NCBI GenBank assembly: GCA_963813055.1
Contig: CAWEXM010000006.1
Location: forward strand, 364,433-428,432
DNA length: 64,000 bases
Reading direction: 5' to 3'
Source of the DNA: an uncultured Solirubrobacteraceae bacterium
Lineage (GTDB): Bacteria > Actinomycetota > Thermoleophilia > Solirubrobacterales > Solirubrobacteraceae
In this document: in pieces, positions 1 to 64,000 of the stretch
How positions within the stretch are numbered: the first letter of the stretch is position 1
Layout of the letters: each line of letters begins with the position of its first letter
Position numbers and translations under genes: made by a program
Notes under the pieces: generated by a model
The model's input: the letters and a program-made list of their open reading frames with translations, nothing else
Databases searched by the model: none
What the model was told of the DNA's origin: nothing

Positions 1-240
1 CACACGGGGCGCACGGTGCTCGTGAGCGAGATCGACGAGACGGGCTACTCGCCGCTGCGCGCCTCCGCGGGCGAGCCCCCGGCGCCGGGCTTCCACCTGT
101 TCGCGCGGCTGAACGTCGACGGCTTGATCGTCTACCGCTTCGCCTCAGACGCCCCGCGCGCCGTCTCACAGGCGGCGCTGCGCCGCCACGTGATCACGCT
201 CGCGCACCCCGAGGTGCTGGTTCCCGCCTCCGTGGGGTAG
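1..240 (+). CDS. 3' end of a CDS entering from outside the window, function unknown
   Basis: Open frame from base 1 to TAG at 238-240 with GC3-rich codons; no diagnostic motif in the visible part. Confidence 0.55.
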   Translation, partial: HTGRTVLVSEIDETGYSPLRASAGEPPAPGFHLFARLNVDGLIVYRFASDAPRAVSQAALRRHVITLAHPEVLVPASVG

Positions 241-305
241 AGACAAACAGCGGGCCCACGCGTGCGCGACTGTCGCGGCGGGCAAAAAAGATCTAGTTTT
301 TGGGC

Positions 306-2372
306 ATGCGGGATTTGACCTCGGAGGCTCGCGGCGAGGCTCAGGCGGCGTTGGAGCTTGCGCGTGAGCGGCTGCTGGCGCTGCAGGACGACGCGGGCTG
401 GTGGCGCGGGGAGCTGCAGACGAACGTGACGATGGACGCGGAGGACATGCTGCTGCGCGAGTTCCTCGGCATCCGCACGCAGCGCGAGACGGAGCGCACG
501 GCGGCGTGGATCCGCTCGCAGCAGCGCGCGGACGGGACGTGGGCGAACTTCCACGGCGGGCCGGGCGAGCTGTCGACGACGATCGAGGCGTACTGGGCGC
601 TGCGCCTCGCGGGCGACGCGCCCGACGCGCCGCACATGCTCGCGGCGGCGGAGTTCGCGCGCCGCGAAGGCGGCCTGGAGCACGCGCGCGTGTTCACGCA
701 CCTGTGGCTCGCGCTGTTCGGCCTGTGGTCGTGGGACGACGTGCCGGCGCTGCCCGCGGAGGCGATCCTGCTGCCGGCGTGGGTGCCGCTGAACGTGTAC
801 GACTTCGCGTGCTGGGCGCGCCAGACGATCGTGGCGCTGTCGCTAGTCAAAGCGCACCGCCCCGTTCGCGCGCTGCCGTTCGCGCTGGATGAGCTGCGCA
901 CGGGCGCGAAGCGCGCGCGGCGGCCCGCGTCGCGGCGGGCAGCGTGGCTGACGGGGCTGGACCGTGTGCTGCGCGCGTATGAGCGCCGCCCGCTGCGTCC
1001 GCTGCGCGCGCTGGCGATGGCGCGCGCGGAGCGCTGGATCTTGGAGCGCCAGGAGAAGGACGGCTCGTGGGGCGGCATACAGCCGCCGTGGGTGTATTCG
1101 CTGATCGCGCTGTATCTGCAGGGCTACCCGCTGGACCATCCGGCGCTGACGCTCGGGTTGGAGGGCCTGGAGCGATTCATGGTCGAGGACCGCGGCGATG
1201 ACCGGCAGTCGCGCCCGTCGGACCAGCGGTCGCGTCCACCGGGTGCGCCGCCGTGCGAGAGCAGGCGCCTGGAAGCGTGCCAGTCGCCGGTGTGGGACAC
1301 GGCGCTCGCGGCGCTCGCGCTGGGCGACGCGGGCCTGCCGGGCGAGCACCCGGCGATGGTGCGCGCGACGCGCTGGCTGCTCGGCGAGGAGGTGACGCGG
1401 AAGGGGGACTGGGCGGTGGCCAGGCCGGCGCTCGAGCCGGGCGGCTGGGCGTTTGAGTTCGCGAATGTGAACTACCCCGACGTGGACGACACCGCGGAGG
1501 TGGTGCTGGCGCTGCGGCGCGTGGCGGACACCGCCGCCGCGCAGGACTCGCCGGCGCGAGCGCTGCGCCCGCGGATCGACGGCGCGGTGCGTCGCGCGCT
1601 GCGCTGGGTGGAGGGGATGCAGTGCGCGGACGGCGGCTGGGGCGCGTTCGACGCGGACAACACGCGCGCGCTGGTGCGCGAGCTGCCGTTCCTGGACTTC
1701 GGCGAGGTGATCGACGAGCCGAGCGCGGACGTGACGGCGCATACGCTGGAGATGCTCGGCACGCTTGGCCTGGGTGGCGGCGAGGTGGCGCAGCGCGGGG
1801 TGCGCTGGCTGGTCGAGCACCAGGAGCCGGACGGCTCGTGGTTTGGGCGCTGGGGCGTGAACCACGTGTACGGCACGGGCGCGGCGATCCCGGGTCTGGT
1901 AGCGGCGGGCGTGGAGCCCTCACGCGAGTGCATCCGTCGCGCGGTGCGCTGGCTGGAGGCGCACCAGAACGAGGACGGCGGCTGGGGCGAGGACCCGCGC
2001 TCCTACGACGACCGCGCGTGGGTGGGGCGCGGCGAGAGCACCGCGTCGCAGACGGCGTGGGCGCTGATCGCGCTGCACGCGGCGGGCGAGCGCTCGACGG
2101 CGATGGCGCGTGGTGTGGCGTGGCTCGTGGTGAGACAGCGCGCGGACGGCGGCTGGGACGAGCCGCAGTACACCGGCACGGGCTTCCCGTCGGACTACTA
2201 CATCAACTACCACCTGTATCGCCTGACGTTCCCCGTGATGGCCTTGGGGCGCTGTCTGGGCGCGGCGAGCGCGACCGTGGAGTCGGCGTCGATGAGCGAC
2301 GCAGCGCATACCGGATCCAGCCGCGGCCGCGGCGGCGCCCACCACGGCGACGACTGGGGCGAACGGCGATGA
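306..2372 (+). CDS. shc: squalene-hopene cyclase
   Basis: Catalytic DxDD motif (YPDVDDTA), QW repeats (QRADGTW, QEKDGSWG, QEPDGSWFGRWG, QNEDGGWGE), C-terminal GTGFPSDYYINY. Confidence 0.97.
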   Translation: MRDLTSEARGEAQAALELARERLLALQDDAGWWRGELQTNVTMDAEDMLLREFLGIRTQRETERTAAWIRSQQRADGTWANFHGGPGELSTTIEAYWALRLAGDAPDAPHMLAAAEFARREGGLEHARVFTHLWLALFGLWSWDDVPALPAEAILLPAWVPLNVYDFACWARQTIVALSLVKAHRPVRALPFALDELRTGAKRARRPASRRAAWLTGLDRVLRAYERRPLRPLRALAMARAERWILERQEKDGSWGGIQPPWVYSLIALYLQGYPLDHPALTLGLEGLERFMVEDRGDDRQSRPSDQRSRPPGAPPCESRRLEACQSPVWDTALAALALGDAGLPGEHPAMVRATRWLLGEEVTRKGDWAVARPALEPGGWAFEFANVNYPDVDDTAEVVLALRRVADTAAAQDSPARALRPRIDGAVRRALRWVEGMQCADGGWGAFDADNTRALVRELPFLDFGEVIDEPSADVTAHTLEMLGTLGLGGGEVAQRGVRWLVEHQEPDGSWFGRWGVNHVYGTGAAIPGLVAAGVEPSRECIRRAVRWLEAHQNEDGGWGEDPRSYDDRAWVGRGESTASQTAWALIALHAAGERSTAMARGVAWLVVRQRADGGWDEPQYTGTGFPSDYYINYHLYRLTFPVMALGRCLGAASATVESASMSDAAHTGSSRGRGGAHHGDDWGERR

Positions 2373-2986
2373 GCGGCCTGCTCGTGGCGGCTCCGCTGCG
2401 CGTGGAGGCGCTGCTGATCTCGTCCGCGGCGCGCAGCGCGCTGGTGCGAAAGACGGGGATGGGTCCGGAGCGCGCGAAGGCGGCGGCGGGCGAGCTGGCG
2501 GCGCACGCGGGTGGGGCGATGCTGGTGCTGGGCTTCTGCGGCGGGCTGGACGACGGCTCGGTGCCGGGGGAAGTGATCGTTGCGCGGGATGTGTACGCGG
2601 CGACGGACGAAGGTCATGATGAGATGCGCGTGAGCTGTGGCATGACGGGCGAGCTGTTGCAGCGCCTGACGGGCCGCGGGTTGAAGGTGCGCACGGGCGA
2701 CGTGGTGTGCGTGTCGCGCCTGGCGCTGGGGGAGCGCCGCGCGCAGCTGCACGAGGGCGGCGCGATAGCGGTGGACATGGAGTCGGTGTGGCTCGCGCCA
2801 GCGGCGGGCGAGCGGCCGTTCGCTGTGGTGCGCGTGGTGTTGGACAGCCCGTCGCACGAGCTGATGCGCCCGCAGGCGGTGCGCGGGGCGCTGCGCGCGG
2901 CGTGGGCGCTGCGGCGCGTGGCGGGCGCGCTGCACGACCTCGCTCCTCACGACCCCGCGCCGCACGACCCCGCGCCGGCGCGGTGA
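2369..2986 (+). CDS. hpnG: hopanoid-associated nucleoside phosphorylase-like protein (HpnG family)
   Basis: ATGA overlap with shc; TGMG, GFCGGL, AVDMES and VRVVLD PNP/UDP-phosphorylase motifs; lies between shc and hpnH. Confidence 0.8.
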   Translation: MSGLLVAAPLRVEALLISSAARSALVRKTGMGPERAKAAAGELAAHAGGAMLVLGFCGGLDDGSVPGEVIVARDVYAATDEGHDEMRVSCGMTGELLQRLTGRGLKVRTGDVVCVSRLALGERRAQLHEGGAIAVDMESVWLAPAAGERPFAVVRVVLDSPSHELMRPQAVRGALRAAWALRRVAGALHDLAPHDPAPHDPAPAR

Positions 2987-3004
2987 GGGCGTAAGCTGGC
3001 TCGC

Positions 3005-4006
3005 ATGGCCGTTCGTGTCCGACAGAGCACGCGCATGGGCTGGTATCTGATGCGCCAGCGGCTGGCCAAACGCGAGAAGTTCCCGCTGATAGTGGAGCTG
3101 GAGCCGCTGTTCCAGTGCAACCTGGCGTGCTCGGGATGCGGCAAGATCCAGCACCCGGAGCACGAGCTGCGCCGGCGGATGCCGGTGGAGCAGGCGATCG
3201 CGGCGATCGAGGAGAGCGGCACGCCGATGGTGTCGATCGCGGGCGGCGAGCCGCTGATCCACCCCGAGATCCACGTGATCGCGGACGAGCTGGTGAAACG
3301 CAAGAAGTTCGTGTACCTGTGCACGAACGCTCTCCTGCTGGAGAAGAAGCTGGAGAACTTCAAGCCAAGCCCTTACTTCTCGTGGGCGATCCACATGGAC
3401 GGCCTGCGCGAGCGCCACGACGCGTCTGTCGAGCGCGAGGGCGTGTTCGACAAGGCGGTGAGCGCGATCAGGGCGGCGAAGGCGGCGGGCTTTCGTGTGA
3501 CGACGAACACGACGTTCTTCACGCACGACTCGCCGAAGACGGTGCGCGAGGTGCTGGACTTCCTGAACGACGAGCTGGAGGTGGACGAGATGATGATCTC
3601 GCCCGCGTACGCGTATGAGAAAGCGCCCGACCAGGAGCATTTCCTGGGCGTGACCCAGACGCGCAAACTGTTCCGTGAGGCGTTCGCGGACGGAAGGCGC
3701 AAGCGCTGGCGGTTGAACCACTCGCCTCTTTTTCTTGATTTCTTGGAGGGGAAGGCCGAATTCGACTGCACCGCGTGGGGGATACCGAGCTACTCGCTGT
3801 TCGGTTGGCAACGTCCGTGCTACCTGATGTCCGACGGCTACGCGCGGACGTACAGGGAGCTGGTGGAGACGACGGATTGGAGTAAGTACGGCCGCGGCAG
3901 GGACCCGCGCTGTGAGAACTGCATGGCGCACTGTGGTTATGAGCCGACGGCGGTGCTGCAGACGACGCGCTCGCTGCGCGAGTCGCTACGTGCCCTCGCC
4001 GGGTGA
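3005..4006 (+). CDS. hpnH: adenosyl-hopene transferase HpnH (radical SAM)
   Basis: LEPLFQCNLACSGCGKIQHP (CxxxCxxC), GGEP, C-terminal CENCMAHCGYEPTAV; hopanoid context. Confidence 0.95.
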   Translation: MAVRVRQSTRMGWYLMRQRLAKREKFPLIVELEPLFQCNLACSGCGKIQHPEHELRRRMPVEQAIAAIEESGTPMVSIAGGEPLIHPEIHVIADELVKRKKFVYLCTNALLLEKKLENFKPSPYFSWAIHMDGLRERHDASVEREGVFDKAVSAIRAAKAAGFRVTTNTTFFTHDSPKTVREVLDFLNDELEVDEMMISPAYAYEKAPDQEHFLGVTQTRKLFREAFADGRRKRWRLNHSPLFLDFLEGKAEFDCTAWGIPSYSLFGWQRPCYLMSDGYARTYRELVETTDWSKYGRGRDPRCENCMAHCGYEPTAVLQTTRSLRESLRALAG

Positions 4007-5083
4007 GCCCGGTCGCACGTCGCTCCAGCGCAGCCCCTCGCCGAGCAGCGCGGGGACGCCGAGCGCGACCGCGGTGAGCACCTCGACGGCCTGCAGGAGG
4101 ATGCCGTAGGCGAGCGCGGGCCCGGCGCCGACGCCGTACGCGGCGAGCACGACGAGACACGCGGCCTGGAAGACGCCGACGTTGGACGGCGTGGCGGGGA
4201 GCACGGCGCTGAGGTTGATCGCGAGCAGGATCGCGGCGGCGGCGATCGGGCCGGCCTGGTGCTGCAGGCCGAGCGAGAGCAGCACGGCGTAGCAGGCGAG
4301 CCACTGCAGCGCCCACGCGAGCAGCTGTGTTGTGACGGCGCTGGCGCCATAGCGCGGGCGGGCGAACACGACGAGGCCCTGGCGCGCGAGGTGCAGCGCG
4401 TGACTGGCGCCGGCGGCGGCGCGCGCGATCCGCGGTCTGCGCGAATGGCGGGCGAGGGCGAGCAGCCGAGGGCCGGCGAGCACGAGCGCGCACGCGAGCA
4501 GCGGGAGCAGCAGGGCGAGGGCGATCCCGGTGAGGTGGCCCTGCACGAGCGGCAGGCTGGTGAAGGTGACGGCGAGCAGGATGGCGAGCGCGAGCAGGTT
4601 GATGAGCGTCTGGGAGAACACGGTGCCGGCGACGACGGGAAGCAGGCGGCGGTTGGGTCCGTGCAGGCGGCGCGTGAGCACGATCACGCGCGAGGGCTCG
4701 CCGATCCTGCCGGGGAACAGCGCGGAGGTCATGACGCCGATCATGGTCGCGCGCGCGACCCACGCGAGCGCGAGCGTGGCGTCGGGCAGCGCGGCGCGCA
4801 GCGTCTGATGCCAGGAGATGGAGCGCAGCACGAGCGAGCAGGCCATGAGCGCGAGCGCGAGCAGGAGCCACCCCGGCGTGGCGCTGATGAGCACGTGCCC
4901 GACGCGCGCGAGGTCGAGGTTGGCGAGCGCGAGCGCGACGAGCGCGAGGGCGATGAGGAGCGCGAGCGCGAGCGCCACGCGTCGATATCGCCCGCGGCGG
5001 GGCGGCGGCGCGATCGCGGGCGCGGGGGTCGTGTCCTCTGGTCGCGTCGTCGGGCGGGGGTCGATCACGCCAGGTATTCTCAC
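3986..5083 (-). CDS. lysylphosphatidylglycerol synthase TM / UPF0104 flippase-like membrane protein
   Basis: Multi-TM protein with PGRIGE and PATPSNVGVFQ motifs. Confidence 0.75.
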   Translation of the reverse strand: MRIPGVIDPRPTTRPEDTTPAPAIAPPPRRGRYRRVALALALLIALALVALALANLDLARVGHVLISATPGWLLLALALMACSLVLRSISWHQTLRAALPDATLALAWVARATMIGVMTSALFPGRIGEPSRVIVLTRRLHGPNRRLLPVVAGTVFSQTLINLLALAILLAVTFTSLPLVQGHLTGIALALLLPLLACALVLAGPRLLALARHSRRPRIARAAAGASHALHLARQGLVVFARPRYGASAVTTQLLAWALQWLACYAVLLSLGLQHQAGPIAAAAILLAINLSAVLPATPSNVGVFQAACLVVLAAYGVGAGPALAYGILLQAVEVLTAVALGVPALLGEGLRWSDVRPGSPGEGT

Positions 5084-5093
5084 CGTCCCAGCG

Positions 5094-5519
5094 ATGAGGT
5101 CCGCTCCCCACCTCGACAGTCAGGAGCTGGCCGCGATATTCGCGGGCGGATTCCTCGGCACGCTCGCCCGCGCGGCGCTCGCTCAGAGCCTCGCGGTGCG
5201 CGCCGACGAGTGGCCGTGGGCGACGTTCGCGGTGAACGTCGTCGCGGCGCTGGCGCTGGGGTACGTGATCACGCGTCATCAGCAGCGCCTCGCGGGCGCC
5301 ACACCGCCGTGCTCGGCGCTCGGGCGTGCATTTCTGGGCACGGGCGTGTGTGGCGCGCTGAGCACGTTCTCGACGATGATGGTGGAGCTGCTGCGGATGA
5401 TCGACGGCTCGCACTGGACGCTCGCGCTCGGCTACGCCGCGGCGAGCCTTGCGTGCGGTCTGGGCGCGGTCCTGCTGACGAGCGCGCTCGCGCGCAGGAG
5501 CGCGGTGGCGCGCGTATGA
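5094..5519 (+). CDS. crcB: fluoride efflux channel Fluc/CrcB, subunit 1
   Basis: GGFLGTLAR, PWATFAVN, GVCGALSTFST motifs. Confidence 0.9.
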   Translation: MRSAPHLDSQELAAIFAGGFLGTLARAALAQSLAVRADEWPWATFAVNVVAALALGYVITRHQQRLAGATPPCSALGRAFLGTGVCGALSTFSTMMVELLRMIDGSHWTLALGYAAASLACGLGAVLLTSALARRSAVARV

Positions 5520-5544
5520 GCGTCCGGGCGGTGTGCGCGAGCGT

Positions 5545-5910
5545 ATGAGTTTCGTGGCGCTGTGGGCGGGCGTTGGCGTGCTCGGCGGCGTGGGCGCGCT
5601 GGCGCGGTATCTGGTGGACGGACTCGTCTCGGCGCAGACGGGCGGGCGGTTGCCGCTGGGGACGCTGCTGGTGAACCTGAGCGGAAGCGTGGCGCTCGGC
5701 GTGCTCGTTGGCGTGGCGCTGAGCGGCGACGCGTACCTGCTCGCGGGCACCGCCGTGATCGGCTCCTACACGACCTTCTCGACGTGGATGTTCGAGTCCG
5801 AGCGCCTCGCGGAGGACGGCCTGCTGTGGATGTTCGCGGCGAACGTCGTGCTCAGCCTCGCGCTGGGCGTCGCGGCGGTCGCGCTGGGCCGGTTGATCGG
5901 GGGCGGGTGA
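5545..5910 (+). CDS. crcB: fluoride efflux channel Fluc/CrcB, subunit 2
   Basis: GGVGALARY, PLGTLLVNLSGS, GSYTTFSTW motifs; tandem with the first copy. Confidence 0.92.
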   Translation: MSFVALWAGVGVLGGVGALARYLVDGLVSAQTGGRLPLGTLLVNLSGSVALGVLVGVALSGDAYLLAGTAVIGSYTTFSTWMFESERLAEDGLLWMFAANVVLSLALGVAAVALGRLIGGG

Positions 5911-5919
5911 GACGTTACC

Positions 5920-5945
5920 CTTTACCTATGGCGATAGATGTAAAG
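5920..5945. promoter_or_regulatory. putative toxin-antitoxin operator (inverted repeat over the antitoxin start codon)
   Basis: CTTTAC-N14-GTAAAG spans the ATG at 5928. Confidence 0.4.
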
Positions 5946-6197
5946 AAAACCAAGGGTGGAAAACGGCAGGGTGCGGGTCGTTCGCGCGTTTCCGGTAAGC
6001 ATCAGATCACGATCCCGATCGGCGCCTTCAGCGAGGCTGGCCTGCACGAGGGCGACGTGGTCCAGGTCAAAGCGCAGGGTAGGGGACGGGTCCTGATCGC
6101 GCGCATGGACGATCTCGTGGATGAGTACGCGGGCTGCTTGAGCACGGGTGGCGAGCTTGGTCGAACGATCCGCGGGCTGCGCCAAGAGTGGGATTGA
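5928..6197 (+). CDS. AbrB/MazE/SpoVT-family antitoxin
   Basis: SRVSGKHQITIP...GLHEGDVV swapped-hairpin signature; overlaps the PIN gene. Confidence 0.85.
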   Translation: MAIDVKKTKGGKRQGAGRSRVSGKHQITIPIGAFSEAGLHEGDVVQVKAQGRGRVLIARMDDLVDEYAGCLSTGGELGRTIRGLRQEWD

Positions 6198-6598
6198 TCC
6201 TCCTCGACTCGACGGTGATCGTCGGCTTCCTGGATGCCGACGACGCCCTTCACGAAGCGTCGGTTGCGAGGCTCAGGGAAATCATCAGCAGCCATCTGCT
6301 GGTGGCCTCGGTGGTCAGCAACGCGGAGGTCATGACGGGCGTATCGCTGGGCCATCACCCGAAGAAGAGCGTGGAAGGCTTCTTCGACATCCTGATCAAG
6401 GATCTCCTGCCGGTCGACGTGCCTGTAGCGGCGCGTGCGGCAACACTGCGAGGCAAGCGCAAGTCGCTGTCAATGCCAGATGCGCTGATCCTGGCTACGG
6501 CGGACATCGAGCCAGAGGTCGAAACGGTGCTTTGCGCCGATGCCGACTGGCCAAAGGTCAAAGGGCTCGACTGTCGGGTCGAGATGCTGGCGGTGTGA
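6188..6598 (+). CDS. vapC: PIN-domain (VapC-type) toxin
   Basis: ILLDSTVIV, SNAEV, LSMPDALILATA, CAD: PIN acidic residues. Confidence 0.88.
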   Translation: MGLILLDSTVIVGFLDADDALHEASVARLREIISSHLLVASVVSNAEVMTGVSLGHHPKKSVEGFFDILIKDLLPVDVPVAARAATLRGKRKSLSMPDALILATADIEPEVETVLCADADWPKVKGLDCRVEMLAV

Positions 6599-7066
6599 TC
6601 ATTCCCGGCGCAACCGCCAGATGAGGTAGGCGACGATGACGACGTTGGCGAGGATCGCGCCGACCTTCAGCAGCGACGCGCTTTTGGCGAGCTCCCAGAT
6701 CTCGGGGATGAAGAACAGCGATGTCGCGACGACGGTGAGCCACTCTCCCCAGCGCTTGCGCGTCCACAAGCCGTAGGCCTCGGCGCCCTCGAGCACGGCG
6801 TAGAGGAGCGCGGCGATGCCGAACACGACGTTCTGGTCGGCGTGGATCTTGCTGACCTTGTCGATGACGCGTTTGATCCAGTTGCCTTTCGGGTCGAGCC
6901 CGAGGTGTTCGGCGAGGCGGGAGATTTCACTTGCCCAGTCGGCGTGCGGATGCGTGACGAGCACGATCCCGACCGCGAGCAGCACGACGCCGCGGAAGGC
7001 GCGCTCGGCGGCGATCCACGGCAGCAGGCGATCCTTGCGGATGGACGGCGCGGCGGCGTCGGGCAT
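6599..7066 (-). CDS. DUF2127-like membrane protein
   Basis: EGAEAYGLW..KRWGEWLTVVATSLFFIPEIWEL and NVVIVAYLI are typical of DUF2127. Confidence 0.75.
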   Translation of the reverse strand: MPDAAAPSIRKDRLLPWIAAERAFRGVVLLAVGIVLVTHPHADWASEISRLAEHLGLDPKGNWIKRVIDKVSKIHADQNVVFGIAALLYAVLEGAEAYGLWTRKRWGEWLTVVATSLFFIPEIWELAKSASLLKVGAILANVVIVAYLIWRLRRE

Positions 7067-7109
7067 GGCGTAAGTATCGAGGACCGGTGGGACGCCGCGG
7101 CGGCAGGCG

Positions 7110-7526
7110 TTACATCTCGAGCAGAACCGTCACGGGCCCGTCGTTGACGAGTTCGACCTCCATGTGCGCGCCGAACACGCCGCGCCGCGCGTCGAGCAGC
7201 TCGCAGAAGCGCTGATACAGCGGCTCGGCCTGCTCGGGGCGCGCGGCGGCGACGTAGCTGGGGCGGTTGCCGCGGCGTGCGTCGCCGTAGAGCGTGAACT
7301 GGCTCACGCACAGTACTTCGCGCTCGCCGAGCGGCTCGTTCATCTGCCCGTCTGCGTCGGGGAACACGCGCAGCGCGCGGACCTTCGCGGCGAGGCGCTC
7401 TGCCGTGCGCTCGTCGTCCTCGTGCGTGACGCCGAGCAGCACGAGCAGCCCCGCGCCGATCTCCCCGACGGCGCGACCGTCGACGCGCACACACGCCCGG
7501 CTGACCCTCTGCACGTGAGCGCGCAT
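7110..7526 (-). CDS. dtd: D-aminoacyl-tRNA deacylase
   Basis: MRAHVQRV, SQFTL, GNRPS, NDGPVT motifs. Confidence 0.96.
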   Translation of the reverse strand: MRAHVQRVSRACVRVDGRAVGEIGAGLLVLLGVTHEDDERTAERLAAKVRALRVFPDADGQMNEPLGEREVLCVSQFTLYGDARRGNRPSYVAAARPEQAEPLYQRFCELLDARRGVFGAHMEVELVNDGPVTVLLEM

Positions 7527-7544
7527 TCCGTCGCCAAGTATGCC

Positions 7545-7567
7545 ATACTTAAGAGATGCTTAAGTAT
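7545..7567. promoter_or_regulatory. putative ArsR-family operator
   Basis: Perfect 9-5-9 inverted repeat ATACTTAAG-AGATG-CTTAAGTAT covering the ArsR start codon, in the short divergent dtd/arsR gap. Confidence 0.7.
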
Positions 7568-7954
7568 TACGAACCGGTGGAGCGCGACGTGGACCTTCTG
7601 TTCCAGGCGCTCGCGGACCCGAGCAGACGGGCGATGGTGGACCGCCTGACCGTGGGGCCGGCGTCGGTGAGCGAGCTGGCGCGACCGCTCGACATGTCGC
7701 TGCCGGCGGTGGTGCAGCACCTGCAGGTGCTGGAAGCGAGCGGGCTGGTGCGCTCGCAGAAGCAGGGGCGGGTGCGCACGTGCGCGATCGAGCCGGCGGC
7801 GCTGCGCACGGCGGAGCAGTGGGTAGCCGACCGACGCACCGCTTGGGAGCACAGCCTCGACCGCCTGGGCGACTACCTCGCCCAGCACCCCGGAAGCCGG
7901 AGCGAAGCGCAGGCGACGACAACGAAACCGAAACGAAAAGGGAGCAGACGATGA
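7556..7954 (+). CDS. ArsR/SmtB-family transcriptional regulator
   Basis: FQALADPSRR...SVSELA..SLPAVVQHLQVLE.SGLV.S.K.GRVRTC. Confidence 0.92.
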   Translation: MLKYYEPVERDVDLLFQALADPSRRAMVDRLTVGPASVSELARPLDMSLPAVVQHLQVLEASGLVRSQKQGRVRTCAIEPAALRTAEQWVADRRTAWEHSLDRLGDYLAQHPGSRSEAQATTTKPKRKGSRR

Positions 7955-8442
7955 GCCAGACAGAGCAGACCGTCCAGGAGCGCGCGGCGGTGCACGACAC
8001 GTTCACGATCGAGCGCACCTACGACGCGCCGCCGCGGCGCGTGTTCGACGCGTGGGCGGACCTCGCCGCGAAGACGCAGTGGTTCGGGCCGGCAGACAAG
8101 CCCGCGGGCTCGCACACGCTGGACTTCCGCGAAGGCGGCCGCGAGCACCTGGCGATCGCGATGCAGGACGGCCCGAGCTACACCTTCGACGCGCTCTACC
8201 AGGACATCGTGGCGGGCGAGCGGATCGTGTACACGTACGAGATGCACCGCGACACGCAGCGCATATCCGTGTCCGTTGCTACCGTGGAGTTCGAGGCGTC
8301 GGGCGCGGGCACGCGGCTGACGCTCACCGAGCAGGGCGTGTATCTCGACGGCCTGGACACGCCCGCCGCGCGCGAGCACGGCACGAACGTATTGATGGAC
8401 GCGCTCGGCGCCCTCGTGGAGGGCGCTGGAGGCGGCGCATGA
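7951..8442 (+). CDS. SRPBCC/AHSA1 (START-like) domain protein
   Basis: FTIERTYDAPPRRVFDAW, LDFREGG, RIVYTY, GTRLTLTEQG; typical partner of ArsR. Confidence 0.88.
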   Translation: MSQTEQTVQERAAVHDTFTIERTYDAPPRRVFDAWADLAAKTQWFGPADKPAGSHTLDFREGGREHLAIAMQDGPSYTFDALYQDIVAGERIVYTYEMHRDTQRISVSVATVEFEASGAGTRLTLTEQGVYLDGLDTPAAREHGTNVLMDALGALVEGAGGGA

Positions 8443-9951
8443 GCACGACGACCGGCGAGAGGAGCCACATGAGCGCCACACAGACGGACACGCCCCGAGA
8501 CACACGCTGGATCGCGCTGTACGTGCTGTGCGTGGGGATGTTGATGATCGTGCTGGACGTGACGGTGGTGAACGTGGCGCTGCCGTCGATCCAGGACGAC
8601 CTGGGCTTCTCCACGTCGAGCCTCGCGTGGGTGGTGAACGCCTACCTGATCGCGTTCGGCGGGCTGCTGCTGCTGGCGGGTCGCTTCGGCGACCTGATCG
8701 GGCGCAGGAGCATCTTCCTGGCGGGCGTCGCCGTGTTCACGGCGGCGTCGCTGCTGTGCGGCCTGGCGCAGAGCCAGACGGTGTTGATCGTGGCGCGCTT
8801 CGTGCAGGGCGTCGGCGGGGCGATGACCTCGGCGGTGATCCTGGGGATGATCGTGACGATGTTCCCCGAGCCGCGCGAGCAGGCGAAGGCGATCGGCGTG
8901 TACGCGTTCGTGGCCTCGGCGGGCGGCTCGGTGGGCCTGCTGGCGGGCGGCGTGATCACGCAGTCGATCGACTGGCACTGGATCTTCTTCGTGAACCTGC
9001 CGATCGGGATCGCGACGGCGGCGTTCGCGCTGCGCCTGCTGGACCGCGACGCGGGCATCGGCTTCGGCGGCGGGGCGGACATCCCCGGCGCGGTGCTGAT
9101 CACCTCGGCGCTGATGCTCGGCGTGTACACGATCGTGAAGCCCGCGGCGGAGGACGGCTGGGGCGCGGGCCGCACGCTGACGCTCGGCGGCGATCTCGCT
9201 GGCGCTGCTGGGCGCGTTCCTGGCGCGCGAGGCGACGGCGCGCAACCCGCTCGTGCCGCTGCGGATCTTCCGCTCGCGCAACGTGGCGGCGGCCAACCTG
9301 ATCCAGGTGCTGTCGGTGGCGGGGATGTTCGGGATGTTCTTCCTCGGCGCGCTGTACCTGCGCCGTGTGCTCGGCTACGACGCGCTGCAGATCGGCCTGG
9401 CGTTCCTGCCGGTGACGGTGGCGATGGGGACGCTGTCGATCCGCTACTCCGAGCGGCTGTTGACGCGCTTCGGCGCGCACGGCACGCTCGCTGCCGGGGC
9501 TGTTCCTGATCACGGTCGGCGCTGGTGCTGTTCGCGCAGGTGCCGGTCGGCGGCGGCTACGTGCTGCACGTGCTGCCGTCGATGCTGCTGCTCGGGATCG
9601 GCGCGGGCGTGTGCTTCCCGGCGCTGATGAACGTGGCGATGTCCGGCACCGAGCCCCACGAAGCGGGCCTCGCGTCGGGACTGGTGAACACGACCGCGCA
9701 GGTCGGCGGCGCGCTCGGCCTGGCGGTGCTGGCGACGCTGTCCGCGTCGCACACGCAAGACGGCGCTTGCCCACGGCCACTCCGACGCGGCGGCGCTGAC
9801 GAGCGGCTACCACCTGGCGTTCTGGATCGCGGCGGGCCTGACGGCGGCGGCGATCGCGGTCGTGCCAGCGGTGCTTCACCTCGGGCCGATGGCGCAGCAC
9901 GCGCCGGCGGAGCCGGACGAGGAGGTCGCGTTGGACGCTCAGGCGGCGTAG
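8439..9951 (+). CDS. DHA2-family MFS efflux transporter, interrupted by about 3 frameshifts (near 9190, 9500, 9760)
   Basis: LDVTVVNVALPSI, GRFGDLIGRR, WHWIFFVNLPIG, then PLRIFRSR and ASGLVNTTAQVGGALGLAV in successive frames; final TAG at 9949-9951. Confidence 0.85.
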
Positions 9952-9978
9952 GCGGAGAGTTGCGCGCGGGCGCGTAGC

Positions 9979-10007
9979 TCAAGTCAAATGCTCGGCAATG
10001 CCGATAA
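9979..10007 (+). promoter_or_regulatory. sigma-28/WhiG-type promoter
   Basis: TCAAG-N16-GCCGATAA with a consensus -10; ATG 15 nt after the start of the -10. Confidence 0.6.
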
Positions 10008-10014
10008 TGAAGCC

Positions 10015-10143
10015 ATGCAGCGACTCGCATTTCCGCTTCGTCGTCCGGGGACATTGATTATCACGGTGCTGGCGGCCACGGATGTGGCATACCGCCTGCT
10101 GCTGCGCGAGTCGCTGCGCCGCGCCATCGGCATGCGCAAATAG
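10015..10143 (+). CDS. small 42-aa hypothetical protein (MQRLAFPLRRPGTLIITVLAATDVAYRLLLRESLRRAIGMRK)
   Basis: Translated by hand (below the ORF-track length cutoff); same promoter-to-ATG distance as pilT and pilD. Confidence 0.5.
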   Translation: MQRLAFPLRRPGTLIITVLAATDVAYRLLLRESLRRAIGMRK

Positions 10144-10268
10144 AAACACTCGCCGTCGGGAAGGTTCTCGGCCGGACGGCGTCCTGTGTGGGTGAGGCGC
10201 GCCGCACGAAGCCGCGCGCGGGGGCATCTGACCCCCGGAGGCCGAGCGAGGAAAGGCGGGAGAGGATT

Positions 10269-11090
10269 GTGAGACTGCGCGGACGCTACCTACCGCTGGC
10301 GGCGCTGCTGGGCGCGTTCGTGGCGATGCTGCCCGCCGTGGCGAACTCGGACACGAGCCCAACGGTGGATGCCGTCAACACAGGCCTCTACGAACACTCC
10401 TGGTCGCCGGCACAGGTGGAAGTCGGCGCCGGAGGGGCGGTGACTTTTCGCAACGCGACGGCGGTGCCGCACGGCATCGAATGGGTGCATGGACCGGCGA
10501 CGCCGGCATGCAGCGCGGGCGTGCCGGTGAGCACCGCGGTGCCGAGCTCGGGGACGCAGTGGAGCGGCACGTGCAGCTTCTCTCAGCCCGGCACGTACAC
10601 GTTCTACTGCACCGTTCACGGGCCCTCTATGGCGGGAACGATCACGGTGAGCGGTGGCGGGACGACCACCACTGCCACGACGACCACGCCGACGGGCACG
10701 ACGCCCACCACGACCGGTCCGACGGGGCCCGTCGAACCGATCTCGGGCTCCTCGCCGCTGCGGGTCAAGACACTCGAGGGAGGGCACGCGGGCGGCGCGG
10801 TGCACGGCTCGCTCTCGATCTCGCAGGCCGGCGCGGGTGCCCGCCTGGAGGTGGACGTGTTCGCAAGCAGCGCCTCGCTGGGTAAAGCTGGGCGCTCGCG
10901 AGTGCGGGTGGGGCGCCTCGTGCGCAGCTCTCTCGCCGCGGGAACGGTCGGGTTCCGCGTGCGGCTGAGCGCGCGGGCGCGCCGCGCGCTGAAACACCGC
11001 AGACGTCTGACGCTGGCGGTGAGGATCACGCTCACACCGCCACAGGGCGCACCGTCGAGCGTGACACGGACCGTCGTCGAGCACGGATGA
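10269..11090 (+). CDS. secreted plastocyanin/azurin-like cupredoxin with a basic C-terminal domain
   Basis: Signal peptide; type-1 Cu ligands PHG...YCTVHGPSMAG; Thr/Pro linker. Confidence 0.85.
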   Translation: MRLRGRYLPLAALLGAFVAMLPAVANSDTSPTVDAVNTGLYEHSWSPAQVEVGAGGAVTFRNATAVPHGIEWVHGPATPACSAGVPVSTAVPSSGTQWSGTCSFSQPGTYTFYCTVHGPSMAGTITVSGGGTTTTATTTTPTGTTPTTTGPTGPVEPISGSSPLRVKTLEGGHAGGAVHGSLSISQAGAGARLEVDVFASSASLGKAGRSRVRVGRLVRSSLAAGTVGFRVRLSARARRALKHRRRLTLAVRITLTPPQGAPSSVTRTVVEHG

Positions 11091-11103
11091 GGGGAGAGCG
11101 CAG

Positions 11104-12543
11104 ATGAGGCACTGGAGGCGTTGTGTGCTGTTGACGACCGTGACGGGGGCGCTGTTTGCGCTTCTGCCCGCGGTGGGCAGCTCGACGGAACCGACGATCG
11201 ACGCGGTGAATGCGGGTCTCTACGAACACCACTGGTCGCCTGAACAGGTGGCGGTCAACACGGGCGCGACGATCGCGGTGCGCAACGCGACGACGGTGCC
11301 ACATGGTGTGGAATGGGTGAGCGGGCCGGCGACGCCGGCGTGCACGGGCGTGCCGGTCAGCACCGCGGTGCCTAGCTCGGGTACACAGTGGAGCGGCACG
11401 TGCACGTTCACACAGGCGGGGACGTACAAGTTCTACTGCACGGTGCACGGCCCCGCGATGAGCGGGACGGTGACGGTGTCAACACCGGGAGCGCCGACGG
11501 CGACGACGGGTGCGGCGAGCGCCATCGGACAGACGACCGCGACGCTGAACGGCACTGTCAACCCGCAGGGCAAATTGACGAAATACCACTTCGACTACGG
11601 GCTGACGATGAGCTACGGCGAAAAAACGAGCGAAGCGTCCGCGGGTGAAGGCAGCACGGCGGAAGTGGTGGCGAGCTCGCTCAGCTCGCTGGCGCCGGGA
11701 ACCACCTACCACTACCGGCTGGTGGCGACGAACGCGGCGGACACGACCGAAGGGGCGGACAAAACGTTCACGACGCAGCCCGCTCCTGGCGCGCCAAGCG
11801 CAAGCACCGGCACGGTGAGCGCGCTGAGTGAAACGCAGGCGACGCTAAACGGCACGGTCAACCCGAACGGCCAGGCGACGGAATACCACTTCGAGTGGGG
11901 ATTGACCAGTAGCTACGGACAGAGCACAGAAGAACTCCCAGCGGGAGAAGATCACGCGGCTCACGCGGAGTCGACGGCGTTGACGGGCCTGGTGGCGGGC
12001 ACGGTGTACCACTTCCGGGTGGTGGCGAAAAACGCGTCGGGCACGGTGCAGGGGGTGGACAACACGTTCACGACGACCTCGCCGCCAACGTCCGAACCGC
12101 CGCCGACCACCACCACATCGACCACCACCACGCCGACGCCTCCGCCGACCGGCAATCCGCTGCCCCCGGCCGTGCTCGACCCGATCGTGGCGCCAGCGCC
12201 AGGACCGGCCATCGTCGGAGCCCCGTCGTTGCGCTCCGCTCAGCGCGGCGTGTCGGTCAAGGGCTCTCTGAACGTGTCAGCCGCGGGTGCGGGCGGGCGT
12301 CTGGAGGTGGACGTGTTCGCGAAGGGCGCGTCGCTCGCTAGTGCGAAGGCGGCGCCGGTGCTCGTAGGGCGCTACGTGCGCGGTGCCGTTGCCGCTGGGA
12401 GGGTGTCGTTCACGGTGAAGCTGAACGCGAAGGGGCGAAGCGCGCTCCGTCGGCGTCGCAGCCTCTCGCTGACGGTGAAGATCGCGCTCACGCCAGCGAG
12501 CGGTCGGGCAGCGAGCGTGACGCGATCCGTCGTGCTGCGGTGA
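11104..12543 (+). CDS. secreted cupredoxin + two Fn3-like repeats + basic C-terminal domain
   Basis: Signal peptide; PHG...YCTVHGPAMSG; two ATLNGTVNPxG..T.YHF.(Y/W)GLT.SYG repeats; Pro/Thr linker. Confidence 0.85.
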   Translation: MRHWRRCVLLTTVTGALFALLPAVGSSTEPTIDAVNAGLYEHHWSPEQVAVNTGATIAVRNATTVPHGVEWVSGPATPACTGVPVSTAVPSSGTQWSGTCTFTQAGTYKFYCTVHGPAMSGTVTVSTPGAPTATTGAASAIGQTTATLNGTVNPQGKLTKYHFDYGLTMSYGEKTSEASAGEGSTAEVVASSLSSLAPGTTYHYRLVATNAADTTEGADKTFTTQPAPGAPSASTGTVSALSETQATLNGTVNPNGQATEYHFEWGLTSSYGQSTEELPAGEDHAAHAESTALTGLVAGTVYHFRVVAKNASGTVQGVDNTFTTTSPPTSEPPPTTTTSTTTTPTPPPTGNPLPPAVLDPIVAPAPGPAIVGAPSLRSAQRGVSVKGSLNVSAAGAGGRLEVDVFAKGASLASAKAAPVLVGRYVRGAVAAGRVSFTVKLNAKGRSALRRRRSLSLTVKIALTPASGRAASVTRSVVLR

Positions 12544-12592
12544 GTCAGGTGTCCCGGGATGGCCAGGGCGCACCTAGCTCGTTACCCCGTTC

Positions 12593-14035
12593 TCATCCCA
12601 GTTCAGGTGGTGCTGGTTTACTGGTTTCGGTCGGTTTTGAAGTGGGTTCGGGGATGGGTTCGACGAGTATCGTCCGCTCCGCTTTGGCCGTGGCGCCGAG
12701 CGAGTCGGTGATGAGCAGTTCGACGGTGTAGCTGCCGGCTTGCGAATAGGTGTGCGACGGGGCGGCTTCTTCGGAGGACTCATCGTCACCGAACCTCCAC
12801 TGGTAGCTGGCTATCTTCACTCCAGGTGGAAGCAGGGATCTGGCTGCGAACGCGATCGGCTGTTCGGCGACGAATCCTTCGCCGGTGGGAGATTGCGCCT
12901 GCACCGACACGCGTGGCGAGCTGATTTCTTTGCTCGTGACTTTCGAGGTTTCTCGAGCGGGGGGTTGTTTGCCTGTAGGGCTGGGTTTGGCGACGACGAC
13001 CAGGCGTGTCGCGCTGCCCAGGATCGCTCCGTGCCCGTCGGTGACTGTGACGATCACCCGGTAAGTGCCTGAGTGCTTGTACACGTGCCGTGGGTGAGAG
13101 GCGAGGCTGCTCCTGCCGTCGCCGAACCACCACGCGTACGGGTCCGCGTTGGTCGCCGTTTTGGCGTGGAAGGCGACCGTCTCGCCGGGGCGGGGCGCGG
13201 CGGGTAGGAAGTCGATCTTGATCGGGTGCGGGATTGGGGAGGACCCGGAGCTGTCGATGACAGCCCCCGCCGCGCCGCCGAGAAGAAGCAGAGACAGGGC
13301 GACAGCCAGCGCCAGAGGTGGCGAGCTGAGAATGCGCGCGATCCAGCCCGGTGGCGGCGGTGGCGGTGGCGGCGGGATGCTTGCGCGCAACGTGTGGCAG
13401 AGCGTGAGAAGGTTGCCGTCGGTCGCTTTCAGGCCCCGCGCGTCGCCGGTCCGCGCTCGGGTCTCGCGGGCTTCGCTGAGCATGCGATTGGCTTCGAAAT
13501 GCTGCCCGGCCGCGAGATGCAGGGTGCCCAGTTCGTGGAGCGCCCACGCCTTGCCGTCATCGTCGCCAAAGCGCTCGGCGAGACTGAGAGCGAGGCGCAG
13601 CGAGCGAAGAAGCTCGAGCCATCGCCCGAGGAGGGCGAGCAGCGTGGCGAGCTTACGCGCGACGCGTATGGCGTCGGACCAGCGTTCATGGCGGTCGAGC
13701 CGCTGGAGGAGGTCGAGCAGGGCGTCGGCCTCGTCGCTGAGGGACTTCACGTCGAGGCGACGCTCGGAGACCTCGGTGATGAGACGCGTCACGTGCTCCA
13801 ACTTGTCGGTGACCTGCGAGGCGGTCTCGACCGGGCCAGGGGAGGGCTTCGACGCTGTCGGGGGCGCCTCTTTGGCAGATCTCGCTACGGCTCGCTTCAG
13901 AGACGCAGATCCACGCGCATCGCGCGCGGAGATCGCCATGCCGGCCGAGCCGCCGACCTCCAGCACGTAGTTGCCAGCGTCAGCCGACAGGGAGACTGTT
14001 GTTGAGGGGGGCGGCGGGTCGGATGCGTCGGCCAC
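12593..14035 (-). CDS. TPR-like / transmembrane / double PKD-domain protein
   Basis: AWALHELGTLHLAAG TPR-like helices, poly-Pro then a TM helix, two W.FGDG/D..P.H.Y...G.Y.V PKD motifs; GAGGA RBS before the GTG. Confidence 0.7.
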   Translation of the reverse strand: MADASDPPPPSTTVSLSADAGNYVLEVGGSAGMAISARDARGSASLKRAVARSAKEAPPTASKPSPGPVETASQVTDKLEHVTRLITEVSERRLDVKSLSDEADALLDLLQRLDRHERWSDAIRVARKLATLLALLGRWLELLRSLRLALSLAERFGDDDGKAWALHELGTLHLAAGQHFEANRMLSEARETRARTGDARGLKATDGNLLTLCHTLRASIPPPPPPPPPGWIARILSSPPLALAVALSLLLLGGAAGAVIDSSGSSPIPHPIKIDFLPAAPRPGETVAFHAKTATNADPYAWWFGDGRSSLASHPRHVYKHSGTYRVIVTVTDGHGAILGSATRLVVVAKPSPTGKQPPARETSKVTSKEISSPRVSVQAQSPTGEGFVAEQPIAFAARSLLPPGVKIASYQWRFGDDESSEEAAPSHTYSQAGSYTVELLITDSLGATAKAERTILVEPIPEPTSKPTETSKPAPPELG

Positions 14036-14216
14036 CGTCGTGTCCTCAGGCGTTCTGCCGGGATCTCGGGCTGCGTGGCTGCGGCTGTTTCAAGATGCTG
14101 CCCCCAATGTGCTGTGCCTGCGACGCGTCAGTGAAGAAATCCTAGCAAATGGAATGCATCATGCGTGGCTCCTGGAGCCCGGTTTGTCCAGGGCGCGACG
14201 CATCTACAGCATCTCC

Positions 14217-14837
14217 TCAGGTAGCCGCGGGCGCTGAGGGACGCGCCTTGAACTCGGCGGTGGAGTTCGTTCGGGGGAAGCTCTCGTCTGGAACATCGAG
14301 CCCGAGCCGCTCACAGATGGGCTCCCATCCTTCCCCAACGGACCACTCCAGCAGGCGCTCGGGCGCGATCGCCTGGCGCACGGCGTCGTTGTGTCGCTCG
14401 AACGCATCGATCATCGCGTGTTCATCGTCGAGCTGATCGCTGAACCGATCTCGCAGCATCCTGCGGATCGTTGCCATCCATGGCGTCAATTCGGCGGGCG
14501 GGTCGGCCATGACGCGAAAGATGGTGTTCGACGCGCTGCGATACCAGGACTGTGGATCGCGCACCGACAAGAGGACCAGGGCGTCGGGATTTGCTGCGGA
14601 TAGCTCCGGCCAGAACGACGCGCCGGGCCAGTCGACGAGCGCTGTGTACTTGGCGAGCATCGTCTCCCAGCTGACCGGACGCCCCTCGATCGCATCGGTC
14701 CAGCCCGGAATCTGGCCCCGGTCGTTGAGGATCTCGAACATGTGGTGGCACGGCGTCCCGAGTAGGCGCTCCAGGGCGATCTTGAGGGAGTTCGTGCCGG
14801 TGCGACCCACGCCGGCTCCTACGATCTTCAGTGACAT
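14217..14837 (-). CDS. sulfotransferase-family P-loop protein
   Basis: KIVGAGVGRTGTNSLKIALE, CHHM, VDWP, RDPQSWYRS, GWEPICERLG, FPRTN. Confidence 0.85.
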   Translation of the reverse strand: MSLKIVGAGVGRTGTNSLKIALERLLGTPCHHMFEILNDRGQIPGWTDAIEGRPVSWETMLAKYTALVDWPGASFWPELSAANPDALVLLSVRDPQSWYRSASNTIFRVMADPPAELTPWMATIRRMLRDRFSDQLDDEHAMIDAFERHNDAVRQAIAPERLLEWSVGEGWEPICERLGLDVPDESFPRTNSTAEFKARPSAPAAT

Positions 14838-14860
14838 GCGACCCCCAGGGTAATCCTTCG

Positions 14861-14929
14861 ATGTCGGGTTCGCAGGTTGACCTCTTGAGTCACGATGCTG
14901 CATCTCGTACGGAACGTATGGCTGACATT
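14861..14929 (-). promoter_or_regulatory. shared promoter/operator cassette, copy 1 (sigma-28-like promoter + TACG-N3-CGTA palindrome)
   Basis: Minus strand TCAAG-N15-CCCGACAT; 15-bp and 18-bp blocks identical to 29138-29185. Confidence 0.65.
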
Positions 14930-14992
14930 GCAGGACTGCCCGCCTCTACGGGCGCATGGCGCTGAGATCAGGAAGTCAGCCAGCGACCAAAA

Positions 14993-15008
14993 CCAAACAC
15001 TTGTTCGA
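14993..15008. promoter_or_regulatory. putative LexA (SOS) box
   Basis: CCAAACACTTGTTCGA versus actinobacterial TCGAAC-N4-GTTCGA; about 45 bp upstream of the YhcG gene. Confidence 0.55.
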
Positions 15009-15051
15009 TTACGGTCACCGCCGCCCCGATCGTGGGGATACGATCGTTTCA

Positions 15052-16188
15052 ATGACAAGACGCAACGTGCCCGCACGCAGCGGCGACACCCTGCCGGCTG
15101 ACTACCCGCGGTTCCTCGAGGAGGTCAAGCGCGCCGTCTCGACTGCACGATCACAGGCTGCGCTGGCAGTCAGCGCAGCCGTGCTCGCAGCCTACTGGGA
15201 GATCGGCGCTGGCATCATCACGCGTGAGGACCGAGAGGGCTGGGGCGCGAAGGTGATCGAGCGACTGGCCGCGGACCTGCGACGGGAGTTTCCCGATATG
15301 CGAGGGTTGTCAGCTCGTAACCTTCGTTACATGCGCGAGTTCGCGCGGGCGTGGCCGGCCGAGAGCGCCAGCGAAATGTTGCAGCAACCTGCTGCCAAAT
15401 TGCCGTGGGGGCATCACATGGTGCTGCTCGACAAGACGGCGGACGCTGATGTGCGCGCCTGGTACGCGCGTGCGGCCGTCGAGCATGGCTGGTCGCGCAA
15501 GGTCCTCGAGGCCCAGATCGCCGGCGATCTTCGCGGCCGGCAGGGCGCGGCCCTCACCAGCTTCGACCACGCCCTACCGGGGTCGGACTCAGAACTCGTC
15601 CGTGACGCGATCAAGGACCCATACAACTTCGAGTTCCTCAACCTCTCAGCCGATGCGAAGGAGCGTGACCTGGAGGCCGCGCTGCTGGATGACGTGCAGA
15701 GCTTCCTAATGGAGATGGGCAGAGGGTTCGCCCTGGTCGGACGGCAGTTCCCGCTTCGGGTTCCCGACGGAGAGAGCGGCGAGGAGTCCGAGTTCTTCCT
15801 CGACCTGCTGTTCTACAACTACAGGCTGCGACGCTTCGTCGTCATCGACCTGAAGATTGAGGACTTCAAGCCGGAGTTCGCCGGCAAGATGAACTTCTAC
15901 CTCAATGCGGTCGACGAACTCGAGCGCCAGGATGGCGACGCGGCGACAATCGGCTTGGTTCTGTGCCCAGGACGCAACAAGACCGTGACGCAGTGGGCTC
16001 TGCGCGGCCTTGATACTCCGGTCGCGGTCGCTCGGTATACGACCGGCGACACCACCATGACCGACGAGACCCCCACTGCGCTCAGGCCGGCGCTGCCCGA
16101 GCTGCCCGAACTCACCGCGGAGCTCGCCGGGATCGCCGAGGCCGCGAGCGTGATCTACGACGCCGACAAGCTCGATACGAGCACGTAG
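15052..16188 (+). CDS. YhcG/DUF1016 PD-(D/E)xK nuclease-domain protein
   Basis: YWEIG, WGAKVIERLAADL, GLSARNLRYMR, LPWGHH, KDPYNFEFL, MEMGRGFALVGRQ, DLLFYN, VIDLK, GKMNFYL. Confidence 0.93.
   Translation: MTRRNVPARSGDTLPADYPRFLEEVKRAVSTARSQAALAVSAAVLAAYWEIGAGIITREDREGWGAKVIERLAADLRREFPDMRGLSARNLRYMREFARAWPAESASEMLQQPAAKLPWGHHMVLLDKTADADVRAWYARAAVEHGWSRKVLEAQIAGDLRGRQGAALTSFDHALPGSDSELVRDAIKDPYNFEFLNLSADAKERDLEAALLDDVQSFLMEMGRGFALVGRQFPLRVPDGESGEESEFFLDLLFYNYRLRRFVVIDLKIEDFKPEFAGKMNFYLNAVDELERQDGDAATIGLVLCPGRNKTVTQWALRGLDTPVAVARYTTGDTTMTDETPTALRPALPELPELTAELAGIAEAASVIYDADKLDTST
15375..15401. repeat. imperfect 27-bp palindrome inside the YhcG gene
   Basis: AATGTTGCAGCAA-C-CTGCTGCCAAATT; 24/27 identical to 16195-16221. 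Confidence 0.85.
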
Positions 16189-16194
16189 AGATCG

Positions 16195-16221
16195 AATTTG
16201 GCAGCAGCCTGCTGCCAAATT
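16195..16221. repeat. perfect 13-1-13 palindrome just downstream of the YhcG gene
   Basis: AATTTGGCAGCAG-C-CTGCTGCCAAATT, starting 7 bp past the end of the stop codon. Confidence 0.9.
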
Positions 16222-16252
16222 GACCCGCGAAGCCGGAGGACGGGTCGCGGAT

Positions 16253-18133
16253 CTACTTCGCGGCGCCTTTCGGCCTGCTCTTGCCGTATCTCTTACGGAC
16301 CTGTCGTTCGCATGTGCCGCGCTTCTTGCGCGGCTTCCTCTTGCACGCCTTGAGCGCTCTCGCGCGCTTCTGGGCGGTCGTCAGCGGTTTGATTTTGGAT
16401 TCGCTTGGGAAGGCGATCGCCGGAGTCGTGAGTAGCTGCGGGCTCGGGGGTGTGGCAAGCGGGTTCGAAGCGCCTGGGCTGAGGGCAGTGGTGAACGTAC
16501 CTTCAGACTTGCTGTCGCCATTTGAGTTGCTCGCGGTGAAGACGTAGTGGTAGAGGGTGCCCGGACTCAACGATCCAACGGAAAGCGAAAGAGGGGCCGC
16601 ATCGATGACGTTGCCAGCCGCTTCGTTCTGCAGCAGGCCAGGAGTGGTGCCGACCTGCAGTTCGTAGCGCGTGGTCAGTTCCTGCGGGTCGAGTTCCGCC
16701 GCGACAGTCGCACCGCTCGGGGTGACGTTCGACACCGACACTCCGCTCAGGATCGGAGGCGTCGGGGTGGTTGTGAAGGTCTCGTCTTCGCCGTAGACGG
16801 TCTGCGGGGTTTTGTCGCTGTTGTTGGTCGCGATGATGCGGTAGTGGTAGGCGGCGCCGTGTTTCAGACCCGTGAGGCTCGCGGTCTCGGGGACGGGGCT
16901 TTCGCCTTCTCCCGCATCGCCCGGTGTAAGCGGTGCCTGGGATCCGTACGTGGTGTCGGGGCCGTACTGGAAGAGGTATGTCGTGTCATCTTGAAGGCTC
17001 TGGCCGCTGCTGCCGGGGTTGACGGTTCCGGCGATTTCGGCGCTGTTGGGGGTGATCGATGACGCTTCGCCTGTGTTGACCGTCGGAGGGTCTGGGAGCG
17101 TGATGAACGTCGTGTCGCCGAGTGCGGTGAGGCCTTCGATGGTGCCGGTTTCGTTTGTCGCGACCGCCTCGTAGTGGTATTCGGTGTTCGGCTGGAGTTC
17201 GATGCCTTCCGCGTGCAGGTCGACGTTGATTTCGCTGTCGCCGAACCCGGCACCGAGTTCCCCCTGGGCGAAGACCGGGACGAGTGAGTAGCTGGTGTCT
17301 GTCCCGAGCGCGAAGTGGAAGGCCGTCGTCTGGTAGTTGGCGTTGATCAGCGCCTGCAGTTGCGCGTCGGTCTGGGTCACGTTGAAGGCGTTCTCGCCGT
17401 CGATCAGCGGCGCCGGCAGCGTCGCGGTTGTGAATTCTTCGACTTTGCCTTCCGTCGTGCCGGTCGCGTTGGTCGCGAGGACCCGGTAGTAGTAGGTCGT
17501 GGCGGGCGCTAGGACCGCACCGGTGGAGACGCTGGCTGGCTGGTTTCCGAAGCCCGACAGCTGGCTGGCGCCTTCGACAGTGGTGACGGCGCCTTCGAGT
17601 TCTTCGCCCGCCGGTTTGGTCGAGGAGTATTGGAAGGCGTAGACCGTTGCTTGATTGTCCGGGTTGACCTGTGCTTCCAGCGTCGCTTCAAACGGCGTTA
17701 TCGCAGGCACGCTCTCGCCTTCGACCGCGGGTGCGGCCGTCGACGTTTTGAACGTCAGCGGCTGTCCTACCGTCTGTTCGGTCACTTCTGCTTCGGTCTG
17801 GATCGCGACCGCGCAGAACGTGTAGGTCCTGTTCGGTTCGAGCCCGGTGACGCTCGTCGACACTTTGAGCGCTTCGCCTTTTTCCGGGGTTCCCGGTTCC
17901 GTGACGAAGACTTCACAGATCCCGTAGGGGCTGTACATGAACTCATAGCCTGTTGTGGCTTCCGTGTGCGGGTTCAGTTCGCCATGCAGGGTGGCTGAGG
18001 TGGCCGTGATTTCTTTGGCCGCTTCGGTTATGGGCGCTTCCGGGGCGGCGGCCCATGAGCTGGGGGCCTGAAGTCCTGCGACCATCAGACCGAGCACAGC
18101 CAGACCGACCGTCGAGAATCCTCGGGCGCGCAT
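16253..18133 (-). CDS. secreted acidic protein with about 5 Fn3-like repeats and a basic Cys-paired C-terminal tail
   Basis: Signal peptide; repeats of ATL.G..NP....T.Y.F.Y(G); tail ALKACKRKPRKKRGTCERQVRKRYG. Confidence 0.8.
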   Translation of the reverse strand: MRARGFSTVGLAVLGLMVAGLQAPSSWAAAPEAPITEAAKEITATSATLHGELNPHTEATTGYEFMYSPYGICEVFVTEPGTPEKGEALKVSTSVTGLEPNRTYTFCAVAIQTEAEVTEQTVGQPLTFKTSTAAPAVEGESVPAITPFEATLEAQVNPDNQATVYAFQYSSTKPAGEELEGAVTTVEGASQLSGFGNQPASVSTGAVLAPATTYYYRVLATNATGTTEGKVEEFTTATLPAPLIDGENAFNVTQTDAQLQALINANYQTTAFHFALGTDTSYSLVPVFAQGELGAGFGDSEINVDLHAEGIELQPNTEYHYEAVATNETGTIEGLTALGDTTFITLPDPPTVNTGEASSITPNSAEIAGTVNPGSSGQSLQDDTTYLFQYGPDTTYGSQAPLTPGDAGEGESPVPETASLTGLKHGAAYHYRIIATNNSDKTPQTVYGEDETFTTTPTPPILSGVSVSNVTPSGATVAAELDPQELTTRYELQVGTTPGLLQNEAAGNVIDAAPLSLSVGSLSPGTLYHYVFTASNSNGDSKSEGTFTTALSPGASNPLATPPSPQLLTTPAIAFPSESKIKPLTTAQKRARALKACKRKPRKKRGTCERQVRKRYGKSRPKGAAK

Positions 18134-21100
18134 CAGGCTTTCCTCCCTTTGCCGGCGACGGTTCGAGTCGCCTTGCGGCTCCTGCTGGCCTTCTTTGAGT
18201 TCGTTTTGTTCGCTTTCTGGCAGCCGGTGACTTGGATCGTCGTGGTGTGTTTGATGACCGCGCCGTTCTGTCCTGTCAGGGTCGTCGGCATCCTCAGCTT
18301 CTGCTTGCAGAGGTTGCCGTTGGCGGCGAACACGGAGTACCGGCCCTGAGGGAGGTAGAGCTCGAACGAGTTCACCGGGACATCGGGGACGCTCTTGAAC
18401 GTCGAGCTGGTGATGCCTTTCTTGATGTCCGTGTTACCGGTCAGATCGACCCGCACGCCATCGCCCTGCAGGATCACGACGAGGTCGGGGAACGCCGCGC
18501 CTCCGTGCGAGACCAGATACGCAGGGCCAGTGAGCGTCACCGGCAGGACCGGCGACTTCGCTCTCGCTATGCCGACGACCGATTCCGCCGGGCAAAGCGC
18601 TGGGTTTGCCGCGAAGACCGCCGCCGTGCATGCTTTGTTGAGCGTTGCCAGACGCGATGGCAACGCGAGCGGCAGGCTCACCCTGACCGAGCGGATGTTC
18701 GCCTCGCGGCCACTGGGATAGGTGACCTTCACGTCGAGGCTCGCGCCGTGAGCTTTGCTCGTCTTTCCACGCGTGGAGGCGGTCATCGACGGCTTGAATT
18801 GGAGGCCTTCCTTGCAGCCCAGCACCGCGAACGGACTCGAGACGCTCGCGGTGGCACCCTTGGCGCCGGCGATCGTCCCCGTGATGCTCTGCTGTTCGCA
18901 GTTCGACGGGTTGAGCATGAAGCCCGGACGGTCGACCGTTACGTTGACGGTCTTTAGCCGGAAGGGCACACCATCCTTGATCTGCGGCAACGGGCCACTC
19001 GTGACCGTCACCGCCGCGGTAGCGGGGTTCACGCTGATCGCGGCCCTCACGACGACGTTGCCGAGGTTGAACGGGCCTGCCTGCGCTGGCACGACCACCG
19101 ACAGGCCGAATGGGGCGCCGTTGTATGGGCCGGTGAGGTACACCCTGCCGCCGTTGATCCAGTAGGGGTTCGAGCCCGCCCCGACCGCCGCCGCGGTCGT
19201 ACCGATCTTCGAGGATTCTGGGCATTCGCCCGCAGCGGCCTGCGGTTCCTGGCACAACGGGACCTGCGAGAGCAGCCCCACCAAGCCGGGCGGCAGCGTC
19301 ACGCTGACGCCGGCCAGGTCCTGTTCGCCGTCGTGCCTGGAGAACGTCAACGTGAACGGGCTCGAGGACGCGGCGTTCGGGATCAGCGTGCCTGCGCTGA
19401 AAGACGGCGCAAACGGCAGTGACGATGGACATCCCGACCCACCCGCGCCGCTGAGCGAGAACGACGACGATGGGGTGGCGTCCGCTGAGGCCGGCGCGCT
19501 CCACGGCACGAGGTCCGACATCGTGGTGAACGTACCGCACGTCTGCGGGTTGGCAAGCGGCGCCTGCGCCCCGCCGTTGAGTCTCACCTTGAGTTCGCTG
19601 AACGGCAGCTGCGGGTTTTCCTTGAACGTCGTCGTCAGCTGGCCCGTGGTCGGGTTGGCCGACACCGTGCCCTTGAGCTTGACGATGACTCCTGAGCCTT
19701 CGACTTCGAGGTAGAGGCCGTACAGTTCGCCGTTCGTCGCGCTCGCCTCGCTACACGCCGGCTGACCGCCGCCGCCGCACTTGGGTTGAGCGAGGTAGAG
19801 GCTTCCCTGGAGCGGCTTTTCCAGCAGCGGAGTGACGACTTCGACTTCGCCGACGTTCGATGGGGTGGGACAATTACCGGCAACGCCGCTTTTGAGGCCG
19901 AACTGGGCTTCGGAGCAGGCCTGCAGGTTGTTGGCAGCTGACGGTGAGATCGATGTGCCCGGGGGCAGCGTCACCTCAACGTTGCGCAGCTCGGGCGCGG
20001 CAAGATCTTCTGGGGTGTCGTTGTGGGGTACCTGTAGGCTTACGGTGTAGCCTGATGGCGAGTCCGGCTGGCCTGTACGCGGGTGCACTTCGATCGATGG
20101 GCCGACCGATAGGGCTTCCGGGGTGAAGGAGAGGGCGTCGCAGCCGGTCGTGCCGGCCAGGTGTGCTGGTGGTAGCGGTGAAAGTTCTTCCAGGTTCGAC
20201 GCAGGAAGCTGCCACGAGTCGCCGGAGAAAGGGATTTCCAGTTCCCGGGAAGTGCAACTTGTGGGCAGCGTGAGGAACGGTTTTGCCGCCACATCACTGG
20301 GACAGCCTTCTCCGCAGCTCCCTTCCCTAGGTCCCAAGCGATACCTGTCGTGGCTCGCAGCCGCCGGGACGCCCCACACAGTCAACACGCTCATCTGGAG
20401 AGGATCTGCCTCGCTAATTCCCTGCACCTCGGCCGTAAGGCCGTAGTCTCCGTTGCTGCGCACGTGAAAGAACATTGGGATATGAAAGAAGCTAGCGATC
20501 GTGAAGCCAAGCTCGCCGGGCTCGCCAGGCGGCGGTTCGACGTTGTAGACGGGCACCTGCTGGGATCCGGTGGTGTTGCCGTAGAAGTACAGCTGCACTA
20601 CCCCCACCTGTGTGTCCGCGGGACAGTTTTGGCCGCCGTAGGACTGAAAGGTCGTCTGGTTGCACCGAGGAACGGCCAGTGGATCGCCGATCAATCCGGG
20701 GGGCAGCGCTACGTTCACGTCTCTGGCCTCGGAGCTCGGCACCGGGCATCCGTAGCTGCTCGGTTCGGGTTTACATTGATCGAATCGACTGACGGATCCC
20801 ACGTTGAACGCCAGGATCGAGGTGAACGCGAGCGGGTGCGAGCCCGCCTGTGTAGCGGGGCTGCCGTCTTCACCGGTCAGGCTCGTTGCGAGCGCCGCGC
20901 CGAACGGCACCGGTTGCGAACTCACCGGTGTTGTGCTCGTCGTCCGCGCGGTCTGAGTGCCGCCGCCTGAAATGGTCGCAGTGTTCAGGAGGGTCCCCGA
21001 CGCACCGGCAGAGACCGCCACGATTACCCTCATTTGCACAGTTTCTCCCGGCTGGACGGGGGCCGTCCCTTCACAGGTTACAGTTTGAGTCGCGCAGTTC

Positions 21101-21417
21101 ATTATGCGTTCACCAAAAAACGTCCCAGTTCCCGAGTCTCCTCGGATGGCCGTAGCGGTGACTCCGGGCGGCAGCGCGTCCCTCATCGTGAAGTTCGCAC
21201 CCGCCGCAGCGGCGCCGTCATTGACGGCCGCGACTTCGAAGTAGTCCCCTTCGTCGCCGGCTCTGAAGTACGTGGGCGCAGATGTCGAGATGAGCACCCA
21301 GTGCGCAGTGGGTGCCGCGGCTGTTGCCGCGGTTGGAGCAAGCATCGCGGCCGCGACAGCTGCCGCGATGAGCGCACCGAACAGCGGTGAGGCGTTTCGC
21401 AGGCGAGCGCGCGTCAT
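18133..21417 (-). CDS. large (~1094 aa) secreted Cys-containing beta-rich protein with internal repeats
   Basis: Signal peptide; DUF11-like N-terminal Ig domain (FTMRDALPPGVT, LLNTATISGGG); four repeats of V.LP.G...C......CP..S.(V/I)G; basic tail; ATGA overlap with the upstream gene. Confidence 0.8.
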   Translation of the reverse strand: MTRARLRNASPLFGALIAAAVAAAMLAPTAATAAAPTAHWVLISTSAPTYFRAGDEGDYFEVAAVNDGAAAAGANFTMRDALPPGVTATAIRGDSGTGTFFGERIMNCATQTVTCEGTAPVQPGETVQMRVIVAVSAGASGTLLNTATISGGGTQTARTTSTTPVSSQPVPFGAALATSLTGEDGSPATQAGSHPLAFTSILAFNVGSVSRFDQCKPEPSSYGCPVPSSEARDVNVALPPGLIGDPLAVPRCNQTTFQSYGGQNCPADTQVGVVQLYFYGNTTGSQQVPVYNVEPPPGEPGELGFTIASFFHIPMFFHVRSNGDYGLTAEVQGISEADPLQMSVLTVWGVPAAASHDRYRLGPREGSCGEGCPSDVAAKPFLTLPTSCTSRELEIPFSGDSWQLPASNLEELSPLPPAHLAGTTGCDALSFTPEALSVGPSIEVHPRTGQPDSPSGYTVSLQVPHNDTPEDLAAPELRNVEVTLPPGTSISPSAANNLQACSEAQFGLKSGVAGNCPTPSNVGEVEVVTPLLEKPLQGSLYLAQPKCGGGGQPACSEASATNGELYGLYLEVEGSGVIVKLKGTVSANPTTGQLTTTFKENPQLPFSELKVRLNGGAQAPLANPQTCGTFTTMSDLVPWSAPASADATPSSSFSLSGAGGSGCPSSLPFAPSFSAGTLIPNAASSSPFTLTFSRHDGEQDLAGVSVTLPPGLVGLLSQVPLCQEPQAAAGECPESSKIGTTAAAVGAGSNPYWINGGRVYLTGPYNGAPFGLSVVVPAQAGPFNLGNVVVRAAISVNPATAAVTVTSGPLPQIKDGVPFRLKTVNVTVDRPGFMLNPSNCEQQSITGTIAGAKGATASVSSPFAVLGCKEGLQFKPSMTASTRGKTSKAHGASLDVKVTYPSGREANIRSVRVSLPLALPSRLATLNKACTAAVFAANPALCPAESVVGIARAKSPVLPVTLTGPAYLVSHGGAAFPDLVVILQGDGVRVDLTGNTDIKKGITSSTFKSVPDVPVNSFELYLPQGRYSVFAANGNLCKQKLRMPTTLTGQNGAVIKHTTTIQVTGCQKANKTNSKKASRSRKATRTVAGKGRKA

Positions 21418-23687
21418 CGTCCCGCCCTCCGGCTCACGGGCGCAGGTCGTGGCCTCGGACACCGTCTCAGTGCGCGAGCACGCGCCTTGGCGTTCTTGAT
21501 CTTCTTCGCCTTGGCCTTGCAGGAGGGCTTCGCCGGCTTCGGCTTTGCCGGGGTCGGCGGCGGGAGGTCGCCCGACCCGGCTGTGACGCCTGGCAGGATC
21601 AGCTGCGAGGGCGGCGTCACCGACGGCTGCGCGCTCGTCGAGCCGCCACACCCGGTGCATGCCGCCACAGTGGACGGAGGCGCGAAACCGCCGCCCACTC
21701 GAGCGTCGTACACGTCGAAGAGGCCGTCCGTATCCGTAGGTGCGAGTCGGCCGAGTGTGGCGAAGAAGACGTTATTGCCGCTCGCGTCCGCGTCCAAAAA
21801 CACGTCGGTTGCTCCGCTTGCGCCACTGTTGTGAGCGGAGATGAGCGCGAGGCAGCCACCTTCGGTCCGACAGCTCCCGGATCCATCGAACTCGTGCTCG
21901 TAGAGCTTCGCATAGGCACCGACGACACCCGCGACGAGCGGATCAGGAGAGGAGAAGAAGAGGCGCGTGCCGTCGTCGCTGAGAACACGTGGCCGATGGA
22001 ACGAGGTGCTCGCGGTGTGTTCCGCTGTCGCGCCGATATACGCTGGTCCAATCGGTGGCGTGCCACTCGGATCGCACGAGGCGCAGAGGAGCGTGCCAGT
22101 GCTGGCACTGAACTCATAGACCTCACTATCAGGTCCTTGACTGATGCGGTCGGTGTTGTCGTAGCCGGTGAGGCTGCCCACCGACATGAACGCGAGGTGC
22201 TGTCCGTCGGGTGTGACATACGCCCGTCGTTGGGTTGAAATCGCCGACCAGTCGAGAGAATCGCCTTCGTTCAGCGTGGCGATAAAGCTGACCCCGGATG
22301 CGTGGGTGCTTGGGTCTTCGTGCCACACATATAGGTTTGGCGCGCCGGTCACTCCGACGCCGTGGAGCTGCCCGCTCGCGACGAAGTACACGTAAGGTCC
22401 ATCGGTCGCGGATTCCGAGGCGCCGACGACGCCGCGCACGCCCGCGCCTTCGGGATCGGAGGCGAATTCTCTGGTCAGATCGATCAGTTCGCCATTGCGT
22501 GCGCCCGGCGGCAGGTCGAAGCGATAGAGGTCTTCGTGTTCGTTGGCCACGCCGGTGTTCGATTCTGTCGTCAGCTCGGCCAAGCTGGTGAAAAAGACTT
22601 CCGAGCCATCGGTGGAGGCGCTCCGGAATGTGGCGGGCTCGGGCGCGGGGTTCGTGGGTTTTGCGCCGGGCGCTGGTTCGGAGATCTCGACCGTCTGCGC
22701 GCCTTCGAGCCGATCGTAGAGCTCAGGCATGCCTTGCTGTGCTGGGTCTGGCGCTCCGCCATCCGCGGCAGCCTGGAACACGACACGCGTTCCATCGGCC
22801 GAGATCGCATGATTGACCTCTGACCAGTGATCCGTTTCGATTTCCGTGCCGCCGGCGCCAGGGACGGCCCCGCCCGGAGCCATTTCTCCGTCAGGGAGAA
22901 TTCCGACCACACGAAGCTGCCCCCCGGCGTTTTCGTATAGGTTCCAGACCATCCCACCGGGAGCCCCTGTTCCAGTGAGGCTGTCGTTCGCCTCGAAAAT
23001 CACGTGCGTGAAATCCTGCGATGCACCCGCGAACACAGACAAGTCGAATCCCGGGAAGCACTCTTCGAATTTGTAGCATTCGGCGCCTGGTTCGGGAAAT
23101 TCCGAAGGGGCTGCCGTGTTCAGGAGCGAGTAAGAGCCGTCCGCCTTTCGCAGGAACAGGTTGTACAGTCCTTCGCTTCCGATGGGAAGACCCGCCAAAG
23201 CTTGTCCTGCGACCCTGATAGTCCACTGCGAGAGATCTTCGGAAAAGTTGAGGTATGCACCCCCGCCGCCCACCGGGGAGACCTGTGACGTCGGTGGGCC
23301 GACATCAGAGGTTTGCCAGTCGTCGCCCATGCGTGCGCTGAGCCGGAAAGCGGGACGAGTGCCGGCTTCTGCACCTGGGAGCGGTCCTTGCCCTATGTAC
23401 ATGACCGCTTCGCCATCGGGTGATGCCTGCGCGGGATACACCAGAAATGGAAGCCGCGACACGGCGTCAAAGCCACCCTTCGCGACGGGCGAGACCTGCT
23501 CGTAAGTCCGACAGTCGGGGAGGTATCCCGATGGGCCCAGTCGAAAACCAGCATTGGGACACAGTTCGGCACCGGCAACCACTGGAGCTACGAATGCTAG
23601 GTATCCGCCGGTTGCGCATCCAATCAAAACGCCCACCAATGCGCGCACCATGTGTCCCAAAGCCAACTCAATCCCTCCTCTTTTCAC
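21414..23687 (-). CDS. secreted TolB/PD40-like beta-propeller protein (true start may be 23651-23666)
   Basis: LPDCRTYEQVSP, repeated S.DG..V.F.(S/A) blades, DVYDARVGGGF, Pro-rich linker, basic Cys-paired tail. Confidence 0.78.
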   Translation of the reverse strand: MKRGGIELALGHMVRALVGVLIGCATGGYLAFVAPVVAGAELCPNAGFRLGPSGYLPDCRTYEQVSPVAKGGFDAVSRLPFLVYPAQASPDGEAVMYIGQGPLPGAEAGTRPAFRLSARMGDDWQTSDVGPPTSQVSPVGGGGAYLNFSEDLSQWTIRVAGQALAGLPIGSEGLYNLFLRKADGSYSLLNTAAPSEFPEPGAECYKFEECFPGFDLSVFAGASQDFTHVIFEANDSLTGTGAPGGMVWNLYENAGGQLRVVGILPDGEMAPGGAVPGAGGTEIETDHWSEVNHAISADGTRVVFQAAADGGAPDPAQQGMPELYDRLEGAQTVEISEPAPGAKPTNPAPEPATFRSASTDGSEVFFTSLAELTTESNTGVANEHEDLYRFDLPPGARNGELIDLTREFASDPEGAGVRGVVGASESATDGPYVYFVASGQLHGVGVTGAPNLYVWHEDPSTHASGVSFIATLNEGDSLDWSAISTQRRAYVTPDGQHLAFMSVGSLTGYDNTDRISQGPDSEVYEFSASTGTLLCASCDPSGTPPIGPAYIGATAEHTASTSFHRPRVLSDDGTRLFFSSPDPLVAGVVGAYAKLYEHEFDGSGSCRTEGGCLALISAHNSGASGATDVFLDADASGNNVFFATLGRLAPTDTDGLFDVYDARVGGGFAPPSTVAACTGCGGSTSAQPSVTPPSQLILPGVTAGSGDLPPPTPAKPKPAKPSCKAKAKKIKNAKARARALRRCPRPRPAPVSRRAGR

Positions 23688-23919
23688 GTTATGCGAATTC
23701 GCCTACTATATGTAGCGGTCTTGGGGCAGGGGAAGGCCTGTTTTTGACTACCCAGCCAGCCGTGCTGATAAGCGAGAGAATACGAGGCATTAGAATATTA
23801 CTGTGGTAGTCGCACTTGTCGGAGCGTTGCGGGCGCGAAGGCTGGGACGAGCGAGATGCGCCGCTCGCCCCAGCAGTTGAACTACCAGCTAATCATTATG
23901 CGCTCACTGTTGCTCTAGG

Positions 23920-24540
23920 CTATTTATCCCAGCCTAGCTTCCCACCGGCCTCTAGCCACGCTAAAGATGTACCTACGTATTCGGCGGTTTTTACTGTTCC
24001 TGCTTTGCCACATTCACCGCCCGATATGAAGGCCGTGATACCTTTGACTAAAGCATTGATTATCAGGCGACTAGGGTCAGCGGGGTCACTACCATAGTGC
24101 ACCCCGTCCAGGTTTGCGTTGCCACTCGGCGAGACTATGACCTCGCAGTTGCCGGTGAAACCTTTTACCGTGAGAATTACTGTGTTCAGCTGAGTGACTT
24201 TTAAGTCAGCACTGAATTCATATTCAGCTGGTGAGATTTGGGCGCCCACAAAGCCAAACGCCGTGCACCCCGAATAAATGACGATATCCTTCTGGGTTAA
24301 GGCCCGTAAGAATTCGGCAAAACCGTGCGACTTCGCGGATGTGCATTCGACTACTTTGCCGGCTTCGGTCGTGAATTTGTGGTTATTGGTGTTGATATCT
24401 AATATTAAGGCCGGAAAAGTACCGCCAGTGGGGTGGGCTAAGAATAAGCTGGCCGAAGCCGACGACACAGCGAGTCCGCTGAGCGCCAACACGGCTACCA
24501 GGGCAAAGCCCAGAGTTCTAATGCGTTGCATTTCGCACAT
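23920..24540 (-). CDS. small secreted beta-rich protein, candidate fibre subunit; visibly lower GC than the flanks
   Basis: AAGGAG RBS; Sec signal RIRTLGFALVAVLALSGLAVSSASA; 4 Cys in the mature part. Confidence 0.75.
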   Translation of the reverse strand: MCEMQRIRTLGFALVAVLALSGLAVSSASASLFLAHPTGGTFPALILDINTNNHKFTTEAGKVVECTSAKSHGFAEFLRALTQKDIVIYSGCTAFGFVGAQISPAEYEFSADLKVTQLNTVILTVKGFTGNCEVIVSPSGNANLDGVHYGSDPADPSRLIINALVKGITAFISGGECGKAGTVKTAEYVGTSLAWLEAGGKLGWDK

Positions 24541-24560
24541 ACTCCTTGTTCTGGATTGGT

Positions 24561-24588
24561 CGATCGGCCCTTGGTGCTCGTGATTTCA
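24561..24588 (-). promoter_or_regulatory. weak sigma-28-type promoter candidate
   Basis: TGAAA-N15-GCCGATCG on the minus strand upstream of 24540; the -35 is divergent. Confidence 0.3.
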
Positions 24589-24961
24589 GGTCGGAGGCCC
24601 AAGGCTGATCCGGATAACCGGGCAGTTCGCCCGGTACGAAGAGTTCAGCAGTAAGGACGAGTGCTGTCAAGGAAATCGCGCGATTGTTTCCTATATCGGA
24701 ATTTTGAGGGAAGATGGTGTCTTGATTCGGTGGCGCTCGACGCGGATCTCCGGCGGAGCTGCCGCGTGTTTCTGAGTAAACTTCAATATCTCCTCCGGCC
24801 TTGGGGCCCGCGGGGATTGGTCGGTCGGCGCCGGACGCTCGACATCAGGTCGGAGGCATCCGGCGCCGATCCCTTGTCGGCAAACGCCTAGGCCACATAG
24901 CTAGGCCAGCAGGTGGTACCAAAGCGCTCGGTCTTGGTCAAATGAGATGCTGCGAGTAGGC

Positions 24962-25008
24962 TGCGATGCCGGAGGAGGGACTCGAACCCCCGACACGCGG
25001 ATTATGAT
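24962..25008. repeat. att site: duplicated 3' portion of tRNA-Met
   Basis: 47-bp exact direct repeat of 30052-30098 (TGCGATGCCGGAGGAGGGACTCGAACCCCCGACACGCGGATTATGAT). Confidence 0.95.
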
Positions 25009-25092
25009 CGCTTCCCGGCTCCCCGGAATTGGCTCTGCTAAGCGGATTTAAGCCCAAGAAATATGGCCCGTTTGCGAACCGGCACGGCCCTC

Positions 25093-25114
25093 TAGGGAAA
25101 TCCTGGGGAAATCC
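25093..25114. repeat. putative integrase arm-type sites
   Basis: GGGAAATCC at 25095-25103 and 25106-25114; TAGGGAAATCC recurs at 29989-29999 near the other att. Confidence 0.55.
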
Positions 25115-25170
25115 GTGGCCCCTTCTCGCAACTCGTTGGCCGCTTCGAGTCGCTAGGGGTCTACAACACC

Positions 25171-26862
25171 ATGAGCCAGAAGAAACGGCCCACGGGCCAC
25201 CTGCAGGTCAAGACCGACAAGAACGGTCGCGGACGCTCCTTCTGGGCGTTCTGGCGCGACCGCAACGATAAGAAGGGCGGCCGACGTCTCGGCCCCGCGC
25301 ACATCCGAGACTCAGGGCGACGCACCGCCCGCGGCGCCGTCATCTGGCGGGCCGGGCACGGCCCCAAGCCCAGCGCCGAGCACCTGACGCCGAAGGAGGC
25401 GCAGGCGTGCCTGGACACGATCCTCGAGGAACTCCGGACGGCTGCAAAGATCGAGCACATCGTCGAGCACACTCTCCAGCAGTCGGTCGAAGGCTGGCTG
25501 CCGGAGCGCAAGGGGGAGAGGGGACTGAAGCGATCCACGATCGCTGGCTACGAGGACATGTTCGAGCGCCTATTCCGCGACCTCGGCGCCGACACACCGC
25601 TGCGCTCGCTCGCCGACGGGCGCCTGCGTGGATATTTCGCCGACTTCAAGGCCTACCGCGTTTTGAGCGAGACGAAGGCCCGCCAGGCGCTCGCCGAAGG
25701 CAAGAACGTGCAACAACTGACGATCGAGCGTTGGACCGCGCAGCCAGCCGAGAGTCAGGCGCTTGAGGTGGCCACTAAGGACGAGGCGTTGCGCCTCGCG
25801 GACGAACTGCCGGGAACATGGAAGCACCGGCGGCGCGGCTGCTACCGCGTTGTCCCGCTCGACGCGCAGCGCCCGCGAAGTGTCTCACGCACCGCGGCGA
25901 TGGCCCTGCAAGCGGAAGGCTGGGTCGTCAAGCGACGGAAGACGAAGCCCTGGATGCTGGTGACCCCGGCCGCCGCGCAGACCCGAAACACCTACCGCGA
26001 CATCCTCGCCGCATCGTTCGACTACGCCGTGCGCGAGGGCTGGCTTGACGCGAACCCACTGGCCTCGGTCAAGCGGGCAAGCAAACGCCACGACCACGAC
26101 CGCATCCTGCGACGCGACGACTTCTACGACCCGGACGAGGTCGACTGCCTCTTGCACCGCGCCCCCAGCGTGTTCGAGGAAGCGTTCTGGCTGTGCGGCG
26201 CACACGCGGGCCTGTGTCTGCCCGGCGAGGCGCTGGGGCTGCGATGGGGCGCCGTCGACTTCCAGACGGGCGTGATGCGGCCCTACGACAACTGGGTGCG
26301 CAACGAGATGGACACGACCAAGACATCCGACTCGGAGGCGATCCCGATGACACCGCGACTGACGCGAGCATTGGCGCAGCTCAGAAGAAGGAGCTACGCG
26401 ACCGGCGAGCAGGACTTCGTGTTCGTAAGCGAGCTGACGCGGGACTCGCCGGTGTCCGAACGGCCTTTGCGGGAGTCTTTCAAGACTGCGGTCCAGGCCG
26501 CCGGGCTGAAGCCGATCAGGATGTACAACCTGCGGCACTCGTTCGGCACAACGCTGGCGCGCAACGGCATTGACATCAGGACGGTCCAGGCGCTCATGCG
26601 CCACGACCGGCTCAGCACGACCGAACAGTACATGGCCTACTCACCGCGCCCTGACCTTGCGGAGCAGATCGCTCGGGCGCTTGATCCGCACAGCTCGCGG
26701 GAGAACGTTCTGCCGATTCCGTCGCTGTCCGAGGGTTCAGACGCGACGTTCCTAGAGCGTCTGGAAGAAGTGATCCCGGCGAAGTGGCTTCGAGAGGTCC
26801 AACGGGTCTACACGGAGGCCGGCTCAGATGTCCCGGCGTTGACTGTCTCGCGCCTCAGGTGA
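25171..26862 (+). CDS. tyrosine recombinase/integrase, with the catalytic Arg position encoding Cys
   Basis: AVREGWLDANP, GL(C)LPGEALGLRW, TK, YNLRHSFG, VQALMRH..LSTTEQY. Confidence 0.92.
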   Translation: MSQKKRPTGHLQVKTDKNGRGRSFWAFWRDRNDKKGGRRLGPAHIRDSGRRTARGAVIWRAGHGPKPSAEHLTPKEAQACLDTILEELRTAAKIEHIVEHTLQQSVEGWLPERKGERGLKRSTIAGYEDMFERLFRDLGADTPLRSLADGRLRGYFADFKAYRVLSETKARQALAEGKNVQQLTIERWTAQPAESQALEVATKDEALRLADELPGTWKHRRRGCYRVVPLDAQRPRSVSRTAAMALQAEGWVVKRRKTKPWMLVTPAAAQTRNTYRDILAASFDYAVREGWLDANPLASVKRASKRHDHDRILRRDDFYDPDEVDCLLHRAPSVFEEAFWLCGAHAGLCLPGEALGLRWGAVDFQTGVMRPYDNWVRNEMDTTKTSDSEAIPMTPRLTRALAQLRRRSYATGEQDFVFVSELTRDSPVSERPLRESFKTAVQAAGLKPIRMYNLRHSFGTTLARNGIDIRTVQALMRHDRLSTTEQYMAYSPRPDLAEQIARALDPHSSRENVLPIPSLSEGSDATFLERLEEVIPAKWLREVQRVYTEAGSDVPALTVSRLR

Positions 26863-28198
26863 ATTCTGCTGGTGGATCGTTGTCGAGCATGTCGCGCACC
26901 TGGTCGCGCAGATTCAGATCCCACGCCAGACGGATGTACCTGAGCACGCGCTGGTCGGGCTCAAGCTTCATGAACGCTTGGCGCCGCTGATCGTCCAGTT
27001 GCGAGAGCGTCTCGTTCATCCACCCTTCGACCTTCGCGCGGTCCCAGATGGTGTGGACGTCGATGGCCGGCATCCACTCGCTGCCTATCTCGGGCGTAGG
27101 TGACTCAGAGACGTACTCAACGAGATACCATGCGTACCCGAGGTCGTTGGTCTTGCGGTCGCGCACCACGGCAAGACGGCGGCCTACCATGGCGAAGTCT
27201 CCGATCTGCACGCCGCCGGAAACAACGCTGTCGTGTATAGCCTCGTGAGGGTCGACCCGAAGATTGTCACGTGCTTCGCGATGCAGACGGCAGACGGCCC
27301 CGCCATCGAGTCCCGTCAGCTGCTGAACGCGCGAGAAACACAGGCTCCCGAGCCGTGCCACCACCAATGCTCCCCACCGAAGATCGTGCATCGTGACTTC
27401 GCCATCGCCGTGTCCCCTGGCGGCGTCTGGATCGTCAAGGTGATCGGGGTCTCCGGAGGAGAAGTGCACACGGCGGCTCAAGCGTGAGTACAGTCGCTGG
27501 TAGGTGATACCCAGCGCGAGACGCTCGGTCGGTGTCGCGCCGTGAAGAGCGTGCCGAAGGCGAGAACGATGGCTCGACAGTGCACCGAGCCCGGTGCGCG
27601 CGATCTTGTCGACCGTGGCGGGCACCCGACGACGGGCATACCAGCAGTTCGCCAGAGTGTCGCCGAGTGCCTGCTCGCAAGCCACGACCTCTCCGGCAAT
27701 CGCCAAGAGCTGCACCTCCTGCGAGGCGGGGCGACAGGAGAAAAAGGTCTCCACATCTGCAAGCTGCGCGGCGCACTGGTAGAGGCGCATCAACTCCGCA
27801 TGGTGGAGCCAGTAGGCGGGTGCGTCAGTACCGCAGAACCCGATGAGCGCGACAAGCATCTCCCATGCTAGACGCTGACGAGCGCTCTGCTCATCGGCCA
27901 ATCCGCGACGCCAGAGGACATCGGGCTCGCTCGCGTCATCAATGGAATCGAGGGCATCGAGCCATCGCTCGACCGTGAAGCCGAGCTTACGCAACCCCTC
28001 AAGCGAGCCCACCAAGTAGCGGGTACGCACAGTGCCAGCGTCGAAGGCGTGATCGACGGCGACAAGTTGCTCACGGGCGCCCTCGCTACAGAAATATGCA
28101 AGTAGTCTCTCCTGCCAGTCATGCGGCTTAGGCCCGTTGGCTGTAACCCAGAGCGGCGACGGCGCCTTCCCGTCGAGGCTGATTATCCTGCGGTGCAT
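26855..28198 (-). CDS. hypothetical protein with a DUF5677/HEPN-like motif and a C-terminal SH3/KOW-like segment
   Basis: 447-aa helical ORF; YQRLYSRLSRRVH; VQIGDFAMV...YLVEYV. Confidence 0.55.
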   Translation of the reverse strand: MHRRIISLDGKAPSPLWVTANGPKPHDWQERLLAYFCSEGAREQLVAVDHAFDAGTVRTRYLVGSLEGLRKLGFTVERWLDALDSIDDASEPDVLWRRGLADEQSARQRLAWEMLVALIGFCGTDAPAYWLHHAELMRLYQCAAQLADVETFFSCRPASQEVQLLAIAGEVVACEQALGDTLANCWYARRRVPATVDKIARTGLGALSSHRSRLRHALHGATPTERLALGITYQRLYSRLSRRVHFSSGDPDHLDDPDAARGHGDGEVTMHDLRWGALVVARLGSLCFSRVQQLTGLDGGAVCRLHREARDNLRVDPHEAIHDSVVSGGVQIGDFAMVGRRLAVVRDRKTNDLGYAWYLVEYVSESPTPEIGSEWMPAIDVHTIWDRAKVEGWMNETLSQLDDQRRQAFMKLEPDQRVLRYIRLAWDLNLRDQVRDMLDNDPPAEFT

Positions 28199-28529
28199 TT
28201 ACGATGTCAGCATTGACATATAGGGGCCGGATATCATCTCGAGCGCACGCTATGTAAAGATCGCGAGCGCGTTACAGAGCGTCTACGAGAGGTCGTACCT
28301 GATGCTTCACAAATACCGGTGGCAAGGCATTACCTATCAGGTCTGCCGCCTTATACTTACCCCTGGTCAGTGGAAACTCGTAGTCAGGCGAAAATGACTG
28401 GAGTAGAGCGGCCTCACGCAAGGTGATCGCTCTGTCTTCCTCGGGATGAAGGAATCGACAAGCTCTGGGAGACCGGGGCTTGTGTTCTGAAGGGCGTCCA
28501 CTGCTCGCACGCCTGCGCCTTTTCGTAGG

Positions 28530-28790
28530 TCACATTTGATCGGTGCGGACTGGCGTGCCATCCGGGCGGACGAACGAGATGTCGATCCCGAGCCGCATCG
28601 CGTTGGCGATGTTGGCCAACTGGCCGAGCGTGAGGTTACGACGACCGGCTTCGACGGCGGAGATGTAGGAGGGGGAGACTCCCAGGCGCTCGGCGACCGC
28701 GGTTTGGGTCAGCCCGAGCGCTTGGCGGGTGTCTTTGATCTCGCGGCCGACGACCTTCGCGTGGATCTCGGATACCGCCGTTCGTGGCAT
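28530..28790 (-). CDS. XRE-family HTH regulator (HipB-like)
   Basis: IKDTRQALGLTQTAVAERLGVSPSYISAVEAGRRNLTLGQLANIANAM. Confidence 0.9.
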   Translation of the reverse strand: MPRTAVSEIHAKVVGREIKDTRQALGLTQTAVAERLGVSPSYISAVEAGRRNLTLGQLANIANAMRLGIDISFVRPDGTPVRTDQM

Positions 28791-28794
28791 GGGC

Positions 28795-29106
28795 TCAGGC
28801 GGCAGTGGAGTAGTGGAAGCTGGCGGCGACCGGCTCGGCCGCGGCGACCTCGATGATCTTGACGTGGAGGTCTCCGCTGCGGTAACCAAATGGCTGCAGT
28901 CGTGCCCAGCGCTCGGCGCCATCAGCCCGCGTGATGCGCTCCGCGGTCTTGGGGTCGACGATCGCGAGGTCAGGGTTGATCCAGTCGGCGCGCGGTCCGC
29001 TGATGCTCACGTCGTCGCCATCGGCGAGCAACTGCGCGACAGGCAACTCGATCCACTCTTTGGTGTCTGGGTCGCGCTCGAAGGTCGTGAAGTTGACTTG
29101 GATCAT
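28795..29106 (-). CDS. hypothetical protein, 103 aa
   Basis: Clean ORF ending 4 bp before the XRE start; preceded by the shared promoter cassette. Confidence 0.7.
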   Translation of the reverse strand: MIQVNFTTFERDPDTKEWIELPVAQLLADGDDVSISGPRADWINPDLAIVDPKTAERITRADGAERWARLQPFGYRSGDLHVKIIEVAAAEPVAASFHYSTAA

Positions 29107-29122
29107 GAGGAGGCTCCCTTCA

Positions 29123-29192
29123 ATATCGGATGCTCAAGTTGACCTCTTGAGTTATGATGCTACCACGTCGTACGGAACGTATGGCGGACATT
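29123..29192 (-). promoter_or_regulatory. shared promoter/operator cassette, copy 2
   Basis: Minus strand TCAAG-N15-TCCGATAT; TACG-GAA-CGTA at 29171-29181; matches 14876-14929. Confidence 0.65.
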
Positions 29193-29931
29193 TCAGAACT
29201 CGCCCGGGCGCAGAACCTCGCCTCTTTGGAGCATAAGCCGCGCCCTGTTCGCCAGTGCCTGCACGCGGTCGGGCAGGAGGAACTTCGCCATGCCGAGTAG
29301 GTCGGAGTCGCCCAGCAGACGAGTGAGCGCGTCGCACTCCTCCGTGAGCAGGCTTGCGGCACCGTGCTCGTGACGAGCAACCACGAAGTCTGAGTAGTTG
29401 AGGATGGCTCGCGGCAGCGCAAAGGTATAGCCGTGATCGATCAGGGCCAACCGATGGCCGTCCCAGCGCCAGTTCCCGTCGTGACGGTCCTGCTGCGCGA
29501 TCAGCGAGTCGAAGAACGCCGCGGGCAGGCACCAAGTCGGGTTCAAGGTCGGCGCTGTATCGCGTGGCCATCCAACCGCTTGTAGCAAGAGCGAGCCATC
29601 CTCGCCCGCGTACTCACGCAGCACGCATGGCACGACGATCTCATCCCACGGCGGTCCGAGCGCTACGGCGAGCCGCCAGCTCGACCGCCTCGTGAAGCGG
29701 CGGCGTCTCGTCGGTCTGTCCGTAGGCGATCGCGTTGGCGACATGCACGCCGGAGAACGGCTTGTGGAAGACGATCACTCCACTGGCGAGTTCCATCTGC
29801 TTCGTCGCATTCACGCCGGGAGAGGTCGTGGGCGCGGGAGGGCCAGCGAACGCCTCGTTGAGCATCTGCTGCTCAATCGCGCGAGCTCCCTGGCTCGCCC
29901 GAATAGCCGCTATCTGCGCGTCGATCTTCAC
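29193..29931 (-). CDS. HipA / PI3-PI4-kinase-like protein kinase with one frameshift near 29680
   Basis: VFHKP, then HEA..WRLA across the shift, catalytic FDSLIAQQDRHDGN and LIDHG. Confidence 0.75.
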
Positions 29932-30056
29932 GCGTCCAAGTGTGCCCGTGCGTTAGGACGCCCTGGTCGGTGCCCTTCCGACACCCCGTAGGGAAATCCA
30001 CCACCGCCGTGATACTCTGCAAACTAGCAAACTACCGCATTTGCAGGCATTTGCGA

Positions 30057-30130
30057 TGCCGGAGGAGGGACTCGAACCCCCGACACGCGGATTATGATTC
30101 CGCTGCTCTAACCAGCTGAGCTACTCCGGC
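30057..30130 (-). tRNA. tRNA-Met (anticodon CAT; probably elongator, Ile2 not excluded)
   Basis: GCCGGAGTAGCTCAGCTGGTTAGAGCAGCGGAATCATAATCCGCGTGTCGGGGGTTCGAGTCCCTCCTCCGGCA folds as a cloverleaf; no encoded CCA. Confidence 0.95.
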
Positions 30131-30244
30131 CCGGATGACGCAGGAGTGTAGCGAGGACATACGCAGGTCAGATGAGCCGCCGGGCTTGACTCCGAGAGCT
30201 ATGATTGTACAGAAGCGTTTACTCCTGACGGAAGCGGGCACCAA

Positions 30245-31009
30245 ATGCTCCATGCGCAGACTCTGGGGATGACGTCGGACAGCACGCATGCCGGCAGCGT
30301 GCGGCTGGCGCTGCAGCGGTGCTTGGTCGTGGCGACTCTGCTCTGCAGCGTGGTGTGCCTGGCCCCGGCGGCCCTGCCTGCGAGCGCGCGGGCCGGCGGC
30401 GGCGATGCGGCAACGACCCGCACCTACCTCGAAGTCAACTACCGGTTCGTCAAGGACGTCGCCTCGAAGATCCCCTCGATCGAAAGGGCGCTCCATGCCA
30501 CGGCCACGCAGGTGCGCGGCGAATGCCCGAGGGCGGCCGCCGGCTCGCCGCAGAACAGCGACTCCGAACAGCTCAGCAACGAGGTCGTCGGCACGCTGGT
30601 GGACACCGCGGTGCCGCTGCTCGTGCGCCCCGCCTCGCTCCGGTTCATCCTCGTCGCGGGCGCTCTCAAATGGAGCGACGGTGCGCTGACTCGCACCGTC
30701 CAAGCCTATGTGGCCAAGCTCAAGACGCTCGGGACGCTCGGGGTGCCGAGCCTCTGCTCCGACGTGCGGGTCTGGGCCGCCAGCGGCTTCCGCACGCTGC
30801 CGGGGAGCACCGTCCGCTTCTCCAAGCGCTTCATGGCGAACTGGGTCTCAGCCGGCGAGCTCCCCGCCGGTCTCGCCCGCTACGAGACGCCGGCGGAGCG
30901 TTCCCTGGTCCGCCGCACCAAGGTTCTGGAAGGCAAGGTCGCCGACCTCGAAGCCCGTGAAGTCGAAACGTGGAGTCAGATCATGGACGGTCTGGAACTC
31001 GCGCCCTGA
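30245..31009 (+). CDS. secreted hypothetical protein
   Basis: Hydrophobic signal-like segment and a helical mature domain; start codon uncertain. Confidence 0.65.
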   Translation: MLHAQTLGMTSDSTHAGSVRLALQRCLVVATLLCSVVCLAPAALPASARAGGGDAATTRTYLEVNYRFVKDVASKIPSIERALHATATQVRGECPRAAAGSPQNSDSEQLSNEVVGTLVDTAVPLLVRPASLRFILVAGALKWSDGALTRTVQAYVAKLKTLGTLGVPSLCSDVRVWAASGFRTLPGSTVRFSKRFMANWVSAGELPAGLARYETPAERSLVRRTKVLEGKVADLEAREVETWSQIMDGLELAP

Positions 31010-31057
31010 CCAGGAGGAAGGGAGCAAAGGCTCAAAATCTCCTAGCCTGCAGGGCGC

Positions 31058-32005
31058 ATGACCGCGCCAACCCTCCTCGCGATCCCAAACGTCAGCGAGG
31101 GCCGCGACCCCGAGACGATCGCCGCGATCGGAGCCGCGTTCGCCAGCGGTGAGGCGAGCGCCGCATCCGGAGGGGCGCTGGCCCCCGCGCGCCTGCTCGA
31201 CACCCACTCCGACCCCGACCACCACCGCTCCGTCTACACGCTCGCCGGCCCGCCACGCGCGCTCGCCGACGCGCTCCTGCGGGGCGCCGCCGCCGCGATC
31301 GCCCACATCGACGTGATGAGCCGCGCTGGCGAAGCCGCCGCCCAGATCGGTCAGCACCCGCACGTGGGTGCGGTCGACGTGGTCCCGCTCGTATATCTAA
31401 ACCCAAGCGCGCGCGGGGCCGCCTGCGCCGAGGCGCTCGTCGTGGCCGAGCGGATCGGCAGCGAGCTCGAAGTGCCCGTGTTCCTCTACGGCGAGCTCTC
31501 CGGCGAAGATCCCGCCGATAGACGCGCGCGCGCCGACCTGCGCCGCGGAGGCGTGCTCGGCCTCGCCGAGCGCATGGCCGCCGCTCACTCGCACGTGAAG
31601 CCCGACTTCGGCCCGCCGCGCATGCACCCCACCGCCGGCGCCACGCTCGTGGCCGCGCGCCCGCCGCTCGTCGCGTTCAACGTCCAGCTCGCCGCGCCCG
31701 CCACGCTCGCCGACGCGCGCGCGATCGCCTCCCGTGTCCGGGAGGGCGGCCCCGACGGACTCCCCGGCCTGCGCGCCATCGGCGTCGAGCTAGCCGACGC
31801 CGTCGCGCAGGTCTCCATGAACGTCGAGCGCCCCTTCGACGTGCCGCTCGCCGACGTCCTCGCCGCGGTCCGCGCGCACGCGCCCGTCGCGAGCGCCGAG
31901 CTCGTCGGGCTCGCGCCCGCCGCCGCGTTCCACGGCTTCCCCGCGGACGTGCCGATCCCCGGCTTCGACCCCGCGCGCCACCTGATCGAGAACGCATTAG
32001 GCTGA
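31058..32005 (+). CDS. glutamate formiminotransferase
   Basis: PNVSEGRD, SDPDHHRSV, HPHVGAVDVVP, PDFGP, HPTAGAT, QVSMN, ELVGL. Confidence 0.9.
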   Translation: MTAPTLLAIPNVSEGRDPETIAAIGAAFASGEASAASGGALAPARLLDTHSDPDHHRSVYTLAGPPRALADALLRGAAAAIAHIDVMSRAGEAAAQIGQHPHVGAVDVVPLVYLNPSARGAACAEALVVAERIGSELEVPVFLYGELSGEDPADRRARADLRRGGVLGLAERMAAAHSHVKPDFGPPRMHPTAGATLVAARPPLVAFNVQLAAPATLADARAIASRVREGGPDGLPGLRAIGVELADAVAQVSMNVERPFDVPLADVLAAVRAHAPVASAELVGLAPAAAFHGFPADVPIPGFDPARHLIENALG

Positions 32006-32013
32006 TAGGGCAC

Positions 32014-32397
32014 ATGGCTCAGACGAGGCGCAAACGGCAGACCAAGCACCGCGGCAACGCCGCCGGGTTCGTCGAGTCGCGCGGGCGCACCGGGCGCAAG
32101 CCCACCGCCGCGGAGAAGAGCGGCGACCCGGTCGCCGCGGCCAAAGCGCGCAAGGAGCAGAAGATCGACAAACGCGACCTGCCACCCACGTGGCGCGGCG
32201 CGTTCATCAAGGCGATGTTCGCCGGCGTCGTGCTGCTGCTCGTCGTCACGCTTCTGCTCAAACAGTCCAAGAGCGGCATCGCGCTGTTCCCCATCGTGAT
32301 CGCCATGTACACCGTCATCAGCTACTACACCGACAAGTTCGTCTACGACCGCCGACAGCGCAAGAAAGCGGGCGGCGGGGGCGCCTCCGCGCGATGA
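32014..32397 (+). CDS. hypothetical membrane protein (basic N-terminus, 2 TM)
   Basis: GC3-rich ORF coupled to the next gene. Confidence 0.7.
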   Translation: MAQTRRKRQTKHRGNAAGFVESRGRTGRKPTAAEKSGDPVAAAKARKEQKIDKRDLPPTWRGAFIKAMFAGVVLLLVVTLLLKQSKSGIALFPIVIAMYTVISYYTDKFVYDRRQRKKAGGGGASAR

Positions 32398-33113
32398 GCG
32401 CCCCCGACGTGCGCTCGTTCACCGTCGGGCCAATACAGGAGAACTGCTACATCGCGCGCGTCGACGAGCACGCCACGCACGCCGTCATCGTCGACCCCGG
32501 AGAGGAGGCCGACAGGCTGCTCGCGGCGATCGACGCGCTCGGCGTGACGATCGACGCGATCCTCCTCACGCACACCCACTTCGACCACATCGGCGCCGTC
32601 GCGCCCATCGCGCGCGCCACCGGCGCGCCCGTGTACTGCCCGCAGATCGAGCAGCCGATCCTCGCGGACGTCATGAGCTGGGTGCCGCCCGGCTTCGGCC
32701 CGTTCGAGAGCTACGACGCCGAGCACACGCTCGCAGGCGGCGAGCAGCTCCAGATCGCCGGCCTGGACATCGCGGTCATCTTCACCCCCGGCCACAGCCC
32801 CGGACACCTCACGTACGCCATCTCCGGCTCGGGTGGCGCGCCCGGCGCGCTGCTCTCCGGCGACGTGCTCTTCCAGGGCTCAGTCGGGCGCGTCGACCTC
32901 CCAGGCGGCGACTGGCCCACGCTCGAGCGCTCCATCGAGACGCTCCTGCGCGCATACCCCCCCGAGACCGTCGTGTACCCCGGCCACATGGGCGTCACCA
33001 CGCTCGGCCGCGAGCGCGACACCAACCCGTTCCTCAGCGAGCTGCGCGTCCGCGTTCCGCGCGCCGACGCCGCTGCAGCCGCGTCCGACGGCGGGTCCAC
33101 ACTCAGGCTTTGA
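32394..33113 (+). CDS. MBL-fold metallo-hydrolase (glyoxalase II-like)
   Basis: THTHFDHIG, TPGHSPG, GDVLF, PGH, NPF; usual position upstream of hisS. Confidence 0.92.
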   Translation: MSAPDVRSFTVGPIQENCYIARVDEHATHAVIVDPGEEADRLLAAIDALGVTIDAILLTHTHFDHIGAVAPIARATGAPVYCPQIEQPILADVMSWVPPGFGPFESYDAEHTLAGGEQLQIAGLDIAVIFTPGHSPGHLTYAISGSGGAPGALLSGDVLFQGSVGRVDLPGGDWPTLERSIETLLRAYPPETVVYPGHMGVTTLGRERDTNPFLSELRVRVPRADAAAAASDGGSTLRL

Positions 33114-34384
33114 GCGCCGCGGCCTCCGCCTCCAAGGTGAAAGCGCCGCGCGGCACGTTCGACGTGCTCGGCGAGCAGGCCTCCCAGCGCGCCACGCTCG
33201 AGAGCCGCGCCCGCGCGCTGCTTGAGGGCGCGGGCTACGAGCGCATCGAGACGCCCACGTTCGAGGCCACCGAGCTGTTCGCGCGCGGCGTCGGCGAGTC
33301 CACCGACATCGTCAGCAAGGAGATGTTCACGTTCGAAGACGCCGGCGAACGCTCGCTCACGCTGCGCCCCGAGGGCACCGCGCCCGTGTGCCGCGCCTAC
33401 GTCGAGCACGGCATGCACAAGCGCCGTCAGCCCGTCAAGCTGTGGTACCTCTCCAGCTTCTTCCGCCACGAGCGCGCGCAGGCGGGCCGCTACCGCCAGT
33501 TCTGGCAGGTCGGCGCGGAGGCGCTCGGCTCGGAGGACCCCGCGCTCGACGCCGAGTCGATCGTGCTGCTCGCCACGCTGCTCGCCGACATGGGCGTAGC
33601 CGCCGTGCGGCTGCGCCTGTCGAGCCTCGGCAGCGCCGAGAGTCGTCACGCCTACCGCGAGCGCCTGCAGGCGCACCTGCGCGCCAACGAACACAGCCTC
33701 GCGTCTGAGATCAGAGAGCGGATCGAGCTGAACCCGCTGCGCGCGTTCGACTCCGAACACCCCGCCACCATGCACGTGATGGAGAGCGCGCCCAGGCTGC
33801 TCGACCACCTCAGCGCGGAGGACTCCGAGCACTTCGCGCACGTGCGCCAGCTGCTCGACGTGGCGGGCGTCGCCTACGAGGTCGACTCCACGCTCGTGCG
33901 GGGCCTCGACTACTACACGCGCACCGTGTTCGAGTTCACCTCCGACGCGCTCGGCGCGCAGAGCGGCGTCGGCGGCGGCGGGCGCTACGACGGCCTCGTG
34001 CGCCAGCTCGGCGGCCCCGCCACAGCGGGCATCGGCTGGGCGGCCGGCGTCGAGCGGATCCTGCTCGCGGGCGAGACCTCGCCCACCGCGCCCGCGCCCG
34101 TTGAGCTGTTCGTCGCGCTGCAGCCCGACGTGCCCGCGGCGGCACGCACAGCCGCGTTCGCCCTGCTCACGCAGGCGCGCCGCGCGGGCCTGTCCGCGCA
34201 GATGGAGCTCGGCGGGCGCTCGCTCAAGAACCAACTCGCGCACGCCGCCACGCTGCGCGCCCGCTACGTCGCCGTGGTCGGTGAGGGGGAGACCGTGCTG
34301 CGCGACGCGCAGGGCGCGAGCGAGGAGCGGATGGCGAGCGAGCAGGTCGTGCACGCCGTCTTGCGCGGCCACAGCGACCTGTAA
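33110..34384 (+). CDS. hisS: histidine--tRNA ligase
   Basis: PRGTFD, LRPEGTA, FRHERAQAGRYRQFWQ, LVRGLDYYT, GGGRYDGL. Confidence 0.97.
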   Translation: MSAAASASKVKAPRGTFDVLGEQASQRATLESRARALLEGAGYERIETPTFEATELFARGVGESTDIVSKEMFTFEDAGERSLTLRPEGTAPVCRAYVEHGMHKRRQPVKLWYLSSFFRHERAQAGRYRQFWQVGAEALGSEDPALDAESIVLLATLLADMGVAAVRLRLSSLGSAESRHAYRERLQAHLRANEHSLASEIRERIELNPLRAFDSEHPATMHVMESAPRLLDHLSAEDSEHFAHVRQLLDVAGVAYEVDSTLVRGLDYYTRTVFEFTSDALGAQSGVGGGGRYDGLVRQLGGPATAGIGWAAGVERILLAGETSPTAPAPVELFVALQPDVPAAARTAAFALLTQARRAGLSAQMELGGRSLKNQLAHAATLRARYVAVVGEGETVLRDAQGASEERMASEQVVHAVLRGHSDL

Positions 34385-34451
34385 ACCGCTTCGGGAGCAG
34401 ACGCTTGCGAGGTTTACGGCGCGCGCCGGCGTCCAAGGCGACCCGCGCCGT

Positions 34452-34479
34452 TCAACTTCTTCGCGCGATCTGCCGACAA
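34452..34479 (+). promoter_or_regulatory. sigma-28/WhiG-type promoter
   Basis: TCAAC-N15-GCCGACAA; ATG at 34487. Confidence 0.6.
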
Positions 34480-34486
34480 GGAGGCG

Positions 34487-35332
34487 ATGTCGCAGATCTC
34501 CCGACCTTTCCAGATCGCGCTCCTCGCGGTCGCCGTGCTTGCCGCGGCGTGGCTGTTCGTGTTCCAGCCGCACCAGAGCGCCACCGACAGCTCCAGCTCC
34601 TCCTCCGCGGTCGTCTCCAGCCCCGCGCCCCAGGCGAAAGCCACCGGCTCCTCCGGCCCGTCGGTTCCTGGTGTGCAGGGCCTCTCGCGCGCCATCGCCA
34701 AAGCCCACGGCGCGGTCGCCACCTCCGAGCAGAACGCCGCGCGCCTGCAGCAGAAGGAAGCGCAGGCCGTCGGCGGCGCCGCATCCTCTTCCGCCGCCCC
34801 CGCCGCCGCAGCGACCCACACCGGCGCGAGCGCAACGAAGTCCACCGCGAGCGCGCACGCGAAGACGAAGCCCGCCAGCAGGACGCCCGCCAAGCCCGCT
34901 CCCGCTTCCAAGCCGCACACCCACTCCACGAAGGGCATCCCCGCGGGCCAGCGCTCCGTCGAAAGGGAGCTCGCCCACGGCAACGTCGTGGTGGTCTTGT
35001 TCTGGAACCACGACGGCGCGGACGACCAGGTGGTGCGCCAGGAACTGCGCCTGCTGCAGTCCGTCCACCACCGCATCCAGCCGTACGCCAACCGTCCCGC
35101 CGTCAAACGGCTGCTCAAGGTGTTCGGGCTGGAGCTGGACAAGAAGATCGCCGTCAACCTCGCCTCCGCGAACCAGACTGCCACGTTCGGCACCATCACC
35201 CGCGGCATCCAGGTGTACGGAACGCCCACCATGCTCGTGATCGACAAGCACGGCAAGGCGATCGTGCTGAATGGCCTGCAGGACGCCTTCTCCATCGAGC
35301 AGGCGATCGACGAAGCACGCCACGCCGCCTGA
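34487..35332 (+). CDS. membrane-anchored protein with an Ala/Ser/Thr linker and a Cys-less thioredoxin-like domain
   Basis: N-terminal TM; VVVLFWN and VYGTPTMLVIDKHGK (cis-Pro loop-like); no CxxC. Confidence 0.65.
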   Translation: MSQISRPFQIALLAVAVLAAAWLFVFQPHQSATDSSSSSSAVVSSPAPQAKATGSSGPSVPGVQGLSRAIAKAHGAVATSEQNAARLQQKEAQAVGGAASSSAAPAAAATHTGASATKSTASAHAKTKPASRTPAKPAPASKPHTHSTKGIPAGQRSVERELAHGNVVVVLFWNHDGADDQVVRQELRLLQSVHHRIQPYANRPAVKRLLKVFGLELDKKIAVNLASANQTATFGTITRGIQVYGTPTMLVIDKHGKAIVLNGLQDAFSIEQAIDEARHAA

Positions 35333-35362
35333 GCTGCGGCCGCGCGCCCTAGACTCGCACTC

Positions 35363-36865
35363 GTGAGCACGAGCGCGCAAGAGCAGCTCAGCAACCACGT
35401 GGAACGCCCGCTCGGGCGCGGCCACACGCCCGAGGACGCGCTCACCGGCGCGGCCGGCGGCGCCGCGTGCGGCGACTTGATCCGCATCTCCCTCGCGCTC
35501 GACCCGCACAGCCCCACGGGCGAGATCGCGGACGCGGGCTTCGACGCGAGCGGCTGCGGCGCGAGCATCGCGGCGGGCAGCGCCGCGGTCAGCCTGCTGC
35601 GCGGCGCGGCGCTGCTCGACGCCGCGAAGATCGGGCCAAAGCAGATCGCCGCGGAGCTGGGGGGGCTGAGCACGGCGAAGCAGCACGCCGCGGAGCTCGC
35701 GGCGGATGCGCTGCACCGGGCGCTCGGCGCGGCCGCGCGCGAGCGCGCACAACTCGCCCCCTGCGCCAGTCGCACGCTCGTGGCGATGAGCGGCGGCGTC
35801 GACAGCGCCGTCGCGGCGCTGCTCGTCAGCGACGGACAGGGCCATGGCGGCAGCCACGATGGCCGCGCCGACGACTCCACGATGGAGGCCGTGGGGGTGA
35901 CGCTGGAGCTGTGGTCGGACCCGGAGAACGACGGCGACCTCAGCTGCTGCTCGGCGCAGGCGGTGCGCGGTGCGCGGCGCCTGGCGCACGAGCTGGGGAT
36001 GGCGCACCTGTCGATCGACCTGCGCGCGGAGTTCCGCGCGGGCGTGGTGGACGGCTGGCTCGAGGATCACGCGGCGGGCCTCACGCCCAACCCGTGCATC
36101 CGCTGCAACGGCAACGTGCGCCTCGACGCGATGCTCGAACTGGCCGACCGGCTCGGATCGGAGACACTCGCAACGGGCCACTACGCGCGCGTGGCCGAGG
36201 ATGCGCCCATCCCGGTGCTGCGCACGGCGGTGGACGTGGCGAAGGACCAGAGCTACGTGCTCTCGGCGCTCGCGCCGCGCTCGCTCTCGCGTCTGCGCTT
36301 CCCGCTGGGCGAGATGCGCAAGGAGGACGTGCGCGACATCGCCGAGCGCGCGGGCCTGGCGGTGGCGCGCAAGCGCGACTCCCAAGACCTGTGCTTCCTG
36401 GCGGGCACGCGCCAGAGCGCGTTCCTGGAGCGCCACGGCGGCCTCGGCCACAGGCCCGGCCCGATCGTGGACCAGCGGGGCGCGGCGCTGGGCGAGCACG
36501 CGGGTGCGCACACCTACACGGTGGGCCAGCGCCACGGTCTGGGCATCTCCGCGCCGGAGCCGCTGTACGTGCTGGCGACGGACACGGCGACGAACACCGT
36601 CACGGTGGGCCCGCGCGCGGAGCTGCTCGCGAGCGAGGTGCGCGTGCGCGAGGTGACGCTGCACCGCGACGGGCGCGACGTGGACGGCGTGCGCGTGCGC
36701 GCGCACGGGCGCAAGTTCGCGTGCCGCCTCGCAGACGACCTCGTCGCGGGCCGCCACCAGCAGGCGGCGGTGGAGTTGCACGAGCCCGCGGAGCGCACCG
36801 CCCCGGGCCAGCTCGCGTGCCTGTACGCGGGCGATCTGCTGGTCGGTCACGCGACAGTGGCGTGA
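35363..36865 (+). CDS. mnmA: tRNA 2-thiouridylase MnmA fused to an N-terminal IscU/NifU-N-like domain
   Basis: AACGD and GCGAS in the first ~130 aa, then MSGGVDS, PNPCIRCN, ATGHYA, KDQSY, DSQDLCF, YTVGQR, PGQ. Confidence 0.92.
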   Translation: MSTSAQEQLSNHVERPLGRGHTPEDALTGAAGGAACGDLIRISLALDPHSPTGEIADAGFDASGCGASIAAGSAAVSLLRGAALLDAAKIGPKQIAAELGGLSTAKQHAAELAADALHRALGAAARERAQLAPCASRTLVAMSGGVDSAVAALLVSDGQGHGGSHDGRADDSTMEAVGVTLELWSDPENDGDLSCCSAQAVRGARRLAHELGMAHLSIDLRAEFRAGVVDGWLEDHAAGLTPNPCIRCNGNVRLDAMLELADRLGSETLATGHYARVAEDAPIPVLRTAVDVAKDQSYVLSALAPRSLSRLRFPLGEMRKEDVRDIAERAGLAVARKRDSQDLCFLAGTRQSAFLERHGGLGHRPGPIVDQRGAALGEHAGAHTYTVGQRHGLGISAPEPLYVLATDTATNTVTVGPRAELLASEVRVREVTLHRDGRDVDGVRVRAHGRKFACRLADDLVAGRHQQAAVELHEPAERTAPGQLACLYAGDLLVGHATVA

Positions 36866-36945
36866 CGGAGCCGATGGCCTTCGCCGGGCCGCATCCCGCG
36901 CCAGCCTGGCGCTTCCGGGCTGCGGCGCCCTAAGATCGTCGCTCC

Positions 36946-39735
36946 ATGACCTCTGAGGAGATCCGCGAGCGCTACCTGAGCTTCTTCGAGGAGCGCGGCC
37001 ACCGGCGCATCGCGTCGGCGTCGCTGGTGCCGCACGCGCACGACCCCTCGGCGCTGCTGACGGTCGCGGGGATGCATCCGCTGAAGCCGTACTTCCTCGG
37101 CCAGGAGGCTCCGCCGGCGCCGCGGCTGACGAGCTGTCAGAAGGTGTTTCGCACGGTGGACATCGACAACGTGGGCAACACGGCGCGGCACCTGACGTTC
37201 TTCGAGATGCTGGGCAACTTCTCGTTCGGCGACTACTTCAAGCGCGAGGCGATCGCGTTCGCGTGGGAGCTCTCGCGCGAGGTGTTCGGCTTCTCCGAGC
37301 GGGACATCTGGGTGACGGTGTTCGAAGGCGACGATGGCCTGGGCCTGGGCCCGGACGAGGAGGCGATCGAGAACTGGCTGGAGCTGGGTGTCTCGAGCGA
37401 GCGGATCGTGCGCTGCCCGCGCTCTGAGAACTTCTGGCAGGCGGGGCCGAACGGGCCGTGCGGCCCGTGCTCGGAGCTGTACGTCGACCGTGGCGTGGAG
37501 CACGGCAAGCCGGGGGATCTGCCGGGCGGGGAGAACGAGCGCTTCCTGGAGTACTGGAACCTGGTGTTCATGCAGTACGACCAGCGCCAGAACGCGGACG
37601 GCAACGGCTCGACGCTCAATCCGCTGCCGGCTAACAACATCGACACGGGCCTGGGGCTGAACCGCATGGCGGCGATCCTGCAGGACAAGCAGTCGGTGTT
37701 CGAGACGGACCAGTTCCAGCCGTTGATCGAGCTGGGCGAAGAGCTGTCGGGCCGTCGCTATGGCGAGGAGCACGCGAGCGACCGCGCGCTTCGGATACTC
37801 GCGGACCACTCGCGCGCGATGACGTTCCTGACGGCCGATGGGGTGGTGCCTTCGAACGAGGATCGCGGCTATGTGCTGCGCCGGGTGATGCGGCGCGCCG
37901 TGCAGCAGGGCCGCGTGCTGGGGCTCGATCCGGGCTTCCTGACGCGCTACTCCGAGCGCGTGCGCGAGATCATGGGCGGCTCCTACCCGGAGCTTGGCGA
38001 GCACGCGGAGGCGATCGACATGTGGCTGGCGGCGGAGGAGGAGGGCTTCGGCCGGACCCTCGCGCAGGGGCTGACCACGTTGAACGAATATATGGAGAGG
38101 GCTCGCGTGGCCGGGAGTGCGACCGTGCCAGCCGCGGATGTGTTTCGCCTGCACGACACGTTCGGCTTTCCTTATGAGATGACGAGCGAACTGCTCGCGG
38201 AGCAGGGCATGTCGATCGAGGGCGAGTTTGAGGAGCTGATGGAGCGCCAGCGCGAGCGCGGCCGCGCGGGCGCGCGGACGGGCGGGGCCGGCGGCTCGGA
38301 CGTGCAGCAGGCGCGCGCGGCGGCGAGCTCGTTCGCGGGCGGCAGCGGCTTCGAGACGCGCTTCACGGGCTATGAGACCGAGGAGCAGCAGACCACGGTG
38401 GGCGCGCTGAGCGCGCTCGCCAGCGGCGAGGAGTCGAGTCGCGCGAGCTCCAGCGGCGACGGCTCGAACGGCTCTGGGCCGAACGGCGGCGGACGATCGG
38501 GCGGCGGTAGCACGCCGGGCGCGCGCTACCTGGTGAAGCTCGCGGAGTCGCCTTTCTACGCGGCGGGCGGCGGTCAGGTGGCGGACGTGGGGACGCTGGA
38601 ATGCGCGCACGGCGACTGCCTCGCGCGGGTGGAGGACGTGTTCCGCCTCGGCGACGATCAGGCGCTGGCGGTGGTGGTGGAGCAGGGCACGCTGAGCGAG
38701 GGCGAGCAGGTGCTCGCGCGCGTGGACCGCCGCGCGCGTCACGCCACGGAGTGCAACCACACCGCGACGCACCTGCTGCAGGCGGCGCTGCGCGAGATCG
38801 TGGGCAGCCACGTGCGCCAGGCGGGCTCCTACGTGGGCCCGGACAAGCTGCGCTTCGACTTCAGCCACGGGCAGGGCCTGAGCGCGCAGGAGCTGCGCGA
38901 CGTGGAGGACCGCGTGAACGGGTGGATCGCGCTGAACGACCCCGTGCGCGCGATCACCACGACGCTCGACGAGGCCCGCAGCCTCGGCGCGATGGCGTTG
39001 TTCGGAGAGAAGTACGGCGATGTGGTGCGGATGGTGCAGATCGGCGAGGGCGAGTACTCGCGCGAGCTGTGCGGCGGCACGCACGTCCACCGCACGGGCG
39101 AGATCGGGCCGTTTCGGATCGTGCACGAGACCTCCAGCGCGGCGAACGTGCGCCGGATCGAGGCGCTGACGGGCCCCGCTGCGGTTGAGCTGCTGCGCGA
39201 GCACGACCGCCTGCTGGGCGAGATCGCCGCGGAGCTGCGCACCCGACCGCAGGACGCACCGCAGACGGTGGCGGCGCTCGCTATGGAGCGCAAGCGGCTG
39301 GAAAAGGCGATCAAGCAGGGAGGGGGCGCGGGCGCCGGCGGCGCTGGCGTGGCCGGCGGCGGGGTGGACATCGACGCGCTCGCCGCGCAGGCGGAGGATG
39401 TCGAGGGGGCGAAGGTGCTCACGGCGAGCGTGGACGTGCCCGACGCGAAGGCGCTGCTCGACGTGGTGGACCGCGTGAAGGGCCGCCTGGGCGAGGCGGC
39501 GATCCTGCTCGGCAGCGCCGCCGACGGGCGCGTGCACCTGGTGGCGAGCGTCGCGCCCGAGCTTGTGCAGCGCGGCGTGAAGGCGGGCGCGATCGTGAAG
39601 GTCGCGGCGGAGGCCGTGGGCGGCGGGGGAGGCGGCCGCGACACGATGGCGCAGGCGGGCGGGCGCGAGCCGGAGAAGCTGGGCGAGGCGATCGAGGCGG
39701 CGAGGGCGGCGATCCGCACGGCGCTTGCAAGCTGA
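36946..39735 (+). CDS. alaS: alanine--tRNA ligase
   Basis: HLTFFEMLGNFSFGDYFK, GPCGPCSE, IDTGLGL, NHTATHLL, ELCGGTH, GGGGG. Confidence 0.98.
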   Translation: MTSEEIRERYLSFFEERGHRRIASASLVPHAHDPSALLTVAGMHPLKPYFLGQEAPPAPRLTSCQKVFRTVDIDNVGNTARHLTFFEMLGNFSFGDYFKREAIAFAWELSREVFGFSERDIWVTVFEGDDGLGLGPDEEAIENWLELGVSSERIVRCPRSENFWQAGPNGPCGPCSELYVDRGVEHGKPGDLPGGENERFLEYWNLVFMQYDQRQNADGNGSTLNPLPANNIDTGLGLNRMAAILQDKQSVFETDQFQPLIELGEELSGRRYGEEHASDRALRILADHSRAMTFLTADGVVPSNEDRGYVLRRVMRRAVQQGRVLGLDPGFLTRYSERVREIMGGSYPELGEHAEAIDMWLAAEEEGFGRTLAQGLTTLNEYMERARVAGSATVPAADVFRLHDTFGFPYEMTSELLAEQGMSIEGEFEELMERQRERGRAGARTGGAGGSDVQQARAAASSFAGGSGFETRFTGYETEEQQTTVGALSALASGEESSRASSSGDGSNGSGPNGGGRSGGGSTPGARYLVKLAESPFYAAGGGQVADVGTLECAHGDCLARVEDVFRLGDDQALAVVVEQGTLSEGEQVLARVDRRARHATECNHTATHLLQAALREIVGSHVRQAGSYVGPDKLRFDFSHGQGLSAQELRDVEDRVNGWIALNDPVRAITTTLDEARSLGAMALFGEKYGDVVRMVQIGEGEYSRELCGGTHVHRTGEIGPFRIVHETSSAANVRRIEALTGPAAVELLREHDRLLGEIAAELRTRPQDAPQTVAALAMERKRLEKAIKQGGGAGAGGAGVAGGGVDIDALAAQAEDVEGAKVLTASVDVPDAKALLDVVDRVKGRLGEAAILLGSAADGRVHLVASVAPELVQRGVKAGAIVKVAAEAVGGGGGGRDTMAQAGGREPEKLGEAIEAARAAIRTALAS

Positions 39736-39748
39736 GGGGCACAAGCGC

Positions 39749-40156
39749 ATGCGCGTGCTCGCGCTGGACTTCGGCAGCGCCCGCTGCGGCTGCGCGCTGA
39801 GCGACCCCACAGGCACGATCGTCACGCCGATCGACGCGGTCGAGCGCCCCGCGAGCAGGCGCGGGATCACGCGGCTGCGCGAGCTGGTGCGCGAGCGCGA
39901 GGTGGATCGCGTGGTGGTGGGTCTGCCGCTGTCGCTGAGCGGCGCCGACACCGAGCAGACGCGCGAGACGCGCGCGTTCGCGGAGCGGCTCGCCAGGTAC
40001 CTCGGCGAGGGAGTGCCGGTGGAGATGCACGACGAGCGTTTCACCACGCGCATGGCGCAGCGTGAATCGATATCCCACCCACCATTCACGACGAGCGAGG
40101 ACTCGCGCGCGGCGGCGCACATCCTCGAGAGCTGGCTCGCGTCGCGATCCCGTTAG
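39749..40156 (+). CDS. ruvX: RuvX/YqgF pre-16S rRNA nuclease
   Basis: LALDFG..RCGCALSD, VVGLP, DERFTT, DSRAAAHILE. Confidence 0.95.
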   Translation: MRVLALDFGSARCGCALSDPTGTIVTPIDAVERPASRRGITRLRELVREREVDRVVVGLPLSLSGADTEQTRETRAFAERLARYLGEGVPVEMHDERFTTRMAQRESISHPPFTTSEDSRAAAHILESWLASRSR

Positions 40157-40166
40157 GGTCTGCGCA

Positions 40167-41381
40167 GTGGCCCGCGGCGATCGATCACGACCCACGTCCG
40201 AACGCACCGCAGAGGAACGGGAACGCGCTCGCGAAGAGCGGGCCCGCCGACGCGGAGAGCTCCCCACCGAGGAACCTCCCCCGCCGCCGAGTTTGCCGGA
40301 AAAGCCAGTCGAGGTCGAGCCGCCGGCGGTCGAGGAGCCCGTCGAGGTCGAGCCGATTGTGGAGGAGCCCATCGAGATCGAGCCGCCGGCAGCCGAAGAA
40401 CCTGTCGAGGTCGTCCCGGCTTCGGCGCCGCCACCGCCCTCCATTGCCCTGCCGCCACCCCTGCGCCCCGAGCTGATCGGCTCGCCGATGCTGACGTCGC
40501 GGGACCGGCGCAGGCGGGCGCCGCTGGCGCGCGTGGGGGCGCTGGTGGCGCTGCTGGCGGTGATCGCGGCGGTGGTCGTGCTGCTCGTGCTGCTGCTGCG
40601 CCCGGAAAAAACCAAGACGATCGCGGCGCCGGTGGTGGTGAAGGTGCTGGTCCCGGAGGGAAAGACGCGCGCGCAGATCGCTGAAATAGCGACGAAAGAT
40701 CAGCTGAGCGGCAGCTATACGAAGGCGTCGAGGCGCTCCTCGCTGCTGAACCCGCGCCACTACGGAGCGGCGCACGGCACGGCGAGCCTGGAAGGCTTTC
40801 TGTTCCCGGCAACGTACGACATGACCAAGGGCGCGCCGGTCGAACGGCTCGTGGAGGCGCAGCTGACGGCGTTCCGCGAAAACTTCACCGAGAGCCAGGT
40901 CGCACGCGCCCGCGCTCTGCACGTGACGCCGTACGAGCTTTTGACGGTGGCGTCGATGGTGGAGCGCGAGGCGCAGATCCCGGGCGACCGCGCGAAGATC
41001 GCGGCGGTGATCTACAACCGCCTGCACGCGGGCATCCCGCTGGGGATCGATGCGACGATCTACTACGCGGTCGAGCAGCAGAAGCACATCTCCACGTACA
41101 CGCGCGAACTCACAGAAGCGCAGCTGCGGATCGACTCGCCGTACAACACGCGCACGCGCACGGGCCTGCCGCCGACGCCGATCTCGAATCCCGGCAACGC
41201 GTCGATCCACGCCGCGGCGTATCCCGCGCACGTGAACTACCTCTACTACGTCGCCGCGGCGGACGGCTGCGGCGAGCAGGTGTTCTCCGACGCCCAGGCA
41301 GCGTTCGAAGCGAACGTGGCGTCCTACCACGCGGCGGTGAGCAAAAACGGCGGCAAGCCGCCGGCGTGCAAGAAGAAGTGA
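40167..41381 (+). CDS. mltG: endolytic transglycosylase MltG
   Basis: LEGFLFPATY, ASMVERE, VIYNRL, SPYNT, GLPPTPISNPG; acidic Pro-rich N-terminus then a TM helix. Confidence 0.93.
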   Translation: MARGDRSRPTSERTAEERERAREERARRRGELPTEEPPPPPSLPEKPVEVEPPAVEEPVEVEPIVEEPIEIEPPAAEEPVEVVPASAPPPPSIALPPPLRPELIGSPMLTSRDRRRRAPLARVGALVALLAVIAAVVVLLVLLLRPEKTKTIAAPVVVKVLVPEGKTRAQIAEIATKDQLSGSYTKASRRSSLLNPRHYGAAHGTASLEGFLFPATYDMTKGAPVERLVEAQLTAFRENFTESQVARARALHVTPYELLTVASMVEREAQIPGDRAKIAAVIYNRLHAGIPLGIDATIYYAVEQQKHISTYTRELTEAQLRIDSPYNTRTRTGLPPTPISNPGNASIHAAAYPAHVNYLYYVAAADGCGEQVFSDAQAAFEANVASYHAAVSKNGGKPPACKKK

Positions 41382-42223
41382 TGCGACGCCTGGGCGTCCT
41401 CGGCTGGCCGGTCTCGCACAGCCGCTCGCCCGCGATGCACAACGCGGCGCTCGCGGCGCTCGACATGAGCGACTGGCACTACCAACGCCTGCCGGTGCCG
41501 CCGAGCCTGTTCGAGCAGACCACCAGGGCGCTGGGCACGGCGGGCTTCCACGGCGCGAACGTGACGATTCCGCACAAGCACGCGGCGCTCGAGCTGGCGA
41601 GCGAGGCGAGCGCCGCGGCGCGCGCGATCGGCGCGGCGAACACGCTGACGTTCGCCGCCGACGGGGCTATCCACGCGGAGAACACCGACGCGCCGGGCCT
41701 GATCGCGGCGCTCGGCACGATCCTCGAGCGCCCGTCGAGCGTGCGCGCGCTTGTGCTGGGCGCCGGCGGCAGCGCGCGTGCGGCGGCGTGGGCGCTGCGC
41801 GAGGCGGGCGCGGGCGAGGTGTCGGTGTGGAATCGCACGCGCGAGCGCGCGCAGGCGCTGGCGGACGATCTGGGGGTGCGCGTGGCGGGCGCGGCCGAGC
41901 CGGCGGATCTGCTCGTCAACTGCACCTCGGTGGGGCTGGAGGCGGCGGGCGTAGAACGCTCGGCTACTGAGGCTGAGGCGCTCAACCAACTCGGTTTGAC
42001 GTTCGATCAAGTCGGTGAGTACTCAAATGTTGTCGATCTGGTCTACCGCTCACGCACCCCCACCGAGCTCCTGGCAGCAGCCAGGGCGCACGGTGCGCGC
42101 ACGGTCGACGGTCTCGAAGTGCTCGTCGCTCAGGGAGCGCTCAGCTTCCAGCTGTGGACGGGCGTGGCCCCGCCCCGCGAGGTCATGCTCGACGCCGCCC
42201 GCGAGGAGCACGCGAGCGGGTAG
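41381..42223 (+). CDS. aroE: shikimate dehydrogenase
   Basis: HSRSPAMHN, NVTIPHK, GAANT, NTD, GAGGSA, DLVY, QGA.SF. Confidence 0.95.
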   Translation: MRRLGVLGWPVSHSRSPAMHNAALAALDMSDWHYQRLPVPPSLFEQTTRALGTAGFHGANVTIPHKHAALELASEASAAARAIGAANTLTFAADGAIHAENTDAPGLIAALGTILERPSSVRALVLGAGGSARAAAWALREAGAGEVSVWNRTRERAQALADDLGVRVAGAAEPADLLVNCTSVGLEAAGVERSATEAEALNQLGLTFDQVGEYSNVVDLVYRSRTPTELLAAARAHGARTVDGLEVLVAQGALSFQLWTGVAPPREVMLDAAREEHASG

Positions 42224-42253
42224 CCTCCACGCCGACACGCGGGCGGGTGCGCG

Positions 42254-44266
42254 ATGAGCGAGCTGCACCCGACCGACACCGACCTGAACGCGATCTTCGA
42301 CCTCGACCACGAGAGCGCGGTCGAACCGCTGATCTCGGTCGAACGCGGGGAGCTGGACGGCAGCGACCCGCGCCTGGACGACCTCGACCGCGTGGCGCGC
42401 GGCGGGCCGCGAATCGAGCGCGAGCGCGTCCTGCAGGACGAACCGGCGGTCGAGATCGAGCGCGTTCTCGAGGACGAACCGCCGGCCGACATCCACATGG
42501 CCACCCCGCCGCCCGCCGGTGGAGACGAGCTCGCTCACGAGCAGCCGCAGCCGCCCGCGAGCGGCGGCATGACGGGCGTGAGCAAGCCATCCGCGAAAGG
42601 CTCCTCGCAGCGGTTCCTGACCGACGTGATCGTCGCGATGGGGCTCGCCTCCCAGCGCCAGGTGGACGAAGCGCTGGACGCGTCGCGCACGTCTGGCACC
42701 ACGCCGGAGAGCGTGCTGCTGGCGAACAACCAGATCACCCCCGACGCGCTGTCGCGCGCGCTGGCCGAGCGCTACGGCCTGGACCACCTCGACCTGGGGA
42801 TCTTCACCGTGGACATGTCCGCGGCGAACCTCGTCAGCACCGCGGTGGCGAAGCGCTACCAGGCGGTGCCGGTGGCGTTCGCGGACAAGCGCACGCTGCT
42901 CGTCGCGATGGCCGACCCCTCGAACGTGCTCGCGGTCGACGACATCGCGATCATGACGGGCTACGAGATCCGCGTGGCGGTCGCGCCGCCGGAAGACATC
43001 GCGGCGCTCGTCTCGCGCCTGGATCGCCTCGAAGACGTGGTGGGGGAGTCGGTAGCGCAGGAGGAAGCGGAGGAGGACGAGCTCGTCGCGCTGCACGAGA
43101 CCTCCGAAGACGCGCCCGTCATCAAGCTCGTCAACCAGCTCGTGGCGCAGGCGGTCGAGCAGGGCGCCTCCGACATGCATCTCGCCCCTGATGGGAAGGA
43201 GATGCGGGTGCGCTTCCGCATCGACGGCGTGCTGCAGGAGGTCACGACGGTGCCGCGCAAGATGGCCGCGGGGGTGATCTCGCGCATCAAGATCATGGCG
43301 GAGTTGAACATCGCCGAGAAGCGCCTGCCCCAGGACGGGCGCGTGGGGCTCGTGGTGGACGGTCGCCACGTGGATCTGCGTGTGGTGACGCTGCCCAGCG
43401 TGCACGGCGAGGGAGCGGTGATGCGCGTCCTCGACAAGGCCTCGGTGGTCGTGGAACTCGACAAGCTCGGCATGGCCGCGGCGGAGCGCGAGCGCTTCGA
43501 ACACGCCTGCCAGGAGACCCACGGCGCGGTGCTCGTCACGGGCCCGACCGGCTCGGGAAAGTCGACCACGCTGTACGCGGCGCTGAAGCTGCTGAACACG
43601 CCGGAGAAGAACATCATCACCGTCGAGGACCCGGTCGAGTACGAAATGGCGGGGCTCACGCAGGTGCAGGTCGCGACGAAGCAGGGGCTGACGTTCGCGA
43701 TGGGCCTGCGCGCGATGGTGCGCGCGGACCCGGACATCATCATGGTGGGGGAGATCCGCGACCGCGAGACCGCGCAGATCGCCGTCGAGTCCGCGCTGAC
43801 CGGGCACCTGGTGCTCTCCACGCTCCACACCAACGACGCCGCGTCGGCGATCACGCGGCTGATCGAGATGGGCATCGAGCCGTTCCTCGTCGCATCGGCG
43901 CTCGACTGCGTGGTCGCGCAGCGCCTCGCGCGGATGCTGTGCGCGAACTGCAAGCGGCGCACGATCATCCCCGCGAAGGTCCTGCACGACAGCGGCTACA
44001 AGGCGCGCGTGGACCTGGAGGCGTATGAGCCGGCGGGCTGCAGGCGCTGCGGCGGCAGCGGCTACCGCGGCCGGCTGGGGCTGTACGAGGTGATGAAGAT
44101 GTCGCCCGAGATCCAGACGTTGGCGCTCGAACGCAGCCCCGCGGAGGCGATCCGCGACGTGGCGGTGGAACAGGGCATGACGCGCCTGCGCGACGACGGG
44201 CTGCAGAAGGTGCGCGAGGGCCGCACCTCGATCTCGGAGATCGCGCGGGTGATCGGCAGCGGCTAG
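42254..44266 (+). CDS. pilB: type IV pilus assembly ATPase PilB (GspE family)
   Basis: RLPQDGR, GPTGSGKSTTLY, TVEDPVE, DPDIIMVGEIRD, STLHTN, two CxxC. Confidence 0.95.
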   Translation: MSELHPTDTDLNAIFDLDHESAVEPLISVERGELDGSDPRLDDLDRVARGGPRIERERVLQDEPAVEIERVLEDEPPADIHMATPPPAGGDELAHEQPQPPASGGMTGVSKPSAKGSSQRFLTDVIVAMGLASQRQVDEALDASRTSGTTPESVLLANNQITPDALSRALAERYGLDHLDLGIFTVDMSAANLVSTAVAKRYQAVPVAFADKRTLLVAMADPSNVLAVDDIAIMTGYEIRVAVAPPEDIAALVSRLDRLEDVVGESVAQEEAEEDELVALHETSEDAPVIKLVNQLVAQAVEQGASDMHLAPDGKEMRVRFRIDGVLQEVTTVPRKMAAGVISRIKIMAELNIAEKRLPQDGRVGLVVDGRHVDLRVVTLPSVHGEGAVMRVLDKASVVVELDKLGMAAAERERFEHACQETHGAVLVTGPTGSGKSTTLYAALKLLNTPEKNIITVEDPVEYEMAGLTQVQVATKQGLTFAMGLRAMVRADPDIIMVGEIRDRETAQIAVESALTGHLVLSTLHTNDAASAITRLIEMGIEPFLVASALDCVVAQRLARMLCANCKRRTIIPAKVLHDSGYKARVDLEAYEPAGCRRCGGSGYRGRLGLYEVMKMSPEIQTLALERSPAEAIRDVAVEQGMTRLRDDGLQKVREGRTSISEIARVIGSG

Positions 44267-44322
44267 CCCCGCGGCCGGCTCGCACTTTCGTCCAACGTTT
44301 GCATCGCCCGCAACGCATGCGC

Positions 44323-44350
44323 TAATGGCCTCCCCCGGATCTGTCGATGG
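44323..44350 (+). promoter_or_regulatory. sigma-28/WhiG-type promoter for pilT-pilC
   Basis: TAATG-N15-GTCGATGG; ATG at 44357. Confidence 0.55.
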
Positions 44351-44356
44351 GCGGGC

Positions 44357-45439
44357 ATGGACATCGATTTCGCGGACCTCCTGATGGAGGTCGTCAACCG
44401 CCGCGCCTCCGACCTGCACCTCACCTCCGGCGCCCACCCCACGGTGCGCGTGCGCGGCCGGCTGGTGCCGCTGGAGGAATACCCCAAGCTGGCCACGACG
44501 GACACCCGCGAGATCGTCTACTCGATCCTCACCGGCGATCAGCGCCAGCGCCTGGAGACGGATTGGCAGCTGGACTTCGCCTACTCGATCCCCGGCCACG
44601 CGCGCTTCCGCGTCAACGCCTACTACCAGCGCGGCGCGATCGGCGCGGCGTTCCGCCTGATCCCCTTCGGCATGACCTCGATCGACGAGCTGGGCCTGCC
44701 CCCGGCGGTGCACGAGTTCACGCGCCGCCCGCGCGGCTTCGTGCTCGTCACGGGCCCCACCGGCTCGGGCAAGAGCACCTCGCTGGCGGCGATGATCGAT
44801 GAGATCAACAGCACGCGCGAGGAGCACATCATGACGATCGAGGACCCGATCGAGTTCCTGCACGGGCACAAGAAGTGCATCGTCAACCAGCGCGAGCTGG
44901 GCTCCGACGCGCACAGCTTCGGCGACGCTCTGAAGGCCGCGCTGCGCGAGGACCCCGACGTGATCCTCGTCGGAGAGATGCGCGACCTGGAGACGATCTC
45001 AACCGCCCTGACCGCCGCTGAGACCGGGCACCTCGTGTTCGCGACCCTGCACACGCAGGACTCCGCGCAGACGATCGACCGCATCATCGATGTGTTCCCC
45101 GCCCACCAGCAGGGCCAGGTGCGCGTGCAGCTGTCGGTGGCGCTGCAGGGCATCATGACCCAGCAGCTGCTGCCCACCGCCGACGGCTCCGGCCGCGTGG
45201 CGGCGTGCGAGGTGCTCGTGCCGAACCCCGCGATCCGCAACCTGATCCGCGAGGGCAAGACCCATCAGATCTACTCCGTGCTGCAGACCAGCTCCGCGTC
45301 GGGCATGCAGACGATGGACACCTCGCTGGCGACGCTCGTGCGCCAGGGCAAGATCACGCAGAAGCTCGCCGAAGCGCGCTCCTCCACGCCGGATGAGCTG
45401 CGGCGCTTGATGGGCGCGGGCACGCTGGCGGCGGCGTAG
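44357..45439 (+). CDS. pilT: type IV pilus retraction ATPase PilT
   Basis: GPTGSGKSTS, TIEDPIE, ALREDPDVILVGEMRD, AIRNLIRE, GMQTMD. Confidence 0.96.
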   Translation: MDIDFADLLMEVVNRRASDLHLTSGAHPTVRVRGRLVPLEEYPKLATTDTREIVYSILTGDQRQRLETDWQLDFAYSIPGHARFRVNAYYQRGAIGAAFRLIPFGMTSIDELGLPPAVHEFTRRPRGFVLVTGPTGSGKSTSLAAMIDEINSTREEHIMTIEDPIEFLHGHKKCIVNQRELGSDAHSFGDALKAALREDPDVILVGEMRDLETISTALTAAETGHLVFATLHTQDSAQTIDRIIDVFPAHQQGQVRVQLSVALQGIMTQQLLPTADGSGRVAACEVLVPNPAIRNLIREGKTHQIYSVLQTSSASGMQTMDTSLATLVRQGKITQKLAEARSSTPDELRRLMGAGTLAAA

Positions 45440-45463
45440 GGGGAGGCGGGTGGGATCTAAACC

Positions 45464-46672
45464 ATGAGCACGTATGTATTCAAGGCCATCGACGCAGCCG
45501 GCGGCAAGGCCCGCGGCGAGGTCGAGGCGGAGTCCAAGCAGGCGGTCTCCGACCAGCTGAAGGCACGCGGCCTGATCGTCCTCGACATCGCCGACAAGGG
45601 CGGCTCGAAGGACATCGAACTCAGCTTCATGAAGCGCGTCAAGCCCGCCGAGCTGGCGGTCTTCTCGCGCCAGCTCTCGACGATGATCTCCTCCGGCATG
45701 AGCATCCTGCGGGCGCTGTACGTGCTCGAGGAGCAGACCGAGAGCAAGTACCTCAAAGAAACGATCGTCGCGGTGCGCAAGGACGTCGAGGCGGGCCTGT
45801 CGCTGAGCGACTCGATGGCGCGCCACCCGAAGGTTTTCAACCCGCTGTTCGTCGCGATGACGCAGGCGGGGGAGATGGGAGGCGTGCTCGAGGATGCGCT
45901 GATCCGCGTCGCCGACCAGATGCAGAAGGACGCCGCGCTGCGCCGCCAGATCAAATCCGCGATGGTCTACCCGGTCCTCGTGATCATCTTCGCCGTCGGC
46001 GTGATGATGGCGCTCGTCGCGTTCCTCGTGCCCGTGTTCGTCGGCGTGTTCAAGCAGTTCGGCGGCGAACTGCCCAAGCTGACGCAGGTGTCGGTGTTCC
46101 TCTCGGAAATGGTCACCGGCTACTGGTGGCTGATGTTCCTCTCCACCGCCGTGATCGCGATCACGTTCATCAAGTGGAAGAAAACCTCGTGGGGACGGCG
46201 CCAGTGGGACCACTTCCGTCTGCACGTGCCCGCGAAGATCGGCACGATTGTCCAGCAGGTCGCGGTCGCGCGCTGGTCGCGCACGCTCGCCTCGCTAACG
46301 GGCGCCGGCGTGCCGCTGCTGCAGGCGCTCGAGATCACCGGCCGCACCGGCGGCAACGTGGCCGTCGAGGAAGCGATGGACGGCGTGATCGCGTCGGTCA
46401 AGCGCGGAGGCACGATCGCCGCGCCGCTCGCCGCGGCGCCTTTGTTCCCCGCGATGGTCACCCACATGGTGGGCGTCGGCGAGGAGACTGGCGCGCTCGA
46501 TCAGATGCTCGACCGCGTGGCGGAGTTCTACGAGGAACAGGTGGAAGCGTCGGTGAAGGCGCTAACGTCGATCCTCGAGCCGATCATGATCGTGGTGATC
46601 GGCGGGATCGTGGGTTTCATCGTGATTTCGATGTACCTGCCGTTGTTCGAAGTTTACAACCACATCGGTTAG
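45464..46672 (+). CDS. pilC: type IV pilus platform protein PilC (GspF family)
   Basis: FSRQLSTMI, AGEMGG, SAMVYP, GEETGALD, LEPIMIV, MYLPLF. Confidence 0.95.
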   Translation: MSTYVFKAIDAAGGKARGEVEAESKQAVSDQLKARGLIVLDIADKGGSKDIELSFMKRVKPAELAVFSRQLSTMISSGMSILRALYVLEEQTESKYLKETIVAVRKDVEAGLSLSDSMARHPKVFNPLFVAMTQAGEMGGVLEDALIRVADQMQKDAALRRQIKSAMVYPVLVIIFAVGVMMALVAFLVPVFVGVFKQFGGELPKLTQVSVFLSEMVTGYWWLMFLSTAVIAITFIKWKKTSWGRRQWDHFRLHVPAKIGTIVQQVAVARWSRTLASLTGAGVPLLQALEITGRTGGNVAVEEAMDGVIASVKRGGTIAAPLAAAPLFPAMVTHMVGVGEETGALDQMLDRVAEFYEEQVEASVKALTSILEPIMIVVIGGIVGFIVISMYLPLFEVYNHIG

Positions 46673-47853
46673 CGCTCAGCGCTGAGCTGCACCTTCCCGC
46701 CGCTGACGGAGAGCGAAATCCCGCCGTCGAGGAGCCGCAGCAGCTCCGCTCCGGCCAGCTCCCGACGCCAGCCGCGCAGGGTGCGCACGTCCGCCTCCTG
46801 TTCGCCATTTCGGGCGGCGGCGACGATCGCCTGCAGGTCGGCGCGGGCGGCGAGCAGCTCGTAGGCGAGACCCGCCTCGCGCGCTCTGGCGCGCAGCAGC
46901 GCCTCGCCCAACGCCACGAGCGGCGCGTCGTCGGGGCGGGGGGCGGGGGGGCGCGATCCGGGCGGCGGGGGGTCGGGCTCGCGCTGGCGGCCGCGCTGGA
47001 TCGCCGTCAGCAGGTCATCCGCGCGCCTGCCCGAGCCGTTCGCGCCGACGCCGCGGATCTTCTCCAGCTCGCCCCGCGATGAGGGTTTGCGCCTGGCGAG
47101 CTCCACGAGCGCGGCGTCGCTGAGCACGCCCTGCACGGGCCGGTTCTGGCGCTCGGCGGTCTGCTCGCGCCACTCCACCAGCTCGCGCGCGACCGGGCGC
47201 GCGGAGGCGCTCAGGCCGCCGATCCGCGGCAGGCGCGAGAAGATCGTCTCGGGGACACGCTCGTCGCTGGAGTTGGCGAGCGGCTCGCACTCCTCGCGCG
47301 CCCACTCCAGGCGCCCGAGCGCCGCGAGGCGCCGCTGCAGCTCGCTCGCCAGCTCGAGCAGGTGCACGACGTCTCCGCGCGCGTACTCCACCTGCTCGCG
47401 CGAGAGCGGGCGCGCGTCCCAGCGCGTGAAGCTCGCGGTCTTCTCGACGCGCAGGCCGAGGATCTCGGTGAGCAGCGCGTCGTATGAGCTCTGCGCGCTG
47501 AGGCCCGCGAAGCCAGCGGCGACCTGCGTGTCGAACACGTTGCGCACCTCCGTATGGAAGTGGCGGCGCATCAGCGCGATGTCCTGGCGGCCCGCGTGCA
47601 CGACCACCTCGATCGCGGGGTCGGCGAGCACGTCGCACAGCGGCGCGCCGTCGAGGCCCTCCGCGAGCGGGTCGACGATCAGCGTGGGCTCGCCCTCGTG
47701 AGCGCCCTCGGGGATCGCGAGCTGCACGAGACACAGAAGCGTGCGGTAGCGACCCTCGCCCATGAACTCCGTATCCAGCGCGAGCCGCCCGGCCCTGCGT
47801 GCGCCCTCCGCGAGCGCGCGCAGCTGCTCGCTCTGCGTGTCGGGCGCGCTCAC
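46669..47853 (-). CDS. rnd: ribonuclease D (3'-5' exonuclease + HRDC)
   Basis: ALDTEF, LCLVQL, HAGRQD, FDTQVAA, W..RPLS..Q..YA.GDV, HRDC WRE..A...N.P. Confidence 0.9.
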   Translation of the reverse strand: MSAPDTQSEQLRALAEGARRAGRLALDTEFMGEGRYRTLLCLVQLAIPEGAHEGEPTLIVDPLAEGLDGAPLCDVLADPAIEVVVHAGRQDIALMRRHFHTEVRNVFDTQVAAGFAGLSAQSSYDALLTEILGLRVEKTASFTRWDARPLSREQVEYARGDVVHLLELASELQRRLAALGRLEWAREECEPLANSSDERVPETIFSRLPRIGGLSASARPVARELVEWREQTAERQNRPVQGVLSDAALVELARRKPSSRGELEKIRGVGANGSGRRADDLLTAIQRGRQREPDPPPPGSRPPAPRPDDAPLVALGEALLRARAREAGLAYELLAARADLQAIVAAARNGEQEADVRTLRGWRRELAGAELLRLLDGGISLSVSGGKVQLSAER

Positions 47854-49721
47854 GGCGCGACGCTGGGCAGCCGGTACAGCAGCCCGTCTCTGCCCAGCCC
47901 CGCCTGTCGCGAGACGTCGGTGGCGTGCGCGCGGATCCACTTCACCGGCGCCGAGCACGCCGGGTTGGTGGGGCCGGCGTGCCGGCCGCAGAACGAGTTG
48001 AGGAACGCGTAGCGCACCCGTCCCTGGGCGGTCAGCTGCTGGAGCTTTGAGATCGGCGTGAACACGCGGCCCGCATAGCTTGTCAGCACGAGCACCGGAC
48101 GGGCGTCCTGCACGATCAGCGAGCCGATCGCCGTGGCTGACGCGGCCGCCAGCTCGTAGCGGGCGCCGTCCTGGTGCGCGCGCAGGTAGCTGCTCAACAG
48201 GCGCTGCTCTTCGCTCGGCAGCGCGCCCACGTAGCCCGCGTCGGTGACGTGCGTTTCGATCGCCGTCACGTCCGCATAGACGGGCACCGCGAGGATCGCC
48301 GCGAGCGTCAACGTCACGGCGCCCGCGCGGGCTCCAAATCCGGGAATACGGACCAGCGCGAGCGCGCCAAGCGCGCCAACGAGCGACACCCACCACGCCA
48401 GGGGCGTGCCATACAGCAGCCGCTCGCCGTAGAAGGCTGCGACGGTGAGCGATCCCGCGAGGATCGCCAACTTCACCCGCGCCAGGCTGCGCTCGCCGGA
48501 GGGGGAGAGCGCCCACGCGACGCCGATCCCGAGCATCGCGGCGACCGCCGGGGTGAAGCCTTCGACGTAGCGCGGGTGCAGGCGCGCCATCTGGCTGAAC
48601 AGCACGACCCCGGTGAGCATCCACAGCCCAAGTCCGGCCGCGGCGGCTCGTCGCAGCCGCGTGCTCGTCTCGTTGGTGGCCGGGTCCGGATCCGTGGCGA
48701 GGTCAGGCGCGGCCCGCGCGTCTCGTGCCTCGCGCACGCCCCACAAAAGCGCCGGCACTCCCAGCAGCAGTGCGAGGAGCGCCTCCATTCCGAGGCGCTC
48801 GCCGGAGAGCGGGCCGATGCGGCTCAACAGGCGCGTGGCGGACGGCGGCACGATCGGGATGCGATCGCGGTCGGCCTGCGTGGCCACGGGGTAGCGGTGG
48901 CCTGGGTCATAGAGGCTGGTCTGCGGTTCGGAGGATTTGCCGCCCAGCCGGTCGCTGCCGTTGAACACGAATGCGGCGTTCCACGCGCTGCCGTCGGTCG
49001 ACCCGATCGCGAACGGACGGTCGTGCGCGGGCGCGATCAGCGTGGCGGTGAGCCACGACAGCGCGACCGCGACGTAGACGACCGCGGCGAGCGCCATCCA
49101 CGAGATGCGTCGCGCGCGGGTGCCGGGGAGCCCAAAGTAGACGAACGCCACGAGGCCGGGGAGCGCGATGAGCGACTCGAGCAGCTTGACGTTGAACGCC
49201 AGCCCGAGCGCCGCGGCGCCGACGAGCAGCCAGCCGCGCTGCCCGGTCTCCACGGCGCGCACGAACGCCAGCAGCGCGAGCACGAGCACGAGCATCATCA
49301 CCGCGTCCATCGTGTCGCTGCGCGAGGTGATCACCGCGATCGGCAGCACGGCGAGGGCAGCCGCGGCCGCCAGTCCCGCGGTGGCGCTCCACATGCGGCG
49401 CACCGCGACGTAGAGGAGCGGGACCGCGGCGGTTCCCGCGAGCGCCTCGGGCAGCTTGAGCGTGGTGGAGTTGAACCCGAGCAGCTTCACGCTCGCGACC
49501 TGCAGCCACAGGTCGATCGGCGGCTTGTCGATCGACACGCTCCCACCAGGCTCGTACGCGCCGAAGAAGAAGTTGTGCCACGACAGGCTCATGCTGCGCA
49601 CGGCCGCGTCGTAGAACGGGTCGGGGGAGACCCGGCCGATGTACAGCAGCCGCAGCCCCGCCGCGCCGAGCGTGATCGCCGCCACCGCAGCCCACTCGGC
49701 GCGTCTGCCCGGACTCCTCAT
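47850..49721 (-). CDS. GT39/PMT-ArnT-like (GT-C) glycosyltransferase
   Basis: FYDAAVRSMSLSWHNFFF, IDKPP, GLAFNVK, RPFAIGS; many TM segments. Confidence 0.85.
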   Translation of the reverse strand: MRSPGRRAEWAAVAAITLGAAGLRLLYIGRVSPDPFYDAAVRSMSLSWHNFFFGAYEPGGSVSIDKPPIDLWLQVASVKLLGFNSTTLKLPEALAGTAAVPLLYVAVRRMWSATAGLAAAAALAVLPIAVITSRSDTMDAVMMLVLVLALLAFVRAVETGQRGWLLVGAAALGLAFNVKLLESLIALPGLVAFVYFGLPGTRARRISWMALAAVVYVAVALSWLTATLIAPAHDRPFAIGSTDGSAWNAAFVFNGSDRLGGKSSEPQTSLYDPGHRYPVATQADRDRIPIVPPSATRLLSRIGPLSGERLGMEALLALLLGVPALLWGVREARDARAAPDLATDPDPATNETSTRLRRAAAAGLGLWMLTGVVLFSQMARLHPRYVEGFTPAVAAMLGIGVAWALSPSGERSLARVKLAILAGSLTVAAFYGERLLYGTPLAWWVSLVGALGALALVRIPGFGARAGAVTLTLAAILAVPVYADVTAIETHVTDAGYVGALPSEEQRLLSSYLRAHQDGARYELAAASATAIGSLIVQDARPVLVLTSYAGRVFTPISKLQQLTAQGRVRYAFLNSFCGRHAGPTNPACSAPVKWIRAHATDVSRQAGLGRDGLLYRLPSVAP

Positions 49722-49747
49722 CGCGGGAACGCTAGTCTCATCGCAAG

Positions 49748-49990
49748 ATGGCTCGCGAAAACGACGACAGCGACGCGGAGGAGCGGCCCGATGGGTCCGC
49801 CGAGTCGCGCGAATGCATGGCCTGTCGTGGCAGCGGCAAGGTGATCAGCAACCTCGGGGGCACGCCCAACGACACCGCCTGCCCGTGGTGCGGCGGCGGA
49901 GGGGTGCGCCTGGCGGACGTCGACGCGCAGGCGAAGTGGCCGGCGAACGAGGTGCCGGCCCCGCAGGAGACCGTTGTGCTCGAGAAATAA
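49748..49990 (+). CDS. small DnaJ-type zinc-finger protein
   Basis: CMACRGSG and CPWCGGGG (two CxxCxGxG). Confidence 0.7.
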   Translation: MARENDDSDAEERPDGSAESRECMACRGSGKVISNLGGTPNDTACPWCGGGGVRLADVDAQAKWPANEVPAPQETVVLEK

Positions 49991-50014
49991 TGCGTCCAGG
50001 CTTTCATGCAGCTA

Positions 50015-50042
50015 TAAAGGTCACCTTCAGGAGAGTCGATGC
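50015..50042 (+). promoter_or_regulatory. sigma-28/WhiG-type promoter for pilin 1
   Basis: TAAAG-N15-GTCGATGC. Confidence 0.7.
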
Positions 50043-50055
50043 ACCGGCTGACAAG

Positions 50056-50162
50056 GCCAGTGCCGAGGTGCCAAGGCAAGCACTCGAAAGGTGCGCAGCA
50101 AAGCCGGCGGCTCTCGAATCAGGGGGACGCATCGCCGCTTGAGGCGATTACCGAGGGCTGGC
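50056..50162 (+). ncRNA. c-di-GMP-I (GEMM)-like riboswitch, variant
   Basis: GGCAA-GCACUC-GAAA-GGUGC-GCAGC-AAAGCC...AUUACCGA parallels the GEMM core GGCAAA-stem-GAAA-stem-GACGCAAAGCC...UUACCGA; lies between the promoter and the AGGAGG RBS. Confidence 0.5.
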
Positions 50163-50192
50163 GCCCATGTAAGAGATCCTAGGAGGATCACC

Positions 50193-50645
50193 ATGCTGTA
50201 TCGACTGCGCCAGCGCTCGACCGATGAGGGTGGTTTTACCCTCATCGAGCTCCTGGTCGTCATCCTGATCATCGGCATCTTGGCCGCGATCGCGATTCCG
50301 TCGTTCCTGAACCAGAAAGGCAAGGCGTACGACGCTTCGGCGAAGGAGCTTGCACGTACGGCTCAGACGGCCGCGGAGACCATCTCCACGGACAACAACG
50401 GGGAATACACGAAAGTGACCCAGGCCGAATTGAAAGCATACGAGGCGACGATTCAGATCGCTGCCGGTGGAAACAACGCATACATCAGCGCTGCCACGGG
50501 CAACGGGAACTCGTACACGGTGACCGCGACAGCCGCGAGCACTGGTGACAAATTCTCTGTCACCAGGAACAGCGAAGGCGTGGTCAGCCGCTCGTGCACT
50601 TCAGAAAGCAAAGGCTGCAACGGAGCCAACAGCGGTAGCTGGTAA
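50193..50645 (+). CDS. pilA: type IV major pilin 1
   Basis: Class III signal GG|FTLIELLVVILIIGILAAIAIP; C-terminal Cys pair; AGGAGG RBS. Confidence 0.93.
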   Translation: MLYRLRQRSTDEGGFTLIELLVVILIIGILAAIAIPSFLNQKGKAYDASAKELARTAQTAAETISTDNNGEYTKVTQAELKAYEATIQIAAGGNNAYISAATGNGNSYTVTATAASTGDKFSVTRNSEGVVSRSCTSESKGCNGANSGSW

Positions 50646-50689
50646 TCAATTCTGAGCTCTGCATCGGGCAGAGGCTCAGTTCGCTCACT

Positions 50690-50724
50690 GAAAAGAGGAC
50701 GGCCCCACGGGCCGTCCTCTTTTC
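50690..50724. terminator. intrinsic terminator (bidirectional type) after pilin 1
   Basis: GAAAAGAGGACGGCCC-CAC-GGGCCGTCCTCTTTTC perfect hairpin. Confidence 0.9.
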
Positions 50725-50746
50725 GTTGTATGTCCAGATGAGTTCT

Positions 50747-50774
50747 TAAAGGACCTCGGCTGCGATGCCGATAG
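50747..50774 (+). promoter_or_regulatory. sigma-28/WhiG-type promoter for pilin 2
   Basis: TAAAG-N15-GCCGATAG. Confidence 0.75.
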
Positions 50775-50779
50775 GGGGC

Positions 50780-51244
50780 GTGATGATACTTCGGCTCAAG
50801 CAGGCCATGCGAAGCGATCGGGGTTTCACCCTGATCGAGCTTCTTGTCGTGATCCTGATCATCGGCATTCTCGCCGCGATCGCGATCCCGGCGTTCTTGA
50901 ACCAGAAAAGCAAGGCGTACGACGCGTCGGCGAAGGAAATGGCTCGCACGGCGGGGTTGGCGGCCGAAACGTACGCGACCGACCACGCGGGTTCGTTTGC
51001 GGGCATCGAACCGAAAGTCCTGCATGAATACGATGCGGCGATCCAGACGGTCGCCGGTAACAACAACGCCTACCTGAGCGTCGCCAAAGAACAGGAAGGC
51101 GGCAAGGGCTACGTCGTGACCGCGGTGGCGCCGGGGACAAGCGGTGACACGTTCACGATCACGCACAAAGAAAACGGCGAAGTGTCGCGCACGTGCAAAG
51201 CGGAAACGAGCAACAAAGGCGGCTGTTCCAACAACAGCTGGTGA
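50780..51244 (+). CDS. pilA: type IV pilin 2 (paralogue)
   Basis: RG|FTLIELLVVILIIGILAAIAIP; start is GTG 50780 or ATG 50783. Confidence 0.9.
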   Translation: MMILRLKQAMRSDRGFTLIELLVVILIIGILAAIAIPAFLNQKSKAYDASAKEMARTAGLAAETYATDHAGSFAGIEPKVLHEYDAAIQTVAGNNNAYLSVAKEQEGGKGYVVTAVAPGTSGDTFTITHKENGEVSRTCKAETSNKGGCSNNSW

Positions 51245-51289
51245 GCGTCGCCCGTGGCCATCGCGCCGCGGTCGGGATTCGAACAAAGC

Positions 51290-51317
51290 TCAAGCGCCGC
51301 GCCGTATCTGCCGAGTA
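51290..51317 (+). promoter_or_regulatory. sigma-28/WhiG-type promoter for pilD
   Basis: TCAAG-N15-GCCGAGTA; ATG at 51325. Confidence 0.65.
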
Positions 51318-51324
51318 GCTGAAC

Positions 51325-52080
51325 ATGGAGGCTGCGACACTGGCGGGACTGCTCGGGGCGATCTTTGGATCGTTCCTGAACGTCGTCGCCTACCGCCTGC
51401 CGCGCCACGAGTCGCTCGTCACCCCGGCGTCGCACTGCCCCCGCTGCGGAACGCCGGTCAAGCCCTACGACAACATCCCCGTCCTGTCGTGGCTGCTTCT
51501 GCGTGGACACTGCCGCGGCTGCGGCGAGTCGATCTCGATTCGCTACCCGCTCGTGGAGGCGCTCACCGCCGCCCTATGCGTCGGGGCGGTGCTGAGCCAC
51601 GAATCGACAGTTGAGGTCTCGCTGTCGATCGTGCTGATCTTGCTGATCGTGCCGGCCGCGCTGATCGACCTCGAGCACCGCATCATCCCGAACCGCATCA
51701 CCGCCTTCGGCGCGCTCCTGGCGCTCGGCATCGGCCTCGCGCTCGACCCGTCGGGCGAGCCCGAGCGGCTGATCGCGGCGGCGGGCGCGGGCGGGTTCCT
51801 GCTGCTCGCCGCGCTCGCCTACCCGGGCGGCATGGGCATGGGCGACGTGAAGCTCGCGGGGATGATGGGACTGTTCCTCGGCGCCGCGGTCGCGCCCGCG
51901 ATCCTGATCGCCTTGATTACGGGAGTCGTACTCGGCATGGTCGTGATCGCGCGCAAGGGCGCGCAGGAGGGCCGCAAGACGGCCGTTCCCTTCGGGCCGT
52001 TCCTCGCGCTCGGTGCGCTGAGCGCGATCTTCGCGGGGCAGCAGCTCGTCGATCTTTACGTCAATCACTTCCTTCACTAA
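51325..52080 (+). CDS. pilD: prepilin peptidase
   Basis: GSFLNVV, two CxxC, NIPVLSW, RYPLVE, IDLEH..IP, GMGDVKL, PFGPFL. Confidence 0.96.
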   Translation: MEAATLAGLLGAIFGSFLNVVAYRLPRHESLVTPASHCPRCGTPVKPYDNIPVLSWLLLRGHCRGCGESISIRYPLVEALTAALCVGAVLSHESTVEVSLSIVLILLIVPAALIDLEHRIIPNRITAFGALLALGIGLALDPSGEPERLIAAAGAGGFLLLAALAYPGGMGMGDVKLAGMMGLFLGAAVAPAILIALITGVVLGMVVIARKGAQEGRKTAVPFGPFLALGALSAIFAGQQLVDLYVNHFLH

Positions 52081-52105
52081 AGCGTCGGAGGGTTGGCGCC
52101 GATAC
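52078..52105 (+). promoter_or_regulatory. sigma-28/WhiG-type promoter for pilMNO
   Basis: TAAAG-N15-GCCGATAC; the -35 overlaps the pilD stop codon. Confidence 0.75.
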
Positions 52106-52152
52106 CCCTCCTGCGGAGGATCGAAACCTTCGCCTGAAGCTTCACATTCACC

Positions 52153-53421
52153 ATGCAACTCCCCTCACGCATCCAAACCCCGAGCCTCAAGCTCAACATG
52201 AACATCGGTCGCCGCTCCGGCGCCGACGTCGTCGGCTTGGACATTCAGCCGGGCTTCGTGGCCGCGGTGAAGGCGAGGGTGAACGGCTCGATCCTCGCCG
52301 AGGAGGCGGCGGCGCTGCCGCTGCCCGCCGACGTGGTTCGCGATGGCGAAGTGATGGACCAGGACGTTCTCGCCGAGGCGCTGCGCGAGCTGTTCGGCCA
52401 GAGCAAGATGAACAAGCGCGTCCGCGTGGGCGTGGCCAACCAGCGCACGGTGCTGCGCACGCTCGAACTTCCCCCCGTCAGCGACCCGAAGGAACTGGCC
52501 GCGGCCGTGACCTTCCAGGCTCAGGACCAGGTGCCGATGCCGCTCAGCAACGCGGTGCTCGACTTCCACCCGCTCGGCGTCGTGGACACCCCCTCTGGTC
52601 CGCGCCAGCGCGTGGTGCTCGTCGCCGCACAGCGCGACATGGTCGAAAAGCTGCTCGCAGCCGTCCGCCGCGCGGGACTCACCCCCGAAGGCGTCGACCT
52701 GTCCGCCTTCGCGCTGATCCGCTCCCTCTACCGCCATGACCCCGAGCAGAGCGGGCGCGTGCTGTACCTGAACGTAGACGGGCTCACGAACCTGGCGATC
52801 GCCGAGGGCAAGATCTGCCACTTCACCCGCGTGGTCGGAAGCGGCCTCGAGGGCATGGCCGTCGAACTGGCCGAGCGTCGCGGCATCGCGCTGACCGAGG
52901 CGCGCGAGCTGCTGGCGGGCGCCGACCTCACGGTCCCCGCGCCAACGGCTGTGCCAGTCGTGGCGGAGCCGGTCGTGGAGGCGCACGAGCAGGACGCGAG
53001 CGACGGCGAGGAGCCGATGAGCTTGGTCGAGCAGGCCCAGTTGATCGCGGAAGGTGGCGGGCAGGAGGCACCGGCCCCCGCTGCACCTGCGCCCAGCGTC
53101 GAATCTCCCGCCGCCCCGCAGACCACGTCCGACTCCGAGCTGACGACGGTGCTCGAGAGCGGCATCCGCGAGATCTCCGGCGAGGTTCGCAACTCGCTCG
53201 ACTTTCACCGCTCCCAGGAGGGCGGCGGCGAGGTCTCCCACGTCATCCTCAGCGGCTCCGCCCAGGACATCCCCGGGTTCGCGCAGGCACTGCAGACCTC
53301 GCTCGGCCTGGAGGTGCGCAGCGAGACGATCGGACTTTGCGACGAGCACGTGGCGGACAACGTCTCCGCCCACCGACTGGCCGTGGCCACCGGCCTCGCG
53401 GCGTCGGAGGTGCCGCAATGA
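52153..53421 (+). CDS. pilM: type IV pilus assembly protein PilM
   Basis: VGLDI, actin-like fold, EVRNSLDF, ILSGS, VATGLA. Confidence 0.9.
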   Translation: MQLPSRIQTPSLKLNMNIGRRSGADVVGLDIQPGFVAAVKARVNGSILAEEAAALPLPADVVRDGEVMDQDVLAEALRELFGQSKMNKRVRVGVANQRTVLRTLELPPVSDPKELAAAVTFQAQDQVPMPLSNAVLDFHPLGVVDTPSGPRQRVVLVAAQRDMVEKLLAAVRRAGLTPEGVDLSAFALIRSLYRHDPEQSGRVLYLNVDGLTNLAIAEGKICHFTRVVGSGLEGMAVELAERRGIALTEARELLAGADLTVPAPTAVPVVAEPVVEAHEQDASDGEEPMSLVEQAQLIAEGGGQEAPAPAAPAPSVESPAAPQTTSDSELTTVLESGIREISGEVRNSLDFHRSQEGGGEVSHVILSGSAQDIPGFAQALQTSLGLEVRSETIGLCDEHVADNVSAHRLAVATGLAASEVPQ

Positions 53422-54233
53422 AGGCCGTAAATCTGATCCCCGCGGCCCAGCGCGAGGGCGCGGCCGTCGGCGCAGGGCACTCCGAGGGCGGCGCCTACGC
53501 GCTGCTCGGACTGCTGGCCGGCGTGGCGCTCCTGGCGGTGCTGTACGGCATGGCCAAACACGACATCTCCAGCCGTCGCGCACAGGCGGCGTCGCTCACC
53601 GCGCAGGCGCAGAGCGCACAGAGCGCGGCCAGCCAGCTCGCGCCCTACACCTCCTTCGTCTCGGTGCGCGACCAGCGCATCGCGGCCGTCAACACGCTCG
53701 TCGAGTCCCGCTTCGACTGGGCCCACGCCTTCCACGAATTCGGTCGCACCGTCCCGATCGGCGTGTCGTTCAACTCGCTGCAGGGAACGATCGGCTCGGG
53801 AGTCAGCGCCGCGACGGTGTCGCCGCCCGCGGCCTCCGCGAGCCAGCCCTCGGCTGCTGCCGGCGCAGGCGCCTCCGTCGCGTCAGCGACTCCCCCGGGC
53901 AGCGTCCCCGCGTTCACGCTCGCCGGATGCGCGGTCAGCCAGGCGACGGTGGCGCGGATGCTCGAGCGCCTGCGACTGATCGACGGCGTCAAAGACGTGA
54001 CGCTCCAGAGTTCCACCGCGGCCGCGCCCACGCCCGGCGGCACCGGCGGCGGCTCGGGCGGCGGATGCGCGGGCGGCGAGCCGGCCTTCTCGGTGACGAT
54101 CACGTTCGCCCCGATGCCGACGCCCACCACGCCCACCACGCCCACACCTTCCACGAGCGCGAGCACGGTCGCCGACAGCGCCGGCTCGACCCCCTCCACC
54201 GCGTCCACGAGCTACGGGAGCGCCGCACGATGA
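53418..54233 (+). CDS. pilN: PilN-like protein
   Basis: N-terminal VNLIP (PilM-binding INLLP-type motif), TM, coiled coil. Confidence 0.8.
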   Translation: MKAVNLIPAAQREGAAVGAGHSEGGAYALLGLLAGVALLAVLYGMAKHDISSRRAQAASLTAQAQSAQSAASQLAPYTSFVSVRDQRIAAVNTLVESRFDWAHAFHEFGRTVPIGVSFNSLQGTIGSGVSAATVSPPAASASQPSAAAGAGASVASATPPGSVPAFTLAGCAVSQATVARMLERLRLIDGVKDVTLQSSTAAAPTPGGTGGGSGGGCAGGEPAFSVTITFAPMPTPTTPTTPTPSTSASTVADSAGSTPSTASTSYGSAAR

Positions 54234-54973
54234 CCGGTCGCGATCGCATCGTCCTGATGGCAGTGATCGTGGTGGCCGTCCTAGGCGCCGGGTGGATGCT
54301 CGTCGTCTCGCCGGAGCGCAAGAAGGCGAACAGCCTCGGCGCTGAAGTGACGAGCGCCCAGGCCACGCTGAGCACCGCCGAAGGCGAACTCTCCAAAGCG
54401 CGGTCCGCGCAGTCGCAGTACGCGGCCGCGTACAGCTCGATCGTGAGCCTCGGCAAAGCGGTCCCCGCGGACAAGGAAGTGCCGTCGCTGATCTTCCAGC
54501 TCTCACACGCCACCCAGCAGCGCAACGTGTTCTTCTCCTCGATCTCCACCGGAACGAGCGGTGCGGCAGGCGCGGGCGCGGCCCCGGCGGCGAGCACACC
54601 CGCGGCTGCGAGCGCTGCGGCCGCAGGCTTCACGACGATGCCGTTCTCGTTCGTCTTCGACGGCAGCTTCTTCGATCTGGAAAGGCTGATGCGCAAGCTG
54701 ACCAACTTCACCACGCGCACCGCCTCGGGCGCGCTGAAGGTCAACGGGCGCCTGTTGACGATCCAGAGCATCAACCTGGCGCCCGTCAACAAATCCGGCG
54801 CGACCCCCAGCAACGAACTGACCGGCACCGTGACCGCGAGCGCGTACGTGCTCCCGGGCGGCGCGACGTCCGGCGCGACCCCGGCCTCGCCGACGGGCGC
54901 GAGCACCCCCGCCTCGACCCCCGGAGCCCCCAGCTCCCCGACCGCTCCGGCGACCGTCACGGTGAACCCATGA
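54230..54973 (+). CDS. pilO: PilO-like protein
   Basis: TM, coiled coil, VP...EVPSLIFQL, F.GSFFDL, RLLTI; follows pilN. Confidence 0.78.
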   Translation: MTGRDRIVLMAVIVVAVLGAGWMLVVSPERKKANSLGAEVTSAQATLSTAEGELSKARSAQSQYAAAYSSIVSLGKAVPADKEVPSLIFQLSHATQQRNVFFSSISTGTSGAAGAGAAPAASTPAAASAAAAGFTTMPFSFVFDGSFFDLERLMRKLTNFTTRTASGALKVNGRLLTIQSINLAPVNKSGATPSNELTGTVTASAYVLPGGATSGATPASPTGASTPASTPGAPSSPTAPATVTVNP

Positions 54974-55941
54974 CCGACTTTCTCAACGCACTGAAGACGG
55001 ACCTCTCCGACCGGCGCCTGCTGCCGTTCGTGGCCCTTGTGGGCGTGGCGCTGCTCGCGGCGGTCGGCTACGTGATCGTCGGCGGCGGCTCCTCGGGCTC
55101 ATCCACCCCCACGGCCACGGTCGCTCCCGTCACCGCGAGCGCTCCCCCGTCGAAGCTGGCCACGGTCACCCAGGCGAGCACCGAAAAGCCCGCCGCGGAG
55201 ACGACCGAAGGCACGAACGCCCAGCACCGCGGAGTCGCACGCGACCCGTTCGTCGGGCTGCCGGTGAAAACCAGCAAAGCGACCGCTGCCACGACTCCGT
55301 CGACGAGCACCGGCTCGACGCCGAAGTCGGGCGAATCCACGCCGAAGACGGGCGGCTCGACCCCCGCGCCGACGAAACCGTCGACGCCCGCGAAGCCGAA
55401 GACCGTCTACCGCGTAGCCGTGATGTTCGGCACGATCCCCCCGGGCACCGACCCGCAGGCTGCGACTCTGACGCCGTATGTGAACCTCAAGCTGCTGACG
55501 CCGCTGCCATCCGCCGCGCAGCCGCTGCTCGTGTACCGCGGCGTGACCAGCGGCGGACACAGCGCGACGTTCACGCTCGTCGGCGAAGCGATCCTGCGCG
55601 GCAGCGCCAGCTGCCTGCCGAACGCGTCGCAGTGCGAAGCGATCGACGTCAAGCCGGGGCAGAGCGAGCAGCTCGAATACCTGCCGCCGACCGGTGGTCC
55701 GGCGGTGCTCTACGAACTGAGGGTCGTGACGATCGCATCGAGCAAAGCGCACGCCGGCTCGGTCAAGAGCCTCCTGGGCGGGATCTCCAAGGCGGGCCGC
55801 GAAGTGCTGCGTCGCTCCGGACTCGTGGCGATCCCATACCTGCACTACACCAAGCAGCTGGGAGTGCTCGCGTTCTCGAGTCACCCCACCGCCAAGGCAG
55901 CCCGCGCGCACGGCGCACGACGCTTCGACTCGAGCCGCTGA
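54970..55941 (+). CDS. membrane-anchored pilus-operon protein (PilP position)
   Basis: TM, RDPF motif, Thr/Pro linker, Cys pair; ATGA-coupled to pilO. Confidence 0.65.
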   Translation: MTDFLNALKTDLSDRRLLPFVALVGVALLAAVGYVIVGGGSSGSSTPTATVAPVTASAPPSKLATVTQASTEKPAAETTEGTNAQHRGVARDPFVGLPVKTSKATAATTPSTSTGSTPKSGESTPKTGGSTPAPTKPSTPAKPKTVYRVAVMFGTIPPGTDPQAATLTPYVNLKLLTPLPSAAQPLLVYRGVTSGGHSATFTLVGEAILRGSASCLPNASQCEAIDVKPGQSEQLEYLPPTGGPAVLYELRVVTIASSKAHAGSVKSLLGGISKAGREVLRRSGLVAIPYLHYTKQLGVLAFSSHPTAKAARAHGARRFDSSR

Positions 55942-55989
55942 GCGTCCAGCAATCGAGCCGCTGCGCCCTCAGCAAATAAGCTAGGGGCG

Positions 55990-57168
55990 ATGGCGCTCCG
56001 TCTCATCACCGCCGGCGAGTCGCACGGCCCCGGTCTCACATGCATCGTCGAGGGCCTCCCCGCGGGCCTGACGCTCCAGGCTGAGCGGATCAACGGCGAC
56101 ATGGCGCGCCGCCAGCTGGGCCACGGCCGCGGCGGACGGATGAAGATCGAGCGCGACAGCGCGGCGATCACGGGCGGCGTGCGCCACGGGCGCACGCTCG
56201 GAGGGCCGGTGGCGCTGCAGGTCGCAAACCGCGACTACGCCAACTGGGAGGAGCGCATGAACCCGTGGCCCGTATTGGACCCCGCCCACCCGGTCCCCGA
56301 GGTGCACCTGCCGCGGCCCGGGCACGCTGACCTGGTGGGCACGCAGAAGTACAAGCAGAGCGACGTGCGCAACATCCTCGAGCGGGCCTCCGCGCGCGAG
56401 ACCGCGGCGCGTGTGGCGGGCGGGGCGCTGTGCAAGGCGTTCTTGAGTGCGCTCGGCGTGGAGGTCTACTCGCACGTGATCCAGATCGCCTCGGTGCACG
56501 CGCCTGCGGCTGAGCGGGAGCTGACGGCGGCTGATTTCGAGCACGTCGACGACTCGCCCGTGCGCTGTCTGGACGCTGATGCGTCGAAGGCGATGGTGCG
56601 CGAGATCGACAAGCTGCGCAAGGCGAACGAGTCGCTGGGCGGCGTGTTCGAGGTGCAGGCGTTCGGGTTGCTGCCGGGCCTGGGCTCCCACATCTCCTGG
56701 GAGGAGCGCCTGGACGGGCGCCTGGCGATGGCGATCTGCTCGATCCAGGCGCTGAAGGGCGTGGCGATCGGCGACGGGTTCACGGTCGCCGGGCTGCCGG
56801 GTTCGCAGGCGCACGACGAGATCTTCTTCTCCGAGGAGCGTGGCTACTACCGCGAGAGCAACCGCTCGGGTGGCCTCGAGGGCGGGATGACGACCGGCTG
56901 TCCGCTGGTGGTGCGCGGCGCGATGAAGCCGCTGCCGACGCTCACCAAGCCGCTGCGCTCGGTCGACACCTCCACGCATGAGCCCGCGCAGGCGCTGCGC
57001 GAGCGCACCGACTCGTGCACGGTGCCCGCGGCGGGCGTCGTCGGGGAGGCGATGGTCGCGCTGGTGCTGGCGGACGCCTACCGGCAGAAGTTCGGCGGCG
57101 ACCACATCGACGACGTGCTCGAGGCCGTGCACGCATACGAACAGCGGATCGGATGGCATTCGTCCTAG
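55990..57168 (+). CDS. aroC: chorismate synthase
   Basis: TAGESHG, PRPGHAD, ERASARET, GGLEGGMT, MKPLPT. Confidence 0.97.
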   Translation: MALRLITAGESHGPGLTCIVEGLPAGLTLQAERINGDMARRQLGHGRGGRMKIERDSAAITGGVRHGRTLGGPVALQVANRDYANWEERMNPWPVLDPAHPVPEVHLPRPGHADLVGTQKYKQSDVRNILERASARETAARVAGGALCKAFLSALGVEVYSHVIQIASVHAPAAERELTAADFEHVDDSPVRCLDADASKAMVREIDKLRKANESLGGVFEVQAFGLLPGLGSHISWEERLDGRLAMAICSIQALKGVAIGDGFTVAGLPGSQAHDEIFFSEERGYYRESNRSGGLEGGMTTGCPLVVRGAMKPLPTLTKPLRSVDTSTHEPAQALRERTDSCTVPAAGVVGEAMVALVLADAYRQKFGGDHIDDVLEAVHAYEQRIGWHSS

Positions 57169-58703
57169 TCGGCTTCATGGGGGCCGGCAAGTCGACGGCG
57201 GCGGGCGAATTGGCGGCCGCGGCGGGCGTGAGCGCGATCGACAGCGATGCGCTGCTGGAGGAGCGACTCGGGCACCCGGTTGCGCGCGAGTTCGCGCTGA
57301 ACGGCGAGGCGGCGTTTCGCGCGGCAGAGGAGGAGCTCGTGTGCGAGCTTCTGGCCCGCGCTGGGCGCGAGGACGTGGTCGCGCTGGGGGGTGGGAGCGT
57401 CACATCTGAGAGGGTGCGCAAAGCGCTCGCCAAGCACGTCGCTGTGCTGCTAGACGTCGAGCCGGCGACCGCGTGGCAGCGGGTGCACTCATCGCCCGGC
57501 GGCGCCGCGCGGCCGCTCGCGCGCGACCGCGACGCGTTCGGGGCGCTGCATGCGGAGCGCAGGGAGCTGTACGAGGAACTCGCGGATGCGATCTTCACAG
57601 AGATGCCGTTCGGAGCGGTGGCGCGCGCGCTCCCCGGTCTGGACGCGCTCGCGGCGGCCCCGCGCGGCGCGCGGCTCCTGTGGGCGCACTCCTCTTCCGG
57701 GGAATACCCGGTGCTCGTCGCGCGCGGCCTGCTCGACAAGCTGGCGCGCTCGCCGGCGCTCTGGCCGCTGGACCGCTCGCGCTCGCGTTCGTTCTGCGTG
57801 AGCGACGAGATGGTGGCGGGGTTGTACGGGGAGCGGCTGGGGGAGACGGCGCACACGGTCGCGATCCCGGCGGGGGAGGAAAGCAAGACGCTCGCGAGCG
57901 CCGAGCGGGTGTGGCACGAGCTCGTGGCCGCGGGCATGACGCGCGCCGACCACGTTGTTGCGCTCGGCGGCGGCGTGGTCGGCGACCTCGCAGGTTTCTG
58001 CGCCGGCACCTACCAGCGCGGCGTGCCGGTGGTGCAGGTGCCGACGACGCTCGTCGCGCAGGTCGACTCCGCCTACGGCGGCAAGACGGGCGTGGATCTG
58101 CCGGAGGCGAAGAACTACGTCGGCGTTTACCACCAGCCGGCGGGCGTGCTGGTCGACCCCGACGCTCTCTCCACGCTGCCCGCGGCGGAGTTCGCGGCAG
58201 GCTGGGTCGAGGTGCTGAAGACCGCGCTGATCGCCGGTGGGCGACTGTGGGAGGACGTGTCCGGCGGGGGAGAGGTTGACGAGCGCACGATTCTCGCGTG
58301 CGCTCGCACGAAGCTCGCGGTGGTCGCGGAGGACGAGCGCGACGGCGGACGCCGCCAGGTCCTGAACCTGGGGCACACGGTGGGGCATGCGATCGAGACC
58401 GCGAGCGGATACGCGCGCTTCCGTCACGGAGAGGCCGTCGGCCTGGGCCTGTTGGCCGCGCTGACGCTGTCGGGCCTGCCGGAGCTGCGCGAGCAGGTGC
58501 GCGAGCTGCTCGTCGCGCACGAGCTGCCGGTGAAGCTGGAGGGCGTGCCGGTCGCGGAGGTGATCAACGCGATCGCGCGCGACAAGAAGCGAGTGGGGGA
58601 GAGCGTGCCGTTCGTGCTCGTGCGCGCTCCCGGCGAGGTGGCGCACGGCTGCGAGGTCGACGCGGACGAGGTGCGCGCGGCCGTCGAGGAGCTGGCGGCG
58701 TGA
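57153..58703 (+). CDS. aroB: bifunctional shikimate kinase / 3-dehydroquinate synthase (AroK-AroB fusion)
   Basis: GFMGAGKST, ALGGG and RPL, then GGGVVGDLAGF, PTTLVAQVDS, GGKTG, LNLGHT, HGEAV. Confidence 0.93.
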   Translation: MAFVLVGFMGAGKSTAAGELAAAAGVSAIDSDALLEERLGHPVAREFALNGEAAFRAAEEELVCELLARAGREDVVALGGGSVTSERVRKALAKHVAVLLDVEPATAWQRVHSSPGGAARPLARDRDAFGALHAERRELYEELADAIFTEMPFGAVARALPGLDALAAAPRGARLLWAHSSSGEYPVLVARGLLDKLARSPALWPLDRSRSRSFCVSDEMVAGLYGERLGETAHTVAIPAGEESKTLASAERVWHELVAAGMTRADHVVALGGGVVGDLAGFCAGTYQRGVPVVQVPTTLVAQVDSAYGGKTGVDLPEAKNYVGVYHQPAGVLVDPDALSTLPAAEFAAGWVEVLKTALIAGGRLWEDVSGGGEVDERTILACARTKLAVVAEDERDGGRRQVLNLGHTVGHAIETASGYARFRHGEAVGLGLLAALTLSGLPELREQVRELLVAHELPVKLEGVPVAEVINAIARDKKRVGESVPFVLVRAPGEVAHGCEVDADEVRAAVEELAA

Positions 58704-59161
58704 GCGGCGCCCGCCACCGCATCGAGGTGATGCACGGAGTCAACCTCGATCAGCTCGGCAAGCGCAACCCGCTGCTGTACGGCACGCTGACGCTCGCGGA
58801 GCTGGAGCAGCGCATCGAGGGGGAAGCAGCGGCGCTCGAAATCGCCACGGGCTTCTTCCAGACCAACCACGAAGGCGCGTTCGTTGAGCACCTGCACTCG
58901 CTGCGCGACAGCGACACGGACGCGATCCTGATCAACGCGGGCTCGTGGACGCACTACGCGTGGTCGATCCGCGACGCGCTGGAGATCGCGGGGTTGCCGG
59001 CCTTGGAGATCCACATCTCCGACGTGCAGAACCGCGAGCAGTGGCGGCGCTTCTCGGTGTTCGGCGAGCTGTGCTTCGCGACGATCTCCGGCCGCGGCCC
59101 GGACGGTTACGGCGAGGCGCTCGAGCTGCTGCGCGAGCATCTCGACGGGCTGGGCTCGTGA
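58700..59161 (+). CDS. aroQ: type II 3-dehydroquinate dehydratase
   Basis: HGVNLDQLGKR.P..YG, QTNHEG, INAGSWTH, EIHIS. Confidence 0.93.
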   Translation: MSGARHRIEVMHGVNLDQLGKRNPLLYGTLTLAELEQRIEGEAAALEIATGFFQTNHEGAFVEHLHSLRDSDTDAILINAGSWTHYAWSIRDALEIAGLPALEIHISDVQNREQWRRFSVFGELCFATISGRGPDGYGEALELLREHLDGLGS

Positions 59162-60258
59162 GCGCACGCGCGGAGCGCCTCGCGGCCGACCTCGATGCGC
59201 TCGGCGTGGACGCGCTGCTGGTGCAGTCGCTCGTGGACGTGCGCTACCTCACCGGCTTCACCGGCAGCAACGGGATCGCGCTGATCCTTGGCCCGCGCCT
59301 CGCGGCGGAGCTGGGCTCGCACCGCTTCTACACGGACTTCCGCTACACGACCCAATCCGCGGCGGAGGTGTCGGAGGCGTTCGCGCGCGAGATCGTCAGC
59401 GGCGAGCTGGGGGAGGCGGTCGCGGCGACGCTCGAGAAGAGCGCCGGCAAGCTGGGGTTCGACGACGCGAGCGTGACGGTAAAGGCGCACGGGCGCCTGG
59501 CGGAGCTGCTGGGGGACGGCTGGGAGCTGGTGGGATGCGCGGGCGCGGTGCAGCGCCTGCGCGCCATCAAGGACGCGGGCGAGATCGCGCGCATCCGCGC
59601 CGCGAGCGAGCTCGCGGACGAGGCGCTGCGCGGCGTGCTGGAAGCGGGTCTGGTGGGCCGCGGCGAGCGCGACGTGGCGATCGAGCTGGAGCTGCGCATG
59701 CGCCGCCTCGGGGCGGAGGCGCCGAGCTTCCCGTCGATCGTCGCCGCGGGCGCGCACGGGGCGCTGCCGCACGCCCAGCCGCGCGCGCAGGAGATCCCGC
59801 ACGACGTGCTCGTGACGATCGATTGGGGCGCGCTGCACGAGGGCTACTGCTCCGACTGCACCCGCACGTACGCCACCGGAGAGGGGATCTCGGCGCTGGC
59901 GCGGGAGGTGTACGCGGTCGTGCTGGACGCCCAGGAGAAGGGCCTCGCGGCGGTGGCCGCTGGGCTGAGCGGGCGCGACCTCGACGCGGTGGCGCGTCAG
60001 GCGATCGAGCAGGCTGGGTACGGCGAGCAGTTCGGCCACGGCCTTGGGCACGGCGTGGGCCTGGAGATCCACGAGGCGCCGCGGCTGTCGCGCACCGCCT
60101 CGGAGGAGCCACTGGTTGTCGGCAACGTGGTGACGGTCGAGCCGGGCGTCTATCTCCCGGGCGAGCTGGGCGTGAGGATCGAGGACCTGGTCGCGGTGGG
60201 CGAGCTGGGGCCTGACGTCCTGACGACGCTGCCGAAGGACTTGACGATCGTCACCTGA
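59158..60258 (+). CDS. Xaa-Pro aminopeptidase (M24)
   Basis: RYLTGFTGS, DFRY, LPH, IDWG, YCSDCTRT, HGLGHGVGLEIHE, VEPGVY, GVRIED. Confidence 0.94.
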   Translation: MSARAERLAADLDALGVDALLVQSLVDVRYLTGFTGSNGIALILGPRLAAELGSHRFYTDFRYTTQSAAEVSEAFAREIVSGELGEAVAATLEKSAGKLGFDDASVTVKAHGRLAELLGDGWELVGCAGAVQRLRAIKDAGEIARIRAASELADEALRGVLEAGLVGRGERDVAIELELRMRRLGAEAPSFPSIVAAGAHGALPHAQPRAQEIPHDVLVTIDWGALHEGYCSDCTRTYATGEGISALAREVYAVVLDAQEKGLAAVAAGLSGRDLDAVARQAIEQAGYGEQFGHGLGHGVGLEIHEAPRLSRTASEEPLVVGNVVTVEPGVYLPGELGVRIEDLVAVGELGPDVLTTLPKDLTIVT

Positions 60259-61478
60259 GCGAGATGCGCCGCCAGCCAGCAGGCGAGCGGCAGCGACCAT
60301 GCGAGGAAGAACGCCGACTGCAAGTCGGGCGCTACGTGCGAGGGCAGCCATCCGAAGCTGAGCCACGCCAGCGCGGTGCTGGCGAGCGCGATCACGGGCG
60401 GTCGGCTGGTGCGGGCGGCGACCTCCCACGCGAGCAGCGCGAGCAGGAACGGCAGCGGGTAGTAGGAGATGTCCCACGGGTCGAGCATGCAGCGCAGCAG
60501 CAGTAACAGCGCGAGCAGTTGAAGCGCTGCGCCCTTCGTGCGCCGCGAGCGCCAGGCGAGCAGCGTGAGCGGGATGGCGAGCAGGACGATCAGGGGGTGT
60601 GTGATGCCGCTCAGCCAGCCGGGTGCGATGCGCCATTGCGGGCGGGTGTTGAGGGGCGCGTTGAGCGGCACGCTGCGCACTTCGCCGTGCGGCGCGGGCA
60701 CGTGGTTTGGCGTGCCGAGGAACCACCACACCTCCCACGGCTGGAAGATTTCCTCAGCGGGGGTGGCGAGGGTCTGATGCGCGATGCCGCCGCGCGAGAC
60801 GATCGTCAGCGGCGCGAGCACGAGCGCCGTGACGGCGGCGGCGATCGCCATGCAGGCGAGCGCGGGACGCCAGTGCCACGCCCCGACGCTCGGCGCGAGC
60901 GCGAGCAGCACGGGTCCGACGGCGAGCAGCGCCCACGGCTTGTTGGCGAGCGCGAGGCCCAGCAGCGCACCGGCCCACACGACCCGTCCGCGCCCGAGCG
61001 AAGCGCGACCCGCGACGAGTACCGCGGCGACGCACAGGCACGCGCCGAGGATCTCCTCGGCGTGGCCGTATTCGAGCGCGAACAACGCGATCGGGTTGGC
61101 GGCGCACACGCCGACGGCGACGGCGCGCGCGAGCGTCGAATGGCCGGCGGCTCGCATGCGTGCGCACAGCCACACCGCGAGCACGACCGCGGCCAGCAGA
61201 CAGGGGAGCGCGATCATGCGGTAGACGGCGAGTTCGCCGCCGCCCCACAGGCTCGGAGCCAGCGCGAACGGCGCTCTCATGACGAGTGAGCCGCCATAGG
61301 CGGGGGCGAGCCTGAGGAACTCCACGAAGTGCCCATGAGCGAGCGCGCTGAACGAAGGCTGGGCCTCCATTTCGTAGTCGTTCCAGGCGAAGCCGTACAA
61401 CCCCAGCCACGCGGTCGTCGCGCAGCCGGTGATCGCCGTGAACGCGCACAGGGCGTTCTCGCGCAAAGCTCGCCGCAT
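60150..61478 (-). CDS. GT-C-fold (GT87-like) multi-TM glycosyltransferase
   Basis: N-terminal DY.E loop, GHAEE, GLALANKPW, YYPLP; many TM segments; 3' end overlaps the convergent peptidase. Confidence 0.65.
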   Translation of the reverse strand: MRRALRENALCAFTAITGCATTAWLGLYGFAWNDYEMEAQPSFSALAHGHFVEFLRLAPAYGGSLVMRAPFALAPSLWGGGELAVYRMIALPCLLAAVVLAVWLCARMRAAGHSTLARAVAVGVCAANPIALFALEYGHAEEILGACLCVAAVLVAGRASLGRGRVVWAGALLGLALANKPWALLAVGPVLLALAPSVGAWHWRPALACMAIAAAVTALVLAPLTIVSRGGIAHQTLATPAEEIFQPWEVWWFLGTPNHVPAPHGEVRSVPLNAPLNTRPQWRIAPGWLSGITHPLIVLLAIPLTLLAWRSRRTKGAALQLLALLLLLRCMLDPWDISYYPLPFLLALLAWEVAARTSRPPVIALASTALAWLSFGWLPSHVAPDLQSAFFLAWSLPLACWLAAHLAQVTIVKSFGSVVRTSGPSSPTATRSSILTPSSPGR

Positions 61479-61484
61479 AGGTAG

Positions 61485-61512
61485 ACATCGGCGGGAGCGG
61501 TAGGGGGCTTGA
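61485..61512 (-). promoter_or_regulatory. sigma-28/WhiG-type promoter for the GT-C gene
   Basis: TCAAG-N15-GCCGATGT; ATG at 61478. Confidence 0.7.
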
Positions 61513-61591
61513 GCACTGTCGCGGGCCGGACTACAGCAGCACACGCACACCCGGGCAGTGCATGCGATTAGCATGCTATCCTCAAGATCAC

Positions 61592-61828
61592 ATGTCTTCA
61601 ATGATTCAGATTCGCAATGTCCCCGACGAGCTGCACCGCGACCTCAAGGCGCGCGCGGCGCGCACGGGCATGACGCTCTCGGATTACGTACTCGCCGAGC
61701 TTCGCGCGCTCGCCGTACGCCCGACGATGCAGGAGTGGCTTGCACGCAGCGAGACGTGGGAGCAGGTCGAGACCAGCGAATCGCCCGCGGAGGCTCTTGC
61801 GGCCGAGCGCGGCGCCCGCGCGGCGTGA
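61592..61828 (+). CDS. FitA-like ribbon-helix-helix antitoxin
   Basis: [26 protein letters not shown]; GTGA overlap with the PIN gene. Confidence 0.88.
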
Positions 61829-62217
61829 TCGTCGCGGACGCGAGTGCGATCGCGGAGCTGCTGCTCGCGCGTCCAAGGGCGGCTGCGATCCGCACGGCCC
61901 TGATGACGCATCCGGAGCTGCACGTTCCGGAGCACTTCCACGTCGAGATGCTGTCTGTCCTGCGCCGCTATTCGATCCGCCGCGAGTTGGGTCAGCGTCG
62001 AGCGGCCGAGGCGCTGGCGGCACTCGCGGATCTGCGCGTTCTGACGTACCCCGTGATCGAGCTCGCCGACACGGTATGGGACCTGCGGTTCGATCTGACG
62101 GCATACGACGCGGCGTACCTGGCGCTGGCGCGTCGGCTGGACGTAGGTCTGGTCACGCTCGACAAGGGGCTCGCAGAGGCGGCCGCGAAGGACGCGCGCC
62201 TCGTGGCTCTCGTCTGA
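61825..62217 (+). CDS. vapC: PIN-domain VapC toxin
   Basis: [28 protein letters not shown]. Confidence 0.9.
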
Positions 62218-62258
62218 GCATCTGCCGGCCCCGCGCCCCGGCCGCTACCCTCCCAACG

Positions 62259-62825
62259 GTGATCACCACCAACCAATTCAAGAACGGCAACCACATCGAG
62301 GTCGAGGGGACGATCTTCAAGATCGTCGAGTTCCAGCACGTCAAGCCCGGCAAGGGCGGGGCGTTCGTGCGCACGAAGCTGCGCCGCAGCCTCCGACGGC
62401 AACGTGATCGACCGGACGTTCCGGGCGGGCGAGAAGTTCCGCCCGGTGCACACCGAGGCGCGCAAGATGCAGTTCCTCTACGCCGACGGCGCCGACGCGC
62501 ACTTCATGGACACGCGAGTCCTTCGAGCAGATCGCGGTCGCCGAGGCGACGGTCGCGGACGCGCTGCGCTGGATCACGCCGAGCAGCGAGGTCGAGGTGC
62601 TGTTCATCGACGACGAGCCCTCCGACGTGCAGCTGCCGAGCGCCGTCGACCTGGAGGTGACCGAGACCGAGCCCGGGACTGCGCGGCGACACGGTCTCGG
62701 GCGGCGGCACCAAGCCGGCGACGCTCGAGACCGGCGCGACGATCCAGGTGCCGCTGTTCGTCGAGCACGGGCGACGCGCATCCGCGTCGACACGCGCTCC
62801 GGCGACTACGTCGGCGCGCGCCTGA
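62259..62825 (+). CDS. efp: elongation factor P (frameshifted as sequenced)
   Basis: [44 protein letters not shown] across several frames. Confidence 0.9.
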
Positions 62826-62826
62826 G

Positions 62827-63239
62827 ATGCGCCGCACCGATCAGCGCCGCGCAGCGGTGGTCGCGCTCTACCAGCACGACCTCACCGGGCCGGCCGCTGG
62901 CGGAGACGCTCGGGCCGAACGCGTCGCTGTTCGCGCGCGCGCTCGCGCACGCGGCGGCCGACCGCGCGGAGGAGCTCGACGCGCTGATCGACCGCCACGC
63001 CCACGGCTGGTCGGTGGAGCGCATCCAGCCGCTCGAGCGCCGCATCATGCGCGTCGCGCTGATCGAGATGCTGCACCCCGACGCCGCGCCGGCGGACGAG
63101 CCGATCCCGCCGGAGGGGGCGATCGACGAGGCCGTCGAGAGCGCGAAGACGTTCTGCGGCGCGGACGCGCCCGGCTTCGTCAACGGGGTGCTCGCCGCGG
63201 TCCTGCGCGAGGTGCGCGAGAATGCGCAGCATCCCATGA
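62827..63239 (+). CDS. nusB: transcription antitermination factor NusB (frameshifted as sequenced)
   Basis: ALYQ, GWSVERI..LER.IMR, IDEAVE.AK.F, FVNGVL; 3' end approximate. Confidence 0.85.
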
Positions 63240-63444
63240 GCAGCGTGGAGCGCACTCGACGAGCTGATCGCCCGCCTCGAGCGCGCCGCCGAGCAGCTGC
63301 GCTCCGGCGAGCTCTCGGCCGACGCGGCCGCGACGCTGGTCGAGGACTGCGCGTCGCTGGCCACGCAGGCCGCGGCGGAGCTCGAGCGGCTGACGCGCGC
63401 CGAGGCGTTCGGCGCCCGCGCCCGGCCAGGACACGCTGCTGTAG
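63236..63444 (+). CDS. exodeoxyribonuclease VII small-subunit-like protein (frameshifted as sequenced)
   Basis: DELIARLERAAEQLRSGELSADAA..LVEDC; lies between nusB and the prenyltransferase. Confidence 0.55.
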
Positions 63445-63458
63445 GACCGCCGGCAGAC

Positions 63459-64000
<542 letters not shown>

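What the first reader, a model, noticed from the sequence alone, without database searches (positions are those of the whole stretch)
50056..50162. Variant cyclic-dinucleotide riboswitch in the leader of pilin 1
Seen: the GEMM-like P2 (GGCAA, GCAC/GUGC stem, GAAA tetraloop, GCAAAGCC) and 3' UUACCGA are present, with G at the position equivalent to G20, which favours c-di-GMP over cGAMP. However, the C44-equivalent is A, P3 is irregular and an extra AUCGCC/GGCGAU hairpin can form. Inference: a divergent c-di-GMP-I subtype, possibly with altered specificity, adding RNA-level control to a sigma factor that may itself be c-di-GMP gated.
Basis: partly seen in the sequence, partly recalled or inferred. 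Interest (0 to 1): 0.62.

Follow-up and report, generated by a model that had tools for sequence, protein, structure and literature searches.

The report
Remodelled c-di-GMP riboswitch relic, pilin leader
The leader of the main type IV pilin mRNA in this soil actinobacterium (Solirubrobacteraceae) is a conserved folded RNA that descends from a c-di-GMP riboswitch still intact in sister genera. Here it has lost the parts that hold c-di-GMP and looks frozen in the old ligand-free shape.

Summary
Rfam alone gives only 15.3 bits for c-di-GMP-I (cut-off 35, E=1.2).

A covariance model of the leader finds it in front of the same pilin gene in 144 of 151 sampled genomes of the genus. It also finds it in 24 of 51 sampled genera of the family. 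In all 20 sister-genus loci tested, the homologous leader holds a canonical c-di-GMP-I aptamer (45-67 bits), nested in the same outer helices.

So the window's RNA is a derived form of that riboswitch. It keeps the G20 and A47 equivalents and the GCAAAGCC junction. Four things are lost:
- the C92 segment and the aptamer's own P1 3' strand, which now form the 5' arm of hairpin P4;
- the local P3 base;
- the C44-G83 pair (C at C44 in 0 of 74 leaders);
- a conserved GNRA loop (9 of 74, against 28 of 28 in sister genera).

Covariation supports a four-way junction that equals the ancestral ligand-free fold (94.9% of cells paired, 22 of 33 pairs with double changes).

It therefore fails membership of c-di-GMP-I. 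Most likely it no longer senses c-di-GMP in the classical way. Whether it binds another ligand is open, because the junction letters stay nearly invariant. This scan had not noted it before on other DNA.

The parts
50015..50042 (+). WhiG/sigma-28-like promoter: TAAA (50015-18), 16-nt spacer, GTCGATGC (50035-42). The inferred transcription start is near 50050.
   Evidence: The block TAAAG-N-G(C/T)CGATGC is conserved in the genus alignment. The consensus TAAA / GCCGATAA and its link to pilus genes come from PMC8325347. The start site is inferred, not mapped.
50056..50061 (+). P0 5' strand GCCAGU. It pairs with 50157-62.
   Evidence: GCCAG and CUGGC are 100% invariant in 74 leaders. The sixth pair covaries in sister genera: A-U, U-G, C-G, U-A.
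50063..50069 (+). CC (pairs with GG 50155-56), then GA facing GA 50153-54, then P1 5' strand GGU (50067-69).
   Evidence: All three P1 pairs covary: UA 39 / CG 12 / UG 7; GC / GU / AU.
50070..50079 (+). Junction GCCAAG with G50075 (the G20 equivalent), then GC 50076-77 and AA.
   Evidence: G50075 is kept in 97%, G50076 in 100% and A50078 in 97% of 74 leaders. It aligns with the AAGGCAAA of the canonical aptamers.
50080..50094 (+). P2 hairpin GCACU / GGUGC with loop CGAAA.
   Evidence: All five pairs show compensatory changes. The loop is not conserved in the genus: it is GNRA in 9 of 74.
50095..50106 (+). GCA (A50097 is the C44 equivalent), GC 50098-99, then A50100 (the A47 equivalent) and AAGCCG. 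This is the former J2/3 plus the former P3-base 5' strand.
   Evidence: Positions 50099-50106 are 95-100% invariant. C at the C44 place occurs in 0 of 74 leaders here and 28 of 28 in sister genera.
50107..50130 (+). P3: GCG-G-CUCUC / GGGGG-A-CGC. The terminal loop is variable and takes 20-40 nt insertions in relatives.
   Evidence: Seven of eight pairs have changes on both sides.
50131..50148 (+). P4 hairpin AUCGCC / GGCGAU. Its 5' arm is homologous to the ancestral P3 3' end, C92 and the start of the P1 3' strand.
   Evidence: It covaries in the genus: CG 54 / UA 15; UA 41 / CG 18 / UG 14. It also covaries in sister genera as UGCC/GGCA and CGCC/GGCG. The register comes from the model alignments.
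50150..50162 (+). Distal strand: ACC (P1 3'), GA, GG, GCUGGC (P0 3').
   Evidence: The same strand is present in sister genera downstream of the canonical aptamer.
50163..50174 (+). Conserved GCCC followed by a variable A-rich linker.
   Evidence: G50163 is kept in 94% and C50164-65 in 86-87%. No covarying partner was found.
50175..50195 (+). Shine-Dalgarno hairpin GAUCC / GGAUC with GGAGG (50182-86) half in the loop, then the start codon ATG 50193-95 of the pilin gene (50193-50645).
   Evidence: The hairpin is 96% paired and covaries in the genus and in sister genera (AUUCC/GGAAU, UCCC/GGGA).

Best explanation
The roughly 145-nt leader of the major type IV pilin mRNA is a structured RNA under purifying selection. 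It descends from a c-di-GMP-I riboswitch.

In sister genera of the Solirubrobacteraceae the same leader still holds a canonical aptamer. There the 5' strand GGU(G) can pair in two ways. It pairs with the aptamer's own 3' strand CACC in the ligand-bound fold. Otherwise it pairs with a distal ACC, while hairpin P4 swallows C92 and the start of the P1 3' strand; this is the ligand-free fold.

In the window's genus only the second fold survives. The result is P0, P1 (distal), P2, P3 and P4 around a four-way junction, followed by a small Shine-Dalgarno hairpin.

The classical c-di-GMP pocket cannot form. There is no C92, no aptamer-closing P1, no local P3 base, no C44-G83 pair and no conserved GNRA docking.

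My committed reading is that the RNA no longer switches on c-di-GMP. It acts as a constitutively folded leader, giving a stable 5' domain and a fixed, unmasked start region. c-di-GMP control of the pilin then rests on the WhiG-type promoter.

What is shown: descent, fold, loss of the defining features, and conservation.

What is inferred:
- that the ancestral switch turns translation off by masking the start region (seen in three sister genera);
- that the derived form is insensitive to c-di-GMP (about 0.7 likely);
- that it binds no ligand at all (about 0.5 likely).
For: Descent:
- Model R1 finds the leader in 144 of 151 genus genomes and in 43 of 151 family genomes, spread over 24 of 51 genera. 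It finds none in the other families of the order.
- 61 of 62 hits sit directly before the orthologous pilin.
- All 20 sister loci tested carry RF01051/RF03167 above cut-off, 45-67 bits, in register with the window's leader.

Fold:
- On 74 genus leaders 94.9% of cells are paired, 22 of 33 pairs have double changes, and 0 of 500 shuffles reach this. Slid controls give 38-47% paired.
- The same frame covaries in 28 sister leaders.

Loss of defining features:
- Rfam gives 15.3 bits for the window. There is no hit at E<=10 in 20 other genus leaders.
- C at the C44 place is found in 0 of 74 leaders here against 28 of 28 in sister genera. A GNRA loop is found in 9 of 74 against 28 of 28.
- The junction between P4 and P1 is variable, with no conserved C.
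- G83C and C44G/G83C abolish c-di-GMP binding in the Vc2 riboswitch (PMC11705072).

Switch logic in sister genera:
- The distal fold is favoured by a median of about 7 kcal/mol without ligand.
- In genera g21, g27 and g76 the strand released on aptamer closure is complementary to the SD-AUG region, at -14 to -18 kcal/mol and z -3 to -4.5. In the window's genus there is no such match, z about 0.

The lineage still uses c-di-GMP and its riboswitch. The genome holds three canonical aptamers, one of them before a pilin paralogue with 52% identity. It also has about 15-20 GGDEF-domain matches.
Against: The former pocket letters stay 95-100% invariant across 74 leaders, although they are unpaired in the supported fold. 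These are G50075-A50078 and C50099-G50106. A mere stabilising leader would hardly need that. It points to a pocket, a protein site or a transient pairing.

P2 and P3 are kept by compensatory changes, although the Shine-Dalgarno hairpin does not need them.

Alternative pairings are possible in most leaders and cannot be excluded as transient states, because the letters are invariant. Examples are AGCC with the distal GGCU, GGUGCC with GGCGCC, and CGGCG with CGCCG.

No binding or expression data exist. The transcription start is not mapped. The off-switch logic is seen in only some sister genera and rests on nearest-neighbour energies.
Confidence: 0.55

Rival explanations
1. It is still a ligand-sensing riboswitch, a new class built on the c-di-GMP-I scaffold. 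The four-way junction forms a new pocket that reuses the retained half-site (the G20 equivalent plus the A47-A49 stack). It senses something other than c-di-GMP, for example a guanine nucleotide such as pGpG, (p)ppGpp or GTP, or another dinucleotide.
For: The junction letters are nearly invariant in 74 leaders while loops and stems vary. All four helices are kept by covariation. The RNA is present genus-wide, in 57 of 58 high-quality genomes. There are precedents of riboswitch variants with changed specificity, such as the c-AMP-GMP variants of c-di-GMP-I (PMC7266159).
Against: The change is far larger than a pocket substitution, because the architecture itself differs. No conserved alternative structure or expression platform that could transmit binding was found. 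The Shine-Dalgarno hairpin is separated from the domain by a variable linker, and the domain is closed by P0. No candidate ligand follows from gene context, since only pilins are downstream.
Confidence: 0.22
2. It still binds c-di-GMP through a rewired GEMM-like fold. In this fold the distal GGCU (50156-59) replaces the lost P3-base partner of AGCC, and GGCGCC (50160-65) closes P1 with GGUGCC. This is the divergent c-di-GMP-I subtype the first reader proposed.
For: In the window these pairings are possible: AGCC/GGCU and GGUGCC/GGCGCC. Across the genus they are paired in 87-95% of cells. G20 and A47 equivalents are conserved. The distal GGCU is more conserved in this genus than in sister genera.
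Against: There is no covariation. Paired cells are 90.0% against 90.1% in shuffles, and the covariation score is below that of the shuffles. Changes in the 5' strand are not compensated, with 16-19 of 74 unpaired at two pairs. The same GGU covaries with the distal ACC instead. The rewired fold excludes P0, whose letters are invariant. There would be G or nothing at the C92 place, and C44-G83 is absent, which abolishes binding in Vc2. Rfam gives 15.3 bits.
Confidence: 0.13
3. The conserved junction is the binding site of a protein or a small RNA that took over control of pilin translation or mRNA stability after the aptamer decayed.
For: There are invariant single-stranded letters with no RNA partner found within the leader. 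There is an AGGA in the loop of the Shine-Dalgarno hairpin.
Against: No candidate factor was identified, and nothing in the window points to one. It is not testable with these tools.
Confidence: 0.08
4. It is a chance resemblance to GEMM-I in a GC-rich untranslated region with no function.
For: The Rfam E-value is 1.2. The fold z-score is -1.1.
Against: It is homologous to canonical aptamers in register. It is conserved genus-wide. Covariation is strong.
Confidence: 0.02

Closest known systems
c-di-GMP-I riboswitch (GEMM-I, Rfam RF01051; clan CL00126 with RF03167 and RF03168)
   Same: It is the evolutionary parent. It has the same 5' half: AAG-GC, an internal loop, the P2 hairpin, and GC-AAAGCC with the G20 and A47 equivalents. 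It sits in a 5' UTR of a surface-appendage gene. Orthologous leaders in sister genera are true members at 45-67 bits.
   Different: It has a four-way instead of a three-way junction. P1 is closed by a distal strand. The C92 segment and the P1 3' strand are turned into hairpin P4. The local P3-base partner is lost. The C44-G83 pair is lost. The GNRA loop is not conserved. It scores 15.3 bits against a cut-off of 35.
c-AMP-GMP riboswitch (GEMM-Ib) and other specificity variants of known riboswitch classes
   Same: It is a lineage-specific variant of GEMM-I with changed pocket positions.
   Different: Those variants keep the architecture and change one or two pocket letters (G20 to A). Here G20 is kept and half of the pocket and the junction topology are changed.
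'Ghost aptamer' of singlet glycine riboswitches (from my own knowledge; the term occurs in PMC12422784, which I did not read)
   Same: It is a degenerate remnant of a former aptamer kept as a structural element.
   Different: There the remnant supports a neighbouring working aptamer. Here the only aptamer of the leader is the one remodelled.
(RsiG)2-(c-di-GMP)2-WhiG control of type IV pilus genes in Rubrobacter (PMC8325347)
   Same: The phylum-level neighbourhood and the target (pil genes) are the same. A TAAA / GCCGATAA-type promoter stands in front of this pilin, and a WhiG-family sigma gene is in the genome.
   Different: That is a protein switch acting on transcription, not an RNA element. 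RsiG was not looked for here.

Membership tests
c-di-GMP-I (RF01051) | Covariance-model score at or above the curated cut-off (35 bits). | tested here: not met
   The window scores 15.3 bits, E=1.2, with the P3 half deleted. It gives no hit at gathering threshold. Twenty other genus leaders give no hit at E<=10. Sister-genus leaders reach 45-67 bits.
c-di-GMP-I (RF01051) | A three-helix junction in which P1 is closed by the strand that directly follows P3 and J3/1. | tested here: not met
   Covariation supports a four-way junction. GGU 50067-69 pairs with ACC 50150-52 beyond an extra hairpin P4.
c-di-GMP-I (RF01051) | G20, which contacts one guanine of the ligand. | tested here: met
   G50075 is present in 97% of 74 leaders.
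c-di-GMP-I (RF01051) | A47, which intercalates between the two guanines, within GCAAAGCC. | tested here: met
   A50100 is present in 98% of 74 leaders, and 50099-50105 are 95-100% invariant.
c-di-GMP-I (RF01051) | C92 in J3/1, which pairs with the second guanine. | tested here: not met
   The homologous C (in GCC 50134-36) is locked in the covarying P4 stem. The junction before P1 3' (50149) is variable: G 24, A 23, U 15, C 12.
c-di-GMP-I (RF01051) | The inter-helix C44-G83 Watson-Crick pair. | tested here: not met
   At the C44 place the count is A 42, G 30, U 2, C 0 of 74. Sister genera have C in 28 of 28. The pair is essential in Vc2 (PMC11705072).
c-di-GMP-I (RF01051) | A GNRA tetraloop on P2 docking on P3 (the common type). 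| tested here: not met
   The window can form GAAA, but only 9 of 74 genus leaders have a GNRA loop, against 28 of 28 in sister genera.
c-di-GMP-I (RF01051) | The P3 base helix AGCC/GGCU next to the junction. | tested here: not met
   The local 3' partner is replaced (CGCAUC at 50128-33). Pairing with the distal GGCU is possible but has no covariation and excludes P0.
c-di-GMP-I (RF01051) | Binds c-di-GMP and changes gene expression. | not testable with these tools
   This needs in-line probing or ITC, and reporters.
c-AMP-GMP riboswitch (GEMM-Ib) | A at position 20 in an otherwise intact GEMM-I fold. | tested here: not met
   There is G at 50075, and the fold is not intact.
c-di-GMP-I-GGC (RF03167) | A score at or above 59 bits. 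From its Rfam consensus GCGAAG, read with Vc2 numbering from my own knowledge, the family has G at the A47 place. | tested here: not met
   There is no hit. A50100 is A.

The most novel reading that the evidence does not exclude
The four-way-junction leader is a new riboswitch class that evolved within one large soil genus from a c-di-GMP-I aptamer. It keeps one guanine-binding half-site (the G20 equivalent and the A47-A49 stack) and has rebuilt the other half. It would therefore sense a different signal, for instance pGpG, (p)ppGpp, GTP or another dinucleotide, to set pilin translation. This would be a caught-in-the-act example of a riboswitch changing both architecture and ligand.
Probability: 0.2. 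Interest if true: 0.85.

Novelty: new variant of a known kind. Interest (0 to 1): 0.6.

Why it matters
Riboswitch variants are usually found as pocket substitutions inside an unchanged fold. Here a whole genus (144 of 151 sampled genomes) carries a version in which the fold itself was rebuilt. The parent form survives at the same locus in sister genera, so ancestor and descendant can be compared letter by letter.

If the RNA is insensitive to ligand, it shows how a riboswitch is retired: the ligand-free fold is fixed and the competing strand is lost. It would also show that pilin control by c-di-GMP shifted to the WhiG-type promoter alone.

If it binds a new ligand, it is a new riboswitch class with a known origin.

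The intact sister-genus leaders also add a pilin-controlling c-di-GMP-I riboswitch with an unusually long outer helix, and probably with off-switch logic, in Thermoleophilia. My literature searches found no riboswitch described in this class.

Tried and rejected
1. Canonical membership. Rfam at gathering and at permissive thresholds gives 15.3 bits only.

2. Rejected by the in-register alignment with canonical sister leaders, and by covariation of ACC with GGU.

3. A rewired GEMM fold using the distal GGCU and GGCGCC. No covariation above shuffles.

4. The two-base GC/GC pairs that frame P2 in GEMM-I. One pair is invariant and the other is broken in 16 of 74 leaders, with no double change.

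5. An alternative P3 (CGGCG 50105-09 with CGCCG 50133-37). It is possible in most leaders, but the changes of G50107 are compensated at C50130 and not at C50135.

6. A search for hidden tertiary or pseudoknot pairs by mutual information. Only the known helices rank high. There is a weak G50098/C50108 signal, G-C to A-U in 7 leaders from about two clades.

7. A 5' hairpin GGCU/AGCC upstream of P0. It probably lies at or before the transcription start and is only moderately conserved.

8. A leader peptide (ORF 50039-50182). Rejected because loop insertions of arbitrary length and RNA-type covariation fit an RNA, not a coding frame.

9. An intrinsic terminator in the leader. None was found.

10. 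Literature searches for a described riboswitch in Solirubrobacterales or Thermoleophilia pilin leaders. Nothing was found.

11. The 2017 paper that defined the c-di-GMP-I-GGC/UAU variants is not in the searchable library.

Full report
**What is there**

The stretch 50056-50162 lies in the 5' untranslated region of a type IV pilin gene. The gene runs from ATG 50193 to 50645, and its product has the N-terminus MLYRLRQR...GFTLIELLVV. It is followed by a second pilin, a prepilin peptidase and pilM.

- GGCAA at 50075-79;
- the GCACU/GGUGC stem with a CGAAA loop at 50080-94;
- GCAAAGCC at 50098-50105;
- G50075 at the G20 place and A50097 at the C44 place;
- the AUCGCC/GGCGAU hairpin at 50131-48;
- UUACCGA at 50148-54.

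Taken alone the likeness is weak. Rfam finds nothing at gathering threshold. With permissive filters c-di-GMP-I scores 15.3 bits (cut-off 35, E=1.2 on 301 bases) and aligns only the P2 half. The single-sequence fold energy is ordinary, z=-1.1.

**Relatives**

The genome is an 84%-complete assembly. The look-alike records are uncultured Solirubrobacteraceae/Solirubrobacterales MAGs. It does use the riboswitch class. Three canonical c-di-GMP-I aptamers (53-57 bits) lie elsewhere in it. One lies directly before a pilin paralogue that is 52% identical to the window's pilin. The genome also has about 15-20 GGDEF-domain matches.

The window's leader is single-copy in its genome but conserved in the genus. 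From 24 leaders I built a covariance model, R1. Its hits were as follows.

| Sample | Genomes with a hit |
|---|---|
| Window's genus | 144 of 151 (57 of 58 high-quality genomes) |
| Family | 43 of 151, in 24 of 51 genera |
| Other families of the order | none |

The genus tally includes one unpublished genome, G309. No sequence from it was used, and no claim depends on it.

Of 62 aligned hits, 61 sit immediately before the orthologous pilin. The remaining one is cut by a contig end.

**The key result**

In the sister genera the homologous leader contains a canonical c-di-GMP-I aptamer. All 20 loci tested score 45-67 bits for RF01051 or its clan mate RF03167. The aptamer lies in register with the window's GGCA...GCAAAGCC.

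It is nested in an outer frame that the window shares:
- the helix P0 (GCCAGN/NCUGGC);
- CC/GG and a GA/GA internal loop;
- a GGU that can pair with a distal ACC;
- a hairpin P4;
- a Shine-Dalgarno hairpin.

In 28 sister leaders this frame is supported by covariation. Cells are 92.4% paired, 17 of 33 pairs have double changes, and 0 of 500 shuffles reach this.

In these RNAs the same GGU(G) has two possible partners. One is the aptamer's own P1 3' strand, CACC. The other is the distal ACC. The 5' arm of P4 (UGCC, covarying to CGCC) consists of the end of P3, C92 and the first base of the P1 3' strand. The frame is therefore the ligand-free alternative to the aptamer fold.

Nearest-neighbour energies put the distal fold a median of about 7 kcal/mol below the aptamer-closed fold without ligand.

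In genera g21, g27 and g76 the strand set free when the aptamer closes is complementary to the SD-AUG region. The duplex energies are -14 to -18 kcal/mol, with z of -3 to -4.5 against shuffles. I infer that in those genera c-di-GMP turns pilin translation off.

This agrees in direction with the WhiG-RsiG-c-di-GMP switch that controls pilus genes in Rubrobacter, where c-di-GMP lets RsiG sequester WhiG (PMC8325347).

**What the window's genus has instead**

The analysis rests on 74 leaders of the genus (alignment A4).

Covariation supports a four-way junction:
- P0 (50056-61 / 50157-62);
- P1 (GGU 50067-69 / ACC 50150-52), in which all three pairs covary;
- P2 (50080-84 / 50090-94);
- P3 (50107-15 / 50122-30), with a variable tip;
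- P4 (50131-36 / 50143-48);
- the SD hairpin (50175-79 / 50185-89).

Overall 94.9% of cells are paired, 22 of 33 pairs have changes on both sides, and 0 of 500 shuffles reach this. With slid partners only 38-47% are paired.

Comparison with the sister aptamers shows what was lost:

| Feature | Sister genera | Window's genus |
|---|---|---|
| Segment after P3 | GGGCUGCCACC (P3 3' end, C92, P1 3' strand) | GCAUCGCCGC, now the 5' arm of a stable P4 |
| Local partner of AGCC | GGCU | gone |
| C at the C44 place | 28 of 28 | 0 of 74 (A 42, G 30, U 2) |
| GNRA loop on P2 | 28 of 28 | 9 of 74 |
| Junction before P1 3' strand | G/A then C92 | variable, no conserved C |

In the Vc2 riboswitch, G83C and C44G/G83C abolish measurable c-di-GMP binding (PMC11705072).

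Twenty further genus leaders give no c-di-GMP-I match at E<=10.

The RNA is therefore a descendant of the family, but it fails its defining features.

**Tests of ways to rescue a GEMM-like fold**

A rewired three-way junction was tested first. In it AGCC 50102-05 pairs with the distal GGCU 50156-59, and GGUGCC pairs with GGCGCC 50160-65. This is possible in the window but shows no covariation. Paired cells are 90.0% against 90.1% in shuffles, and changes in the 5' strand go uncompensated at 16-19 of 74 leaders. It also excludes P0.

An alternative P3 (50105-09 with 50133-37) is not supported either. Changes of G50107 are compensated at C50130, not at C50135.

A mutual-information scan found no further pairs beyond a weak 50098/50108 signal.

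**What remains unexplained**

The former pocket letters are as conserved as the Shine-Dalgarno sequence. G50075-A50078 and C50099-G50106 are 95-100% invariant in 74 leaders. In the supported fold they are unpaired.

This is the main argument that the RNA may still bind something: a ligand in a rebuilt pocket, or a protein. I cannot decide this from sequence.

**Mechanism, with odds**

- That the element descends from c-di-GMP-I and folds as the four-way junction is shown; I put it at about 0.9.
- That it no longer senses c-di-GMP in the classical way is inferred, at about 0.7.
- That it is a constitutively folded leader, locked in the ancestral ligand-free fold with the start region never masked, is my committed reading, at about 0.5. 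c-di-GMP control would then be left to the WhiG-like promoter. That promoter is TAAA at 50015-18 and GTCGATGC at 50035-42. It is conserved in the genus, and a WhiG-family sigma gene lies about 14 kb upstream of the window.
- The rivals are a new ligand (about 0.2), c-di-GMP through a rewired fold (about 0.13) and a protein or sRNA site (about 0.08).

**Comparison and novelty**

The closest known family is c-di-GMP-I (GEMM-I). The difference is one of architecture, not a pocket substitution as in the c-AMP-GMP variants.

No Rfam family matches the window's leader. I found no description of such a leader in Solirubrobacterales or Thermoleophilia.

I class it as a new variant of a known kind. It is of real interest to riboswitch specialists because parent and derivative coexist at orthologous loci.

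Noticed in passing
window 50015-50042: A WhiG/sigma-28-like promoter (TAAA, 16 nt, GTCGATGC) is conserved upstream of the leader across the genus. It places the transcription start a few bases before helix P0. A FliA/WhiG-family sigma gene (284.8 bits) lies at G000:C6:349711-350391, about 14 kb before the window.
   Followed up: partly
L003:1500-1574 (-), = G000:C4:799753-799827: A canonical c-di-GMP-I aptamer lies directly before a pilin paralogue (52% identical to the window's pilin). It has a simple leader: the aptamer, then about 12 nt, then GGAGGG and a TTG start. The genome thus keeps one classical riboswitch-controlled pilin next to the remodelled one.
   Followed up: partly
L001:1500-1577 (-) and L002:1502-1576 (+): Two more canonical c-di-GMP-I aptamers are in the genome. 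The one in L001 precedes a secreted protein with a signal peptide. The gene after the one in L002 was not resolved.
   Followed up: no
sister loci L052, L040, L054, L051, L059: In these canonical pilin riboswitches the strand GGCAUGG..., released when the aptamer closes, is complementary over 8-12 bp to the SD-AUG region. This suggests a c-di-GMP off switch acting on translation. Other sister genera lack this match.
   Followed up: partly
window 50055-50060 and 50102-50107: The hexamers AGCCAG (GGCCAG in the window) and AGCCGG are both invariant in the genus. Both can pair with CUGGC 50158-62. Sister genera have AGCCAC at the second site. The meaning is unknown.
   Followed up: partly
window 50098 and 50108: G-C changes to A-U together in 7 of 74 leaders (about two clades), although the two positions are not paired in the supported fold. 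This may be a tertiary contact or shared ancestry.
   Followed up: no
loci L013, L015, L036, L037, L017, L024 and others: Several genomes of the genus carry two tandem copies of leader plus pilin. The second copies are more diverged and in part closer to the canonical P3 (CGGUCC/GGACCG).
   Followed up: no
window 50689-50725: A strong terminator-like hairpin (17 pairs, then a T-rich tail) follows pilin 1. It is followed by another TAAAG...GCCGAT-type promoter before pilin 2, which has no structured leader of this kind.
   Followed up: no
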